The notes: a model not told the origin generated them from the letters alone. DNA of 61,696 nt, filler included, from Porpidia crustulata (GCA_964255105.1; 4 parts of 4 records of this genome joined end to end with filler, not necessarily neighbours in it); one strand, 5' to 3'. Shown: positions 1-61,696, counted from the first letter of the whole stretch. Numbers and translations are program-made.

Positions 1-1805
1 CCTCCTCTCGCACCCGTTCCTCCTATTTTCCCTCGTCCCAACCCGTCTGAATCTTCTGTGGCTGAATCAGCTGGGCTTTCTCGATACGCTGTCGGTGCTA
101 GTTCTCCTTGAGCACCACGGAAGGTCGAGAATTTAGCTTCCAGCCTTCGCAATCTGCGCGGATCCCGGCCGATCATGATGGCCCAGCCCTCAATGGCTTC
201 GTCCGTCATGGTTGTCTCGCTTCTCAGTGCGATGCGGGCTTTTCCTCGTCGAGTGTTTGCATCTCGATTGAAAATTTCCGGTGACATCCGCCAAGCAGAA
301 AATAGCGCTTCTTCATTCTGGCCTCTTAGGTCCGCATCGACATCATCACTACCCGCCATAGCGCCGTCGATCGTGCCGCCAACATCTTCTATATCGTAGG
401 TGTCGTCACGTTCATCGTCATCGGAATCGAAGGCAGCAAGGGCGGACAGGATCGCGGCTTTAGAGGGGCGGGAGGAGTCGGAGGCAAGGACGGCATCTGC
501 TGTTTGAGTGGGATCTTTATGTCCCGGACGTATAGAAGATGGGGATATTTCGAGACGATCGAAAGCATCATCGTCGAAGACATTTCGGCGAACAGGTGCG
601 AGAGGAGGTGTGCTGTGGACTGCGAGTTGAGCACCAGAGTCTCGAACATTAGACTTCTGGGGGTAGTGCAATTGCTCAATTCGATCTGCGAGCTGGAATT
701 GAGGTGGTAGAGAGTCATCGAGAAGATGTGCAGTTACTATCTCGGCATCATCATTGTACTCGTCCAGAAGCTTTATTACAAACCCAGCACCAAGATCTGG
801 GAAGAGATCTTGGATCTGAGTTATTAGACTCATCTTATGGACATGCATATTATTCATTACACCATGACCATATTCGTCATTGATCTTGCCCTTGCCCTTG
901 TCGAGTTTCCCTGGGATCAACCTCTTGGTGGTAGTCTCAAATCCACTCAATTTCTGCATTAATGGCTGCGCCCTTGCCATTTCTTGGCCAGAAATTCGGG
1001 CACGCATCTTTGGGAGGAACGGCGTTTTCGAACATAGCCCTGCAAGTAGGGAATCATAATGTGAGAAGGAGTCTAGTTCGTACAATTGATCCAATAGTGT
1101 AGAAATCTTTGGTCGACTTGGTTCCATTAAACTAACCAAGCCTAAATAGATTATAGCTACTAGCTTTTTCTGTAGGTCGGCAGATCCTCCTTCATATGCT
1201 GTGCATAGTGAGTCTATCAGGTCTGTGCCTAGCAATAGAAATTGCCCGTATTGGTAGCACGATTTTAATAATGCTCCTATCCGTATAAGAATCTCATCCA
1301 AGTCGGTTAGAGGACTTTCAATGATTTTTCCACGGCCTTCGAGGACCTGGATGAGAGATGCCTTGCTTTTCTGCATAGAAATCGTATTATCCATGGCTTC
1401 GCGATCCCACAAAGAACCTAGTAGACTATTCAACATTGTACTCTTAGTATATACAATACTCAGATCTCCCCAAAATGTCCATTCTAGTAGCAATGATGGA
1501 ATGGGTTTCACTTCTGAAAATATTCTATGAATGAGGAGAAAGCTTTTTCTTTTCAGACTTTCTACTTGGGGCTTGCTCTTGGAAATCTCATTAGGAAAAT
1601 GACGGATTTCTCTAACATAATCAATTAGAAACAAAGAGAGAGACTGATTTTTCGAAACTTCCACGCAAAATGCTTCCCGTGATAAGAGCAGGTACTTGTG
1701 AGCGAGTAGGATCCACAACTCTAGGCATTGCCCCCACTCATCAGGCAGCATACGCTTTCTTACAGCTGACGGTGGATAGGGTGCGAAAGATGCTAACGAT
1801 TCCAT
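1..1805 (-). CDS. CUE3: CUE-domain protein, Cue3/Rqt3/ASCC2-like (ribosome quality control); 3' end runs off the window
   Basis: Manual translation from ATG 1805: MESLASFAPYPPSAVRKRMLPDEWGQCLELWILL... Contains a CUE domain (SLITQIQDLFPDLGAGFVIKLLDEYNDDAEIVTAHLLDDSLP), DSDDDERDDTYD and MTDEAIEGW motifs. Missing from the ORF track, probably because no stop occurs inside the window. Confidence 0.85.
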   Translation of the reverse strand, partial: MESLASFAPYPPSAVRKRMLPDEWGQCLELWILLAHKYLLLSREAFCVEVSKNQSLSLFLIDYVREIRHFPNEISKSKPQVESLKRKSFLLIHRIFSEVKPIPSLLLEWTFWGDLSIVYTKSTMLNSLLGSLWDREAMDNTISMQKSKASLIQVLEGRGKIIESPLTDLDEILIRIGALLKSCYQYGQFLLLGTDLIDSLCTAYEGGSADLQKKLVAIIYLGLVSLMEPSRPKISTLLDQLYELDSFSHYDSLLAGLCSKTPFLPKMRARISGQEMARAQPLMQKLSGFETTTKRLIPGKLDKGKGKINDEYGHGVMNNMHVHKMSLITQIQDLFPDLGAGFVIKLLDEYNDDAEIVTAHLLDDSLPPQFQLADRIEQLHYPQKSNVRDSGAQLAVHSTPPLAPVRRNVFDDDAFDRLEISPSSIRPGHKDPTQTADAVLASDSSRPSKAAILSALAAFDSDDDERDDTYDIEDVGGTIDGAMAGSDDVDADLRGQNEEALFSAWRMSPEIFNRDANTRRGKARIALRSETTMTDEAIEGWAIMIGRDPRRLRRLEAKFSTFRGAQGELAPTAYRESPADSATEDSDGLGRGKIGGTGARG

Positions 1806-2092
1806 GTTATTTTTACAGTCCTTAGATGGCCAGCTCAATTGTAAAAATTGTCACCTAGCTTGGATCATGACGAACAAAAAAAACAGCTGTATCATGATGC
1901 ATAGATTACCGGCTGAACATGATAAGCGAGCGCCAAGACTTGCAGACGCACAATTGGAACATGATCATCCTCGCGGCATTTGCATTATCTCTCAAGCAGC
2001 CTTTCATCACCTTACCGAACCCAGTTGTTCAGGTCTTGACTGGCATCGGCAACAGTACTTATCATCTCATACATTAAAAATCACTCCTCAGA

Positions 2093-2624
2093 ATGTCCTA
2101 CCAAAAACCCGAGAAGGAGTTCGGCGAAGGCCCTGTACATCTTCCCCATCCATCTGACTGCGACCAACTAACGCTGCATGCTAGAAAACCCACAAAATCC
2201 GCATTACACTCACCTCGCGCAAAGTCTCATCCCTCGAGAAAGTTTGCCAGGAGTTGATCGAGCGCGCCAAATCAAAGGATCTCCGCGTCAAGGGCCCTGT
2301 TCGCTTGCCGACAAAGTCGCTGAAGGTGACGACGAGGAAGACACCCTGCGGTGAGGGGAGTAAGACTTGGGATACGTACGAGATGAGGATTCATAAGCGG
2401 TTGATTGAGTGAGTGGCTTTCAATTCCACGAGTTGGGAAGGGTGTCCTTTGGGGTGACATAAGTTGAGGAAAGATTATAGAACTCGTGGTTATGAGTTTG
2501 TCTTAATGGATTATAGCTGATTTGTATTGTGCAAATTAGTCTCAACGCCCCGACCGAGGTTGTCAAACAGATCATTATCAACATCGAGGCTGGGGTGGAG
2601 GTGGAGGTTACGATTGCGGCTTAA
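2093..2624 (+). CDS. RPS20: 40S ribosomal protein S20 (uS10), 3 exons
   Basis: Exons 2093-2134, 2185-2408 and 2540-2624 splice (GT-AG) to [28 protein letters not shown]...[67 protein letters not shown]. Not in the ORF track. Confidence 0.97.
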
Positions 2625-2875
2625 AAGGTCGTGTGATCGAGTCTGGGAGTGGTCATGGGGCTGATAGAGGTCGTCATGCGCTCACAGAAAGGTATGGCTA
2701 TTGATACAGTAGTGTAAGCCTTTGGTAGTGTCAATCTCGATCTCTGAATTAGCCACTCGCTGCTTGGGAGAGACAGCTGCAATTTTCGTGCTCAATCCAC
2801 TCAATTATAGTACGCCACACGCTTAACCCCTTTGCTATACCTCTAGTAGTCCAGAGATTCCTGGTCTCGATGGTC

Positions 2876-4649
2876 TCAAAAATCCCAATCCACCCATTCC
2901 ATTTTAGGCGGCAGCGCAGGAATAACGCCGTCTTTAAAAGCTCCATGTTGCTTCGCATACATGTAATTCTCCTTGGTAGCATCATCATAGGCTTGGTTAA
3001 GTAACTCCTGCTCTCTCTTGGAGAGCGGTGGTCCATTCGGAAAACAGATCTTTTCAAGAGCGCCGTCGTTCCTTTTGATGAACGCTTCTTCACCGACGTA
3101 GCTCACAGGCCTACCTTTCCAAGTTGTAGGATTGCCATTTGCATCACGCGTGGCATGTTTCTGGGAGCTGGATGCTGTGCCAAGATTGCCAAACGTAGCG
3201 TTCAGGGTTGTAGCAGAGGACTGGCTAGAAGTAGTCGTGGTTTGGCTGCCTTGTACCTTCCCAAAAGCCCCAGTTTGTGATTGGGCAGGCTGTCCAAAAG
3301 CTGACGTCGACGGAGCTAAAGGGATCGGTGAAGGATCTCCCCATTTATCTGTGGTAGCTGGAGCTTTGGCGAACGGATTCGAAGCTGCTGGTAATGATGG
3401 CTGACCGAACACACCTTGCTGCGATGTTGCTAATGGTGCAGCAAAATGGTTTGCTGGCTTTGCGAACGCCGTGCTTTGTTGATTCGTACCTAGCGCTGAG
3501 GATACACCAAATGCCAATGGTTGCGGGGGTTTTAGGCCAAAGGTATGTGGTGCAGAAGGTTGACCAAATGCAGGAGTTATGGACGATGGTTGCCCGAAGA
3601 CTGAGGCAGACTGGCCGAAAGTCGTCGATGGACGACCAAGCTGGGAGGTTTGGCCAAATCCCGAAGGCTTGCCCGAAGCTGCTGGCTGCTGCCCTAGAGA
3701 CGAAGGTTGACCAAAGGCAGAAACAGGTGCCGATGGTTGGCCTAAAGCAGCTCCTGGTCTACCAAAGGCTGAAGTCGTTGGCTGGGGACCTCTCCCTGTC
3801 GCCGAAGGTTGTCCAAAAGTAGATGGCTGGCCAAATGTCGAGGCAGGTTGTGGAGCACTAGTAGAAACTTTCGTTTGTGCGGCGGAAACTCCTTTGCCGA
3901 TGCAAATATCTGTGCGGTTGGGATGTTCATTTTCTCCATTTATGATGTACTTGATCGCTCCATCTACATCATTCAAAGCAGTCTGTATCTGCTGCTCGGC
4001 ATTGCCCACAAGATTTTGGACTTCTTGAATAGCCTGCTGCTCATTTCCCGAAGCGGCTAGCTGATAGTGATGCAAACGTACTTCTTCAAAGCTCTGTTCA
4101 CGAGGATAGCCACCGAATAGTTGTAGAGGCGGATCTCGTCCAGCACCGTAGGCAGACAGAATCCATAGAGGGCGTTCCTTTGCGAGATCATTGATTATAG
4201 TGTTCTTGTCGAGCTTGTATCTTAATAGAAGGGTTAGCTACCTCAGGTAGTCAATGATACGCGTTTGACGTACGGGATTTCTCGACTATCTCGTTTTGAA
4301 GATGCGTCTATATGACGGTCATTTAGCAAAGCTCAACGGGACGTTCCAAGCCTTCGAATATACATGAGGTAGGTCCCTGAATCAAAACCCGCAACCTTGA
4401 AAAAAAGACGCTAGTAAATCAGAGTGCTTGACTCACTCAGGAAAGGGCTTGTTCCTCGATTGTTGGTATTGCTGTTCTGCAAGGGCCCAAAAGGGTTCCT
4501 ACTCGTGAAAGAGCTACTGCTCTTGGCAGGGTGCTCATCTCTACATCGATCTGTACGTGACTCAGCTCGAATGTCAGAAGTATCGCAAACGCTCAAAACA
4601 GACCTCCATATCTACAGTCTCCTCGTAGATAGAAGCGGCAAACCGTCAT
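2876..4649 (-). CDS. CCCH zinc-finger FG-repeat nucleoporin, Nup42/Amo1/hCG1-like, 4 exons
   Basis: Spliced N-terminus MTVCRFYLRGDCRYG-DRCRDEH (CCCH), ERPLWILSAYG...EQSFEEVRLHHY, many FGQPS repeats, and C-terminal FKDGVIPALPPKMEWVDWDF resembling the Gle1-binding end. Confidence 0.85.
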
Positions 4650-6787
4650 AATGACGCCCTCTCGACGTCCGGCCTGAACGCTTTCGAAGGTCAATCGCGC
4701 TAACGGTTTAATACCTCAATACTAGAACAGCCTGCTTGAGCTATACTTCTACCATCTATCAATAATTCATAGCGCCTAATAGTTTCAACAAGATCGAACA
4801 ACCATGGTCAGAAGACAAATCCAAGTTAACCTCCCACGATCGGCTTGGACGCGCTGTCCATGTGTGCAGCATTTCAACTTCGGACAAAGGAGACGTTACT
4901 GGATAGCGCGATAGCACTGCGGATAGTGTACTCGTATTGTACGGATCAAAGTGGGTAATTTTGAGTATAATACGGTAAAAAAGCCATGAGCGCACACCAC
5001 CCTGAAGATCTCGCCTCCACATTCAATTCTCTCCAAGTTTTTCCATAGCCGTTTCTTTTCTCCACACATATCATTGAGCTTCCTTTGGTCGCAATACAAT
5101 ATTTGCACAACGACATTCGCAGATCATGAAGATCACCAGAGTGTTGTCAGACTCAGAGCTGATTATGTATGGAGTGTTGAGGATGATTGTTTAGTGTGTA
5201 TTTGCAGGTGAACTACCATCCATCAAAGATTTACCAATTAGCAATAGAAATGAAGCGAGGTGTAGAGTGTCTCCAGAAGACGACCTTCCGCTGTCATCCA
5301 GAAGAGATTCCTCCTTTAATGTATTCCTCCGTGGAGCACAGCCTAATGATCAAGACTACCGGAAATCAAGCGCCCAATCATAAATGAGGGTTTACTATTT
5401 GCTTGTCTATCTTCAGATGACATCCCAGCATCTATCTTGTGCTCTCAAGATGTGTTCAATTCTAATCAAGTTTTCCTTCTCCCTTTCCTCGCTCGAGTGC
5501 TTCTTAGGTATTTACATGTTCTTCAATGCAATTTCCTCTATAACTATCGGTGCTTAATTTCGTAAACTGCATGATCCTTCGTGATGATCGAGAGCCTTTA
5601 CCCAAGGATTTCATAGTCTTCGTTTCTACATTTATGAGGTATGATTGGTACAACAACATCATTATTTGACAATCAGGACGAGGACCATGTGGAAAGGCTG
5701 GCAAAGCAAAAGTCTCGACAGAGAAGGCACCATATCTTATGTAAAGGTTTATCAGCCCATCTTATCTCAGTCGCTGGCTTTCTATCTATCTGAGCTGTTG
5801 CTTTCTGGAAGCCCAGTGGAAAATAGTTGACGTCATCGATGTATTGAAATAATGGCGGCGTCGCATTGGGTTAAGATTATCATTGATTTGCGCACACTGC
5901 GTGTACAGTATGGATCCAATTACGTGAGCGCCGCCGTGTTTTTGGGCCTGATTCTCTTTAGATTGAACAAGCACGAATAAAGATAATAATTTGCCTACCC
6001 GAGTCTACACACAACTCTATATTATGCTACTACTTACACGGTGTTCAGAAGGATTTAATTGCGAATTTACCAAGAGATTCGATGCACATTTCAAAGGCAA
6101 GAAGATTTGGACAAGGCAAGGCAGACACGGGTTACTGAAACATGAGGTGCCTCACATTCGGCGCCCTGTGCCATAAAGCTGCATGTGGCTTTCCCCAGCA
6201 CAGCAGAACACTGCGGCGCAGGTACACTCGAAGGACTAAAGTCTGCCCGCAGTTTCCAGATCCAGTCTTACCATGCGAGGCTGCGCACGGTGCATGCTCC
6301 TTTACTTGAATGAGATCCTCAGTTTGTTTGTGTAATCAAAAACCTCTACATTACCACACAACAGAGATAACTGAAAGGCAATTTATTAACCAAGAAGCGT
6401 GTCTACAGACACCGTATGGAGGGCGTCAGGCCTCATCCGGCTCGCCTAGGACAGGTTTCTTTGGACAGACGCATGACGCTTGTTACAAGGACTGATCTGG
6501 TCCTTTGACTTTCCCACCACTCAAGCGTTACTTCTTGTCTAATGGTCAGCCTGAGAAGAGGAAACACGCTGTGACATCGATGTGAGTTACGTGAACTACT
6601 GGGTATGTTACCATTCTATAGTGGACAGTAAGTCTTAACATGGCTCTCATCAGGCGACTGACGGTCGTCCAGTCTAAATGTGTATCATTTCCTGGCGACA
6701 TTATAATGGCTGCAGGTTGCAGTCCTTCGAGACCAGAAGGAAACCCAACAATTACCAATACTGAACAACAAAGTCCAAAGGATCCCG

Positions 6788-8647
6788 GTGTCCCGCGATC
6801 ACTTCGATCCACCTCGAAAGAAAAGGGTAGATGCAGATTTGCTTTCGGCATCAGGAGCTTTAACCTCTAACCTGAAGGCTCGTAATGTACATTTGGATAT
6901 CGAGTTAGCTTTGAGAAAGAGCTTTGGGGTACCAAGTAGCTCTTTACTTCTGAACCCACCAGAGACAAGTCTTGCCGCAGATTTATCCTACAGTGCTGAC
7001 AGTGAGTCGACCGCGATCGATGGCGCGCACAGAGCGATTGAAAGAGCCTTGCGTACAAGGCATAGAGTCCCTCCTACAAGTAACGAGTTGCCAGCCAAGA
7101 CCTCAGCTCCTCTCCAGACACCCGCCTCAGCCAGCACAATCAAAATCCAAGACCATAATACTCCGGTTATGAGTCCGGCCTTAGACTTCCACGGGGAGAA
7201 TCTTTTTTTGGGCTTTCACAGCACGTCATTGAGTCTAGAGAGAAAGCGACTACTGGATACTAGGGTGGTGAAAGAAGAACCAGGAGCTTCTCATGAAAAA
7301 GTTGAAATACCAGAGATTTTCATATCAGAGTCCGCGGTCATTGAGGACGCAGAACCTAATTTAGGTTCTAATAAAAAGTCGTATGACAGACAGTCTTTAG
7401 ACACCGAAGACGCGCAGTCTAGCTCCGGCGAACTTGGCACAGCAATCGGCGAAGCCAAATCTGCTCACACGAACAAAGCAGTAAACCATCCACATGTTCT
7501 GAAACGAGAGGATCTCGCGAGAAAGCTTGGTATTGACCTCATTGTGACCGCACCTAAATGCCATGGATCTAAAGAAACAGACGGGATGAGGTGCGGTAAT
7601 CCGATATCAAAGCCAAATTGGAAACATGTCCGCCACTATTTGGACCGTCTTGTAAAAGTTGATCTTTTCTGTGACAGCAAGGAACGCGCAGAAGACCTCC
7701 TAAAGCTCGCCTGTCTTATAAATTGCCAGCGTTACCACCAGGACCAGGCAATTATTCTGAAGGAATCCTGGGAGAAGCTGCTTTCTGGTACCGTACAGAG
7801 TATTAAACGCTCGAGATCGCTTGATGGCGATGTCCAATCTCACTCTTCGACAACTTCAGCGGACAGTATTGCTACAGCAAGGTATGATTTAGAAGCCAAA
7901 AGTGTCTCGAAGCGTTCAACGAAATACCGGGATGATTCCGACTTTAGTCCCGGGAGTAAGTCCAACGCAGACACAATAATCCGAACTTTGGTGGCATATG
8001 ACCTCAAATTGAGGGATACAGCCGATATAATGAATTTGTTCAAAGGCATTATAAGCAAAGACCTCACGCCAGTTGACATTCGTCAACGCGGGTTCCTGTA
8101 CATCTACTGGTTCCCCGCGAATTTTGGGTTAATCAAGATAGGCAGATCGTCAGGCGCCGTTGAAAGGCGTCTCAAGGAATGGGAGCGCCAATGCGGCCAC
8201 AAACCAATACTTCTCTTCCCCAAAACATCAGAAGATATAGAGCCAGTGTCTCATACCCACCGGCTCGAAGCCATAGTTCACGCTGAGTTTCGCCAGTACA
8301 GAATGAAAGAGCCGAAATGCAAAGGATGCCACAAAACCCACAAGGAATGGTTCGTCAGACCGTTCTCCGTCGCCGTCGCAGCTGTGAGGAAGTGGTCGAC
8401 CTGGATGCGGCAAGAGCCCTACGAGCCAACTGGTCAGCTCAAGCATGTCCACAAATTGGATCTACAGAATCTCGCCAAGATCGTGCCGGACGCTAAGGGG
8501 CGCAGCCCGTTACCACGTTCAAGGTTGGGATCCAGACGACCTCGTCCAGACAGGTTGGACTCTCGCTTTCGGTCGCGCTCTGAGCAGCCGAGGCGGCGTA
8601 GCTCAAGGCTTGCTGACAAGAGGAGGTTATCCTCGCAAGGAGTGTGA
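6788..8647 (+). CDS. T5orf172/Mug113 (GIY-YIG-like) domain protein; true start uncertain
   Basis: GFLYIYWFPANFGLIKIGRS...VERRLKEWERQC...HRLEAIVHAEF...CKGCHKTHKEWF, plus an upstream Cys motif CHGSKETDGMRCGNPI. The ORF begins at GTG; first in-frame ATG is near 7169. Confidence 0.8.
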   Translation: MSRDHFDPPRKKRVDADLLSASGALTSNLKARNVHLDIELALRKSFGVPSSSLLLNPPETSLAADLSYSADSESTAIDGAHRAIERALRTRHRVPPTSNELPAKTSAPLQTPASASTIKIQDHNTPVMSPALDFHGENLFLGFHSTSLSLERKRLLDTRVVKEEPGASHEKVEIPEIFISESAVIEDAEPNLGSNKKSYDRQSLDTEDAQSSSGELGTAIGEAKSAHTNKAVNHPHVLKREDLARKLGIDLIVTAPKCHGSKETDGMRCGNPISKPNWKHVRHYLDRLVKVDLFCDSKERAEDLLKLACLINCQRYHQDQAIILKESWEKLLSGTVQSIKRSRSLDGDVQSHSSTTSADSIATARYDLEAKSVSKRSTKYRDDSDFSPGSKSNADTIIRTLVAYDLKLRDTADIMNLFKGIISKDLTPVDIRQRGFLYIYWFPANFGLIKIGRSSGAVERRLKEWERQCGHKPILLFPKTSEDIEPVSHTHRLEAIVHAEFRQYRMKEPKCKGCHKTHKEWFVRPFSVAVAAVRKWSTWMRQEPYEPTGQLKHVHKLDLQNLAKIVPDAKGRSPLPRSRLGSRRPRPDRLDSRFRSRSEQPRRRSSRLADKRRLSSQGV

Positions 8648-9361
8648 TTACCACTTTAATGATTTATAGCTCAATCGTTATGCATGTCTTTCTCCACATA
8701 TCCACTACTAACTTATGTTCTTGCTTTTTCTCTTCCTTAAACCTCGCGAGAACGAAGTGTGTCGGTACACAAGCCAAGAAAACATTGACATGATGTAATG
8801 CGTCATGTGTAACTGAACATATTGGATAGAATGGCAAATGCAATCTTATCTTGGGGGGGGCGAAAACTCTTCGCTTACACTTCTTGCGGTCTGATTCCTG
8901 TCTTGAAGGCGTTGGTTGATGCTGACTTTGATGTTCGTTCATCAAGTCAAATTCATACACTGTAGGAATTTACGCTTCCAGGATCCGAACATCTCATCTA
9001 TGGCTGCTCCTGCCTCCTTACAGCAAGCATACATGTGTACGGAAATGAAACCCTAACCTTAGCTATGAGATGAAATTACAATGTTCCTCACATGATCAAG
9101 GCATCAGTGGGTATGACAGGAAGACTGGAATTCAAGAATGAAATAACGAGGGATTCGAAAGAGATAAACCGTAATTTCTGTATGATATCGCTCTAGTTTT
9201 TTGCGCAATTTCCCACTTGCTGTAGAAATTTATGAAGCTGCCAGAGACAAAGTCTATAAGCATCAGGGTCATAATCAACGCTACATTTCCTACAGGTCGA
9301 CGACTTTTTGCTTGAACTGATTCCATCGTATATACAGTAGCTTAATCGCACCCCCCACAGC

Positions 9362-10457
9362 CTATAGGGTGAATGCAGCAGTAGAATTTTCTGCCGATCT
9401 AGATCCTCGCTGCATACTGTCCCTCAAGGCGGCCCAGTTCACACCGTCGATTTTCCGACCATTTATGTTCTTCCCGTATTCAAGCAATGTTTTTGATTTG
9501 CCCGTGAGTTGTGCTCTCATTATGAGCGTATCGTTAGCGCTAGTCATGGTTCTCCCATCACCGTTTTTAAGGTAATGTTCAAACCAGGCCTCCTCTTCAT
9601 CGTTCAATGGAAGACCTATCAATTCCATCCCTCTGGCGGCGCTTACGGTTCCTGTCGAACTGGTCAAGACAAAATTTAGAAGCTTCTCGAAAAGGTTTCG
9701 GTGGCTCGTTTCCCCTAAGCCACGGGAGAAGTAGAAAGCTTCAGTCACACTACATCGGCACATTATCGAGAAAAATTCCTCAAAAACCTTGTTCGATGTG
9801 ATGCATGAAGAGACTGTGTGGAAATAGGCGAGAGGAATAGCGACGTCAGTTCCGGTCGTATGTCTACATAGCGTGTACAATATCTCTTCGGGGAATGTTG
9901 GAATCAGTGATGGTTCAGCAAGGTAATCCAATGCTCTCTTTAACAAGACATTATCAGTATTTATAGCTTAGAACTCAAGAGTATTTCATTTACTTCAAAT
10001 TTCTGCTTATCCATGCACCAAATTCCGTCGATAAATGTTCGATATTTCTGAGGCAAATAGATGGCCTTTGCAAACTTTTCAGCAGGTCGACTGGGATGAT
10101 GAAGATCTTTTAAAATGTAGTACAATACGGATTGCTTATGGTGGTCAGGAGAAACGCCTGAAACTATCAAGCGGTGGAGGTTCCTAAGGCTTTCGTTTGA
10201 ACGCGGCGGATATTGTTTCGATGCTACTCAACAACAGATTGATACAGCATTCAGCGGAAGGTCTACCACGATGTGATTAGACCTAGCTCACCTCGTTCAA
10301 TGCCAAGAGCTTTCAACAGCCGGTCCACAAAAAGTTCATTCTCTAATGATCTACGATTGTGGAGTATTTGGTCAATTGTGTGCTGGTCATACGTGATGCT
10401 TGGTTCAAAACTGTAAACTGCTTGAAAATTCGCGTCAGGATCCTCATAATTATCCAT
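9362..10457 (-). CDS. ELYS-like nuclear pore complex assembly protein, 3 exons
   Basis: Three ORF pieces join via GT-AG introns: LFVDRLLKALG / YPPRSNESLRNLHRLI...HHKQSVLYYILKD...FIDGIWCMD / RALDYLAEPSLIPTFPEEIL, typical of short fungal ELYS-domain proteins. Confidence 0.83.
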
Positions 10458-10666
10458 GCGTATTGCGTAGCAATACTGTCAAATGACAGTAAGGTGTTGT
10501 GCTTCGATAAAAGAACAACAATCAACATCAAATCCAAAGGCCGGTGTTTATCCGTGTTATATCCGGCGCTAGGATGGGTAGGGCTGGACTGTAAACAGTT
10601 GCGAAGGTAAACAATCGCGACTCCAAACCCGCAGCTGGCGCGGACTAAGCACCATCAATCAGGACA
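10458..10666. promoter_or_regulatory. 209-bp divergent promoter (ELYS-like/SMC4) with three forkhead-type motifs
   Basis: GTAAACA at 10591-10597 and 10607-10613, and TGTTTAT at 10545-10551. Confidence 0.5.
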
Positions 10667-13600
10667 ATGGCTACGGTATCTCCCACACGGCCTTCTCGAA
10701 GGGCAGCGATTCGGAAGAAGATCGTTCTTGTAGGCTCAGATGAGGAGGAGATGGGCGATGCTCCAATGGAAGGGGATGATAATGAGGAGTTTACGCCCGC
10801 TCCGCAGCGCAGTCCAAGGCGTCAGACCAGACGAAAGACCACTGATATACCTCCAACACCACGTACAACTACGCGCCGGCGGACAACACGGAAAACAGAA
10901 GAAGTCGAAGTATCCCAGATTTTTGATCCCGAATCCAGCATGCCTCCAGAGCCAGTGTCTCCGTCGAAGAAGGCTTCCCCGAGAAAACGAAAAAGCGCAG
11001 CTCCTGTCAAGAAAGGCTGCGTTCCTGTCGCAGTAGATCCTCCTCCATCATTTCCAACTCCAAACCCTTCAGCAACGCCTGAATTAACCCAGCTGCATGG
11101 CACTCCACTTGGGGACATCACGAATGCAGCTATCAATGGGCAGCTGGCACCAGTGAAGGTAGAGAAAGGCTTTGCTCCGGCGAAACTCTCCGATACAATA
11201 CTTGAGAAACCGATGGACATTGTTGTGAGATCAAGAGCCTTGGCAGTACCTACTGTTCCGGAAAACACAGGCCCCAAGGCAAGAACAGTTATCAAGTACC
11301 TCATTCTGACAAATTTTAAGAGCTACGCTGGGCGGCAAGAAGTCGGGCCTTTTCACGCGTCATTCTCATCAGTGGTCGGTCCTAATGGCTCGGGAAAGTC
11401 AAACGTTATAGATTCCTTATTGTTTGTTTTTGGCTTTCGGGCAAGCAAAATGAGGCAAGGCAAGATATCCGCCCTCATACACAACTCTGCAGGATTCCCG
11501 AATTTGGACTTTTGTGAGGTTGAAGTCCATTTTGAAGAGGTTATGGATCTTGTAAGTAATACGATGCTACTGAGCTTATACCCAGACTAATTGCCATAGC
11601 CTAATGGTATGCAAGAAATCGTGCCGGATTCAACCCTAATTATTTCTCGAAAAGCCTTCAAAAATAACGCGAGCAAGTACTATATCAATAGCCATGAGTC
11701 CAACTTCACTACTGTTACTACATTATTGAAAGAACGAGGCGTTGATCTTGACCACAAAAGATTCCTAATCCTACAAGGTGAAGTGGAGTCTATCGCCCAA
11801 ATGAAGCCAAAGGCAGCCAACGAGCACGATGACGGTCTGCTAGAGTATCTTGAAGATATCATAGGAACTTCGAAATACAAGTCTCCCATTGAAGAATCAG
11901 CTACTGAGGTGGATACCTTGAACGAAGTCTGCACGGAGAAGAGCGCTCGTGTCCAGCACGTGGAAAAGGAGAAAACCGGCCTTGAAGATAAGAAAAACAA
12001 GGCTCTAGCTTTCATAAGGGATGAAAATGAACTAACAATGAAGCAATCAGCTTTGTATCAAGTCTACACTGATGAATGCGGTGACAATCTAAAGGTCACT
12101 GAGGAGGCTATAGGGCAAACTCAGGAGCAATTGAACATAGAGCTTATGAAGCACCGAGGAAACGAGGATGGTATTAAGAATCTAGAGAAAGAGGTTAAGC
12201 GTACATCGAAGGAATATGAGGTACTGCAAAAGGCCACTCAAGCCGTAATCAAAGAAATGGCGAAATTCGATAAGGAGAATGTCAAATTTGAAGAGAGAAA
12301 AAAGTTCCTGAAAGGCAAGCAAAACAAACTCGAGAAGGCACTGCAAACCAGCCGGCTTTCTGCCTCTGAATGTGATGGTCTGGTCGAGAAGTACTCGGAT
12401 GATATCGAGCGCAACACTCGTGAGATTGCTACTTTGGAGAAAGATTTACGCGCTGAAGAAAAGGAACTTACCAAAATTCGAGATTCTCTGAAGGGCAAGA
12501 CGCAGGCCTTTTCGGACCAAATAACTGCAAAGCAAAAAGCCTTGGAGCCATGGAATGCCAAGATCAATGAGAAGCAGTCGTCCATCGCAATAGCGCAGAG
12601 TGAGCTTGAGATTCTCAAAGAGCGGGCTTCCGCAGGACACACTGCTGCAGGAGAGATTCGGGAGAAGATCAAAATTATGGAGGTAAATCACCATGCGAAG
12701 GAGTCAGAATTGAACAATGTGAAGCATCGGAAGACGCAAATAGAAGAAGAAGCGCGTGAAATGCGGGCTGAACAAGCCAGATTGGTACAGAAAGAACCTG
12801 AGATGCGATCGCAGCTCTCTGTGGCCCGCCAGAAAGCCGACGAAGCAAAAGCCAGCTTTTCCAGTACCCAAACTCAAGGGAACGTGCTGAGTGGATTAAT
12901 GCGTTTAAAGGAATCGGGTCGAATCGAAGGTTTCCATGGGCGATTAGGGAATCTCGGGACTATTGATCACAAGTACGACGTGGCTATTTCAACCGCATGC
13001 CCTTCCTTAGAGAACCTTGTCGTTGACACTGTCGAACTTGGCCAGCAATGTATTGATTATCTACGGAAGAATAATCTAGGTCGCGCAAACATCATCCTCT
13101 TGGATCGTCTCGCTCGGAGAGATCTAAACCCAATAGATACTCCCGAACAAGTGCCACGCTTGTTTGATCTGATAAATGCAAAAGAAGAGTCATATCGACC
13201 TGCTTTCTTCAGCGTCCTACAGAACACTCTCGTTGCGAAAGATCTCGAACAGGCAAATCGTATTGCCTATGGTGCTCGAAGGTGGAGAGTAGTCACTCTT
13301 GATGGTCAATTGATTGACGTCTCCGGGACCATGAGTGGCGGAGGAACTCGTGTTGCCAGAGGTGGCATGTCTTCAAAACTGATTTCTGAGACTACAAAAG
13401 ATCAAGTATCAAAATTGGAGGTCGATCGGGATGGTTTAGAGCAAACATTCCAGGAGTTTCAGCAGCAGCTACGTGAGCTTGAAATAAACCTCAAGAAATT
13501 GGATGACCAGGTACCGGAACTGGAAACGGCAATACAAAAGACTGGTTTAGAGATCGAGAGTCTTGCCCGCAACATGGCCGACGCTCAACGAAGAATTGAA

Positions 13601-15128
13601 GAGCTGAATTCTGCACAGCAACCGTCCAAAACCGACAATGCTCGAACGGTGACTCTAGAAAAGCAGATTCTGCAACTCGAGACATCGGTTCAGAAATTGC
13701 ATACAGAGACAGTGGGTCTAGAAGACGAGATCAAAGAACTCCAGGACAAGATCATGGAGGTTGGCGGTGTTCGGCTCCGGGGCCAAAAAGCAAAGGTCGA
13801 CGGTCTAAAAGAGCAGATAGAGACTCTAACCGAAGAGATCTCAAACGCAGAAATTGCCAAGTCCAAAGCTGAGAAGCAGCAGACAAAGCACCAGAGAAAT
13901 TTCTCCGAGATAGAGCAGGAAATTGCAGCGGCAGCTGAGGATTTGGAGCAATTGACCAGCGAAGTCAGAGTTCGAGCAACGGACGCATCTGATTTCAAGC
14001 GCAAAGCAGAAGAAGCGCAAGAGGTGAGTACACGAGTAGCAGCGTTCTAATATAAAAACACTAATGTCACCACACTAGGCATTAGAAGCTAAACAAGAGG
14101 AATTGTCAGGCTTCAAGCAGGAGCTTGGTGCCAAGACTGCAGAACTTAACGAAACCCGGGGCGTTGAGATCGAGATGCGTAACAAACTCGAGGAGAATCA
14201 GAAAGTCCTTGCAGAAAATCAGAAACGACTCAAGTACTGGGACGACAAGCTAGGCAAACTCAACATCCAGACCATCAGCGACCTCGGCGAAGACCAACCC
14301 GCAGAAGACCTCCCGACTTACACCAAAGACGAACTCGCCGACATGGACAAAGCCTCCCTCAAAGGCGAAATCGCCATCCTGGAAGAGAAGACCCAGAACC
14401 TCAACGTCGACCTCGCCGTCCTCGCGGAATACCGCCGCCGCGCCGACGAACACACCGCCCGCACCGCCGACCTCCACGCTGCCGTCACCGCCCGCGATCT
14501 CGCCAAGAAGCGGTACGACGACCTGCGCAAGCTCCGCCTCGAGGGCTTCATGACCGGCTTCAGCCTCATCTCGCTGCGGCTGAAGGAAATGTACCAGATG
14601 ATCACCATGGGCGGCAACGCCGAGCTCGAGCTCGTCGATTCGCTCGATCCCTTCTCCGAGGGGATTTTGTTCTCGGTCATGCCGCCGAAGAAGAGTTGGA
14701 AGAATATCAGTAATTTGTCGGGCGGGGAGAAGACGTTGAGCAGCTTGGCGTTGGTGTTTGCGCTGCATCATTATAAGCCGACGCCGCTGTATGTGATGGA
14801 TGAGATTGATGCGGCGTTGGATTTTCGGAATGTGAGTTCTCTTTGTTTTCTCTTTTTTTTTTCCTTTCCAGGGAATTTATTTTCTGCTCAAGCTCCTCCT
14901 TCCGACTGCCAATTTTTCTCGTCATGTTCTCGGTTTCGCTCGTTCAATGAACCCTCACAGGATAGAAAGACCCACACTGACCGCCCCGCCCCGGCCCGCC
15001 AGGTCTCCATCGTGGCATCCTACATCAAAGAACGGACGAAAAACGCCCAGTTCATCGTCATCTCGCTGCGCAACAACATGTTCGAGCTGGCGTCGCGGCT
15101 CGTCGGCGTGTACAAGGTTAATCACATG
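10667..15128 (+). CDS. SMC4: Condensin subunit SMC4 (Cut3); last exon missing at the contig end
   Basis: Walker A GPNGSGKS, HKRFLILQGEVE, hinge GFHGRLGNLG, signature LSGGEK and Walker B YVMDEID. Introns at about 11552-11599, 14024-14078 and 14832-15002, and a final donor at 15129. Confidence 0.97.
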
Positions 15129-15365
15129 GTGAGTTGTATTTTTTTCTTCTCTCTTGCTCTTGTGTTACCCTATTTTTAAAAAAGTCAAAATCATCGTGCT
15201 GGGATGGTTTATAAAGTGTTTTTTGGAAACAAGAAGTACATACGGCCATAGACAACAGAGAACTGGGCATCCCGTCCGCTCTGCCATACATAAGCTGTTG
15301 ATCGGGAGGTTAGTAGTTGGGTCGGTGACGACCAGCGAATCCCTTCTGCTGTATGTTTTTGTCTT

Positions 15366-15465
15366 NNNNNNNNNNNNNNNNNNNNNNNNNNNNNNNNNNN
15401 NNNNNNNNNTTAATTAATTAANNNNNNNNNNNNNNNNNNNNNNNNNNNNNNNNNNNNNNNNNNNN
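15366..15465. other. Artificial contig linker N44-TTAATTAATTAA-N44
   Basis: Exactly 100 bp with a six-frame stop cassette, identical at three places. Confidence 0.99.
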
Positions 15466-15471
15466 CATCCC

Positions 15472-18400
15472 TCACCGCCCCCTACGCCCCCCGACCCCTT
15501 CGCCCCATTGCACTCTCCCTTGACTGCTGGCCGGCGTGTCCGCGAACCGGATCCTGCCACCTCCCGCACTAGGCTCAGCGACTGGCCGATGTCCTCGGTC
15601 CGGCAATCTCTCTCCGCCATCATCGTCGCTGTCGCTGTCCGCTTTCCCTTCGTCTTCGCCAAGCGCGGCCAGCCGACGTCGTCGCTCCGCCTGCGTCTCG
15701 CCGGCTGCTTCGAGGGTGGAGGATTGGCGCTGCAGGCCTGAGGAGCTAGCCAAACCTGGGGATTGAGGATGGTGTGGGGGGACGCGCGGGGTACCGTCAT
15801 CGTCGGAGTCTTTGCGGGAGGAAGCCATACGTCTGCGGCGTTGGGCGGCGGTTTCGGAGCGGCCTTGGGAGTATTTGGATACGGAGTCGGGAACGGAGTG
15901 GACAGGGATATCCTGGTCATTTGAGTTGACAAGCGTAAGGCCACCAGCACCGGCACGACGATCTTCATGCGAGGCGACGCGTTCCAGTTGGGCGGTGACC
16001 TCGCCTTCGTTGGCTGGGTCCTCATGGGTTTGCGGGGAGGCTGGCCGTGGTTGGGGTGGAGGAGGGGAGCGATGGGATGTGCCATTGCGTTTGGCTACTG
16101 GACGAGGTCGTTCGGGTAGCCAGGACTCTTGTGCAGCGTCCTGGCGGACTTCCTCTTTGACAGCTTCGGGAATGTCGCTTTCTTGGACCACCTCGCAGCG
16201 GGCTTTTGGGTCTAGTTGCTGAATTTCACGAATGAAGTCTTGTCGACTCAGTCTTCGCCCCCCCGAACCGACTGTGAAGCGTATACGCTCATCGTCCTCA
16301 TCAATGACAGACTGCTTTCGCTTCTTCGCGGATTGCTTGCTTGACTGACCACTACTTTCGGACGTAGCGTTACCCTGAGGAACTACCTCTCCCTTGCCCA
16401 TCCCACTCCACGTAGTCATGCGCTTCAGTCCTTGTCGAACAGCTGTCCCATCGATATGACCAGGCCCGTTCTGCACACCACCACGACCGAATCGCGTCCT
16501 ATCCTGTCTCGGAATTTCATACTTCTTGAGGACTTCACCATCTTCGTCCTCGACAATGATTGTGTTCCCGAACTGGTAAGCGTGAGCAGGCCCTCGCTTA
16601 TGCTCCGGTGGCTTCGATCCAGAGGGACCTGCATCGTCTCTGTGCTTCCAGTGGCCTAATCTTTTCATCAGCTTCCGGCGGGCCTGCATTGGATGCTCCA
16701 AGCCGTGTGCAACAGCATGCTCAATATCTTCACCCTCGTTCTTGGTGTGAGGATGAAACTTTCCTTTAGCATGTTCGCCATCCGTCTCCTTCCTAAGCAT
16801 TTCTTCATCATGCAGAATGTGTTGCCTTTTCTGTTCCTCGGTCTCCCCACGAATATCATTGATGCTTAGAATGTTGCCCTCTTCATCCTCAATCACCATG
16901 TCATGTCCCTCCTCGTACACTTCGAGTTCGGGCTCTTCGCGATGTTTTGGATTCTGTCTCTCTTGCTGTTTGCGTTTATCTGCAGCCTCCTGTATTTCAA
17001 CCGCGTCTGGTGCATCGTCTTCACGACTATTGGACCTCGAGCTATTCTTTTCATTGAGTGTATCGGAGGTGCTGTCTTCAAGATTTGCGAAGTCTGGTCT
17101 TCGTTGAGGGTGAATTGCCGATTGACTGATTGGTCCACCGGGACCCATGCCCGAGTCCCATCTCCTTCGTTTTGGACGATCTGGAGATCTTTCACCCGAC
17201 AGAGGCGTATCCTCCTCTTTTTGCCGGCGCAAGAAACTTCCAGGCAGACCGATAGGAGGCAGTGTACCTGGTGGATATTCTGGTAGTTTCTCAGTCGATG
17301 AGTCCATACTTCGATTATCGTCCTTCGACTTGGACATAGACCCTCTGGCCGTTGATTGGAGTCTGGGCAGTCTATTCATCCAAGAAGGACCGTCCTCATT
17401 GGCTTGAGTGTAGGACATCGTTAGTGTTAGGGTATTGATACGTTTTCCCAGGGTAAAGACAGCAATCGTAGATCCATGAACAAGAATCGAAGAAATAACC
17501 AAGAAGGTAGTCAGTGGCCACACAATCTGAACGATCATATAATTATGAGCACCGGGCTCTGGTAGCACCGCCAAAGGTGTCGTATTATCGCCTTCGAGCT
17601 CGGCCCTAAGTAGAATAGCTGCAAATATCGCGCCGACACCGATAGGACCGAAGTGACCTGCAAAAAGCGCTTCTCTCCAGGTTTTGATGTCGGGTATGAA
17701 AGGTTTGAGCGCCATCATGATTGGTATCCGCCGGAAGAAGATAACAAAAAGAGCAATAACGACCAGTTTCCATGGAACGAGGCCTATTTCTGGTGCATTG
17801 TATTGTCCCCATGGTATAATGGAACCTAGATAGACAAAGTATGCCAGATTGAGCAAAAGATCGATAACGTTCGAGACATGGGACTCCTCGGTCTTCTGAG
17901 TGAACCATCCATCATTACTGAATCCAACGCCAGCAGCAAACCCAACAAGTAAATCGTCGGTCCCAAGTAGAGATCCAGTCCCAGCACAGAAAAGGGCCAA
18001 AACAAAGTAAAATACTAAGAAACTCTCCCTGTCAATGAGTCCTTTACTGTCAGCCCATTTAATTGCATGGCGTCCCAAGTAACCTATTAAAACTCCGTAG
18101 ATTGCTCCGAAAATGCATTCATAGAGAATCGTGTTACAAAACCAATGGAACGCGACAGCATTTGCATCAGGCCGGTAGTGAATCAGGTAGTAGGAAAGAT
18201 AGATGAACGGAAAAGCCATGCCGTCGTTACACCCGGATTCGGCCGAAAGTAGATCACGCAGATGTTTCGGTACTCGCTTGGCAAACTTGCCCTTTCCAAC
18301 AACAGATGAAGCCAGTACGGGGTCGGTCGCTGTGACACAGGCAGCACAGGCAAGACTCTCGAGCCATGATAAGGGCTTGATCATCCACCAGATGAAGAGG

Positions 18401-18753
18401 CTAGTGATGAGCCATCCAAAAGTCATGACGGGGACAAGTAAAAAGACCACCGATCTCCAATGCCTCTCCATATAAGCCTTTGGCAGTTCAACGCCAACGG
18501 CGAAACACTGCACGACCAAGACAACCCGAGAGCACTCCAGTGTTATCTGGTCGGTATTGCCCCATGATCCAGGATCAAAAAGATTGGCAGCATGTGGGCC
18601 AAAGATGATTCCGACGATGGTAGCTATGGTGGCCTCGCCAATGTACAATTTCTCCTTGACGTAGAGGGAAACCAGCATGAAGAGGCTCGTGAAACCGCCA
18701 ATGATGAGATACGCCAGATGCGGCTTATTAATCGAAAGTTGATCCCACGCCAT
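15472..18753 (-). CDS. NHA1: Plasma-membrane Na+(K+)/H+ antiporter (CPA1 family)
   Basis: Intronless 1093-aa ORF. MAWDQLS start, ATDPVLASSVVG, LSAESGCNDG, GTDDLL and GHFGPIGV motifs, and a long hydrophilic tail. Confidence 0.95.
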   Translation of the reverse strand: MAWDQLSINKPHLAYLIIGGFTSLFMLVSLYVKEKLYIGEATIATIVGIIFGPHAANLFDPGSWGNTDQITLECSRVVLVVQCFAVGVELPKAYMERHWRSVVFLLVPVMTFGWLITSLFIWWMIKPLSWLESLACAACVTATDPVLASSVVGKGKFAKRVPKHLRDLLSAESGCNDGMAFPFIYLSYYLIHYRPDANAVAFHWFCNTILYECIFGAIYGVLIGYLGRHAIKWADSKGLIDRESFLVFYFVLALFCAGTGSLLGTDDLLVGFAAGVGFSNDGWFTQKTEESHVSNVIDLLLNLAYFVYLGSIIPWGQYNAPEIGLVPWKLVVIALFVIFFRRIPIMMALKPFIPDIKTWREALFAGHFGPIGVGAIFAAILLRAELEGDNTTPLAVLPEPGAHNYMIVQIVWPLTTFLVISSILVHGSTIAVFTLGKRINTLTLTMSYTQANEDGPSWMNRLPRLQSTARGSMSKSKDDNRSMDSSTEKLPEYPPGTLPPIGLPGSFLRRQKEEDTPLSGERSPDRPKRRRWDSGMGPGGPISQSAIHPQRRPDFANLEDSTSDTLNEKNSSRSNSREDDAPDAVEIQEAADKRKQQERQNPKHREEPELEVYEEGHDMVIEDEEGNILSINDIRGETEEQKRQHILHDEEMLRKETDGEHAKGKFHPHTKNEGEDIEHAVAHGLEHPMQARRKLMKRLGHWKHRDDAGPSGSKPPEHKRGPAHAYQFGNTIIVEDEDGEVLKKYEIPRQDRTRFGRGGVQNGPGHIDGTAVRQGLKRMTTWSGMGKGEVVPQGNATSESSGQSSKQSAKKRKQSVIDEDDERIRFTVGSGGRRLSRQDFIREIQQLDPKARCEVVQESDIPEAVKEEVRQDAAQESWLPERPRPVAKRNGTSHRSPPPPQPRPASPQTHEDPANEGEVTAQLERVASHEDRRAGAGGLTLVNSNDQDIPVHSVPDSVSKYSQGRSETAAQRRRRMASSRKDSDDDGTPRVPPHHPQSPGLASSSGLQRQSSTLEAAGETQAERRRRLAALGEDEGKADSDSDDDGGERLPDRGHRPVAEPSAGGGRIRFADTPASSQGRVQWGEGVGGRRGR

Positions 18754-19949
18754 TCCGAAGATTCAGGTACTACTCTCGTAGATGTGTCTTCTGAGTATAA
18801 TGATCTTTCCAAGTCTAGACTTCAGCGAAGTCGTGCGGCTTTTCACTCTTGTTCTCTTGTTACGCTTCTTCGAGGACCTATTCCCCAGTCGAGCGATTCC
18901 TCCGCCTGTACTTTGTGTGACACACGTCGAAGCATACAGTATCTGGTTGCGCCCAGTCGCCGCTCCCAAATTTTGGAAATTTTATAGATGTTGCGGTGAA
19001 GGTTGCACAGATCTCACGAGAGCGAAGCGATGGCTGAAACCACACGCGGTTTGCAATGGATTACTTCTTCGACAAAGCCGGCTGGCTACCTGTGTAAATG
19101 CAAAAGAGCATCAATGATTCGGGGAAATAGGTGGAATTGCCGGCGTATATTGTTGCGAGGTTTAGGATTATTCCGCTCGATCCTTTGTGCTGCCAATGCT
19201 GACCGTATTTCTACACCTATATATCTCTATCTTCACACCGCCACACAATTCCACTGCATTGAAGTGTCTTGAATTGGCTGAGAACTGAGACTCTTGGGCA
19301 ATTGACCGGTCAAAGATCTAAGACTTTGGAGAAAACAAGAAGTTGGGGGAGCGAATTGGTTGAATTGATGGACTCGCACTAATGATATATTATTGATCCC
19401 TGCTATGTCATAATTCGGCTAAAGATTAAGGTTTGCATTTCGGTCCGATAAATCAACCCAATATGGACTAGTCAGTCAGAAGGCCACTTAGGGCTCAGCC
19501 CAATCAAGCCAACCACATGTTCATGCCCAGACCACTATCAAGACCTGGCGATTGGCCAATGCACTTGGCATTCCATAGCATTTCATCATGGATCACCCCC
19601 CAATCAGTGGCAGAAAGCAGGATAGCCGGGACTGCGTTGCGCACGAGTCATCTGCAGCTGAGCACAGGAGTAGCATGTATGGCGGATAGCAAGCGGATCA
19701 GGTATACTGATAGTGTAAAAGCGATAGGAGATATATACACCACACCATGTAGCTCGCGCTGTACATTGACAGATGAAATTGGGTATCCTTGCGCGTCTAA
19801 AACCCCAGTCTCTTAAGCCCCATCGGCCGTCCATTCATACTCATGCAAGTCTGTTCGATAACAAATCGAAGATTCCAGAGCCCCATGCTCGATATAGAGC
19901 AAACTCCTGCAACCATGCACCAGACTCCTATATCGCCGTACACACCGTA

Positions 19950-21983
19950 TTACAGTTTCCAGTTCTCGCTGATCTCTTCGAGCATCTCTTGGCATCCGTT
20001 AAGCCATCGACTTCCGAGCACTTGCCCAATCGCCCACCGGTCCTCGCTCTGCATTTGAAGGCAGCCGCAAACGATCTCGAGCACCTCCTCTTCCGTTCCT
20101 GCGGCACCTTGGGACTTCTGTAACGCATCGACGTTCCACTCCCCCGCGAGAATCATCATCTGCACCCGAGGTTGGAACATGTGCTGGAAGGGAAGGTCGC
20201 CGACTAGAAGGGCGTGCACCACGACGCCAAAGGCCCACATGTCCACCACCGGGCTCAGAAGGCCGGTTGGGCTCATGATGAGCTCGGGCGATGCGTACTG
20301 CAAGCTGCCCGCAATTGAGGTGCTTGTTTCAGACGGGCCGATGTTCCTCGTCGGAGGTCTGTCGGCAGCTCTTTCGTAAGGATCTGGTAGGTTTCTATTG
20401 TTTTCGGTGGTTGTGAACTCAGCTAGGCCGAAGTCGCAAAGAAGTAGGTTTCCTCCTTCGGTAGCGGCATTGGGACCTGATAAGTCGATCAAGCAATTCT
20501 CTAGCTTAATGTCCCGATGAACAATTCGCATGTCTTCATGTAGGTAACGGACCGCCGAAGCAAGCTGATAGGTATACCGTCGTGCAAGATCACGCCCCAA
20601 GCCTTGGCGGTTGATTTTGACTAAGTCAAAGAGGGTACCACCAGTGTTCAGCTTCGTGAAACAGAACGTCGCATAGTTTGTCACATAGACTGCAATCAGC
20701 GGAAGAATATGTCGATGGGCTAGACAACGCCAAAGGCCGATTTCGTGCTCAAACTCTGCTTGCAGCTGCTCATTCTCCATTTCGTCCTTGCCCAGAACTT
20801 GCCTACGTACAATCTTGACCGCTCGACAAACGCGTTCCTCGCCTTCGAGCGTATATGCTTCCCTGACGACACTAAAGCCCCCAAAGCCTACCTGCCTACC
20901 CAAAACGTAGTCCCCGACTTCCTGGCCCTCGTCATCCGGTTCAGGTGCTGCGTCTTCTGGAGCGAACTTCGAGAGAAAATTCATCGCCGGTGAGATTGAA
21001 GATGATGTCGACCGCCGGGAGCCGACCCGTGAGCCCTGGCGTTGGCCTTGACGCATGCTCATTTTCCTTTCCAAAGTGTAACTCCTTGACCTTGAAGCCG
21101 AAACTTGCCGCCTTGGCTTTGGCCATGCACTGGAATCCTGGAGCGATATAGGATGATGGAAGGGGGAGTAGGAAGACATGGGAGATACGAGGCAATCCAT
21201 GTTGTCAACTGGAGTATGGGCTTCAGACACTACTGGAGAAAGGGTTGATTCGGATGTCAGGGATGCGCCTTGCTCAGGGTCTGTTTGTCCGCTATCCTCT
21301 GCAAGGTTGTAGGTTACTGAATGATGTATCGGGTATCGAGCACGATTTTCCGAAGACTCTGCTCTTGCGTCGTTGTGTCCTTGCCCGCTGGAAGGTCGCA
21401 ACGGCTGGCCAGTAATGGAATCGAAGCTTGTTTTCGCTGCTTCGCTGTTAGCCCTGGCCAATGGCGATCTTGTCAAGTTTCTCGACAGCTCGTATAACAT
21501 TGGTTGTTTTCTGGGCCTTGTGTCAACCGAGAGCTTGGGCAGTGGCTCATCCAAGGCTCGACGGTGCCCAGAGTCTAAGGTCACCTCTGGACTAAATGTT
21601 ATCGATGTCCTTCGGTTGCGTAGAAAGCCCTCGAAGGGCGAGGGTTCGTTATATCGAGATTCCTGCATTGAAGCCTTATCAGGTAGATATTCTGAGCCCT
21701 CCACATTGGAGGGCGGCGGTACATCCATTGGCGGAGTAGACGCATGGTTCTCGTATTCTCCAATCTGCCTTATCTCCCTAGCTGCACCTGCATCCACTGA
21801 TGGTCCTGTATCAGGTAAATGGGTCTCGCTGAAGCTTGCCGTGCCGCTATCTTGTGTCCGCCTGATATTAATCTCGCCGTCATTATTGTCGCGGGTGAAG
21901 GAAGCACTGGCCGGAGACGTGGGGGCAAGTTCAGAGGTGACCGTCTTCGAATCTTGAAACTGTGCCTGTAGATCGTGGGCCAT
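19950..21983 (-). CDS. Ser/Thr protein kinase (CAMK-like, possibly Nnk1-related) with a long disordered N-terminus
   Basis: VGFGGFSVV, AVK, HRDIKLEN, DFG, GSLQYASPE and DMWAFG motifs. First ATG at 21983; the ORF track starts at a TTG. Confidence 0.9.
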   Translation of the reverse strand: MAHDLQAQFQDSKTVTSELAPTSPASASFTRDNNDGEINIRRTQDSGTASFSETHLPDTGPSVDAGAAREIRQIGEYENHASTPPMDVPPPSNVEGSEYLPDKASMQESRYNEPSPFEGFLRNRRTSITFSPEVTLDSGHRRALDEPLPKLSVDTRPRKQPMLYELSRNLTRSPLARANSEAAKTSFDSITGQPLRPSSGQGHNDARAESSENRARYPIHHSVTYNLAEDSGQTDPEQGASLTSESTLSPVVSEAHTPVDNMDCLVSPMSSYSPFHHPISLQDSSAWPKPRRQVSASRSRSYTLERKMSMRQGQRQGSRVGSRRSTSSSISPAMNFLSKFAPEDAAPEPDDEGQEVGDYVLGRQVGFGGFSVVREAYTLEGEERVCRAVKIVRRQVLGKDEMENEQLQAEFEHEIGLWRCLAHRHILPLIAVYVTNYATFCFTKLNTGGTLFDLVKINRQGLGRDLARRYTYQLASAVRYLHEDMRIVHRDIKLENCLIDLSGPNAATEGGNLLLCDFGLAEFTTTENNRNLPDPYERAADRPPTRNIGPSETSTSIAGSLQYASPELIMSPTGLLSPVVDMWAFGVVVHALLVGDLPFQHMFQPRVQMMILAGEWNVDALQKSQGAAGTEEEVLEIVCGCLQMQSEDRWAIGQVLGSRWLNGCQEMLEEISENWKL

Positions 21984-23892
21984 GCCCCGCGACCCAGAAA
22001 TTCGACTCTCTCTGTAGACTGTGCGCAAGGCTAGTGTAGTCGCGACAGCGATGATACTTTTGCGCTCCTCTCGCAGTTGCGTACTGCCAAATAGGAACTG
22101 AAGGCGAGGGTTGGTTTATGCGGAAAGCGCAGTAGTGCCTTCGCTGAAGTCTTGTGATGTTCCGGGTCTGCCCTGTAATGCTCTCCTACTTCTCCCGATG
22201 CCTGCGCTTGCTGGTGAGTACGGTCGGCGGGGATGCTATCAAAAACCTTGGCGGTAGATTGTGTCTGCAAAATTCCTTGGACGTGATTTTAGAGCCACGA
22301 TAGGGAAACCGCAACCTTTGGTGCGAGTAAAAGCGGAGGTGTAATCGAGATTGTTGGACACTGCGCGATTCGAGGAGCGGAGGCAGGTCTTTGTTCTTGT
22401 GGGTTCTTGTATTGGTATTTGAATGATAAGGCACAGGCTGTCTCTCGTTCAAACCGACTACTGCACCCCACGCAGACGTGGAGAAGTATGGAGGCGGAAG
22501 TGGAGAGTGTGAACAAGTGTCTGGCTGCAGCAAAATACCTTAATGACGGTCTGCTAGAGCCCGAAGAAGCTGCAAAGTGACGAGCGTTAGGCTGGCTTAC
22601 TTATGAATATTATTTATTTATTGCCTGACCACCGCCGAACTTCGCCTACAAATTATAACAGGCTCAACTTAGCCTCACCGGGCACTGAGGGCGACTTACT
22701 TTAACCCTCTTCGTGAGTGTATTACCTTATGGCACCTACCATGGCTTCCACTGCGCAAACCTGCGCCCGCTACCGTTCCACGGCCATACCTTAGTATTCA
22801 ATGTGTATTCTTAGGTAAAACACTACATTCGTCGCTTGTCGCGTTTTCATCTCTCTCTAAATACTCGCTTTCTTTACTCTATATCAAAATTTTACGTAGC
22901 TGTTTGCTAAGAAATTTTTGTGGTCTCCGCGGACGATGCTGGGCCGCTTGACCAGACTTCAACTTGAGGATGAAGAGATGGGAAAACAGAAGTATATACG
23001 ACCATCATCAGCACATCGACCGCAAAACACTATATTTTGTCATCATGCTAGCGCGAGGCATGATGTTATATTGCGATGCTCTGGGTCCACCGCCGGCGCT
23101 TTCATCCATCGACGATCTCAGCAATGCCAATAGCCGCGGCGTCCTTTTACGTATACCACGGAAGTGTCTTTCTAAAGCATCCGCAGAATCCAAGTGCTAC
23201 AATATGGCCGCTTGAGAACAGAAATTCACATTGGGTGTTGCAGGAAAGGAAGGTTTGGTAGCTTCACGCTCTCAAGCCTGCAGCGGCGGACCGGACCTCT
23301 CGATTACGTGAAATTTTTTGTCAATGAAGTATATCTGTGTTGTGGACACGTTGATCTGTTCGCTTTCCTCACAATCTTCTTTTATTTCCAATTAAGGGAT
23401 TGATACTCGATAAAATCCCAATCTCTTTTGTACTCGCGTCACAGCCCTGCTATTCTTGACCTTTGAGGCCAGGAAAGACCAGATACATAGCTACAAGTCT
23501 CACCACAGGGCAACAATAGGTAGAAAGGTGCGCTAGAGAGGACGAATGGCGATCAATTCAGATGTTACTACGATCCAGCAAGATCAGACGTTAATTCAAC
23601 GTCAAACTCGGGTCCAAGACTGACGGATTTGAGTACATGGTTACTTGACAGACAACACCGACGTTGTGTAGTAAGACGGCTCATTTCTTATGCTTTCAGT
23701 GTCAAATCCAATGCCTGAACTTGTAGCTCAAATGACGGAGCATCTCATCCTGGGAAGGCCCCTAACACATTTCACTAAATCTTATTTGGCCCTAATCTTG
23801 CTCGGATGGCAATCAAGTTTCTCGACTGTCAGTCTGGTGGTGAATCGGTATCTAGAGCAATTCAACGTTTCTAGCAATACATAGGTTTAGGT

Positions 23893-23974
23893 ACATCGCA
23901 GACACGATTTTATAAAGACTAAAGCAGTACATTAACATCGCAAACTTAGATTTTACAAAGACTAATGCAGTACA
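23893..23974. repeat. Two-copy ~40-bp imperfect tandem duplication
   Basis: acatcgcagacac-gattttataaagactaaagcagtaca versus acatcgcaaacttagattttacaaagactaatgcagtaca. Confidence 0.8.
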
Positions 23975-24020
23975 CCAAGATACAACAATCTAGCACGTTC
24001 GCGATTTTGTCCGATGGAGC

Positions 24021-24827
24021 TTAAGACACGAGCCGCCACCACTCCATGTACCAACGATCTAACTTCCAAGAGTCGGTCCTTTCGAGAGATGTCGGCCGTT
24101 CGCTGTCTCGCATTCTCGTGGTAATCCATGGCGTAATGCCCACTGTGATCTTGTCCTCCAAAGTTGCTTCCCCATCCTCAACTCGTTTCTTCATGGCCGC
24201 ATCTGGCGTCTCCAACATCCAGCTAATATCTTTCTCTCCACGATCTGGGTAGCGATTGCCTAGAGGACGGCCATACACTCGTAATCCTTTACCGACGTTT
24301 TTCTGGAGTTCGTAGCATGCCTTGGCGATCTCCACTATCATTGTAATCGATCTGAGTTTAGTGAGTTGGATTGCTACATGTTTTAGTCTCGGACATGTCA
24401 ATAAGAGATTGAGCCCCAGACGATCGGGTCCAAAGTCGTTGGCTATTCTTACAGCATTATGCCGGTCTTCGAGCTCAAAGGTGATGTTTTTCAGCCATAG
24501 TGCTGGTCTGAACAGCATTTCGCCTTCTGGGCAAATCTTGAATCTATTTTTGAGTAGAAAGCCGACGGTACTGGACTGGAGTTGGAATTTGTTATGCTGA
24601 TAGAATATCTCGCAAGCCTCACGTGCAATCTGAACGGTCGAGAAACTCGGGTTGAGCAATTGGATGGCTTGCATGACCGCTGTATTGTCTTGACTGCAGA
24701 AGTGATTGTTTTGAGTGTATACCATTAGACTGTGACTTGTCAGGCATTCTCTGTAAACCTTGTCCCTCAGTTCACGAGGTAAAGACAAGAATGTTGTGAC
24801 GTTGCGGCGCCGTAAGACCAGCCCCAT
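24021..24827 (-). CDS. Fungal F-box-like hypothetical protein
   Basis: N-terminal TFLSLPRELRDKVYRECL and QIAREACEIFYQHNKF motifs, typical of expanded Pezizomycotina F-box-like families. Confidence 0.7.
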   Translation of the reverse strand: MGLVLRRRNVTTFLSLPRELRDKVYRECLTSHSLMVYTQNNHFCSQDNTAVMQAIQLLNPSFSTVQIAREACEIFYQHNKFQLQSSTVGFLLKNRFKICPEGEMLFRPALWLKNITFELEDRHNAVRIANDFGPDRLGLNLLLTCPRLKHVAIQLTKLRSITMIVEIAKACYELQKNVGKGLRVYGRPLGNRYPDRGEKDISWMLETPDAAMKKRVEDGEATLEDKITVGITPWITTRMRDSERPTSLERTDSWKLDRWYMEWWRLVS

Positions 24828-26018
24828 TCTGGAGAAGACCCGTAGCGGATTGAGTACCAGCCTTCCTGGACAGAGAGGAATAAATCTGTCAAGTCAAAAT
24901 GTAGCGTGATAAACTATAAAGTACTACTCGAATCCAAATGCTGAGTCGGTAGCCAGTGTGTTCACGAAGACAGAGTTGCAATAGCCTCACCGAGAAAGGC
25001 TGTGGATGCGCGGGGTTAGATACTATAGTTTGTCCAGCCTGTCACCAGCAGGAAATCTCTAGAATTAGATGACTCTTTTAGGACAGATGAGTCTCAATGA
25101 ATCATGTGTAGGTATCACGGTTGTTTCTTAATCAGTAGTTGGGTTTCTCCATGTAAATATAATCCCATAGGTTGTGAGAGACGAAAGATTAGTAGATCAA
25201 CGAGAAAAGTGGGAGAACCATTGATCACATGTTTTTTACATGTTCACCGTCACAACTTATCTTTACAGTTCGAGCCTCTATTCCACATATCTACCAGCAG
25301 TTGTCTTTTGACATTGAGGTCAGAGTTGTTCTTGATTATCAGTAATCCTGAAGATCGAACTTGCTTTCTCAGATACTTTCTGAATCGAATTAGTAAAAGA
25401 GAAGGATATGATAGTGAACCTTGCGAGGAAACCATACTGAATCCAAGTGGAAACACTTATGTCGATACAATGATGTAAAACCAAGAAGCAGGTGGCTGTC
25501 TCTGGAATTGGTGGAGTAGAAAACGGTACAAACGCGAATTTAGAAGGATCAAATAATCAGGGCTTGATTTCCCTCGGCTTGAATTTCTTCCACTCATCTT
25601 TGCGAAGCATGGTACACATCTGCTGAATTGGCTTTAATTTTCTTCGCCACTGTCCCCCTGACATGAGCACTTCCCCGAAAGTCTGAGATCGTGTGCCAGA
25701 GTGAGCTGTCTAGACGATCACACCCTTACTGTGGCCTCTGCAATTGGAATTTTGATAGATTGTATTGTTGTCGCTGTTAAGATATCGGCTTCAAGTAGCA
25801 AGAGCTTTGGTCCAAGGCACGTGGCTTAATGGTACGCTGGGCTTATTAGACGATATTATGCTCCCTATGGATGCTGCTAAGTGTTATATTGATTCCCGAC
25901 CAAGAGATTTGTTCGGTTCTGCTCTCCCACCGTTCAATTATCGTCGCTTCCAGGAGATCGGACAGGTTTTGCGGTTTTGGCATGGTAGATGGTCGACCCT
26001 GCGCAGGGCCTGTTCCCT

Positions 26019-26489
26019 TTACTCCTCGTGTTGTTCCTCAATCTTGACGACTTTATCCAAGGCTTCGCGCACAATTCGCACGCCCTCGCTGGCGACCTTA
26101 TTTGGGATTCTGATATCCACCTTCATTTTTGGGCTTGAATCTTTCCCCGCTCGATTAAGACCTTTGCCGATCGCATCAATCGACTCAGTGCCACTCAATC
26201 CGCTAAGATCCCTTTCTGAAGCTTTCTGCTGTGCATCCCCCCAGACCTTCGCCTCCTGAATGACTTTCTCCACAACTTCAGCATAAGTCTCATACTCTCC
26301 GCCCCGAATCAGTTGCAGCACCCGCTTTCTGACCGCATCCATCCATCCAGTCTCCTGACACGTCGCAAGGAAGGTATTTTGTAGGGTTGGGATTGTCGAG
26401 GTCTTGAGGAGGGTGTTGGTTATGTCATAACGGAGATTTTGAGAGAGGGGTATATGGGGATTGGGAGGGACTTTCAAAGTGGGCGCCAT
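26019..26489 (-). CDS. Sus1/ENY2-like SAGA/TREX-2 subunit
   Basis: 156 aa with CQETGWMDAVRKRVLQLIR and IRIPNKVASEGVRIVREALDKVV, matching the ENY2 helical pattern. Confidence 0.7.
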   Translation of the reverse strand: MAPTLKVPPNPHIPLSQNLRYDITNTLLKTSTIPTLQNTFLATCQETGWMDAVRKRVLQLIRGGEYETYAEVVEKVIQEAKVWGDAQQKASERDLSGLSGTESIDAIGKGLNRAGKDSSPKMKVDIRIPNKVASEGVRIVREALDKVVKIEEQHEE

Positions 26490-26792
26490 GAGCCTGTAAT
26501 GACAAAAAGATGTGCGTGAGGTGATGGATGGGTGAGGTCAATTCTCTCTGGGCTGATGTAGCTATGGCTCGAAAACGGAGCAATTTGCCATTATCGAGGT
26601 TTTAGGACGGCTGTATTGGAACATCTGGGGGGACGGGGTGATTCTATGGCTATTGAATTTATAACTATTGGACTCCGAAGTATCAATGATTGAATGCAAG
26701 CAATCATCTATTCCGGGAGGATTGTGGTGGAGGACAATGGGGTAAAAATCTTAGGCTAATGGTATTTTTCAAAGCCTTGCAGTCTTTCCGGC

Positions 26793-26923
26793 TACTCGTT
26801 CTCACCCCTCAACGGAACACACCCCTCAACGGAACAACTAGGTTCAAACTAGTGAATATAACCCTAACCCTATGAATGCTGTTCCTTCGAGGGGTGTGTT
26901 CCGTTGAGGGGTGAAAATGAGTA
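26793..26923. mobile_element. MITE-like element (127 bp plus TA flanks) with internal telomeric repeat
   Basis: 42-bp TIRs at 26795-26836 and 26880-26921 (38/42 match), each holding a tandem CACCCCTCAACGGAACA unit. TA on both sides. TAACCCTAACCCTA at 26859-26872. Confidence 0.85.
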
Positions 26924-27063
26924 AGTCACCTCCGTCTGATTATTCTGTATATTGCCAATGACTTTCACTTCAACATGCTCAAGCGTCCATGCTTTCGCAA
27001 ACAATATTCCGCGGATTTTGAACACAATCATAACATTGACCATTTATTCAATTTCCGAACTTT

Positions 27064-28356
27064 CTACTCCATCGTCAAAACGCTTCGGAACCTCACATTG
27101 CCACTTGTCATATGATCATAAGCCTTGTTCACCTCCGACAGAGGGAACTTTTCGACTATGCAATGGACGTCGTGAAGTTGCGCAAACTGGATGGCCTCTT
27201 CGCTATCGAGCGAATGTCCAGAAGGCCATCCGTGAACGGAAAGACCTTTCCCGATCATCACAGGACTACTCAAAGTAAAGTCCCCAGAAGCTAGAAGCAC
27301 CATTAGCATATACTATAATCATTTAATAAAGCCCTCAACCCACGAGAAAGAATTAGAAGTTTGCCCTGAGGAGCCAGACCTCCAAGCAATTCCCCCATAA
27401 TCGAAGGGTTTGGTGCCGTGACAACGATCAGAGCAGCACCACCTATCTTCTGTAGAGCTTCGGCATGGCTTTCTTTGCTGCCGTCGATGTAATCGGTAGC
27501 GCCGAGATCCTTGGCGAATTTCTCTTTCGACCCACTACTGGATAACGCCACCACTCTGTACCCCATGCGGGCCGCATATTGGAGACCCAAATGTCCGAGA
27601 CCACCAAGACCTTGGATTGCCACCGTTTCGCCAGGCATGATTTTCATTTGGCGAATTCCATTGAAGACTGTCACACCCGCGCAAAGGAAGGGGCAGTAGT
27701 CGGTTGGGTCGATGTTGGAGGGAATTCGGACGGCAGCTTCACTTCTAAGATTGCAGTATTCCGCATCTGCAACTGTAAGTATCGACTAGACCTCGGGGTT
27801 TCTGAAGCAGCTTACAGCCACCGTCCCGAGAGACCCCGTTGATGGCTGCGCTCTGGCACATTTGAAATAGCCCGCGTTTGCATGACTGGCACGTTCCTAA
27901 TTCAGTTGAATCAGTGTCAGAATGCAAGACTTCAACAGAGCTAGTCACCATCATGCCCTCCGTGCCACGCAGCACCAACGCGATCACCGATCTTCCAATT
28001 TTTTTCGCCGGGACCAAGTGCTACGACTGTGCCAATGCTCTCATGGCCTGGAATTCTTGGGCTGAGCCTTGTCAATAATTGAGTGCCGCAGAGGAGAGAC
28101 GGCAGCTTTACAAGACATTGCCCATATGCCCTAATTGCAATGATTGGTCGGTACGGCAGACGCCAGTAGCAAGAACTTTGATCAATATCTCTCCCTCAAC
28201 CGGCTGCTTGAGCTCGACATCTTCGAGGGTAAGAGGCGCATTCATTTCTTTGAAGACAGCAGCCTTGTAGGTCTTGGGGAGTGTGGGAGCCATGCCGATG
28301 GTACTTTTGATCGAGTCAATCGATGGTAGAGACTTTCGAAGGGCGTCGAGGGACAT
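27064..28356 (-). CDS. Zinc-dependent alcohol dehydrogenase (MDR family), 5 exons; alternative start 28293
   Basis: GVCRTD, PRIPGHE, structural Zn cluster CQSCKRGLFQMC, GLGGLG and NVRFRSVL. GT-AG introns. Confidence 0.93.
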
Positions 28357-30025
28357 GTGCTGTGGATGAGTATCACACGATTTGAAATTGCATCGAAGTG
28401 GGGTGGTTACGATAAATAATGTATAGAATTTATAATCTTTAAACAGAAGACGCGAATGGTTACTACGTCATAGTTCGTCCTAGCATTGGTGGACATCACT
28501 CAACCTTAAGTAAAATGTCTGGAGTTATCGCCGAGACTCTCAACATATAACCTATAGTCAGTCACCGCCAAAGACAATCCCATGTCTGTGGGGATCTTTT
28601 GATATGCAATGTCAGAATTTAGAGCCTCGCAGGAAGATAGTCAGAAAATTTAGACTGGTGTGCTGTAAAGCCCATGAGGCTGACTGACAAACAAGGGAAT
28701 TCGGAACGACGTTGAAATAGAGAAGTAGATCTTGATGCGTCTTGCGCGGGTCTTCAGTCTTAGTATTTACTCTACAAATGTACTAGCGTTGACGAAATCT
28801 ATCATGTAGGACAAAACTGTTCAGATATCAACCAAGGCCGGAGTCCAAATTGGGGAATCATCGCGAGCGCTCTTAGTGAACCGGGGCCCGTGAATTAATT
28901 CCGAACGACCAAACTATCTAGCCCAGTCACCAAACCGCTGATGCTACTCAGAACTATCATGCTATGAGCAGTAAACCTCATCTGTTTGACTATCGAAATG
29001 ACTGATATGATACTCCTCTAATGCTAGTCTACCCCATTGTGTAGTGTAACCTCGTTCCATTTTCTCTTTCAAATACGGACTTTGCTCGAGCCTAGAGTAT
29101 GTGACGCTTGTTTGTACTCTGATATCATTCCATGGCAGAAGTGACGATTCGGATAATGAGCCCAGGCGACCGGCTAAGTCTCGGCACTCCATTACCTCAA
29201 TGTCTCCCAAAGAATGGGCTTTGTCGAAAGATGGCATCGGCGGATCGTCTACCTTCCACATGACGTCTTGACGAAGCGCGTTTCAGCAATGATGAATATG
29301 TCCTTCAGATTTTCGGAATCTGACCATAATTGGTGAAGTCATTGAAAGGCATACGTATCACTTTCCGTAGACCATTAATCGGGTATTTCCTGGTTGCTCA
29401 GACAAATGTAGCAGGTAATGTAGATTATGAAATGTCTTGATTTATATATATACATGAAGCATAAAATATTAGATCTCTGCAACATTCATGGCATGCGTTG
29501 GTGTTGCTGCCACAATTATTTGCCGATGACAAAGATCGAAATGGATCGAGCTGCATTTGTTTTCATGATACAAGGGCTCACTAGGAGAACGGAGATGCAG
29601 GAAGAACGCTACTAATCCTTCAAGTACAGTATCTGAAGTCTTGCAACATCTTCTCTCTTCGTTCTTTCTCTATTCAAATCACATGTTCCATTCAGTTGTG
29701 ACCGTCGTCTCAACTTTTATGCGCTGTTGTATATCATTGAGAGTCGAGAAGCATAAGATTCGAGACGAGAAAACCTTCGATACTAGGAGTGAAAGAGATA
29801 TAAACAATTCTTGTGATCATGTGTGTAGAGGTCGGGTAGATATTCCAAAAGCGAAGCGGAGCCATGGCCGAAGTTCTTCCGAACCCGAAACCCTGCAGCA
29901 AACGCTGACATCACCATCACGTTCGCGATGTGAGGCGTCCATCATAACGCAAACCAGGTTCAATTCTGTGTACGCCAGGAAATAGTTTTCTATAACACTC
30001 AGAGCGTTTTCAGCCTACAGCGACC

Positions 30026-30827
30026 ATGGGTATCTCATATTCTACCGCGAAATGGATGGTACGTTGTAGTCCACTTATCCTAGCTGGTGAACAGAATGTC
30101 TTTTGAATTGTGATAATAATGAGACCTTAAACAGGCACCGGCCTCTTTCTTGGTCAATTTCGCCGCCCAGCAGTATGGGATGTTCTCAACTCCGAATATG
30201 AAAGATATCCACGATAGGAATCTATCCTTTTTCAGCCCACAGCCGTTTTTCATCGCCGGTTTCTTCTTTCCGCAGCAGTTGTTCCAGCTTGCATGGCTAT
30301 ATCGTCTGTGGAAGCTCGATTCTAAGAAACCTGCTGAGCGTGGGGAGTTGGACCAGATGGGTACAGACAATATCCATGAGACTCATCCGAACGCCGAGGC
30401 TGACTCTTCGCTAGTCGATTTCGTTCCATACTACTCTCTCGGCAATATCTGTATTGCAAGTACGTCTTCCTTTACCAATTTCTAGATTGGCCGGCAACTA
30501 ACCGATATATCAGCATGGATGGTGTTCTGGAATGCGGAGAAACTTGATATCGCGAACATCTTTGTAATTATTAACAGCTTGACCCAGCTGTACTATGTGT
30601 TCGCCAAACTCGGTCCTATGAATACCCGCTCTACCACTTCTGTCCTCACCCACATCGTCTCCAAAACTTTCGCGGGAATTGGGGTTCTCGACATGCTCCA
30701 CAACGGTAGCGTAGCATACTTCAAAGACCAGCCGGCGACCACAGCGGTCAAGGTTCTTACGGGCGTCGGGTTTGGTCTTACCAGTGCGTCAAGCGACTGG
30801 ATTTTTGGAGGCTGTCTCGTGTACGAT
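30026..30827 (+). CDS. Conserved-looking fungal multi-pass membrane protein, truncated by the contig end
   Basis: Four exons with canonical splice sites: MGISYSTAKWM-APASFLVNFAAQQYGM...FFSPQPFFIAGFFFPQQLFQLAWL...FVPYYSLGNICIA-WMVFW...HIVSKTFAGIGVLD. Confidence 0.75.
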
Positions 30828-30927
30828 NNNNNNNNNNNNNNNNNNNNNNNNNNNNNNNNNNNNNNNNNNNNTTAATTAATTAANNNNNNNNNNNNNNNNN
30901 NNNNNNNNNNNNNNNNNNNNNNNNNNN
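30828..30927. other. Artificial contig linker N44-TTAATTAATTAA-N44
   Basis: Same 100-bp cassette. Confidence 0.99.
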
Positions 30928-31892
30928 GGATGATGAGACTGGGGTTGGGATTGGAATTAAAACTGGGGGTTGAGATTGGAATGGAGGATGGAGTAGATGA
31001 ATAGGACACATAGAACCAAAAACCCAACCACACCTCACAACCACTCAGTAAAAACATCCCCAATCAAACCAAACCATCAAATGACAAAAACCACATTGCA
31101 AATCCTAAGCTATACCTGAATCTAACATCCACGAACCAAAATCGAGACGATCTAGATACACTATGTTTCGAGAGTTCAAAATGAATAGAGCCAGGTTTTG
31201 ATTTTCCATACACATGGAACAAGCAGATCAATGGTATCATCTACGCTAAACACCATCGAGTCAGTTTTCAACAAGCAGCGTCATTGCAGTGATATTCAAA
31301 TCGATTTTATCATCATCAAAATAGCCCGTAAACACCAACGGCAAAAAGGCTACCGGCCGGAGGCCACAGCTACGGAGCGCGATTTGGTGACTTCGGGGTA
31401 CTTATTAGGATCTCTAGGATCCTGGCACTGCAGACCGTCGCGAACCGAACCTGACGGTCTGCGCGGAAATCAGCAAGCCTGTTTTTCGCTGGTGGTACTT
31501 TGGTATCTCTATGACTGGCGCAGAAGCGGCTGCCGTGATACTTTTTGGTTTGGGCCTGATGCTGGTCACAGAGGCGTCTTGGACTTCGCACCTTTGCGGG
31601 TGTCGTGTGTAATGGATAAATCCAAGATTCCAGGATCTGCTGGCTGCTTTTTTGACGGCTGAAGGATGCCACGCCAAATGAGATCTGGAATAAGTTGATT
31701 GTCAGATATTCTCGGGTTTGGAGCAGCCTGAATCCCTGATGGTGGCTCCAAAAATTCTGTAGAGGTTTCTACAGAGGTGTTTGGCTTCTTAAAGCTCAGG
31801 TGCAAGTGAATGGTCCCGAACCTGGCTTTGTGGTACTGTATCTAATCCTTGAGTACCGAGCATGCTACGAGCAGTGCCCATATCGCACATGC

Positions 31893-33873
31893 TCATGTAG
31901 CCTCACTGTCCGGGACGCTTGCTATCGGTTCATGTTTGCCTTTCGCTCCCTTCGGAACGTTCGCCCTTGCTTTCTTCTTCATCGCCAATTCAGCGCGTCG
32001 TTCCTTGCTTTTCTGCCGCTTGTCACGTCCCCTACGTGCCCTCTCTTTATTCACCTCGCCGCCCCACCCCAGCTTGCGTAGGCCGCGTAGGCTAGCCAAT
32101 CTAGACAAATCTGGTGGTTTGGGTTCCGTGGACGCATTGCGCTTGGTATTTGGTTCTTTGGTCACTTTGGTAAAACTATCTTTAACACGATTTCTTTCCT
32201 TTTCAAAGGTCGAATAATTGGCGCGCACTAAACGATTCAGAAGTCCTCCGTCAATGAGCTTTCTCTCTTCGACGGTCTTTTGTTCCCACGCAGCCATGCC
32301 TAATTTGATACCTTTGCTGGCTTGCTCGAAAAGCTTTTGCACATGTTTGATAGCGTAAGCTTTCCTACCCAGATCGTTTGTAGGATCGGCGGGGTCCTGG
32401 AGGCAAAGTAGGTAGGGTTTGAGGGGATTGAGAGGGAAACTAAGGCTGCTGGCTTTGGAAAAGATCTGAGGTGGATTGATACAATAGCCAACATCGTAGA
32501 GATCGGCATTGGCGTAGAAATCAAGAACATGAAGAAGATGCTTGGCGAGATCATTGCGAGCGAATTGACCACTGTTCTGCTTGAGAGCAGCGACGATCAT
32601 CATCAAGATGGAATAGGACCCTAGACCACCTTCAAAGGGCGTATTCAAATTGCGCATTTCAAGTGCGCAACGAAGAACGATGAATATTGCACGTAAAGTA
32701 GGGAATTCTGCAAGATACGCTGCTGTAAAGTCTTTGTCGTAACGATCGGGAGATTGCGTAGAGATCTGAACCTGGAGCCCCGTGCGCCAATGCACTGCCC
32801 TAACGAGCGGTATTCGGCCAAAAACAATTTCCACAGAGGAAAAGGTCTTAGATTTGTGCAATCGCCTTTGTATGGTGAGGAGGAGGGCGTTCGTAGCTTT
32901 CATCATTTTGGAACGCGATTTGTGATTCGAAGTCGATTTGTCGACGGAGGGATGAGACAACGCAAAGTCGATGTCGGACGTTGGAGTTGCAAGATCAGTG
33001 CTGTGAGAGCCGACTAGTGAAAGGCTTCTTGGGGAGAGAGATGGTATCTCGAGAATAGACTTGAGTTCTACGATGACGGCCTCGCAAGCAGACTTCTCTT
33101 CTGGCAGGAGTCTCATATACGTCTCAAACGCTTTAATTTCATTGCTCAACCTATGACATCCATGATTAGATCTTGCACTTGCGGCATGACTAAAAGAATA
33201 ACCTTTCGTGACCGTCACCATCGTGGCTTTCCACAGAAGCAAGCCAAGGCCATTGTGATATATCTGAAACCACTGGCCGCGTAAGTCTCCAAGAACCAGA
33301 TGGTTTGAGACTGACGGGAGAATATTCTAGGACTTGGTACTTTGATGGCTTATCGCCTGGCTTCAGGCCAGCAAGCGCCTTATATTGTGAAGAATCTGGG
33401 GGCCAGACTTGACGGGGTTGAAGTCGTTCCTTTGGAGAGTCTATTGGGTTCAACAGCTCCTCATTCTTCTCAGTATTGTCTACAGCTTCTTCTTCTGCTG
33501 ATGTGATAGGTTCTGCAGCACTAGTATCATGATTGAAGTCTCCTGCAGGGTTACACCTGACCTTACGGATGGTCAGGGCCCTATTCTTCTCCCTATGGGC
33601 TTCCAGTGTCGCTGAGAGGTCATTAATAATGATGGCTTCATTATTCTCGACTCGAGTTTTGACGATGTTTCCCCTTGTATCTGTCCACGTTCCCTGAATG
33701 CCTAGAAGCCCTGGCAGTGGGGAATTCTCTCTTGTATTTGCCGACCTCGAATGGAGAAAGCGGTCGTAGGTAGAACACACCCAGTGAGCACGTCCGAAGC
33801 CATGATAGAACCAAGTCTGTCTGATGAGTCTGGTTATGTGGTCATGTCGAAGATTCAACACTCGAAAATGCAT
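31893..33873 (-). CDS. Non-canonical poly(A) polymerase / Trf4-Cid14-like nucleotidyltransferase, possibly mitochondrial, 2 exons
   Basis: GSHSTDLATPTSDIDF, GGLGSYSILMMIVAAL and LCLQDPADPTNDLGRK (PAP-associated domain). An intron at about 33152-33202 joins the two ORFs. Confidence 0.85.
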
Positions 33874-34014
33874 GAAACCTACATCTGTGTGAAGCTGTAG
33901 AGGCTTGGTTCAGTCGAGAATTAATGTATCTATTTTGGTACATATATAGAGCTAGGCGTGCTAGGGTAGCGACAATATTACAAGTTAATGCATGCGCTAA
34001 GATGATAATTACAA

Positions 34015-34291
34015 TCACCAGGGGGTGTCAAAAGTCAGTGGACTCAGCCCTACCGAGGCATCTCCAACCCCATCAAAATATTGAATAGCTATCTAATGAA
34101 GCCATCATCGTAAATCCGATTACATGGGCTTATCATCAAATTGCAATGAATAAACGCATCGTCAGAGTATCCTTGAATGTGTGCCCGTATTTCCTTCATG
34201 TAAGTTTGGTCTCATTCGAACTTGATGTTTTGATGGGACTGAAGATGCATTGGTAGGGCTGAGTCCACTGACTTTTGATACCCCCTGGTGA
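34015..34291. mobile_element. 277-bp foldback / MITE-like element
   Basis: 40-bp inverted repeat at 34015-34054 and 34252-34291 (39/40), extending inward to about 70 bp with mostly transition mismatches. No clear TSD. Confidence 0.7.
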
Positions 34292-34486
34292 ATGGAAAGA
34301 TACAAAGACGTCAGCCCAGCCGCTGAATCTCACTCGAAGCTTCAGCTTCGTCTTCAAATACGTATTTGTATCATGTTCATCAAATTTGTATGATACGAGA
34401 GTGATTTCGGGTGCCAAATATTCTAGTAATAGGTCGATACTAACCTAATACTACGTTGATGAGTCTTGCTAGGCAAAGATATACAT

Positions 34487-36019
34487 CTAGACCCGGATCC
34501 TAATCCTTCTACCTGTCTTTGCCATTCGTGCTACAGCTAATGTGAAACATCCACACATAGTCACAGTGCCGGCAAACATTTGAGCATGAAGATACTGACC
34601 CCCTCCTTGCTGTATCAAGGCTCCCGCCAGCGGCGGTCCTGTGAGGCAAGCAAGACTAATGACACTGAAGACCATGCCTATTCTGATCCCGGTCCTGCTC
34701 AGGTCTGAGGTCAGACTTGCTATTGTTGCAGGAAATAAGCTCTGAATCCCTGCTGAGAACAATCCATAAACAGCTGCAAAGCCTACGAGGCCACCTCGTG
34801 AGGAAACACCGGCCCAACAGAAGAGCAACAGGCTAGAGATGAGAGCGAAAGGGACCAGTACGTTGAATGGGCCGAAGAAACGGTCTGCCAGGTGGGCTGG
34901 GACTAGCCGGCCAACCAAGCCGACACCGTTGAGGATAAGTAGATTATTGATAGATTCCTGTTCACCAGCACCCAGGATATTACGGTCAAAGGAACCAATC
35001 TAGGTACTTGTGAGTAGAAACAAACTTGAAACCCTTTGGGGAGAGCCTACATAATAAAATGCAAAGTAGAGTCCTAAGAATATTAAAAACATGCCTAGGA
35101 TTTTCGTCAGTACATAGTCATAACATCCGAAAAGGACAGTCCCAAATGTACCGAGAGCGAAAAAAGCGTACGGCAACTCCTGAAAAGCAGTCCATTCTAC
35201 CAGAGGTCCCGATTTTCTTGGCGGCAATCTCGGTTTGGTAAACGACATAGTTACAGTCATGATAGCAAGCATCACAAATCCGATAACCCTGACAGTCCAC
35301 GGAAACCCAATCCTTGGGAGAAGTTGCTGGACAATGACAGGAAATACTAATCCTCCTGTGGCGGTCCCGGAAGCTACAAGACCTAAAGCTAAGGCTTTCT
35401 TTTTGTCAAAGTAGGTTGAAATCATGGAGATTACTGGGCAGAATACCAGGCCGTTGCCTAGACCAGTCAAGATACCCTGCGCCAAGAACAGATGCCAGTA
35501 TTTAGTTGATAATGAAGTCATAAAGACGCCCAGGAGCTGGCACATTGAACCAAGTATGAATGTGGCCCTGAACAGACCAAAGTCTGTTGCACGTCCAGAG
35601 AACGTACCGATGAAGAATAAGAGAAAGATCTGGACTGATCCGACCCAGGAAATAGCAGAAGGTGGTTCTTTCAGCGCGATTACATAATATGTCTGAAATA
35701 CACCAAACGAGTTGATATAACCCCAGGTGTTAAAGATGGTTAGATGACACAATAGAACCTGGATCCATGCTCGCAAGCCTCCGTCTGGAGGTGGTCCTGG
35801 GTCAATGTATGAAGCCCGAGATCTTGTACAACTTAGTACTTGTCTGATGCTTTTTAATGAGCCCTCCAGATCCTCATTGTTTGCGGCTTGCCCTCGCTTC
35901 TTTTGGGAACCTATGGCGGAATCATTGTCCTCCATAACGGCTTTCTCTGCTATTGGTCCTTTGGATAAGTCTGGATTCCTATGGCCACTTTCAATTCCTC
36001 TTTCCATATCCGTCGCCAT
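34487..36019 (-). CDS. MFS monocarboxylate-porter family transporter (Mch4/Mch5-like), 3 exons
   Basis: PPPDGGLRAW, TWGYINSFGVFQTYY, SWVGSVQ, YFDKKKALA and GIRIGM motifs. Two GT-AG introns near 35000-35150. Confidence 0.92.
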
Positions 36020-36688
36020 TGGATTGAGATTAGAGTCGCCGACTCAGCTGGCATTGGCTATATGATGACACTCTTAAAATTACCCAGACACCTGTCGAGT
36101 CTGCCATATTTGATCAGCGCCTGTCCCGAGAATAGGTAGACACGTAGAATACTTACATGTAGCGAAGTGATCTATTTGTGCGACAATTGTATGTGATCCT
36201 CCAATTCGACCTGTAGAAATCGTCGGAGACATAGACTGAATACATACTGCGGAGATATTTCATCTTATAAATCAATTCGCCCATGACTCAATTACCTCTC
36301 GTAGTAACTTTGCTGGTACCCGATGATTTCCCAAACGCCGTCATAGCCGGTGAGTTTCTCCATTTAGCGTCTCGTTGCCCGTGGTAGCTTACTTAGAGCG
36401 CGCAGCGACGAAGTATACTTCACTCAGTGATGTATTTAAACAACAGTAATCCACTGTAGTGATGACCACCATACTCGCCCATTGTCGAAAAGCCTGCGGG
36501 TGAAGAAGGGACGGGCAACGGATTCTAGGTACCAACATTACCGTGGCAATTACGTCTTTCGACCGCAATGACCTGCGAGCAGCATCTTGCATTTCAACGC
36601 ATAGTAATTGTATGGAATGTTAAAAATAATACCATTTCTGCATAGCCTGCCTTTTACATAAGCTCAGGATTGCGGAATAAATACGCCG

Positions 36689-37573
36689 ATGGCTCCAAAG
36701 AATCATAGCAATTTGAGACTCCGTTCTCTCGGAAACCCCGTCAAGGCGATGACTTCTGCTTCATGGGTTTATCCATTCAAGGTATGCCTACATCGGAAAC
36801 GGCATTGATAGTGCTAATGTATAAAGGGTATATATTATTTCTTCGCCCATCCCTTTCTGTACCCTCTACTCCGAGCCCGCCTTCTTCCCGGCTTCCTACT
36901 ATCACTCTTCGTTTTGACAAATCTCTTCATCTGGACATACCTCCCTCAGGTAGCCTTCTTGGCTATATTCCATGGTCCTTTTGCGTGGGTTAATGGGGCT
37001 TTTCTAGTTCTTGGGGAAGGCTCCGCAATAGTGGCATTGCTATTCGAAGCATTCTTCGTTGACGAGTGTCTGGTCGACGTTTTTGATGCTGTCCTTGTAA
37101 ATGAAGGGTACCAAGACCTTGTTGCTCGATCGCGTATTGTGGATCCAGAGGCTGGCGATCCAGTGAAGCAACTCGGCAAACCTACAGTATCAGCGGTGTA
37201 TTCGCCATTCTCCTTCCGCCAAATCATCGAGTTCATCATATTCCTCCCGTTGAACCTCATTCCTGTGGCCGGAACACCAATGTTCATAATACTCACTGGA
37301 TATCGTGCGGGCCCATTCCAGCATTGGAGGTACTTCAAGCTCCTAGCGTTGACAAAGAAAGAAAGGAATACGTTCATCAAAAAAAGGAAACTAAAATATA
37401 CATGGTTTGGAACAGTAGCTTTACTTCTCCAGCTCGTGCCCGTTCTCAGCATGATGTTCCTGCTTACGACGGCAGCGGGATCTGCTCTTTGGGTTGTTAG
37501 ATTTGAGGAGAAGCGAAGGGCTCTACAAGATGAATCACAAGGAAGGCCTGATTATGTTGACAATCCAGTATGA
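36689..37573 (+). CDS. EI24-family membrane protein (Rrt8/Lds-like), 2 exons
   Basis: Spliced WVYPFK-GIYYFLRHPFL, TYLPQVAFL, VDVFDAVL, PLNLIPVAG, HWRYFKL and YTWFG. Confidence 0.8.
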
Positions 37574-38514
37574 GTGGTAAAAGTTTTGGTAGAGATGGTT
37601 GGAACAACATCTCAGGCCAAACCAATGTGCGCCGTGGACGTATCGATACCTCTGCATAGCCAAGAATTGTGGAATAGGATGACAACTTATATTTCATAAG
37701 CTTAGGAAGCCATGGTTTGAGCAGCATACACACAATTGCTGCGTTGCTCTCCGAGATTCTATGAAAGACGGTCCTGGAGATTGGCTTGTTTCAAAATAAT
37801 CAAGGTCCAATCGACAATCCGCTGTGGACCAGGCAAACTATCAGCCGGACTTAGGAAAACAGCCGCCTTGGTCGCAATACCTACGTACAATGAAATGCAA
37901 AACTCTGCGAAAATATCAGTATTGATACTATTTCCAGTAGTTAGTCAATCTTAATTGTAGGACGGTTGGCGGGCGGACCAATCAGAGCACCAAAACGCGT
38001 TCTCGCAAATCTGAAACCGCGCAACGGAGTCGCCCAAGTGTCTTCACACATTCACAACGAGTGGTTTCGAGCTCTCGCCACCTCGTCGCGAAACAGCTTG
38101 AGCTTCTAGTGAGGCGATTGTGATATACAAATGGCCAAAACTTTCGTACGAGTGTAGCAAGTACCGCTGAGCCCAAACTTTCTATTGACCAGAATGTCTT
38201 CACTTCCAACGTTATCCTCCATCCTGTTGTGCTAGGCTAATGATGAAGCAAGTACTGAAATGAGCAATAATCTTGTGGTCCTGTGAATACTACAATAGCT
38301 ATCGAGTCCCCTTTGCGATGTTCTATGACTCCACAATCTTTTTCTTTAATTCTCTATTGCTTCCTAATTGCTCGGCCTCTTTTACCCGTCGAGAACCCCT
38401 TTCATTCAACGATCATTACCATCTTTTACTCAAGCACTAATAAAGCTCCCGATTTTACTTTCCTCAACATTTATCTTACCAGAAAACTTTCTGCTGTGCA
38501 TGTAATAGTCCACC

Positions 38515-40028
38515 ATGCAAGCAACAGTCGTCTTACTGCTGGCAGTACTACTGGGCCTGACCACAGCCGGACCTGTCCGCCCTAACGCTCATTCTTTTCG
38601 GTCAGTCATGTATTTTCATCATTACAATAAGCATAACTAAATCAAAGAAGGTACGCCCGATCATTTAATCAATCATCGATTTCTATTACCACATCACAAC
38701 CTCCTACGTCAATTATTTCCTCACCGTCTACCAAGTCAACACTACCCGTCCAGGTAGCCCCGACTTCGACAGCCTCCGGGATAGTGTCAAAGCAAATTGG
38801 GAGCGTGCCAGCATTTGGAGATGGTCCTGGAGCAGCCACTAGAGATTCCAATACTTTCACCACACAGACGAGACAGTCCGTTCCAACGATTGCCTCCTCG
38901 TCTTCTTCTACATCTTCGTCTGCGGCAGGACTACCGTCGTCAATTGAGACATCTGTGATTTTGACTTCGCAAAGGAACAGTGCAGGTCTTACCTCTTCTA
39001 AACAGATTGGCAGCGTACCAGCCTTTGGGGATGGTCCAGGCGCAGCTACTACAACCTCCGTTCTCGCCTCCTTGTCTGTCAAAGGGTCCTCTATAAGTAC
39101 TGTTCTTTCCCAATCAACGACATCACGATTGTCACCCGGACCACCCAGCGCTGGAGCTATAAAAGCATCTACAGGCGCCAATGCTTCTATTTCAAGCACG
39201 AGCACATCTTTCGTGAGGTCATTCACGCTGATGAGTGGAACCGACAGCCATAATCCTAGCACTAGCGAAGCACTGCCACCGTCTTCTTCCACCACTATAT
39301 CTCTGCCTATAACAACCCAAAGCTTGCCTCCGTCAACAAATTCCACGGGTGTGCCCGTAAATCCATCACAATTCTCGAGTTCCCGACCGGACCCTACAGT
39401 ATCACGAACCACCATTCCGGCCAGCGTAAGCCCGACGCCGGTGCAATCCTCAACAGTGACATCAACTTCCACAAATGATCTGACTATGTCCGGCCAGTCT
39501 GTTGCCACAGGATCAGCTTCAACGGCCAGCTCACAGGTACCTGCATTGGGTAGCTCATCAGGAGCTCAAGGACCCTCGGGTGCACCTAAGGCATCGCAGA
39601 TTTCGTCAGAAGTCACAAGCAGCACATTATCGAATTCCCCAAGCCAGTCGGCTCCCGCACCATCAACATCACTTTTTAGCATTACAGCGTCACCTTCTAC
39701 TTCTACAGAGGCTTCACAGAAGAGTACTGACTCGGTGACTTCGTTTACATCAACTCAAGTACCATCAACGACGTCGACGCATAAGCCATTGGTCATCTCA
39801 TTTCCCAGCGATCTACCATCATCCTCAGAAACCTCAACACCCTCATCTAGACCTACAAAGACCACCATAATCATCGAGTCTGCAGCACTTCCTGCAGCAC
39901 CTCCACCAAAACCTACCTCGACATTAACCATTACTGCTGGTGGGTCCAGCGTTACGCCCGGCTGCCGTGGAGGAGACAGCCCTCTCACAGTCACAGAAAC
40001 CGTCACGGTCACGACGACAGCGCGATAG
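38515..40028 (+). CDS. Secreted Ser/Thr-rich mucin-like or cell-wall protein, 2 exons
   Basis: Signal peptide MQATVVLLLAVLLGLTTA, intron at about 38601-38650, Ser/Thr/Pro-rich body, a duplicated SKQIGSVPAFGDGPGAAT motif and a TVTETVTVT end. Confidence 0.85.
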
Positions 40029-40891
40029 TGCTGGCCACAGCCGTTGCTCTGTAATTTCTGTATGTAGGCGTAACTTTGCTTGATTTGGCAGGTCGCCAAT
40101 CGCAGCCTAGAAGTGATCTTAGATAAGGTAGCGTATGGGATGGGCATGCCTTGCACTAGTGTACATAGAATGATTACTCCAATTCAGTCGCGAAGGGTAA
40201 CTACTGTTTGCATCACTGTACTCTGTGTTTGTAGTAGCCTTCCAGCTCCCTATTTCTTCGACGGACCGTTGTCACTGGCGTAAATACCTTCTTAAAGCGG
40301 GTTCCTCCGCTTGATTTAGCGACGCTCCCTTCCAAGCTTACAATTGGCTCACATTTCGCACGCACACAGTCTTGGCCCCTCGACACCTTTATCCACTCAT
40401 GTTGAAGCATTTCTACCACGCTGCCAGTAGATCAGGGGTCTCGCGCTTAGCTACTTCGGAAGGTACCTGAATTAGGGACCATCGCGGGGACAGTATTCTC
40501 TATCATAATCAACATACTCGACCAATGCTCCTTCTATCCTGCTTCTTTTGGAAGCTTTGCGCGAATGAACCACGGTCTCCGTCGATGATCGTTCGCAAAG
40601 CCTACACCTCTAGTGTAAACATCGTCAACTAGTACTGTTTCTGTGAGAGCACGGGGTGGCCTGATGGGGTGGCATTAAACGGGCAATTATCTAGTCATCC
40701 AACCACTTGATCATATCACAGGGTACTGAACATATGCAAACATGTTATGCGCTTTCGCAATAGAGATGGTCTAGGTTTCTCGGAAGATATATCAATAGCC
40801 TTGTCTTTCTCTTGATCGGGTTCCTTTTCACTTTCGATATCTGCAACATTTCCCATCTATCCGCTCTCGTATCCTCACATTGTTTCTCATC

Positions 40892-41841
40892 ATGCGGTGT
40901 TTCAACTTCTTTACGTTGGCTCTCCTCACCTGCTCTCCTAGTGCCCTTGCTTGGGGAACGTCTGGACATGCTACAGTCGCGTTAATCGCCGATAATTATC
41001 TCACACCAGCAGCAAAAACATGGGTCGCCAAGATCCTTGGTTCTGGTGTCTCTATGGCTTCAGTTGCAAGTGAGCCAGACAGCTACCGCTACACGAGTGC
41101 CGGGAGTTTTAGCCGCCCTTTTCATTTTATTGACGCAGTTCGTGGCCTAAATAAAGTATAATACCATGCCTACTGACCCGTACGCAGGCGGATAGCCCCC
41201 CTACTTCCTGCTCCGTGGACCTCAAGCGGGACTGCGGTACAGGCGGATGCATTGTGTCGGCGATTGCCAACTATGTGAGTCCTTTTCTCTACCTTGCTTT
41301 ACTTTACAGATATCTGAGAAAATGCCAGACGACCCGAGTTCGAGACACCAGTGCATCTGCCGCGGACAGAAAGCAATCTCTCGAATTTCTCATCCACTTC
41401 TTCGGAGACATCACTCAGCCTCTCCACGATGAAGCGCTGAAACTTGGTGGGAACGATATTGTAACACTCTGGAACGGTGCTACTACGAATCTGCACCACT
41501 GCTGGGATACGCAGATGGTCGAGCAGGCGGCGGGCGGCGCCACGGTAGCCGAGTACACCGCATGGGCAAAGGCGTTGATAGCTCGCATCGACAATGGGAC
41601 CTACAGCTCACAAAAGGCCTCTTGGATCGCTTGTGCAGACATTAGCACCGCAAGCACTTGCGCTCTTGCCTGGGCTTCCGATGCCAATGCCATCAATTGC
41701 AAGTACGTTCTTGTACATGACGAAACCAACCAGGAGTTGAGTGGATCGTACTACACTGGCGCGAAGCCTTTGATCGAGGTACAGATTGCCAAGGGAGGGT
41801 ACCGACTTGCTGCGTGGATCAACAAGCTGGCTACAAGCTAG
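40892..41841 (+). CDS. Secreted S1/P1 nuclease, 3 exons
   Basis: Signal peptide then WGTSGH, FHFIDA, HFFGDITQPLH, NLHHCWD and QIAKGGYRLAAWIN. Confidence 0.95.
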
Positions 41842-43197
41842 GTTGTTACCAATTTGGCATTTTATCCTACTGTTTTCCCTTCCCGATCATAGAGCAACTC
41901 GGGACTTGGTGTTCGGAACGAAGACTTGTATCTATGTTGCCGTGGGATATGCACAGTACGATACCAATGATTCCTTACCCACTTTCTGAGAATCTCATAA
42001 TATGAATTTACCTTTGCGTCTAGACGGTCATTATCACGCTATCTATCCAATTATACAAATTTTACCTTAGCCACACTATTCCATACTCATCAAGATTGGT
42101 GCGTTCTGTCAAAATACTGGAAACGGGAACAGTAGAGCTGTCATTGGTTTAAAGTCCACCATCAAGGATTGTGCCGTTAGCATTGGGAGGATGTCCTACC
42201 AAAAAAAGGATCTAGGGAGTGTATTAGAAATAGATTCCTCTCGTTGGAAGGTTTATTTGACATAATCATTCGACGGGAAGACTTCTAACATTACTGGCGT
42301 TAGAGGCAGTCAGTAATCACGTTTTTCTCATCTGTCCACTTTTCTTCCTATGCCTCATCGTCCGTAATAGATTTCATGTTGATGCTTTCTAAATCAGAGG
42401 TGGAATTTTTCAACTCGACATGACATTAATGCAGACATGCAGGCTCTCACAGGTGGCGGAGCGGGGAACCGCGGGCCAGACGGGAACATCCTTTGTGGGG
42501 TCTAGCCCTAAGTATCAATTGAACGAATAGCAACAGCAAATCTCTTCCTGTCAATGAAAGCCTCATATTTTCCCCATCGGTTCTCCTGCAGCGTTTGTAA
42601 CTGAGTACATGCCTTATCGTTGGTGGTCTCTTAACCAGTGTCCGTTGTTGAGGTCATCCTGAAGCCACCAAACGCTACTGCATGCAGAGCAGACTTTGGG
42701 CAGCAACAGAGAGAGAGCGGACACCAGAAGGGAGAGTAAGGCACCACTCACAGCAGTTCTCGTCATGCAAGCAGCCAATAGCCAATGCTATCGTGCTGTA
42801 ATCAACGGTATGGCGGCGAAATGTGCATCTTAACCAGATTGTGTGCCGGCTACATACACTTGATGAGACTCCTGTTCGACGTGGCACCAGTGAGCCATTC
42901 TCCCTTGTTCATTGGTTACTTTCACCATGGGTTTTTATGCCCAAAGATGACATGCCTTCGAAGAGTGTGGAGGATAATCGTCTCGATTTCGTCTGCATTG
43001 ACCATGTGGCTTCGTTGGTAGAGCAGGATATGCTGCCTTTCTTTCTGCTTTCGATTTATGTTACACAGCTTACTCGGTCCTATCAACGCGCTGCTTATAT
43101 TGATTTGCTGTTCTCATATTTCCGAAGTCGAGTGAGATCCGTTCCCTTTGACTATTCGCTTACCCCACTCTGCCCAATCGAATATCAGTGATTCAAC

Positions 43198-46100
43198 ATG
43201 GGTAAGAGGAAGAATAAGAGGGAGCAATGGCCTCCGTCTCCGTCATGGGATGAGCCCCAGGTAACGTCCCCTCCAAAATTGCTTTATAATGGCATTTCCA
43301 TATCATAAGCCCCCTGTGTATTTTTATCAAACATTTGACCGTACGAGTTTGAAGTTCACCAACGTTCCTTTATACGCCGTACATCAACCTCAACCTCCAG
43401 CCCCACCTCCAGGAGAGCCGGCTACGGGTGACTCCAATGACGGTTCAGAAAAGCCTGCAGACGCAGAACCGGCTCCAGCGGATGTAACACCAGAGCCTGC
43501 ACCAGGTACGTACCTTTGAATACAAAAACTTCTAGCAGTGAGGTTTAATTACTGATGCCGATACAGAGGAAAGCAGTCCTCAAGATGGGGAGGGTGCCGC
43601 CAGTGATGTAGCAGTCGTGGATGACGGTCCCCCAAACAACGATGAAGGCACTACAGACCCTCCTCCTGAGTCAAGTGAGCCTCATAGCTCAGAAGAAGCA
43701 AGTGCTGAGGTAGGAGGTGAAGTTGCTGCGGGTGAAGGATCTTCCAATGATGCTAGTCCTAAGGGCGACTCAATGGAAGCTGAGCCTACGTCCGTTGAAC
43801 CCACTCCAGAAAGTGCGGAGAACAATGAGGCAGCCAGTGTAAGCGAAGCCTTTATTCACATGCATTATATACTGTAAGAAAATCTAATTCAGCACAGGAA
43901 GAGGCTCCACCAGCCGAAACTGCAGCACCAGAAGCGAGTCGAAATCCTTCAACTTCTTCTGAACCAGGACCAGACGAGACACCCACCGTAGATTCTCCTA
44001 CCTCAGATCCCCCTTCCGAACTGCCTGCGACCGAGGCTCCGCCAGAGGAAGTCACACCACCAGCCGAAGCAGCACCACCACCTACGGCCCCAGATCCTCC
44101 AACTGCAGACAAACCCAAATCGGGTAAGGCGTCAAAAGCCAAGAAGTCGACGAAGGGCAACTCTAGCAAGAAGAGATTAGAAAAGCCGGCGAAGAAGTCA
44201 AAGGGAAAGTCAGCACCGCCCGCAGCACCAGATCCTCCTCCCGCGGATGCTACTCTTGCGGAGCCTGCTGCTTCTGAGTCTGCTTCCGCCGACCCCGCCC
44301 CACCAGAAGCCGCTCCTGTAGAAGCCACTCCTGCCGAAGCCCCTCCCGCCACAGAAGACAGTCCAGCAGATTCGGCCTCGATAGTGATATCTTCATCTGA
44401 GCCCACTGCTATAAGCATTTCGCCAGCGGAGGTAGGACCAGCTGAGACTCCCGTGGCTGAAGTCACGCCAGCGGCAGCAAATTCGGCAGAGACTCCACCT
44501 GGAGAACAAGCTGCCGACATCGCTTCACCTGACACTGCTCCCGTAGAAGTCCCTGCTGTCGAAACGACATCAGAGGAGAAGGTAGCTGTAGAGCCTATCC
44601 CAGCCGACAGCCCTCCAGCAGAAGCTCCTCCAGCGGAACCACCAGAGTCAGCGCCATCCAATGTTGCGCCGGCTGACGTAAATACAACAGAGTGCAAGAG
44701 CAACGACACTGCGGCTACCGAGCCAGAGCAAGCAGCAAATGAAACAAACTCAGACCCTGCAGCTGATCCTGAAGCTACTCCACACACTACAGCTGACCCA
44801 GCTGGAGAAGAGCCGCCGGTGGAAACGATACAAGAAGCAGCTGGGTCTAACGAAGAAGCTCCTGTAGCGGACAAGGAAGATGGCGAAGTGGCAGCAGCTG
44901 CAGAATCAAGCCCAGTCACAGCCGACCCAGCGGCAGAAGAGTTGCCCAAAGATGGTGAGGCTTCTAAAGTTGAAGAGGATTCACCTAGTGAAACGGTAAT
45001 CAAATCCGAGGAAGTCCCTAATGAAGCTAGTACTGTAGTAGTAGAGAATATTAAACCGAGTAGCGAACCAGCTCCAGCTACGGATGCAGCGCCAGAAGAA
45101 GCGTTCACACCCACCGAGAGCGCTGTACTTGCCGACACCGCTGAGCCTTCTGAGCCAGCTCCTCCTGCCGAACCTGATCAGGCTGCCGTTGAAACACCAA
45201 AAGAAACCGAAGCCAAAGTACCTCCTACTGAAGAGCCTTATACAGCAACTACTGAAGGTCACGCTGATCCACCTCCCACTGGAGATGAAGCTACTACAGA
45301 CCCACCCCATGAACCAATCTCTGATATAACAGGCGAGACCACGTCTCAGCCGTCTTCAGAACCAACTCCAGCAGCTATAGAAGAAGCCACTCCAGCAACC
45401 TCAGAACCGGAACCAGCCCGAACCCCAATCCCAGACAATGCAGATGAGACTGCTAAAGAGCCGATCTCAGAACCGGCCGCACCATCCTCAGAGGAAGCGT
45501 CTACGGATCCGCCTCCAGAACCCACGTCCGCTCCTGCCGAAGAACCTACACCTGCCGAAGTACTAGTAGCCTCTGAACCTGTACCCGCTGAAGAGCATAC
45601 CGGTGTCGATCCAGCACCTGTCGAAGAGCCTCAAACTGTTGAGCCTGCACTTGCTAAAGAGCCTGGAACTATTGAAGAACCCGCTGCGGAAACTGCACCC
45701 GCTGCAGAGACCACCACAAACCCTGCCGAAGATTCCCCTGCCGATCCGCCAGCTGACCCGCCAGTTGACCCGCCGGCTGACCCTATCCCAGCAGCGACAG
45801 AACCGGCAGCTTTAGACTCGCCCCTAGAATCTACACAAGTGGAGGAAATTCCTCCTCCAGCCCCGGATCCCCCTGTAAACACGGACTCTGTCATTCCTGA
45901 AGAACCCTCCCCAACCGACGCTGTACCTCCCTCGCCAACATCTGAAAAGCGCCGTCGTAGACGCACAGGATGGGAGCGGGAACGTCGCTACAGCAAATCC
46001 AGCACCAAAAGCAGCGAACCGCCTCCAAGACCAGAAAAGAAAAGGCGCGACAGCAACATCAGCTCAAGTGCCCCAAAACGGGTTTCCATCGAACTGCCCA

Positions 46101-46282
46101 AAGAAAAAGACAAAGAACGCGAGAGACGAAAGCGCAGCTCGCGGACAGTGACCGACGGCAGCCTAGCCGACACCGAACGTCCCAAACCCCGCCGCTCCGA
46201 AACCGACCGCCCCAAACTCAGCCGCTCCGAAACCAGCAGCCGCCGCAGCCGGACCTCGCGCGAAAAAGCCCCCGAACCCAAC
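43198..46282 (+). CDS. Large low-complexity Pro/Glu/Ala-rich protein with a basic C-terminal region, truncated by the contig end
   Basis: Exons joined at GT-AG introns (donors 43261, 43506 and 43839), then a long open frame to the gap. No recognisable domain. Confidence 0.7.
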
Positions 46283-46382
46283 NNNNNNNNNNNNNNNNNN
46301 NNNNNNNNNNNNNNNNNNNNNNNNNNTTAATTAATTAANNNNNNNNNNNNNNNNNNNNNNNNNNNNNNNNNNNNNNNNNNNN
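46283..46382. other. Artificial contig linker N44-TTAATTAATTAA-N44
   Basis: Same 100-bp cassette. Confidence 0.99.
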
Positions 46383-46957
46383 GAAGCGATTGTAGCGGGG
46401 TGAGGGGCGGCGGAATTGGGAGGCTGAACGCAGGGGAGAGGTGTGAAGGAGGATATTGTTCTGATGTGTAGTCCTAGAGAAATTGAAGAACGAAGATCGG
46501 AGGAGGGAGGAGAAGAGCTGCGGAGGCATGTTGATGTGTGATGATCCAATAATGTCAATCCTATGCGCCGAAGATCCCTTGTCCTGAACTGGCTAATGAG
46601 GGCCAATGGGGGTTTACCAGTATGGGAGGCCGTGCTGACGGCGGAACGGGAGCGGAATCACCCGTAACGGAGAGTATTTGTAAATAGGTATATGTTAAAC
46701 GTTAAATCCATAATATACTTATTTAATGAACAGCTATCAACTCGCGGGTTTTCTCACAGGTGCTTCTAGTAATGTGCGTTGTTCAAGGCGAAAAGGTCGA
46801 GCGATTCATGTCTACCGGATTGGATGTGGAAGATGATACTGCTGTACAATTACCTAGAATACTCCCTGCTCTTCCTAGACTCCCTCTACCCATGCATTCT
46901 ACTCTTCGCCTAGGAAAATTTTGTGCCAAAATAATACTTTATCCTAAGCATTCCGAT

Positions 46958-49472
46958 TTATATGCTCACGCCATCCATCCCATTCACCAATTCCGTCCCT
47001 ATCTCTGTGTCCACAAGCCCTTTTCCGCCACCGTTCTTCGCCAAAATGTCCTTGAGACATCCTGCACTCACCGCTACGAATCCCAAGTAGGGTTTGCTAG
47101 GCCTTAATACCCGGCTGAGATATTCTGGATGGTACTGCGTCCCCACATACCAAGGATGGTCTTTGAGCTCTAGAATCTCCATACGCTCACCCGAATCATC
47201 TTTGCCGATGAAACAGAGACCGTGCGAGGAGAGCTTATCAACGTACGCGGGATTGACTTCATAGCGATGGCGATGACGCTCAGAAATAGATGGCGGGGTG
47301 GTGGGATCAGATTTGGTGGTCACGGCGCCGTTGGCTGTAGTACCATTGATTGTGATGCCACTTCCATGGATGGACTCCCCTTTTTGGGGGGTCGCTGATG
47401 ATTCACCGTACAGGGCGCGTAGTTTACTCCACTCACTATTCGACTGGAACCACGTTTGGCGTAATCCCAGTCTCATCGTCGCGCCCATTGTTGCTCGGTC
47501 GATTTCAGGCATGAAGATAATGACAGGGTCAGGAGTCCGCTCGTCGAGTTCGATCGAAGCGGCTTTCGGTACGTTACATACATTTCGAGCGTACTCTATC
47601 ACAGCTATTTGCATGCCTGAGTTATAGCCGTTAGCCATACGACCGCTTTGCAGTCTCTATGTCCACTTACCTAGGCATATCCCTAAAAATGGAACATTAT
47701 TCAGACGTGCCCATTTTGCAGCTTCGATCATTCCTTCCGTGCCCCGGTGGCCGAAACCACCGGGAACAAGGATACCGTCAGCAGTGCAGATCTCATGCCA
47801 TGCTTTGTGGAAGTCTGCTGGGGAATTCGCAGAAGCGGCAGGCTCCAAATGAGATGCGTCAACCCATATTAGATTTAATTTACGTGAACAAGCCATAGCG
47901 GCATGTTCTAGCGACTTGACGACGGAAAGATAGCTGTCGTGAAGGCTGGTATACTTGCCTACAAGCGCAATAGTAACTGACTGGTGAAGGTGGTCCTGGG
48001 ATGTTGTGAGTGTTTGCCAAGCCTTCCACGTTCGAGAGCCCCTCTGGATTAGAGATGACGAGATCGTGAGTTCATCAAGGCGAAGGATGTTACGCAGAAC
48101 AGGGATGAGGCCTTGCGTTTCTATAGCGTTCCAAATTAGACATCTGGAGAGGTCGTTTGTAAGCGTAACGTACCGAGTAGAGCAGGAACGTGATAAGTAG
48201 AAGATACATCATGGACGGCTATGACTTGGTTTGGCTCTACCTGGCAGAATTGGGCAATCTTATCTATGGTAGCTTTTTCAAGGGGTTTGGGACATCGACA
48301 GGCAATCTGTGACTGTAAGCTATGGTACAGTGTCTACGAGAGCCTACCTTAAGACAGAACCTACTAGATCAGGTCTCAAACTAGTGAAACAGTCAGCCAG
48401 ATACTTTCAACAGTGTTATTTTACTCGCGAATGGATCAGAGAACATACCCGGCGGACTGCACACTACGTCAGCATGTATCCTCACATTCTTGAGAGGTTT
48501 AAGCATTTCTGAGCATACCCTGACATCCCGTATAGCTTGCTGAGTCGGTTTAGTCTTTTGTTCGCCTACGATTACTGGCACCTATGACTGAGTGAGCTTA
48601 AACTCAGCAGGTACCAAAAAATTGCCCGTTTACATATGAGACATGGATTTGTAAGAAATTGTCTTTGCCAGCTCTTCTTCTCAACTGTCTCATACTTTCG
48701 ATAAAAGGACCAGACTCGATGTCTCTGTTCCATATGTCAGCCTGGCTGTGTATATATGAACATCATCTTAATGTCATTATAACATACCCCACAGTTCCAC
48801 CGAGCTCTATGATACAGACATCTGGCACTTCATTGGTGTCGTCCACCGGTATTCTTGCAACACGTTCTATCCAGTCTTGCACTGCGTCCGTAAGGTGAGG
48901 AACCACTTGTACTGTCCGTCCAAGGTAGTCTCCTCTGCGCTCTCTCTCAATTACGTGTTGATATATTTTGCCTGTAGTGATGTTGTTTTCTCGAGTCAAG
49001 GTAATGTTGAGGTATCGCTCGTAGTTTCCCAAGTCTAAGTCGACTTCTCCACCATCGTCAAGAACAAATACCTCCCCATGTCTGTAACAGTATTTAGCCT
49101 CGGTCGTCTATCAGGGTTACCTGCCGGGAATAATGACATACTCTGTGGGCGCCATTGTTCCAGCATCGACGTTCATGTAAGGATCGATCTTGATCGACGT
49201 GACGTGCAAAGTTCATCAGCTTCCCTTGCCATGTTTGGCAATTGCCACGCGCCATTGAAGGTCACATATCTTCAATCCTATGGTCTTGAGCAGGAGACCC
49301 GTGGAGGAGGCTTTGTTTGCGTCAGAAATGCTTTTCCGTAATCGCGTAGAGTGATTTTGGGGGCGCACCAATTATTCCCTTCCCAATGCCACTTATGACA
49401 CCTTTGAAACGTCAGAGAACTGCCAAGCCTCGAGGTATCATGCTTGCCTCCTGATACTACAACGTATTTCAT
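46958..49472 (-). CDS. URA7: CTP synthase, 12 exons / 11 introns
   Basis: Manual splicing gives [50 protein letters not shown]...GNYERYL...ELGGTVGDIES...GICLGMQ...[10 protein letters not shown]...QYHPEY. Confidence 0.97.
49204..49269 (-). other. AT-AC spliceosomal intron with U2-type signals (intron 3 of CTP synthase)
   Basis: AAG|ATATGT...GCTGAT...TTTGCAC|GTC. Removal restores [12 protein letters not shown]; retention reads into TGA TGA. Confidence 0.85.
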
Positions 49473-49835
49473 GGTTGCGATTTAGGGTTGTCGTCCGAGT
49501 CCTGTCGTTCGAGTCCTCCCGATTGACCGTTGAGAATAATCTATAAGGTTGGTACTTATCACATGCATAGACTGGAAATGGGAGAGCAATCACACAGAAA
49601 GTCGAGCTTGATCGTCTATAGTACTGTTGGATTGATTATAAGTATTCTTTGATTGAATCTAGAAAATTTGGAAGCACAACTTCACAGCAAAGTAAATTTC
49701 CCAAGAACTCTGCGCATGGTTTGACAGTACCGCAACTTCAAGTACAATTCAGCCTCATCATGTGCCCGGATTTTGGGGGCTTGAAGCTTTTCAAGCATCG
49801 TCTGGATAGAGAGACCAGTCTGCTCTACTTCATAA

Positions 49836-52800
49836 TCAACTCCATCTACCCGCCTCCCTCTCTTTCTCTACCCGCGTTGCCCTGGCCTCATTTGTTTCTT
49901 CGTCCTCGTACTTGTAACTCACTCTCCTGCCAATCCCACCTGCCCTGCCATTCACTTGGTTGTCCCTTGTTTTCCCTCCCGTAGGCTTACCCTCCATAGC
50001 CTCCCGTCTTTGTAATTCCTTGAGCAGCCGCTCCCGATTTCGAGCAGCACGCTCAAGCTCATGGTGGTCTAACTCGGGTTCCTTCGGGAGTTCGGCGGGT
50101 TTTTCAACAGGTTTCCCTTGACTTCGTTTCACTGAATCATGTTTAGAGCTTGCGTCTGTTCCATCGCGCTTACTATGCCTTGATCGCGCCTGATTCTCCT
50201 TATTCTCGGCAGATTCAGGATAATCGATCTTTGAACGTTTTCGGTCCTGATCGTGATGGCTGTCCTCCTCAACTCTATCACGACGCTTTCGTGTCGAGGA
50301 GGTTGGCTCATTTTTTATTTCTTTATACCGACTCTCACTTAGTTTGACGTTGTCGATGGTCTCCCTACTTCTGATTGCAACTGGACCGCTCTCAGGGGAT
50401 TTCGTCCGTTTTCTGCTGGTTCTAGTCTCTCCTGCTACGTCTTTACTCCTCTCCTCTTTTGACCTATGAGAGCGGTGACTACTCCGTACTCCCTCTCGGT
50501 CTTTGTCTGATTCACGGTGGCTCCTGTGTGAAGACTTCTTAGACTCAGATGGAGCATCAACAGCCCGTTCATCTTTTACTTCTTGGCTTGGATCTTTATT
50601 ATCGTCGTACTTACGTGAACGACGATGATGGCGCTCTCGCCGCCTCTCATGCCCGCTAGTGTCAGAGCTGCTCACGGAGCGATGGCGGTATGAGCGGTGG
50701 CGATGGGATTGGCGTGATGGGGATCGTGTGCGAGTGCGAGAGCGGCTGCGTAACCGTTAGTCTTTGTAGCGAGTAAGTGGGCACCGAGAAATTCGATAGG
50801 TACCTTCTTGACCTCGCATGGCCAGTAGGTCGAGCTTGTGCAGCAGCCGATGCACGCCCGACAATGGAGAAGCCTCTGCCACCCCGCATCCCTGTATTGG
50901 GAAGGCCTTGTCTCAACGCTTTCGGAGCCTTTGGCGCACCTTCGACGCCTAACCCTTTTGGTTCGACTGAAGCAACAACAGCTACTTCCGTCGCTACATT
51001 CGGCTGCCCTGTAATCAAGTAAGGTGCCGCCCCATTGAGCATGTGACCTGAGCCACGGCCTCGTACACCTCCTCGATAATCTGGCGCCCCTCTAATGTAT
51101 CCACGGCTGACGCCACGGCCTCTGAATGCATAGTCCGCATGCTGCTCCCCGGAATACAATGCTGCAGGACCGAGAGGAACTACGTGGCTAGAAGGCATCA
51201 CTGTGGAGGTGACCGCACCCTCCCCGCCAAATACGTGTGTCTTCGATTCAGTCTCGTCACTGGAAATAAACGTCTCTATGGCTGCGGGATTATCATTTCC
51301 GTTTCTTACAGGTTGCCGGTCAACTGTGGCCTGGCTCACGATGGCTGGAGTTGTCTCTGGAGCCTGAATCGGTTCTTCAACAACCTCTTGGGGAGGGGTA
51401 GGGTTAGTAGCGGCCTGTAAAGTATCATCTGTATCGCCAGGTTCCAATTCTTTAGCAAGCTGCTCGTCAGCTGCTTTATCCATGGCTGCTTGATCAACGC
51501 TCTTTTCGTTGACCTGATCATTCTGTGGGCTGTCTGTAGCGGGCTGCTGATTCACCTGGGCTGGCGTTTGCTGTTGCGAAGAAGCTCGCTGTGGAAGCTG
51601 CTGTGGAATCTGATGGTGGAATGGCTCGTAGTTAGTCTGATTACCTGGCATTACCTGATTATAGCCACCTCGGCCACGACCCGCATTCTGATATCCACGA
51701 CCTCGACCACGGCCTCGGTTGTGAAACCCTTGTCCATTGTATCCACTTTGGAAATCATTATTTGGATATTGTTGGTGATGCATCTGGTTGAAGTTTCCTT
51801 GATGCGATGGCATATTATATCCACCAAATCCAGCACTAGACCCAAAATCACCACCCATACCATTGGCATGACCGCCATATGCAGTTTGATTGAATTTATC
51901 TTGTCCTGCGTTCCAAGCTCCGGGCTGCCCGTTGAATCCTCCAAACGCTCCCTGTCCAGCATTGAAGCCCATACCGACATTCATGCCATTCATCCCCATA
52001 CCTTGCCCGCCGAATCCACCATACATACCCTGGGACATGGCTATTGGGTCTAAACCCATTCCTGGCATTCCTATGTATGTATCGTTAGTGTCCGAAATGA
52101 ACGTAGTAAGCCTTGGCGGTACTTACCCATCATATTGGGAAACGCACTCATTGCATTATTTGACATCTCATTTGGCATGAACTGCAGCATCTGACTGAAA
52201 TCTGGTACGCCATTGTAGCCCATGTTTGCAAAACCAGCTGTGCCATCGAAACCGAAACTATTGCTGTTCATGCCCTGCCCGATCCCATTGACCAACGGCC
52301 ACTGTCCGTTGGAACCAGGCTGCTGGTCCTGTCTCTGTCCATGCTGGTCCTGCTCTTGCTCGCCCTGGGCAACCTTCTCTTGTACCCCATTGATTCCACC
52401 ATTAATTCCCTCCGAGGATTTACTGGGTTGCATCTCTACTTGAGAAGACTATGTTGCGTCAATAATAACCTCAAAATGAGCCGTTGAATATACCTCAATA
52501 GAAGGCCTCGCAATGTCCATCTGTGCTGCTTCAGGAAGAATCTGAGTACCACTTTGGGAGTCTGACTCTTTCGGAGCTTCCGGCGCCTGAGCGACTTCAT
52601 TAGACCCTTGTGTGGGTTCAGCTCTCACTTCAACATCACCAGCTGAAGGTAGTATAGGGGTTTGAGATGGCTGGTGGTTGGGTGTATTATCAACCAAAAT
52701 TATATCCGTAGCTGCTGCAGTAGCTGCTGCCTGGTCGACCATTTCTTTCTTTCGCGCTGTTTCGCGCTCTATACCTTTCTTCTTCAAAAACACCTTGATG

Positions 52801-53132
52801 GTAGTTCGAAGAGCTTTGTTAGGTCGACAATCCTCTGCCTTGACCGGCTCGTGAAGGCAAATAGGACAAGCTTGGGGAAGCGATGACTGGCCTTCTTGGG
52901 TCAGGACCTGCAAAGATAGCCATGGCGTAGCAATTGGACTCACAATCTTCGCATATGGATTGATCACAGCATGGCGTGCGGAATGCATTGTGTGCTAACT
53001 TGTTGCAGGCCGCGCAACGGAGTTTTACTGGTATCTCATCTATCGTCAGTGACCTAGATTAATGTTAATCTTAGCTCTCCCTAATGAACAGCCAGGGACT
53101 GACGCAGAGATCTCAGCTGTTGTTGCAGCCAT
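49836..53132 (-). CDS. RING-type zinc-finger protein (RBBP6/Mpe1-like RING) with Gly/Met-rich, RGG and RS-like regions, 6 exons
   Basis: IPVKLRCAACNKLAHNAFRTPCCDQSICEDCQSSLPQACPIC...PNKALR, RGRGRGRG tracts and a charged RS tail. Four ORF-track pieces join by GT-AG introns. Confidence 0.8.
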
Positions 53133-53931
53133 CGCGATTTATGTTTCGAAGTTCAGAAGAAGATGCTGTGAGATTAGGTCGTGCAGTAGATGAAAGTAGA
53201 GGTTCTAGAGAGTGATCCAGGGAAGGAATTGGACCACTCAACGACGATTGCTACCATGAGCGTGGACTACGTAAAGATGATTAATTGACATAAGTATGGA
53301 TCATGAACGAAGTTAGAGAAAGAAGTGAAACTCTATGAAGATAGTATATGAAGTGATGTCCGTGGTGGTATTGAAGAGCTTCATACCAAACGCGCTAGTA
53401 AAGACAAGTAAGGTACGCTAGTGAATCATTGTATTTTTCGCCGATAGGGCTGAGTACAAGGAGTCTTATTGTTGGGAGGGATGGGTATTGTAAACGGAAG
53501 CCATTGACAATAAGCTATTGTATACAAAGCGTGTGGGCAAAGCGTGTCAGGCCGCATTTCACCCCTTCAGATCAAACTCTCCCCCTTTAGATATTCATGT
53601 TGCAAGGACTAGAGAGGACCTTTGATTAAGGTATGATACTAGGCCAGATCTCGTACTTGGATTGCCTTATCTTCTTGCTATCCCTAGGTCAGTCAGTGCA
53701 TCTACTTATCTCAATTCTCAAAAACTGTCTCAGAAATCTACTTATGGTTGTTCGGCAAGCCGCTGCCCTATGACATTGTCAACCTTCTAGCTTCTCCTGT
53801 ACTTGCTTTAGATATCTTGACCTAACCTCATCCCTATGTGCAAGTCTTGCTTGACACCTCAATTCTGATACCTGCTTTGCATTACGGATGGCTGCCTTGG
53901 AAAGTTGACTGACAGTGGACCTACCTTCTCA

Positions 53932-55233
53932 GCTCCACAATTATCGATTCAAATTGGACCTATCGATACTCTCGTTTGCATTTTCCGAGCACTTCCTTTC
54001 TTTGGTACGGTCTTATTTCCCGCAATATCGCTTGATCAGCTCGATTTCTGAACAAATGCAGTCCTAAAATTGCCATATCAATTTATTTCTGAGAGGTATC
54101 TTACAAAGAAGATATATAGATCATCATTTGTGCAGCAGGCATCACCATTCCAAGACGTTGTCATTCGATGCGTTCGCTATGCCTTTGCCAATATTCCAGC
54201 TCAAATAGGAAGAGTGTTCTTTTCCAAGGAAGTGTCTCTCCCATTCCTGCGGTTCCGTATGCTGCGCCATGGGTATTTCCGATCACCAATTCATTGGCAA
54301 GAGGTTCTCCTGGTATGTGGTCTGCCAGCAAAGGAAGGCTTTTGCTTCAGATCGCTATGTTTACGCCATGCCTTTAGGAAAAAGTCCATGGCTTATGGAT
54401 AATACCTGACGAGCTGCAAGAGCCTGATGTCATAGTCTACTATTGCCATGGTAAGCCTATTTCAATAACAGCCTTGTAGTCCCTATGATTCGCAGTGGCT
54501 AATAGAATAAGGCGGTGGCTTCTCAATGGGGTCGAGCTACTTCTATCTTGAATTTCTCTTGGCATGGGTTAGCCTGCTAAAGGATGCTGGATATCGTAAT
54601 CCCGCCATCTTCGCCTTGGAGTACTCGCTCGTGCCTGATGCAGCTCACCCAACTCAGCTCGAGGAAACTATCTCTGGCTATGAATATGTATATTCCATCA
54701 CTGGAGATGCTTCAAAGATATGTGTAGGCGGAGATTCGGCGGGCGCAACACTGGTCTTGGGCTTAATGCTACATAATTCTGCATCGCCAAAGTATCAGGC
54801 GCACCGACCCGGTTATGCTGCATTGATATCTCCTTGGGTGACAGTGGTCAGTCCGAATAACAGAAACACCAGAAGCGACTACCTCGACGCAGATAGTCTC
54901 CACCGATATGGGCGTCAGTACGCAGCTACTGAGTCTAACCTGCAAGATCCTCTCGTATCCCCAGGAGTCTGCAAGGATGTGGATCGGTGGGCAAAGGCAT
55001 CACCTTTGTCAGGTTTCTCAATCATGTATGGCACTGAAGAGGTTTTTGGTCCAGAGATACGAGAATTTGTCGCTGTACTACGTAAGAGTGGCTGTGCTGT
55101 CCATGTTAGAGAAGAGCCCGGAAGCATACATGCATGGCCAGTTGCTACTATGTTCCTGTCCGATACGCCAGACGAGAGGCAGAAAGGTCTCAAGGACCTG
55201 GTAAAAATGATCAAGCGAAACATCAAATTGTAA
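53932..55233 (+). CDS. HSL-family alpha/beta hydrolase (Say1-like); start codon unresolved
   Basis: YCH-GGGF oxyanion motif across an intron, GGDSAG nucleophile, LISPWV and HAWP. Confidence 0.85.
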
Positions 55234-56161
55234 TCAATAATTTATGAGAGCATGTGAGCAAGTTGACAATCATACTCAATTGCGGACATATTTGGATATT
55301 CTGTCGCTCAAAGTCATTGCGTAACGATATATTTATTGATGTAGATTACAGTTCACACTTCATCCTGAACCAACCGTTACCCTAAGTAACGATATATCTG
55401 CATAGAAGATCGAGCTATGTTGCTTTTGAAGTCATATTAGTGAATGAGCCTCTGCTCGAAGTGGTAAGTCCTTATGTCAGACAACCCATCATCGTATATT
55501 CGGGGCTTTGCATATTCGAGTATGTCGACTTGCTCATGTGTTCCCAACATCATAATAAGTTCTGGTCTTTACGCAGCCGACAACTCTTGCTTGTTTATTG
55601 AGAATGTGGTCAGTACGGACACGAATTCGACATTGAAAGGATACAAATAGTCATCACGGTCCTATTACACATCAAAGTGAAAGGAAATAAGAATTAGTAG
55701 CCCTTCAATCGTCCATAGTACCTGAGGCTCATCCTGTGAGGTGGTCGAAAAAGCCTATTATAACGCCATGGATCATCGTTCCATCACCAAGTCTGGGGCA
55801 AGTCTGAACGACTGAATATCGCCCTCTGCTTCTCCATAAGCTAGTAGTCTAAGAGGAACTTACTCGTTAGCTATGCTTGTATATGCCGTGGGTGTTATAA
55901 CAACTTCTGAGTAGGGAATTTGATGCCAACGTCTGGTTGCTTCTGGAGACCCTAATCTGCAGACGGGTCTAAAGTCTAAAGTCCGTGAGGGGATTCTCGG
56001 ATGACGCGGGTTGCTTATCGCTCCCAGAGCTTCAGGTTCATGCCAAGCTTGTCAACACCTTTATGTCTCGATTTGCTGCACTCCGTTGACCTATTGAGTT
56101 TCAACTTATTCTAGGCAAGCTACATAGACTTATCCTCAGCTTGTCCCAGCTTCGAACGAAC

Positions 56162-57322
56162 ATGGCGGCATCGAAGATGCAAGGTCGCGCGCCTTCAAAA
56201 GGCGGAATAGAGCTATACTCGCCAACGTACTTTGGTGCCTGTGCTCTGGGAGGGATCATATCCTGTGGCCCTACACATGCGTGTAATACCCTGGTTCTTA
56301 TGTTGCCATTTATCCGCTAACAATCTAGCAGCTGTCACGCCTCTAGATCTTGTGAGCCCCTCACTTCCAATCTGCTTGAAACCATTTCCTGAGGTTCTTG
56401 ACTACAAAGGTCAAGTGTCGCCGGCAGGTCGATCCAAAATCGTATACCTCCAATCTACAGGCATGGCGCAGTATCTACTCAAAAGAGGGCATCCGCGGTA
56501 TCTTCTTCGGATGGTCTCCCACCGCTGTCGGATACTCTTTCCAGGGTGCTGGCAAATATGGATTCTATGAGGTGTTCAAATACCTCTACGGGGACAAAAT
56601 GTTCCCGAATGCAAACAAGACTGTTGTCTACTTGGCAGCATCCGCGTCTGCAGAATTCTTTGCCGACATGGCTCTGTGTCCCTTCGAGGCTATCAAGGTC
56701 AGAATGCAGACAACTCTCCCTCCCTTTGCGCATTCTCTGAGGGAAGGATGGTCAAAAGTCACTGCCAAGGAAGGTACAAAAGGTCTTTATAAGGGATTGC
56801 AGCCGCTGTGGGGCCGTCAAATTCCATACACTATGGTCAAATTTGCAACTTTTGAAACCACGGTGAATTATATATACGCGACACTTGGGAAGCCCAAGGA
56901 AAGCTACAATGGACTACAGCAGACTGGAGTATCATTTCTAGGCGGTTACATCGCTGGTATTGGGTGTGCCGTGATCAGCCATCCAGCGGATGTCATGGTT
57001 AGCAAATTGAATGCTGACAGACAACGTGGGTCTCCATTTCATGCGTCGCTCAAATGTGTATTTCCATTCTAACGACGAGTTCAGCTGGCGAGAGTGCTGG
57101 TAAGGCAATGTCAAGGATTTATGGTAATATCGGATTCAGAGGGTTATGGAATGGTCTTCCGGTCAGAATTGGCATGATTGGTACCCTAAGTATGTTCTCT
57201 TCTTTTTTGGCTCAATTGAATTAGGGAGGGGCTGATGACTCTATCCCACAGCGGCTTTCCAATGGTTAATCTACGATTCGTTCAAAGTTTCACTTGGCTT
57301 TCCGACCACTGGCGGTCACTGA
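56162..57322 (+). CDS. Mitochondrial phosphate carrier (PIC2/MIR1 family), 5 exons
   Basis: [55 protein letters not shown] and [10 protein letters not shown]. Confidence 0.95.
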
Positions 57323-57930
57323 CCATCGAATGGTACGCAGGACGCTGTGACTTATTTCTCAATATGGGTGAGGCATTGGCATGAGTCACGGTTCCGTACT
57401 ACACAGCAATAAAACGACCCCCTTTCTTTCCCAACCTTCTGCAAAAAATTCTGTGGTCACAGAATGTCACTCGAAACCATTGACTTATAGAACATCGGTA
57501 GAATCGAAACCTAGAATGACTAATCAATATCAAATCTACCGGACATATAAACACACAAAATTAGGGGTCGGATTTTAAATTGAGAATTACATGAATTATC
57601 GGTAGCACTTGAACAGCTTTACTAAGCTCTATCTATATCACTGGGCACCCTTTGGTTACGGCCATCAAACATGATTCCATATTAAAAGAGGGTACCAACT
57701 GGTAAACGATCGGATGGGTAGAAATATCTACTACTTTCTATTGCTCCCAACCTGCAACTGTTCAGCAGGAGCAACGTGGTTTCGAGCTGGTCTACTAACT
57801 TACATATTCCTCAGTACGCGTTACTAGTACAATTTCTTCGTCTCCAATCAAGGAATCCGAATCCTTAGGAAGTCTGTGCTAGCCCTGATCGCTTTTATCC
57901 CACAAATCCGGCATCACATTCAGGCATTCA

Positions 57931-58089
57931 TACTCGTTTATACCCAGCAACGAGCCACGCTAAGCCTCGAGGGTTAGGGATATGGAGACTCTAGGGTTAG
58001 GGTTAGAATAGTGATGTGAAAGCCAACTATTTCTCCATAACCCTAGCCCTTAAGGCTTAGCGTGGCTCGTTGCTGGATAAATACGAGTA
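57931..58089. mobile_element. MITE-like element (155 bp plus TA flanks) with telomeric repeats
   Basis: 56-bp TIRs (about 49/56 match) beginning CTCGT, TA on both sides, TAGGGTTAGGGTTAG at 57992-58006 and AGGGTTAGGG inside the arm. Confidence 0.85.
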
Positions 58090-58426
58090 AGTCGGTTTTA
58101 GGCAATCTTGAAATGGAAATGGTAGGGAAATGCCTTACGTTTCAATATTACATACTATTCCCTGATAAGAACTTACTCCAAAAGTTTCATCCAATCTTGT
58201 GAGCCCATGAGTGTTGTTGTCTATTGAGCCCTGCTCTTTTATAAGGACGGTGCAGGGAGGAGTGATCGCTTTTCTCATTACCTGCATGCTAGTAGGGCAA
58301 CCCTAGCCCTGTTTGACGGGTAGATCCTTTGGGTATCTCGGCTCGATCGACGCCGAGCAACGACAAGGGTAGGGTTACTGTAAATGACTTGGCTTCATCG
58401 TGGACATCACTTTACAGTGGTCTATA

Positions 58427-61140
58427 ATGACCGATTCATCTCCTGGGTATGAGCGTAATGTTGAAGGCGAATCGTCCTCCTCGAGCCACTTCTATCCTAC
58501 GGCGACCGGAAACGAGGACGGCGGCGACAATTCTAGGCATCAGGACGTTGACACTACCTTATTAGAAGATGATCATTTGGGGGATATATCACAGGCGCAG
58601 TTAGTCTTCTCGTAGCTATGCGAATATTAAGCTTAGCTAAAAGTTCTAGGATAAGCTTCAAAAGAAAGCGCAAACCCCCGTCCGGACTGTCTCTACCAAA
58701 ATTCCTATCTCGGAGTTCCGCTACTGGCACACAGACCTACCCAAGCCTGCCTCTCCCTACTGCGCGAAGCCGCAGACTGCGAGAGCAGTCCTCTAATAAT
58801 GACTCCAATGTGCCTTTACCCAGAGCCAATGGCTTTGCAAATGAGGGAGTCCCAATTAATGACAGCAAAGACAGCGGTCAACTGGACTGGTATCTGGAAG
58901 GACCCGGCCGCCGAGTTGGCTACGATGATCTCACTGCTATCGACTGGATATTTGAGTACACAAAGGAGCGTCAGCGTTTACGCTTACTCTATTCCCGAGC
59001 TACAAGTATCTTTGGGACCGCTCAACAGATGCTCGATGCTAGCCAAGTCTGGCTTGTGCTTATAGCTGCTGGCTTAGCTTCTGGCGTGCTCGCTGCCTTT
59101 ATTGATGTAGCAAGCGACTGGCTCGGGGACTTAAAGACAGGGTACTGCAGTCCTGGAGCAGGTGGTGGACAATTTTACTTGAGCAAATACTTTTGTTGTT
59201 GGGGGCACGAAGAGTTGGCCCAATGTCAGGGCTGGACATCATGGAGCAGTACTCTCCATGTAGGTTCCACAGCAGGGCAGTACATTGTGGAGTATATCTT
59301 CTTCGTCTTGTACTCGGTCCTCTTTGCAGTCTGCGCCTCAAGACTTGTCAAGACTTATGCGATATACGCCAGGCACAGCGGGATTCCAGAAATCAAAACA
59401 ATTCTTGGCGGTTTCATTATCCGCCGGTTCATGGGATTCTGGACGTTAGTAATAAAATCCCTTGGTCTGTGTCTCGCAGTAGCGTCTGGCCTTTGGCTTG
59501 GAAAAGAAGGCCCGCTGGTGCACGTTGCTTGCTGCTGTGCGAACCTGTTGATGAAGCTATCGCCGAGTTTGAATGGTAATGAGGCTCGCAAGCGCGAGGT
59601 GTTGTCTGCTGCCGCAGCGGCTGGTATTTCAGTAGCCTTCGGTTCACCTATCGGAGGTGTTTTGTTCAGTCTGGAACAACTGTCATACTACTTCCCAGAT
59701 AAAACGATGTGGCAGAGCTTTGTGTGTGCCATGGTAGCTGCTGTCACGCTGCAAACTTTCGACCCGTTTCGCACTGGAAAGCTCGTTTTATATCAGGTCA
59801 AATACAGTAGCGGCTGGCACGGTTTTGAGATGGCCCCATTTGCGCTACTTGGCATCATTGGAGGTCTCTATGGTGGGCTTTTTATCAAATTGAATATGAA
59901 AGTAGCACGGTGGCGAAAAGCTTCTGGCTGGGCAGAGGCCCCAATTCTGGAGGTTTTGGCTGTGGCTGTCTGCACTGCAATCATCAATTTCCCAAATAAA
60001 TTTATGAGGGCCCAGTCTTCCGAGCTGGTATACATGCTCTTTGCAGAGTGTGCCACTGTTACGGATGACCTCTTCGGCATTTGCAAAACTGGAGCTGCAT
60101 CCGCTGGGGTTATTGCGCTTCTTCTTGAGGCGGCTGCGATGGGCTTTGTATTCGCCTGTGTTACATTTGGGCTTCAAATACCGGCAGGTATAATCCTTCC
60201 ATCGATGGCTATTGGAGCACTTTATGGGAGAGCTCTGGGAATAATCGTGGAGATTTGGCAAGGAAACCATCCCGAAGCACTCATTTTCGCAGCCTGCGAA
60301 CCCGATATACCCTGCATCACGCCTGGCACGTATGCCATTATAGGCGCGGCATCTGCTCTCGGTGGCGTGACTAGAATGACGGTATCTATCGTTGTCATCA
60401 TGTTTGAGCTCACAGGTGCTCTGACCTATGTGTTACCAATAATGATTGCCGTCATGATTAGCAAGTGGGTAGGTGATGCATTTGGCAAAAGGGGTATCTA
60501 CGAGTCCTGGATTCACTTCAATGAGTACCCTTTCCTGGACAACAAAGATGATTCGCCAGTCCCTGATGTACCCGTGGCCCAGATTGTGACTCAGCTCGAA
60601 GATCTCGTTGTTCTCACGGCGATAGGCCACACACTCCAGTCCTTGCAAGATGTGCTCATGGCCCAGCCTTACCGAGGCTTTCCAGTTGTATCCGACGCGG
60701 CCCACAATATTCTCCTTGGCTACATCTCGCGCACAGAGTTGATGTTCGCCTTGAAAAGTGCGGCCGCAGAACCAAGGAATCTGCCCCCGTTGACGGAAGT
60801 CTATTTCTCGTACCAACCCGCCGCTGACCCACAGACAACGTTGGATCTTCGACCGTGGATGGATCAAACCCCGATCACGCTGAATGGCAAAAGTAGCCTG
60901 CAATTGACCGTGGACATGTTTCAGAAACTCGGCCTCCGCTATGTGCTTTTCTGCGATCGAGGAGCCCTTCAAGGTCTTCTAACAAAGAAGGATATGTGGT
61001 ATGTTTTGGGTAGCGCAGAGGATGAGCGCCCAAAAATTGGCGCTGGGGTTCTGCGAGAGGAGCAAAGGGGCGAGGCGAGGGGGCTGCTCAATACAGACGA
61101 TGACCGCTATAGTTTTGCTAGTCCAGTGGACGGACGATGA
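58427..61140 (+). CDS. CLC-family voltage-gated chloride channel/antiporter with CBS domains, 2 exons
   Basis: SGIPE, GKEGP, PIGGVLF, PAGIILP, GIYE and C-terminal CBS pair. First exon from ATG 58427 splices via a GTTAGT...TAG intron. Confidence 0.95.
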
Positions 61141-61696
61141 TGGAGCCCTTCACGATGCTACTGCTCAGGAATATAATTGTGGTGCCGACGACGGCGACGA
61201 TCAGTGTCGCGCGGTTCTCGGATCGGCTCAGTCCTATAAACCAACCATGTTGGTGCGACATCACTCAATCCGAGGCGTGCTGGCGGATGCCTAAGCTCAC
61301 CCAACACACAAGACTGAAAGCTCCAGGCGCTAGTCATGACTTCGTCATCGCTGTACCAAGGAATTTCTGCACAACGAATGTTCGCCGCTCCGTTCCGCTT
61401 CCTGACGGCAGGTACGAAATTCTACTCAAATAGAGCGGGTCCGCATAGAATTGTCTGATGCATGACCGGAACACTAGGCGGCTCAGCGACTTCGCGTACA
61501 CAGCAAGGGGGCGCTTTGCTCCGCGGATGGTCTGTCAAAGGAGGGTCGGATGTTTTATGGGTAAACGGAAAAGCGCAGCGTTGTAAGCTGCATCAGTCAG
61601 ACTAGGGTAGTATCCCTTGAGAGACGCTTTTCATACCGTTGCGATATCTCTGAATGACGCGCGTATGTAAATATAATATCTTAGAGGGTCCAGGGA

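What the first reader, a model, noticed from the sequence alone, without database searches (positions are those of the whole stretch)
49204..49269. Apparently obligatory AT-AC intron with U2-type signals in CTP synthase
Seen: on the minus strand, TTG AAG|ATATGTGACC...GCTGATGAACTTTGCAC|GTC ACG TCG ATC AAG. Removing these 66 nt restores the conserved [12 protein letters not shown], while retention hits in-frame TGA TGA. The only in-frame GT-AG alternative I found deletes the conserved VTSIK. The donor ATATGT is the fungal GTATGT with G1A, not the U12 ATATCCTT, and a normal fungal branch point sits about 12 nt from a CAC end. Established: ascomycetes lack the U12 spliceosome, and yeast genetics shows G1A is partly rescued by a terminal G-to-C change. 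Inference: a natural compensated AT-AC intron spliced by the major spliceosome in an essential nucleotide-synthesis gene, possibly a rate-limiting or regulated step. Gene predictors would misannotate it. The intron also holds two overlapping, mutually exclusive inverted repeats (49226-49241 and 49236-49247).
Basis: partly seen in the sequence, partly recalled or inferred. Interest (0 to 1): 0.82.

Follow-up and report, generated by a model that had tools for sequence, protein, structure and literature searches.

The report
Conserved AT-AC intron in fungal CTP synthase
A fungal gene for making the nucleotide CTP carries a rare intron that begins with AT and ends with AC instead of GT and AG, this odd intron has been kept at the same spot in many related fungi, and gene-prediction programs commonly get the gene wrong because of it.

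Summary
On the minus strand, window 49269-49204 is a 66-nt intron, ATATGT...CTGAT(12 nt)...CAC. It sits between Lys33 and Val34 of an otherwise intact 12-exon CTP synthase gene (624 aa). Retaining it gives in-frame TGA TGA, and no GT/GC-AG alternative keeps the conserved VTSIK.

It is not an assembly error. An independent contig build of a public run reproduces the DNA. Five related fungal metagenome loci carry an intron at the same site, with AT...AC ends, an ATATGT or ATAAGT donor and a CTGAC branch site. Their interiors have diverged.

For one relative (L002), a database protein read as one uninterrupted ORF is 100% identical to my spliced model. It also shares the genomic 5' leader. This is transcript-level evidence of exact excision.

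Deposited orthologue proteins carry read-through marks of the AT-AC ends (Ile = ATA after GLK; His/Tyr = CAC/TAC before V[ST]SIK). These occur in six Pezizomycotina classes and possibly in Pneumocystis. Of 81 near-full-length models, 56 are wrong at this junction.

The signals are U2-type, not U12-type. The inverted repeats exist but are neither significant nor conserved. No RNA data exist for this organism, and any regulatory role is untested. It is a new, deeply conserved member of the known AT-AC type II class.

The parts
49204..49269 (-). Intron 3, the AT-AC intron (66 nt, phase 0, between Lys33 and Val34). Donor AAG|ATATGT, branch site CTGAT with its A 12 nt from the 3' end, acceptor TTTGCAC|GT.
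49270..49310 (-). Exon 3 (41 nt), encoding (A)[13 protein letters not shown] and ending in AAG.
49142..49203 (-). Exon 4 (62 nt), encoding [20 protein letters not shown](E).
46958..49472 (-). Whole CTP synthase gene, from ATG 49472-49470 to the stop at 46960-46958. It has 12 exons and 11 introns: i1 49447-49402 GC-AG, i2 49368-49311, i3 49269-49204 AT-AC, i4 49141-49082, i5 48787-48725, i6 48633-48582, i7 48518-48457, i8 48448-48381, i9 48364-48307, i10 48173-48121, i11 47670-47617. The spliced product is 624 aa with no stop.
   Evidence: Pfam CTP_synth_N and GATase on exon translations
49226..49247 (.). Two overlapping 6-nt-arm inverted repeats inside the intron (TGGCAA/TTGCCA/TGGCAA). Present, but not significant and not conserved.

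Best explanation
Window 49269-49204 (minus strand) is a genuine, constitutively required spliceosomal intron of the CTP synthase gene of a Pezizomycotina fungus. By protein similarity the fungus is nearest to lichen-forming Lecanoromycetes. The intron is an AT-AC 'type II' intron. Apart from A at +1 and C at -1, it carries the ordinary local major-spliceosome signals: exon AAG, /AUAUGU, branch site CUGAU 12 nt upstream, and YAC/ in place of YAG/. Inferred mechanism: U1 and U6 recognise the otherwise consensus 5' site and U2 the branch site. In the second catalytic step, the non-Watson-Crick contact normally made by the first and last G of the intron is made by A1 and C-1. This is the same compensation shown by the engineered yeast actin intron. 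Inferred evolution: a single change at either end (GT-AC or AT-AG) would cripple splicing of a needed gene, so the pair is locked in. This would explain why both odd ends are kept in every lineage examined while the intron interior has been rewritten. Shown here: the sequence, the gene model, same-site AT-AC introns in 5 related loci, exact excision at transcript level in one relative, and read-through marks in many deposited orthologues. Inferred: which spliceosome acts, the A-C contact, and the lock-in.
For: (1) Sequence and gene model. The dinucleotide-blind spliced alignment puts the intron at 49269-49204 with no equivalent shift. The other 10 introns of the gene are GT-AG (9) or GC-AG (1), and the product is an open 624-aa CTP synthase.
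(2) Same-site conservation. Of 80 metagenome loci encoding relatives, 5 (L001, L002, L004, L005, L006; the last two near-identical) have an intron after residue 33, and all 5 are AT-AC. In the alignment of the six introns, the invariant columns are AAG|ATA.GT, CTGA and AC|GT, and the interior is unalignable. The 18 other introns I placed in these five loci are all GT-AG.
(3) U2-type signals. Donors are ATATGT (4) or ATAAGT (2). Branch sites are CTGAC/CTGAT 9-12 nt from the 3' end, as in neighbouring introns. There is no ATATCC and no TCCTTAAC-like box. /ATAAGT is the published consensus of U2-type AT-AC introns (passages of PMC5029451 and PMC1557818).
(4) Transcript-level excision in a relative. 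My spliced model of L002 is 100% identical over 589 aa to P0035, a 614-residue uninterrupted ORF from a 2112-nt contig. The 21-residue leader of P0035 is the in-frame translation of L002 DNA just upstream of the ATG. The genomic span for the same ORF is 2213 nt, and the 52-nt AT-AC intron would break the frame.
(5) Read-through marks. Among 306 database proteins, 14 read 'GLKI' (ATA), 15 have His and 4 have Tyr before V[ST][SA]IK (CAC/TAC). One has another residue (Ile, in an exon-skipping model), and none has Gln, which a read-through CAG would give. Named taxa with marks fall in Pezizomycetes, Lichinomycetes, Lecanoromycetes, Eurotiomycetes, Geoglossomycetes and Leotiomycetes.
(6) An independent contig build of run X1 is identical over the gene.
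(7) A passage in the conclusions of PMC2846911 states that U12 splicing is missing in Ascomycota and Pezizomycotina.
Against: No RNA run of this organism was listed, so splicing of this very intron was not seen. The read-through marks are indirect readings of other people's gene models. Which spliceosome acts was not tested. No genome is held, so the absence of minor snRNAs in this organism rests on the literature. In the window, Rfam found only a 5S rRNA. Run X1 is probably the source of the window and so is not an independent sample. A second CTP synthase gene in this genome cannot be excluded.
Confidence: 0.88

Rival explanations
1. The AT and AC ends are sequencing or assembly errors of an ordinary GT-AG intron.
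For: The window comes from one assembly. The only run holding it (X1) is probably its own source, at depth about 12.
Against: Two independent errors at exactly the two terminal bases would be needed. An independent contig build gives the same letters. Five other loci from other samples have AT-AC at the same site. Deposited proteins of many species carry Ile and His/Tyr read-through marks.
Confidence: 0.01
2. It is a U12-type (minor spliceosome) AT-AC intron.
For: AT-AC ends are the classical mark of U12-type introns. The first four bases, ATAT, match /ATATCCTT.
Against: Positions +5 and +6 are GT in 6 of 6 sequences, not CC. Two relatives have ATAAGT. There is no TCCTTAAC-like branch box; instead there is the local CTGAY box at 9-12 nt, as in neighbouring GT-AG introns. 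Ascomycota and Pezizomycotina are reported to lack U12 splicing (PMC2846911 conclusions). No minor snRNA was found in the window, which is weak evidence from 61 kb only.
Confidence: 0.02
3. The intron is kept because slow or conditional AT-AC splicing regulates CTP synthase output, and not merely because it is locked in.
For: The intron has been retained across six classes while the window's relatives differ at six of the gene's eleven intron positions. A transcript-like ORF of the L002 organism (P0025) starts inside intron 4, so partly spliced forms exist. Engineered AT-AC introns in yeast do splice (passage of PMC5029451); that they splice less well than wild type is my recollection of Parker and Siliciano 1993.
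Against: No expression data. Intron length and interior are not conserved, and neither are the hairpins. Retention gives stops or frameshifts of differing kind in different species: 66, 69, 52, 52 and 56 nt. Some relatives have simply lost the intron: L010 and the X4 contig. Lock-in alone explains the conservation.
Confidence: 0.12
4. The locus is a decaying or redundant copy, and the real CTP synthase lies elsewhere in the genome.
For: No genome is held, so copy number is unknown. Some Lecanoromycetes show a second, divergent CTP synthase type. The window gene has an unusual 35-aa insertion and 11 introns.
Against: All 12 exons join into an open 624-aa frame with both Pfam domains. The exons are 93-98% identical to orthologues in the conserved part. 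The N-terminus is of the mainstream type, and all splice signals are intact.
Confidence: 0.03

Closest known systems
U2-type (type II) AT-AC introns of animals, e.g. in human SCN4A and SCN5A (Sheth et al. 2006, PMC1557818, passages read)
   Same: AT and AC ends combined with an otherwise U2-type 5' splice site. The published consensus is /ATAAGT; here the donor is ATATGT or ATAAGT. The borders are conserved over long evolutionary distances (human to puffer fish there; six fungal classes here).
   Different: This one is in a fungus without a minor spliceosome, is very short (52-69 nt), has the fungal CTGAY branch box, and sits in a housekeeping nucleotide-synthesis gene. Dependence on the major spliceosome is inferred here, whereas it was shown experimentally for SCN4A/5A.
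Engineered AT-AC actin intron in yeast (Parker and Siliciano 1993, cited in a passage of PMC5029451; details recalled)
   Same: G1-to-A at the 5' end compensated by G-to-C at the 3' end, spliced by the only (major) spliceosome of an ascomycete.
   Different: That was a laboratory double mutant with reduced efficiency (recalled). This is a natural intron kept by selection in many lineages.
Endogenous AT-AC splicing inside the RPL30 intron of S. cerevisiae (Gould et al. 2016, PMC5029451, passages read)
   Same: AT-AC junctions used in an ascomycete lacking the minor spliceosome.
   Different: The RPL30 event is a 1-2% side product with a 5' site unlike any consensus. Here the AT-AC intron is the only way to make the protein, and its 5' site matches the U2 consensus apart from +1.
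AT-AC junctions counted in fungal RNA-seq surveys: F. graminearum, 2 introns (FGSG_08743, FGSG_10073; supplement file 4 of PMC3577648); SnowyOwl gene models built for three fungi, 0.03% (PMC4084796); Trichoderma, 69 of 14,305 junctions (PMC4324775). Xylanase genes of filamentous fungi were hypothesised to hold type II introns (PMC1557818).
   Same: Shows that AT-AC introns exist at low frequency in filamentous ascomycetes.
   Different: None of the passages I read names CTP synthase or reports deep conservation of one such intron. I could not tell what the two Fusarium genes encode (one search found no paper).
U12-type AT-AC introns
   Same: The terminal dinucleotides, and stronger positional conservation than ordinary introns.
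   Different: The 5' site and branch box do not match, and the host lineage is reported to lack the machinery.

Membership tests
U2-type (type II) AT-AC intron | Intron begins with AT and ends with AC at the true exon junctions | tested here: met
   The dinucleotide-blind spliced alignment gives AT-AC with no equivalent shift in the window and in L001, L004, L005 and L006. In L002 the AT-AC placement gives KVSSIK, and it is confirmed by 100% identity to P0035.
U2-type (type II) AT-AC intron | 5' splice site matches the U2-type consensus except at +1 (the criterion of Sheth et al. 2006) | tested here: met
   The donors are AAG|ATATGT or AAG|ATAAGT, against the neighbouring introns' GTATGT/GTAAGT/GTGAGT. 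No formal weight-matrix score was computed.
U2-type (type II) AT-AC intron | Lacks the U12 5' box (ATATCCTT) and the U12 branch box (TCCTTAAC) | tested here: met
   Positions +5 and +6 are GT in 6 of 6. The branch box is CTGAC/CTGAT at 9-12 nt from the 3' end. No CCTTAAC-like word was seen in the aligned introns; this was checked by eye, and no pattern search was run.
U2-type (type II) AT-AC intron | Actually excised at these junctions in RNA | tested here: inconclusive
   Not seen for the window, as no RNA run was listed. For relative L002, an uninterrupted 614-residue ORF (P0035) with the genomic 5' leader equals the spliced model. That this ORF comes from a transcript contig is inferred.
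U2-type (type II) AT-AC intron | Splicing depends on U1/U2/U4/U6, not on U11/U12/U4atac/U6atac | not testable with these tools
   Rests on the reported absence of U12 splicing in Ascomycota/Pezizomycotina (PMC2846911). No genome is held for this window.
U12-type AT-AC intron | /ATATCCTT 5' site and TCCTTAAC branch box 10-15 nt from the 3' end | tested here: not met
CTP synthase (Pfam CTP_synth_N + GATase) | Both domains present in one open spliced frame | tested here: met
   PF06418, E = 1e-44, on exon 5. PF00117 on exons 11 and 12. The spliced product is 624 aa.

The most novel reading that the evidence does not exclude
The AT-AC intron of CTP synthase may date back to the common ancestor of Pezizomycotina and Taphrinomycotina. 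Pneumocystis gene models read GLK-I-C, i.e. ATATGT, at the same junction. It may be a fossil of an ancestral U12-type AT-AC intron that was captured by the major spliceosome when ascomycetes lost the minor one, keeping its ends but swapping its internal signals. If so, it would be a dated, natural example of a U12-to-U2 conversion that did not pass through GT-AG, preserved by a two-mutation fitness valley for several hundred million years.
Probability: 0.1. Interest if true: 0.8.

Novelty: new member of a known kind. Interest (0 to 1): 0.6.

Why it matters
First, it offers a natural, long-running test of the rule that the first and last bases of an intron must match (G with G, or A with C). 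Both odd ends are kept in every lineage examined while the rest of the intron has been rewritten, and this is in organisms that have only the major spliceosome.

Second, it has a practical consequence. Of 81 near-full-length database models retrieved with the conserved exon, only 25 have the correct junction. The rest are truncated to a downstream Met, skip exons, or read into the intron. As a result they lose the N-terminal glycine-rich [10 protein letters not shown] stretch or the invariant VTSIK motif. Annotation pipelines that admit AT-AC only for U12-like signals will keep repeating this error in Pezizomycotina.

Third, the intron is a convenient substrate for studying how efficiently a fungal major spliceosome handles AT-AC ends.

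Tried and rejected
RNA evidence for this organism: the look-up of sequencing runs listed no RNA holder. Only X1 (DNA-like, probably the source), an air metagenome with a small share, and two runs of the same study were listed.

Read laying gave no joints at the intron. Two X2 contigs follow the window from 49136/49142 up to 49208 and then diverge, so a relative has a different intron there. Its terminal base was not shown, because the table was cut.

Whole genome: not held. Copy number and minor snRNA genes therefore could not be checked.

The origin of these ORFs (metatranscriptome or not) is therefore inferred from their properties.

U12-fossil idea: none of the other 75 loci has an intron after residue 33. 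The few intron-bearing ones have them after residues 8, 37, 39 or 66. Basidiomycota, Mucoromycota and yeasts are all annotated with a clean junction, which is uninformative. A search for CTPS + minor intron + U12 found no paper.

Literature searches found nothing on this intron: AT-AC + CTP synthase (one unrelated maize paper), AT-AC + Pezizomycotina, AT-AC + ascomycete/intron/non-canonical, AT-AC + Aspergillus/Neurospora/splice, AT-AC + Pneumocystis (none), and the two Fusarium gene ids (none). One hit (PMC3091305) was a false match to 'KS-AT-ACP'.

Inverted repeats as a functional structure: rejected (z = -0.69; not conserved).

The search of earlier findings returned nothing for this genome.

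The repeat finder on the minus strand was a format slip and was repeated on the plus strand.

Full report
**What is in the window.** On the minus strand, between about 49472 and 46958, lies a CTP synthase gene. Exon translations match Pfam CTP_synth_N (E = 1e-44) and GATase.

I wrote a spliced protein-to-DNA aligner that charges the same penalty for any intron ends, and ran it with a correctly annotated orthologue (P0016) as guide. It returned 11 introns of 46-68 nt, plus two spurious gaps: a 35-aa in-frame insertion and the unalignable C-terminus. After allowing equivalent shifts, nine introns are GT-AG, intron 1 is GC-AG, and intron 3 is AT-AC with no equivalent placement.

Joining all exons gives an open 624-aa frame. 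Retention gives two in-frame TGA codons. Of 31 GT/GC..AG pairs of at least 30 nt in the exon 3-exon 4 interval, 8 are in frame and open. Every one of them deletes VTSIK or more.

**Is it an artefact?**
- No RNA run of the organism is listed.
- Laying Logan contigs of the one full holder (X1) gave a 13,425-nt contig at depth 12 with no difference over 46950-49520. That run is probably the window's source, so this excludes an assembler slip but not a read-level one.
- The stronger argument is comparative. A metagenome scan with the conserved exon 5 returned 80 loci. Running the aligner on all 80, only five have an intron after residue 33, and all five are AT-AC: L001, L002, L004, L005 and L006 (the last two near-identical). 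In L002 the aligner first chose a GT-CT placement that mimics the guide's VTSIK. The AT-AC placement gives KVSSIK, and it is the one confirmed below.
- Aligning the six introns with 9 nt of flank, the invariant columns are AAG|ATA.GT, the branch box CTGA, and AC|GT. The interiors differ in length (52-69 nt) and cannot be aligned.
- The 18 other introns I placed in these five loci are all GT-AG.

Two simultaneous errors repeated in six assemblies is not credible.

**Which kind of AT-AC intron.**
- The donors are ATATGT (4 of 6) or ATAAGT (2 of 6). That is the local GTATGT/GTAAGT with A at +1, not the U12 /ATATCCTT.
- The branch box is CTGAC/CTGAT with its A 9-12 nt from the 3' end, the same as in neighbouring GT-AG introns.
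- The 3' end is YAC in place of YAG.
- Published passages give /ATAAGT as the consensus of the few known U2-type AT-AC introns and describe their identification by exactly this criterion (PMC5029451; PMC1557818). The latter counts only 15 in human, 6 in mouse, 3 in Drosophila and none in C. elegans or Arabidopsis, and mentions that xylanase genes of filamentous fungi were hypothesised to hold such introns.
- The conclusions of PMC2846911 state that U12 splicing is missing in Ascomycota and Pezizomycotina.
- In the window itself, Rfam finds only a 5S rRNA. The genome is not held.

The major spliceosome is therefore the inferred machine, not a demonstrated one.

**Transcript-level evidence in a relative.** I spliced L002 in a script using the AT-AC junction and compared the product with all stored proteins. 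It is 100% identical over all 589 residues to P0033 and to P0035.

P0035 is a 614-residue protein without an initial Met, from a 2112-nt JGI contig. Its extra N-terminal residues (AKTSKGTFYISLRQYKTRIAI) are exactly the in-frame translation of L002 DNA just upstream of the ATG.

By my arithmetic from the coordinates, the genomic span from that first codon to the stop is 2213 nt and contains five introns. The 52-nt AT-AC intron would break the frame. An uninterrupted ORF on a shorter contig must therefore come from spliced RNA of that locus. I could not fetch the contig or its cluster record, so 'transcript contig' is an inference from these properties. L002 is 99.8% identical to the deposited Cadophora malorum model, which is truncated to MNVDAGTM.

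**How far the intron reaches.** The deposited orthologue proteins carry tell-tale errors at this junction.
- First search, 120 proteins: 8 read GLK followed by Ile (ATA). 17 have His (13) or Tyr (4) directly before V[ST][SA]IK (CAC or TAC). 28 start at a downstream Met. 31 are correct.
- All three searches, 306 proteins: 14 read GLKI; 15 have His, 4 have Tyr and one has Ile (an exon-skipping model) before the motif; 145 are correct. A read-through of a canonical CAG would give Gln, and none does.
- Near-full-length models: of the 81 proteins of at least 460 aa in the first search, only 25 have the right junction. 17 carry an AT/AC mark, 24 are truncated and 15 are wrong in other ways. Those 15 include two non-Pezizomycotina rows (Allomyces, Ascaris) flagged for unrelated reasons.
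- Named species with marks belong to Pezizomycetes (Rhizina), Lichinomycetes (Phylliscum), Lecanoromycetes (Lasallia), Eurotiomycetes (Ophidiomyces), Geoglossomycetes (Geoglossum) and Leotiomycetes (Rhynchosporium), plus leotiomyceta of uncertain position.
- Three Pneumocystis models read GLKICIF, GLKISIK and GFKIW at the same place. This hints that the intron also exists in Taphrinomycotina, but without DNA it is only a lead.
- Basidiomycota, Mucoromycota, budding yeasts, Schizosaccharomyces and Taphrina are annotated cleanly, which says nothing either way.
- Some relatives lack the intron: L010 and a contig of run X4 that reads LKTMGLKVSS continuously.

**Mechanism.**
- *Shown:* the signals, the junction, the conservation of both ends, and excision in one relative.
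- *From established knowledge:* the yeast double mutant spliced in vivo (cited in PMC5029451). The A-C contact itself, and the structural work on the second-step active site, are recalled. On that basis A1 and C-1 can replace the G1-G-1 contact needed for exon ligation.
- *Inferred:* because either single reversion would give a mismatched pair in a gene whose product needs this junction, the AT-AC state is an evolutionary trap that can be left only by intron loss or a double change. That fits what is seen, namely losses and no mixed ends among six genomic sequences. The sample is small.
- *A small supporting detail:* Lys33 is AAG in 6 of 6 intron-bearing genes but AAA in the two intron-less sequences seen. 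This is as expected if the exon G at -1 helps U1 pairing when +1 is mismatched.

**What is not supported.**
- The two overlapping inverted repeats are there, and the palindrome occurs once in the window. But the intron folds no better than shuffles, and the relatives have nothing similar.
- A regulatory or rate-limiting role has no evidence.
- 'Essential' assumes one copy. Some Lecanoromycetes appear to have a second, divergent CTP synthase, and this genome could not be searched.

**Novelty.** AT-AC type II introns are a known kind, and AT-AC junctions have been counted in fungal RNA-seq surveys (PMC3577648 supplement file 4; PMC4084796; PMC4324775; passages only). My searches of the open library for this intron found nothing that names CTP synthase or reports a deeply conserved AT-AC intron in Pezizomycotina. 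Subscription papers and supplements are not covered. I therefore file it as a new, unusually well conserved member of a known kind, with a practical annotation consequence.

By similarity of the variable C-terminal exon, the organism is nearest to Lecanoromycetes, at only about 60-70% identity.

Noticed in passing
window 49402-49447 (minus strand): Intron 1 of the same gene is GC-AG (GCAAGC...CTGAC...CAAAG, 46 nt). The four relatives with this region (L001, L002, L004, L006) have GT-AG at the same position.
   Followed up: partly
window 48449-48456 and 48365-48380 (minus strand): Two micro-exons of 8 nt and 16 nt (encoding SAG and LRPDL) flanked by introns of 62, 68 and 58 nt. The window gene has 11 introns where L001, L002 and L006 have 5.
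   Followed up: partly
window about 47291-47395 (minus strand): An in-frame insertion of about 35 residues, rich in Ser/Thr/Gly/Pro, within the glutaminase domain relative to orthologue P0016. My aligner treated it as a gap. It has no splice signals and lies inside one long ORF.
   Followed up: no
window 49254-49260 and 49270-49276: A 7-nt perfect inverted repeat pairs the last 7 nt of exon 3 with intron nt 10-16, which would loop out the AT 5' splice site. The matching segment is not present in L001.
   Followed up: partly
window 15238-15357 (+): A 5S rRNA gene (Rfam RF00001, 73.8 bits), the only Rfam match in the window.
   Followed up: no
proteins P0230, P0240, P0273, P0278, P0284, P0290 and others: Several Teloschistales and Physciaceae lichen fungi have a CTP synthase with a distinctly different N-terminus (MATKYLLVSGG...SLGVLLKS... 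or ...GGGMSGIGKG...). This suggests a second paralogue in some Lecanoromycetes.
   Followed up: no
L002 versus protein P0025: P0025 (549 aa, from a 2213-nt contig) is 100% identical to the L002 product from residue 55 on, but starts inside intron 4. It looks like a partly spliced transcript of the same locus.
   Followed up: no
window about 46331-46400: The window holds 264 N. Some lie just downstream of the gene, shown as X in the ORF translations.
   Followed up: no
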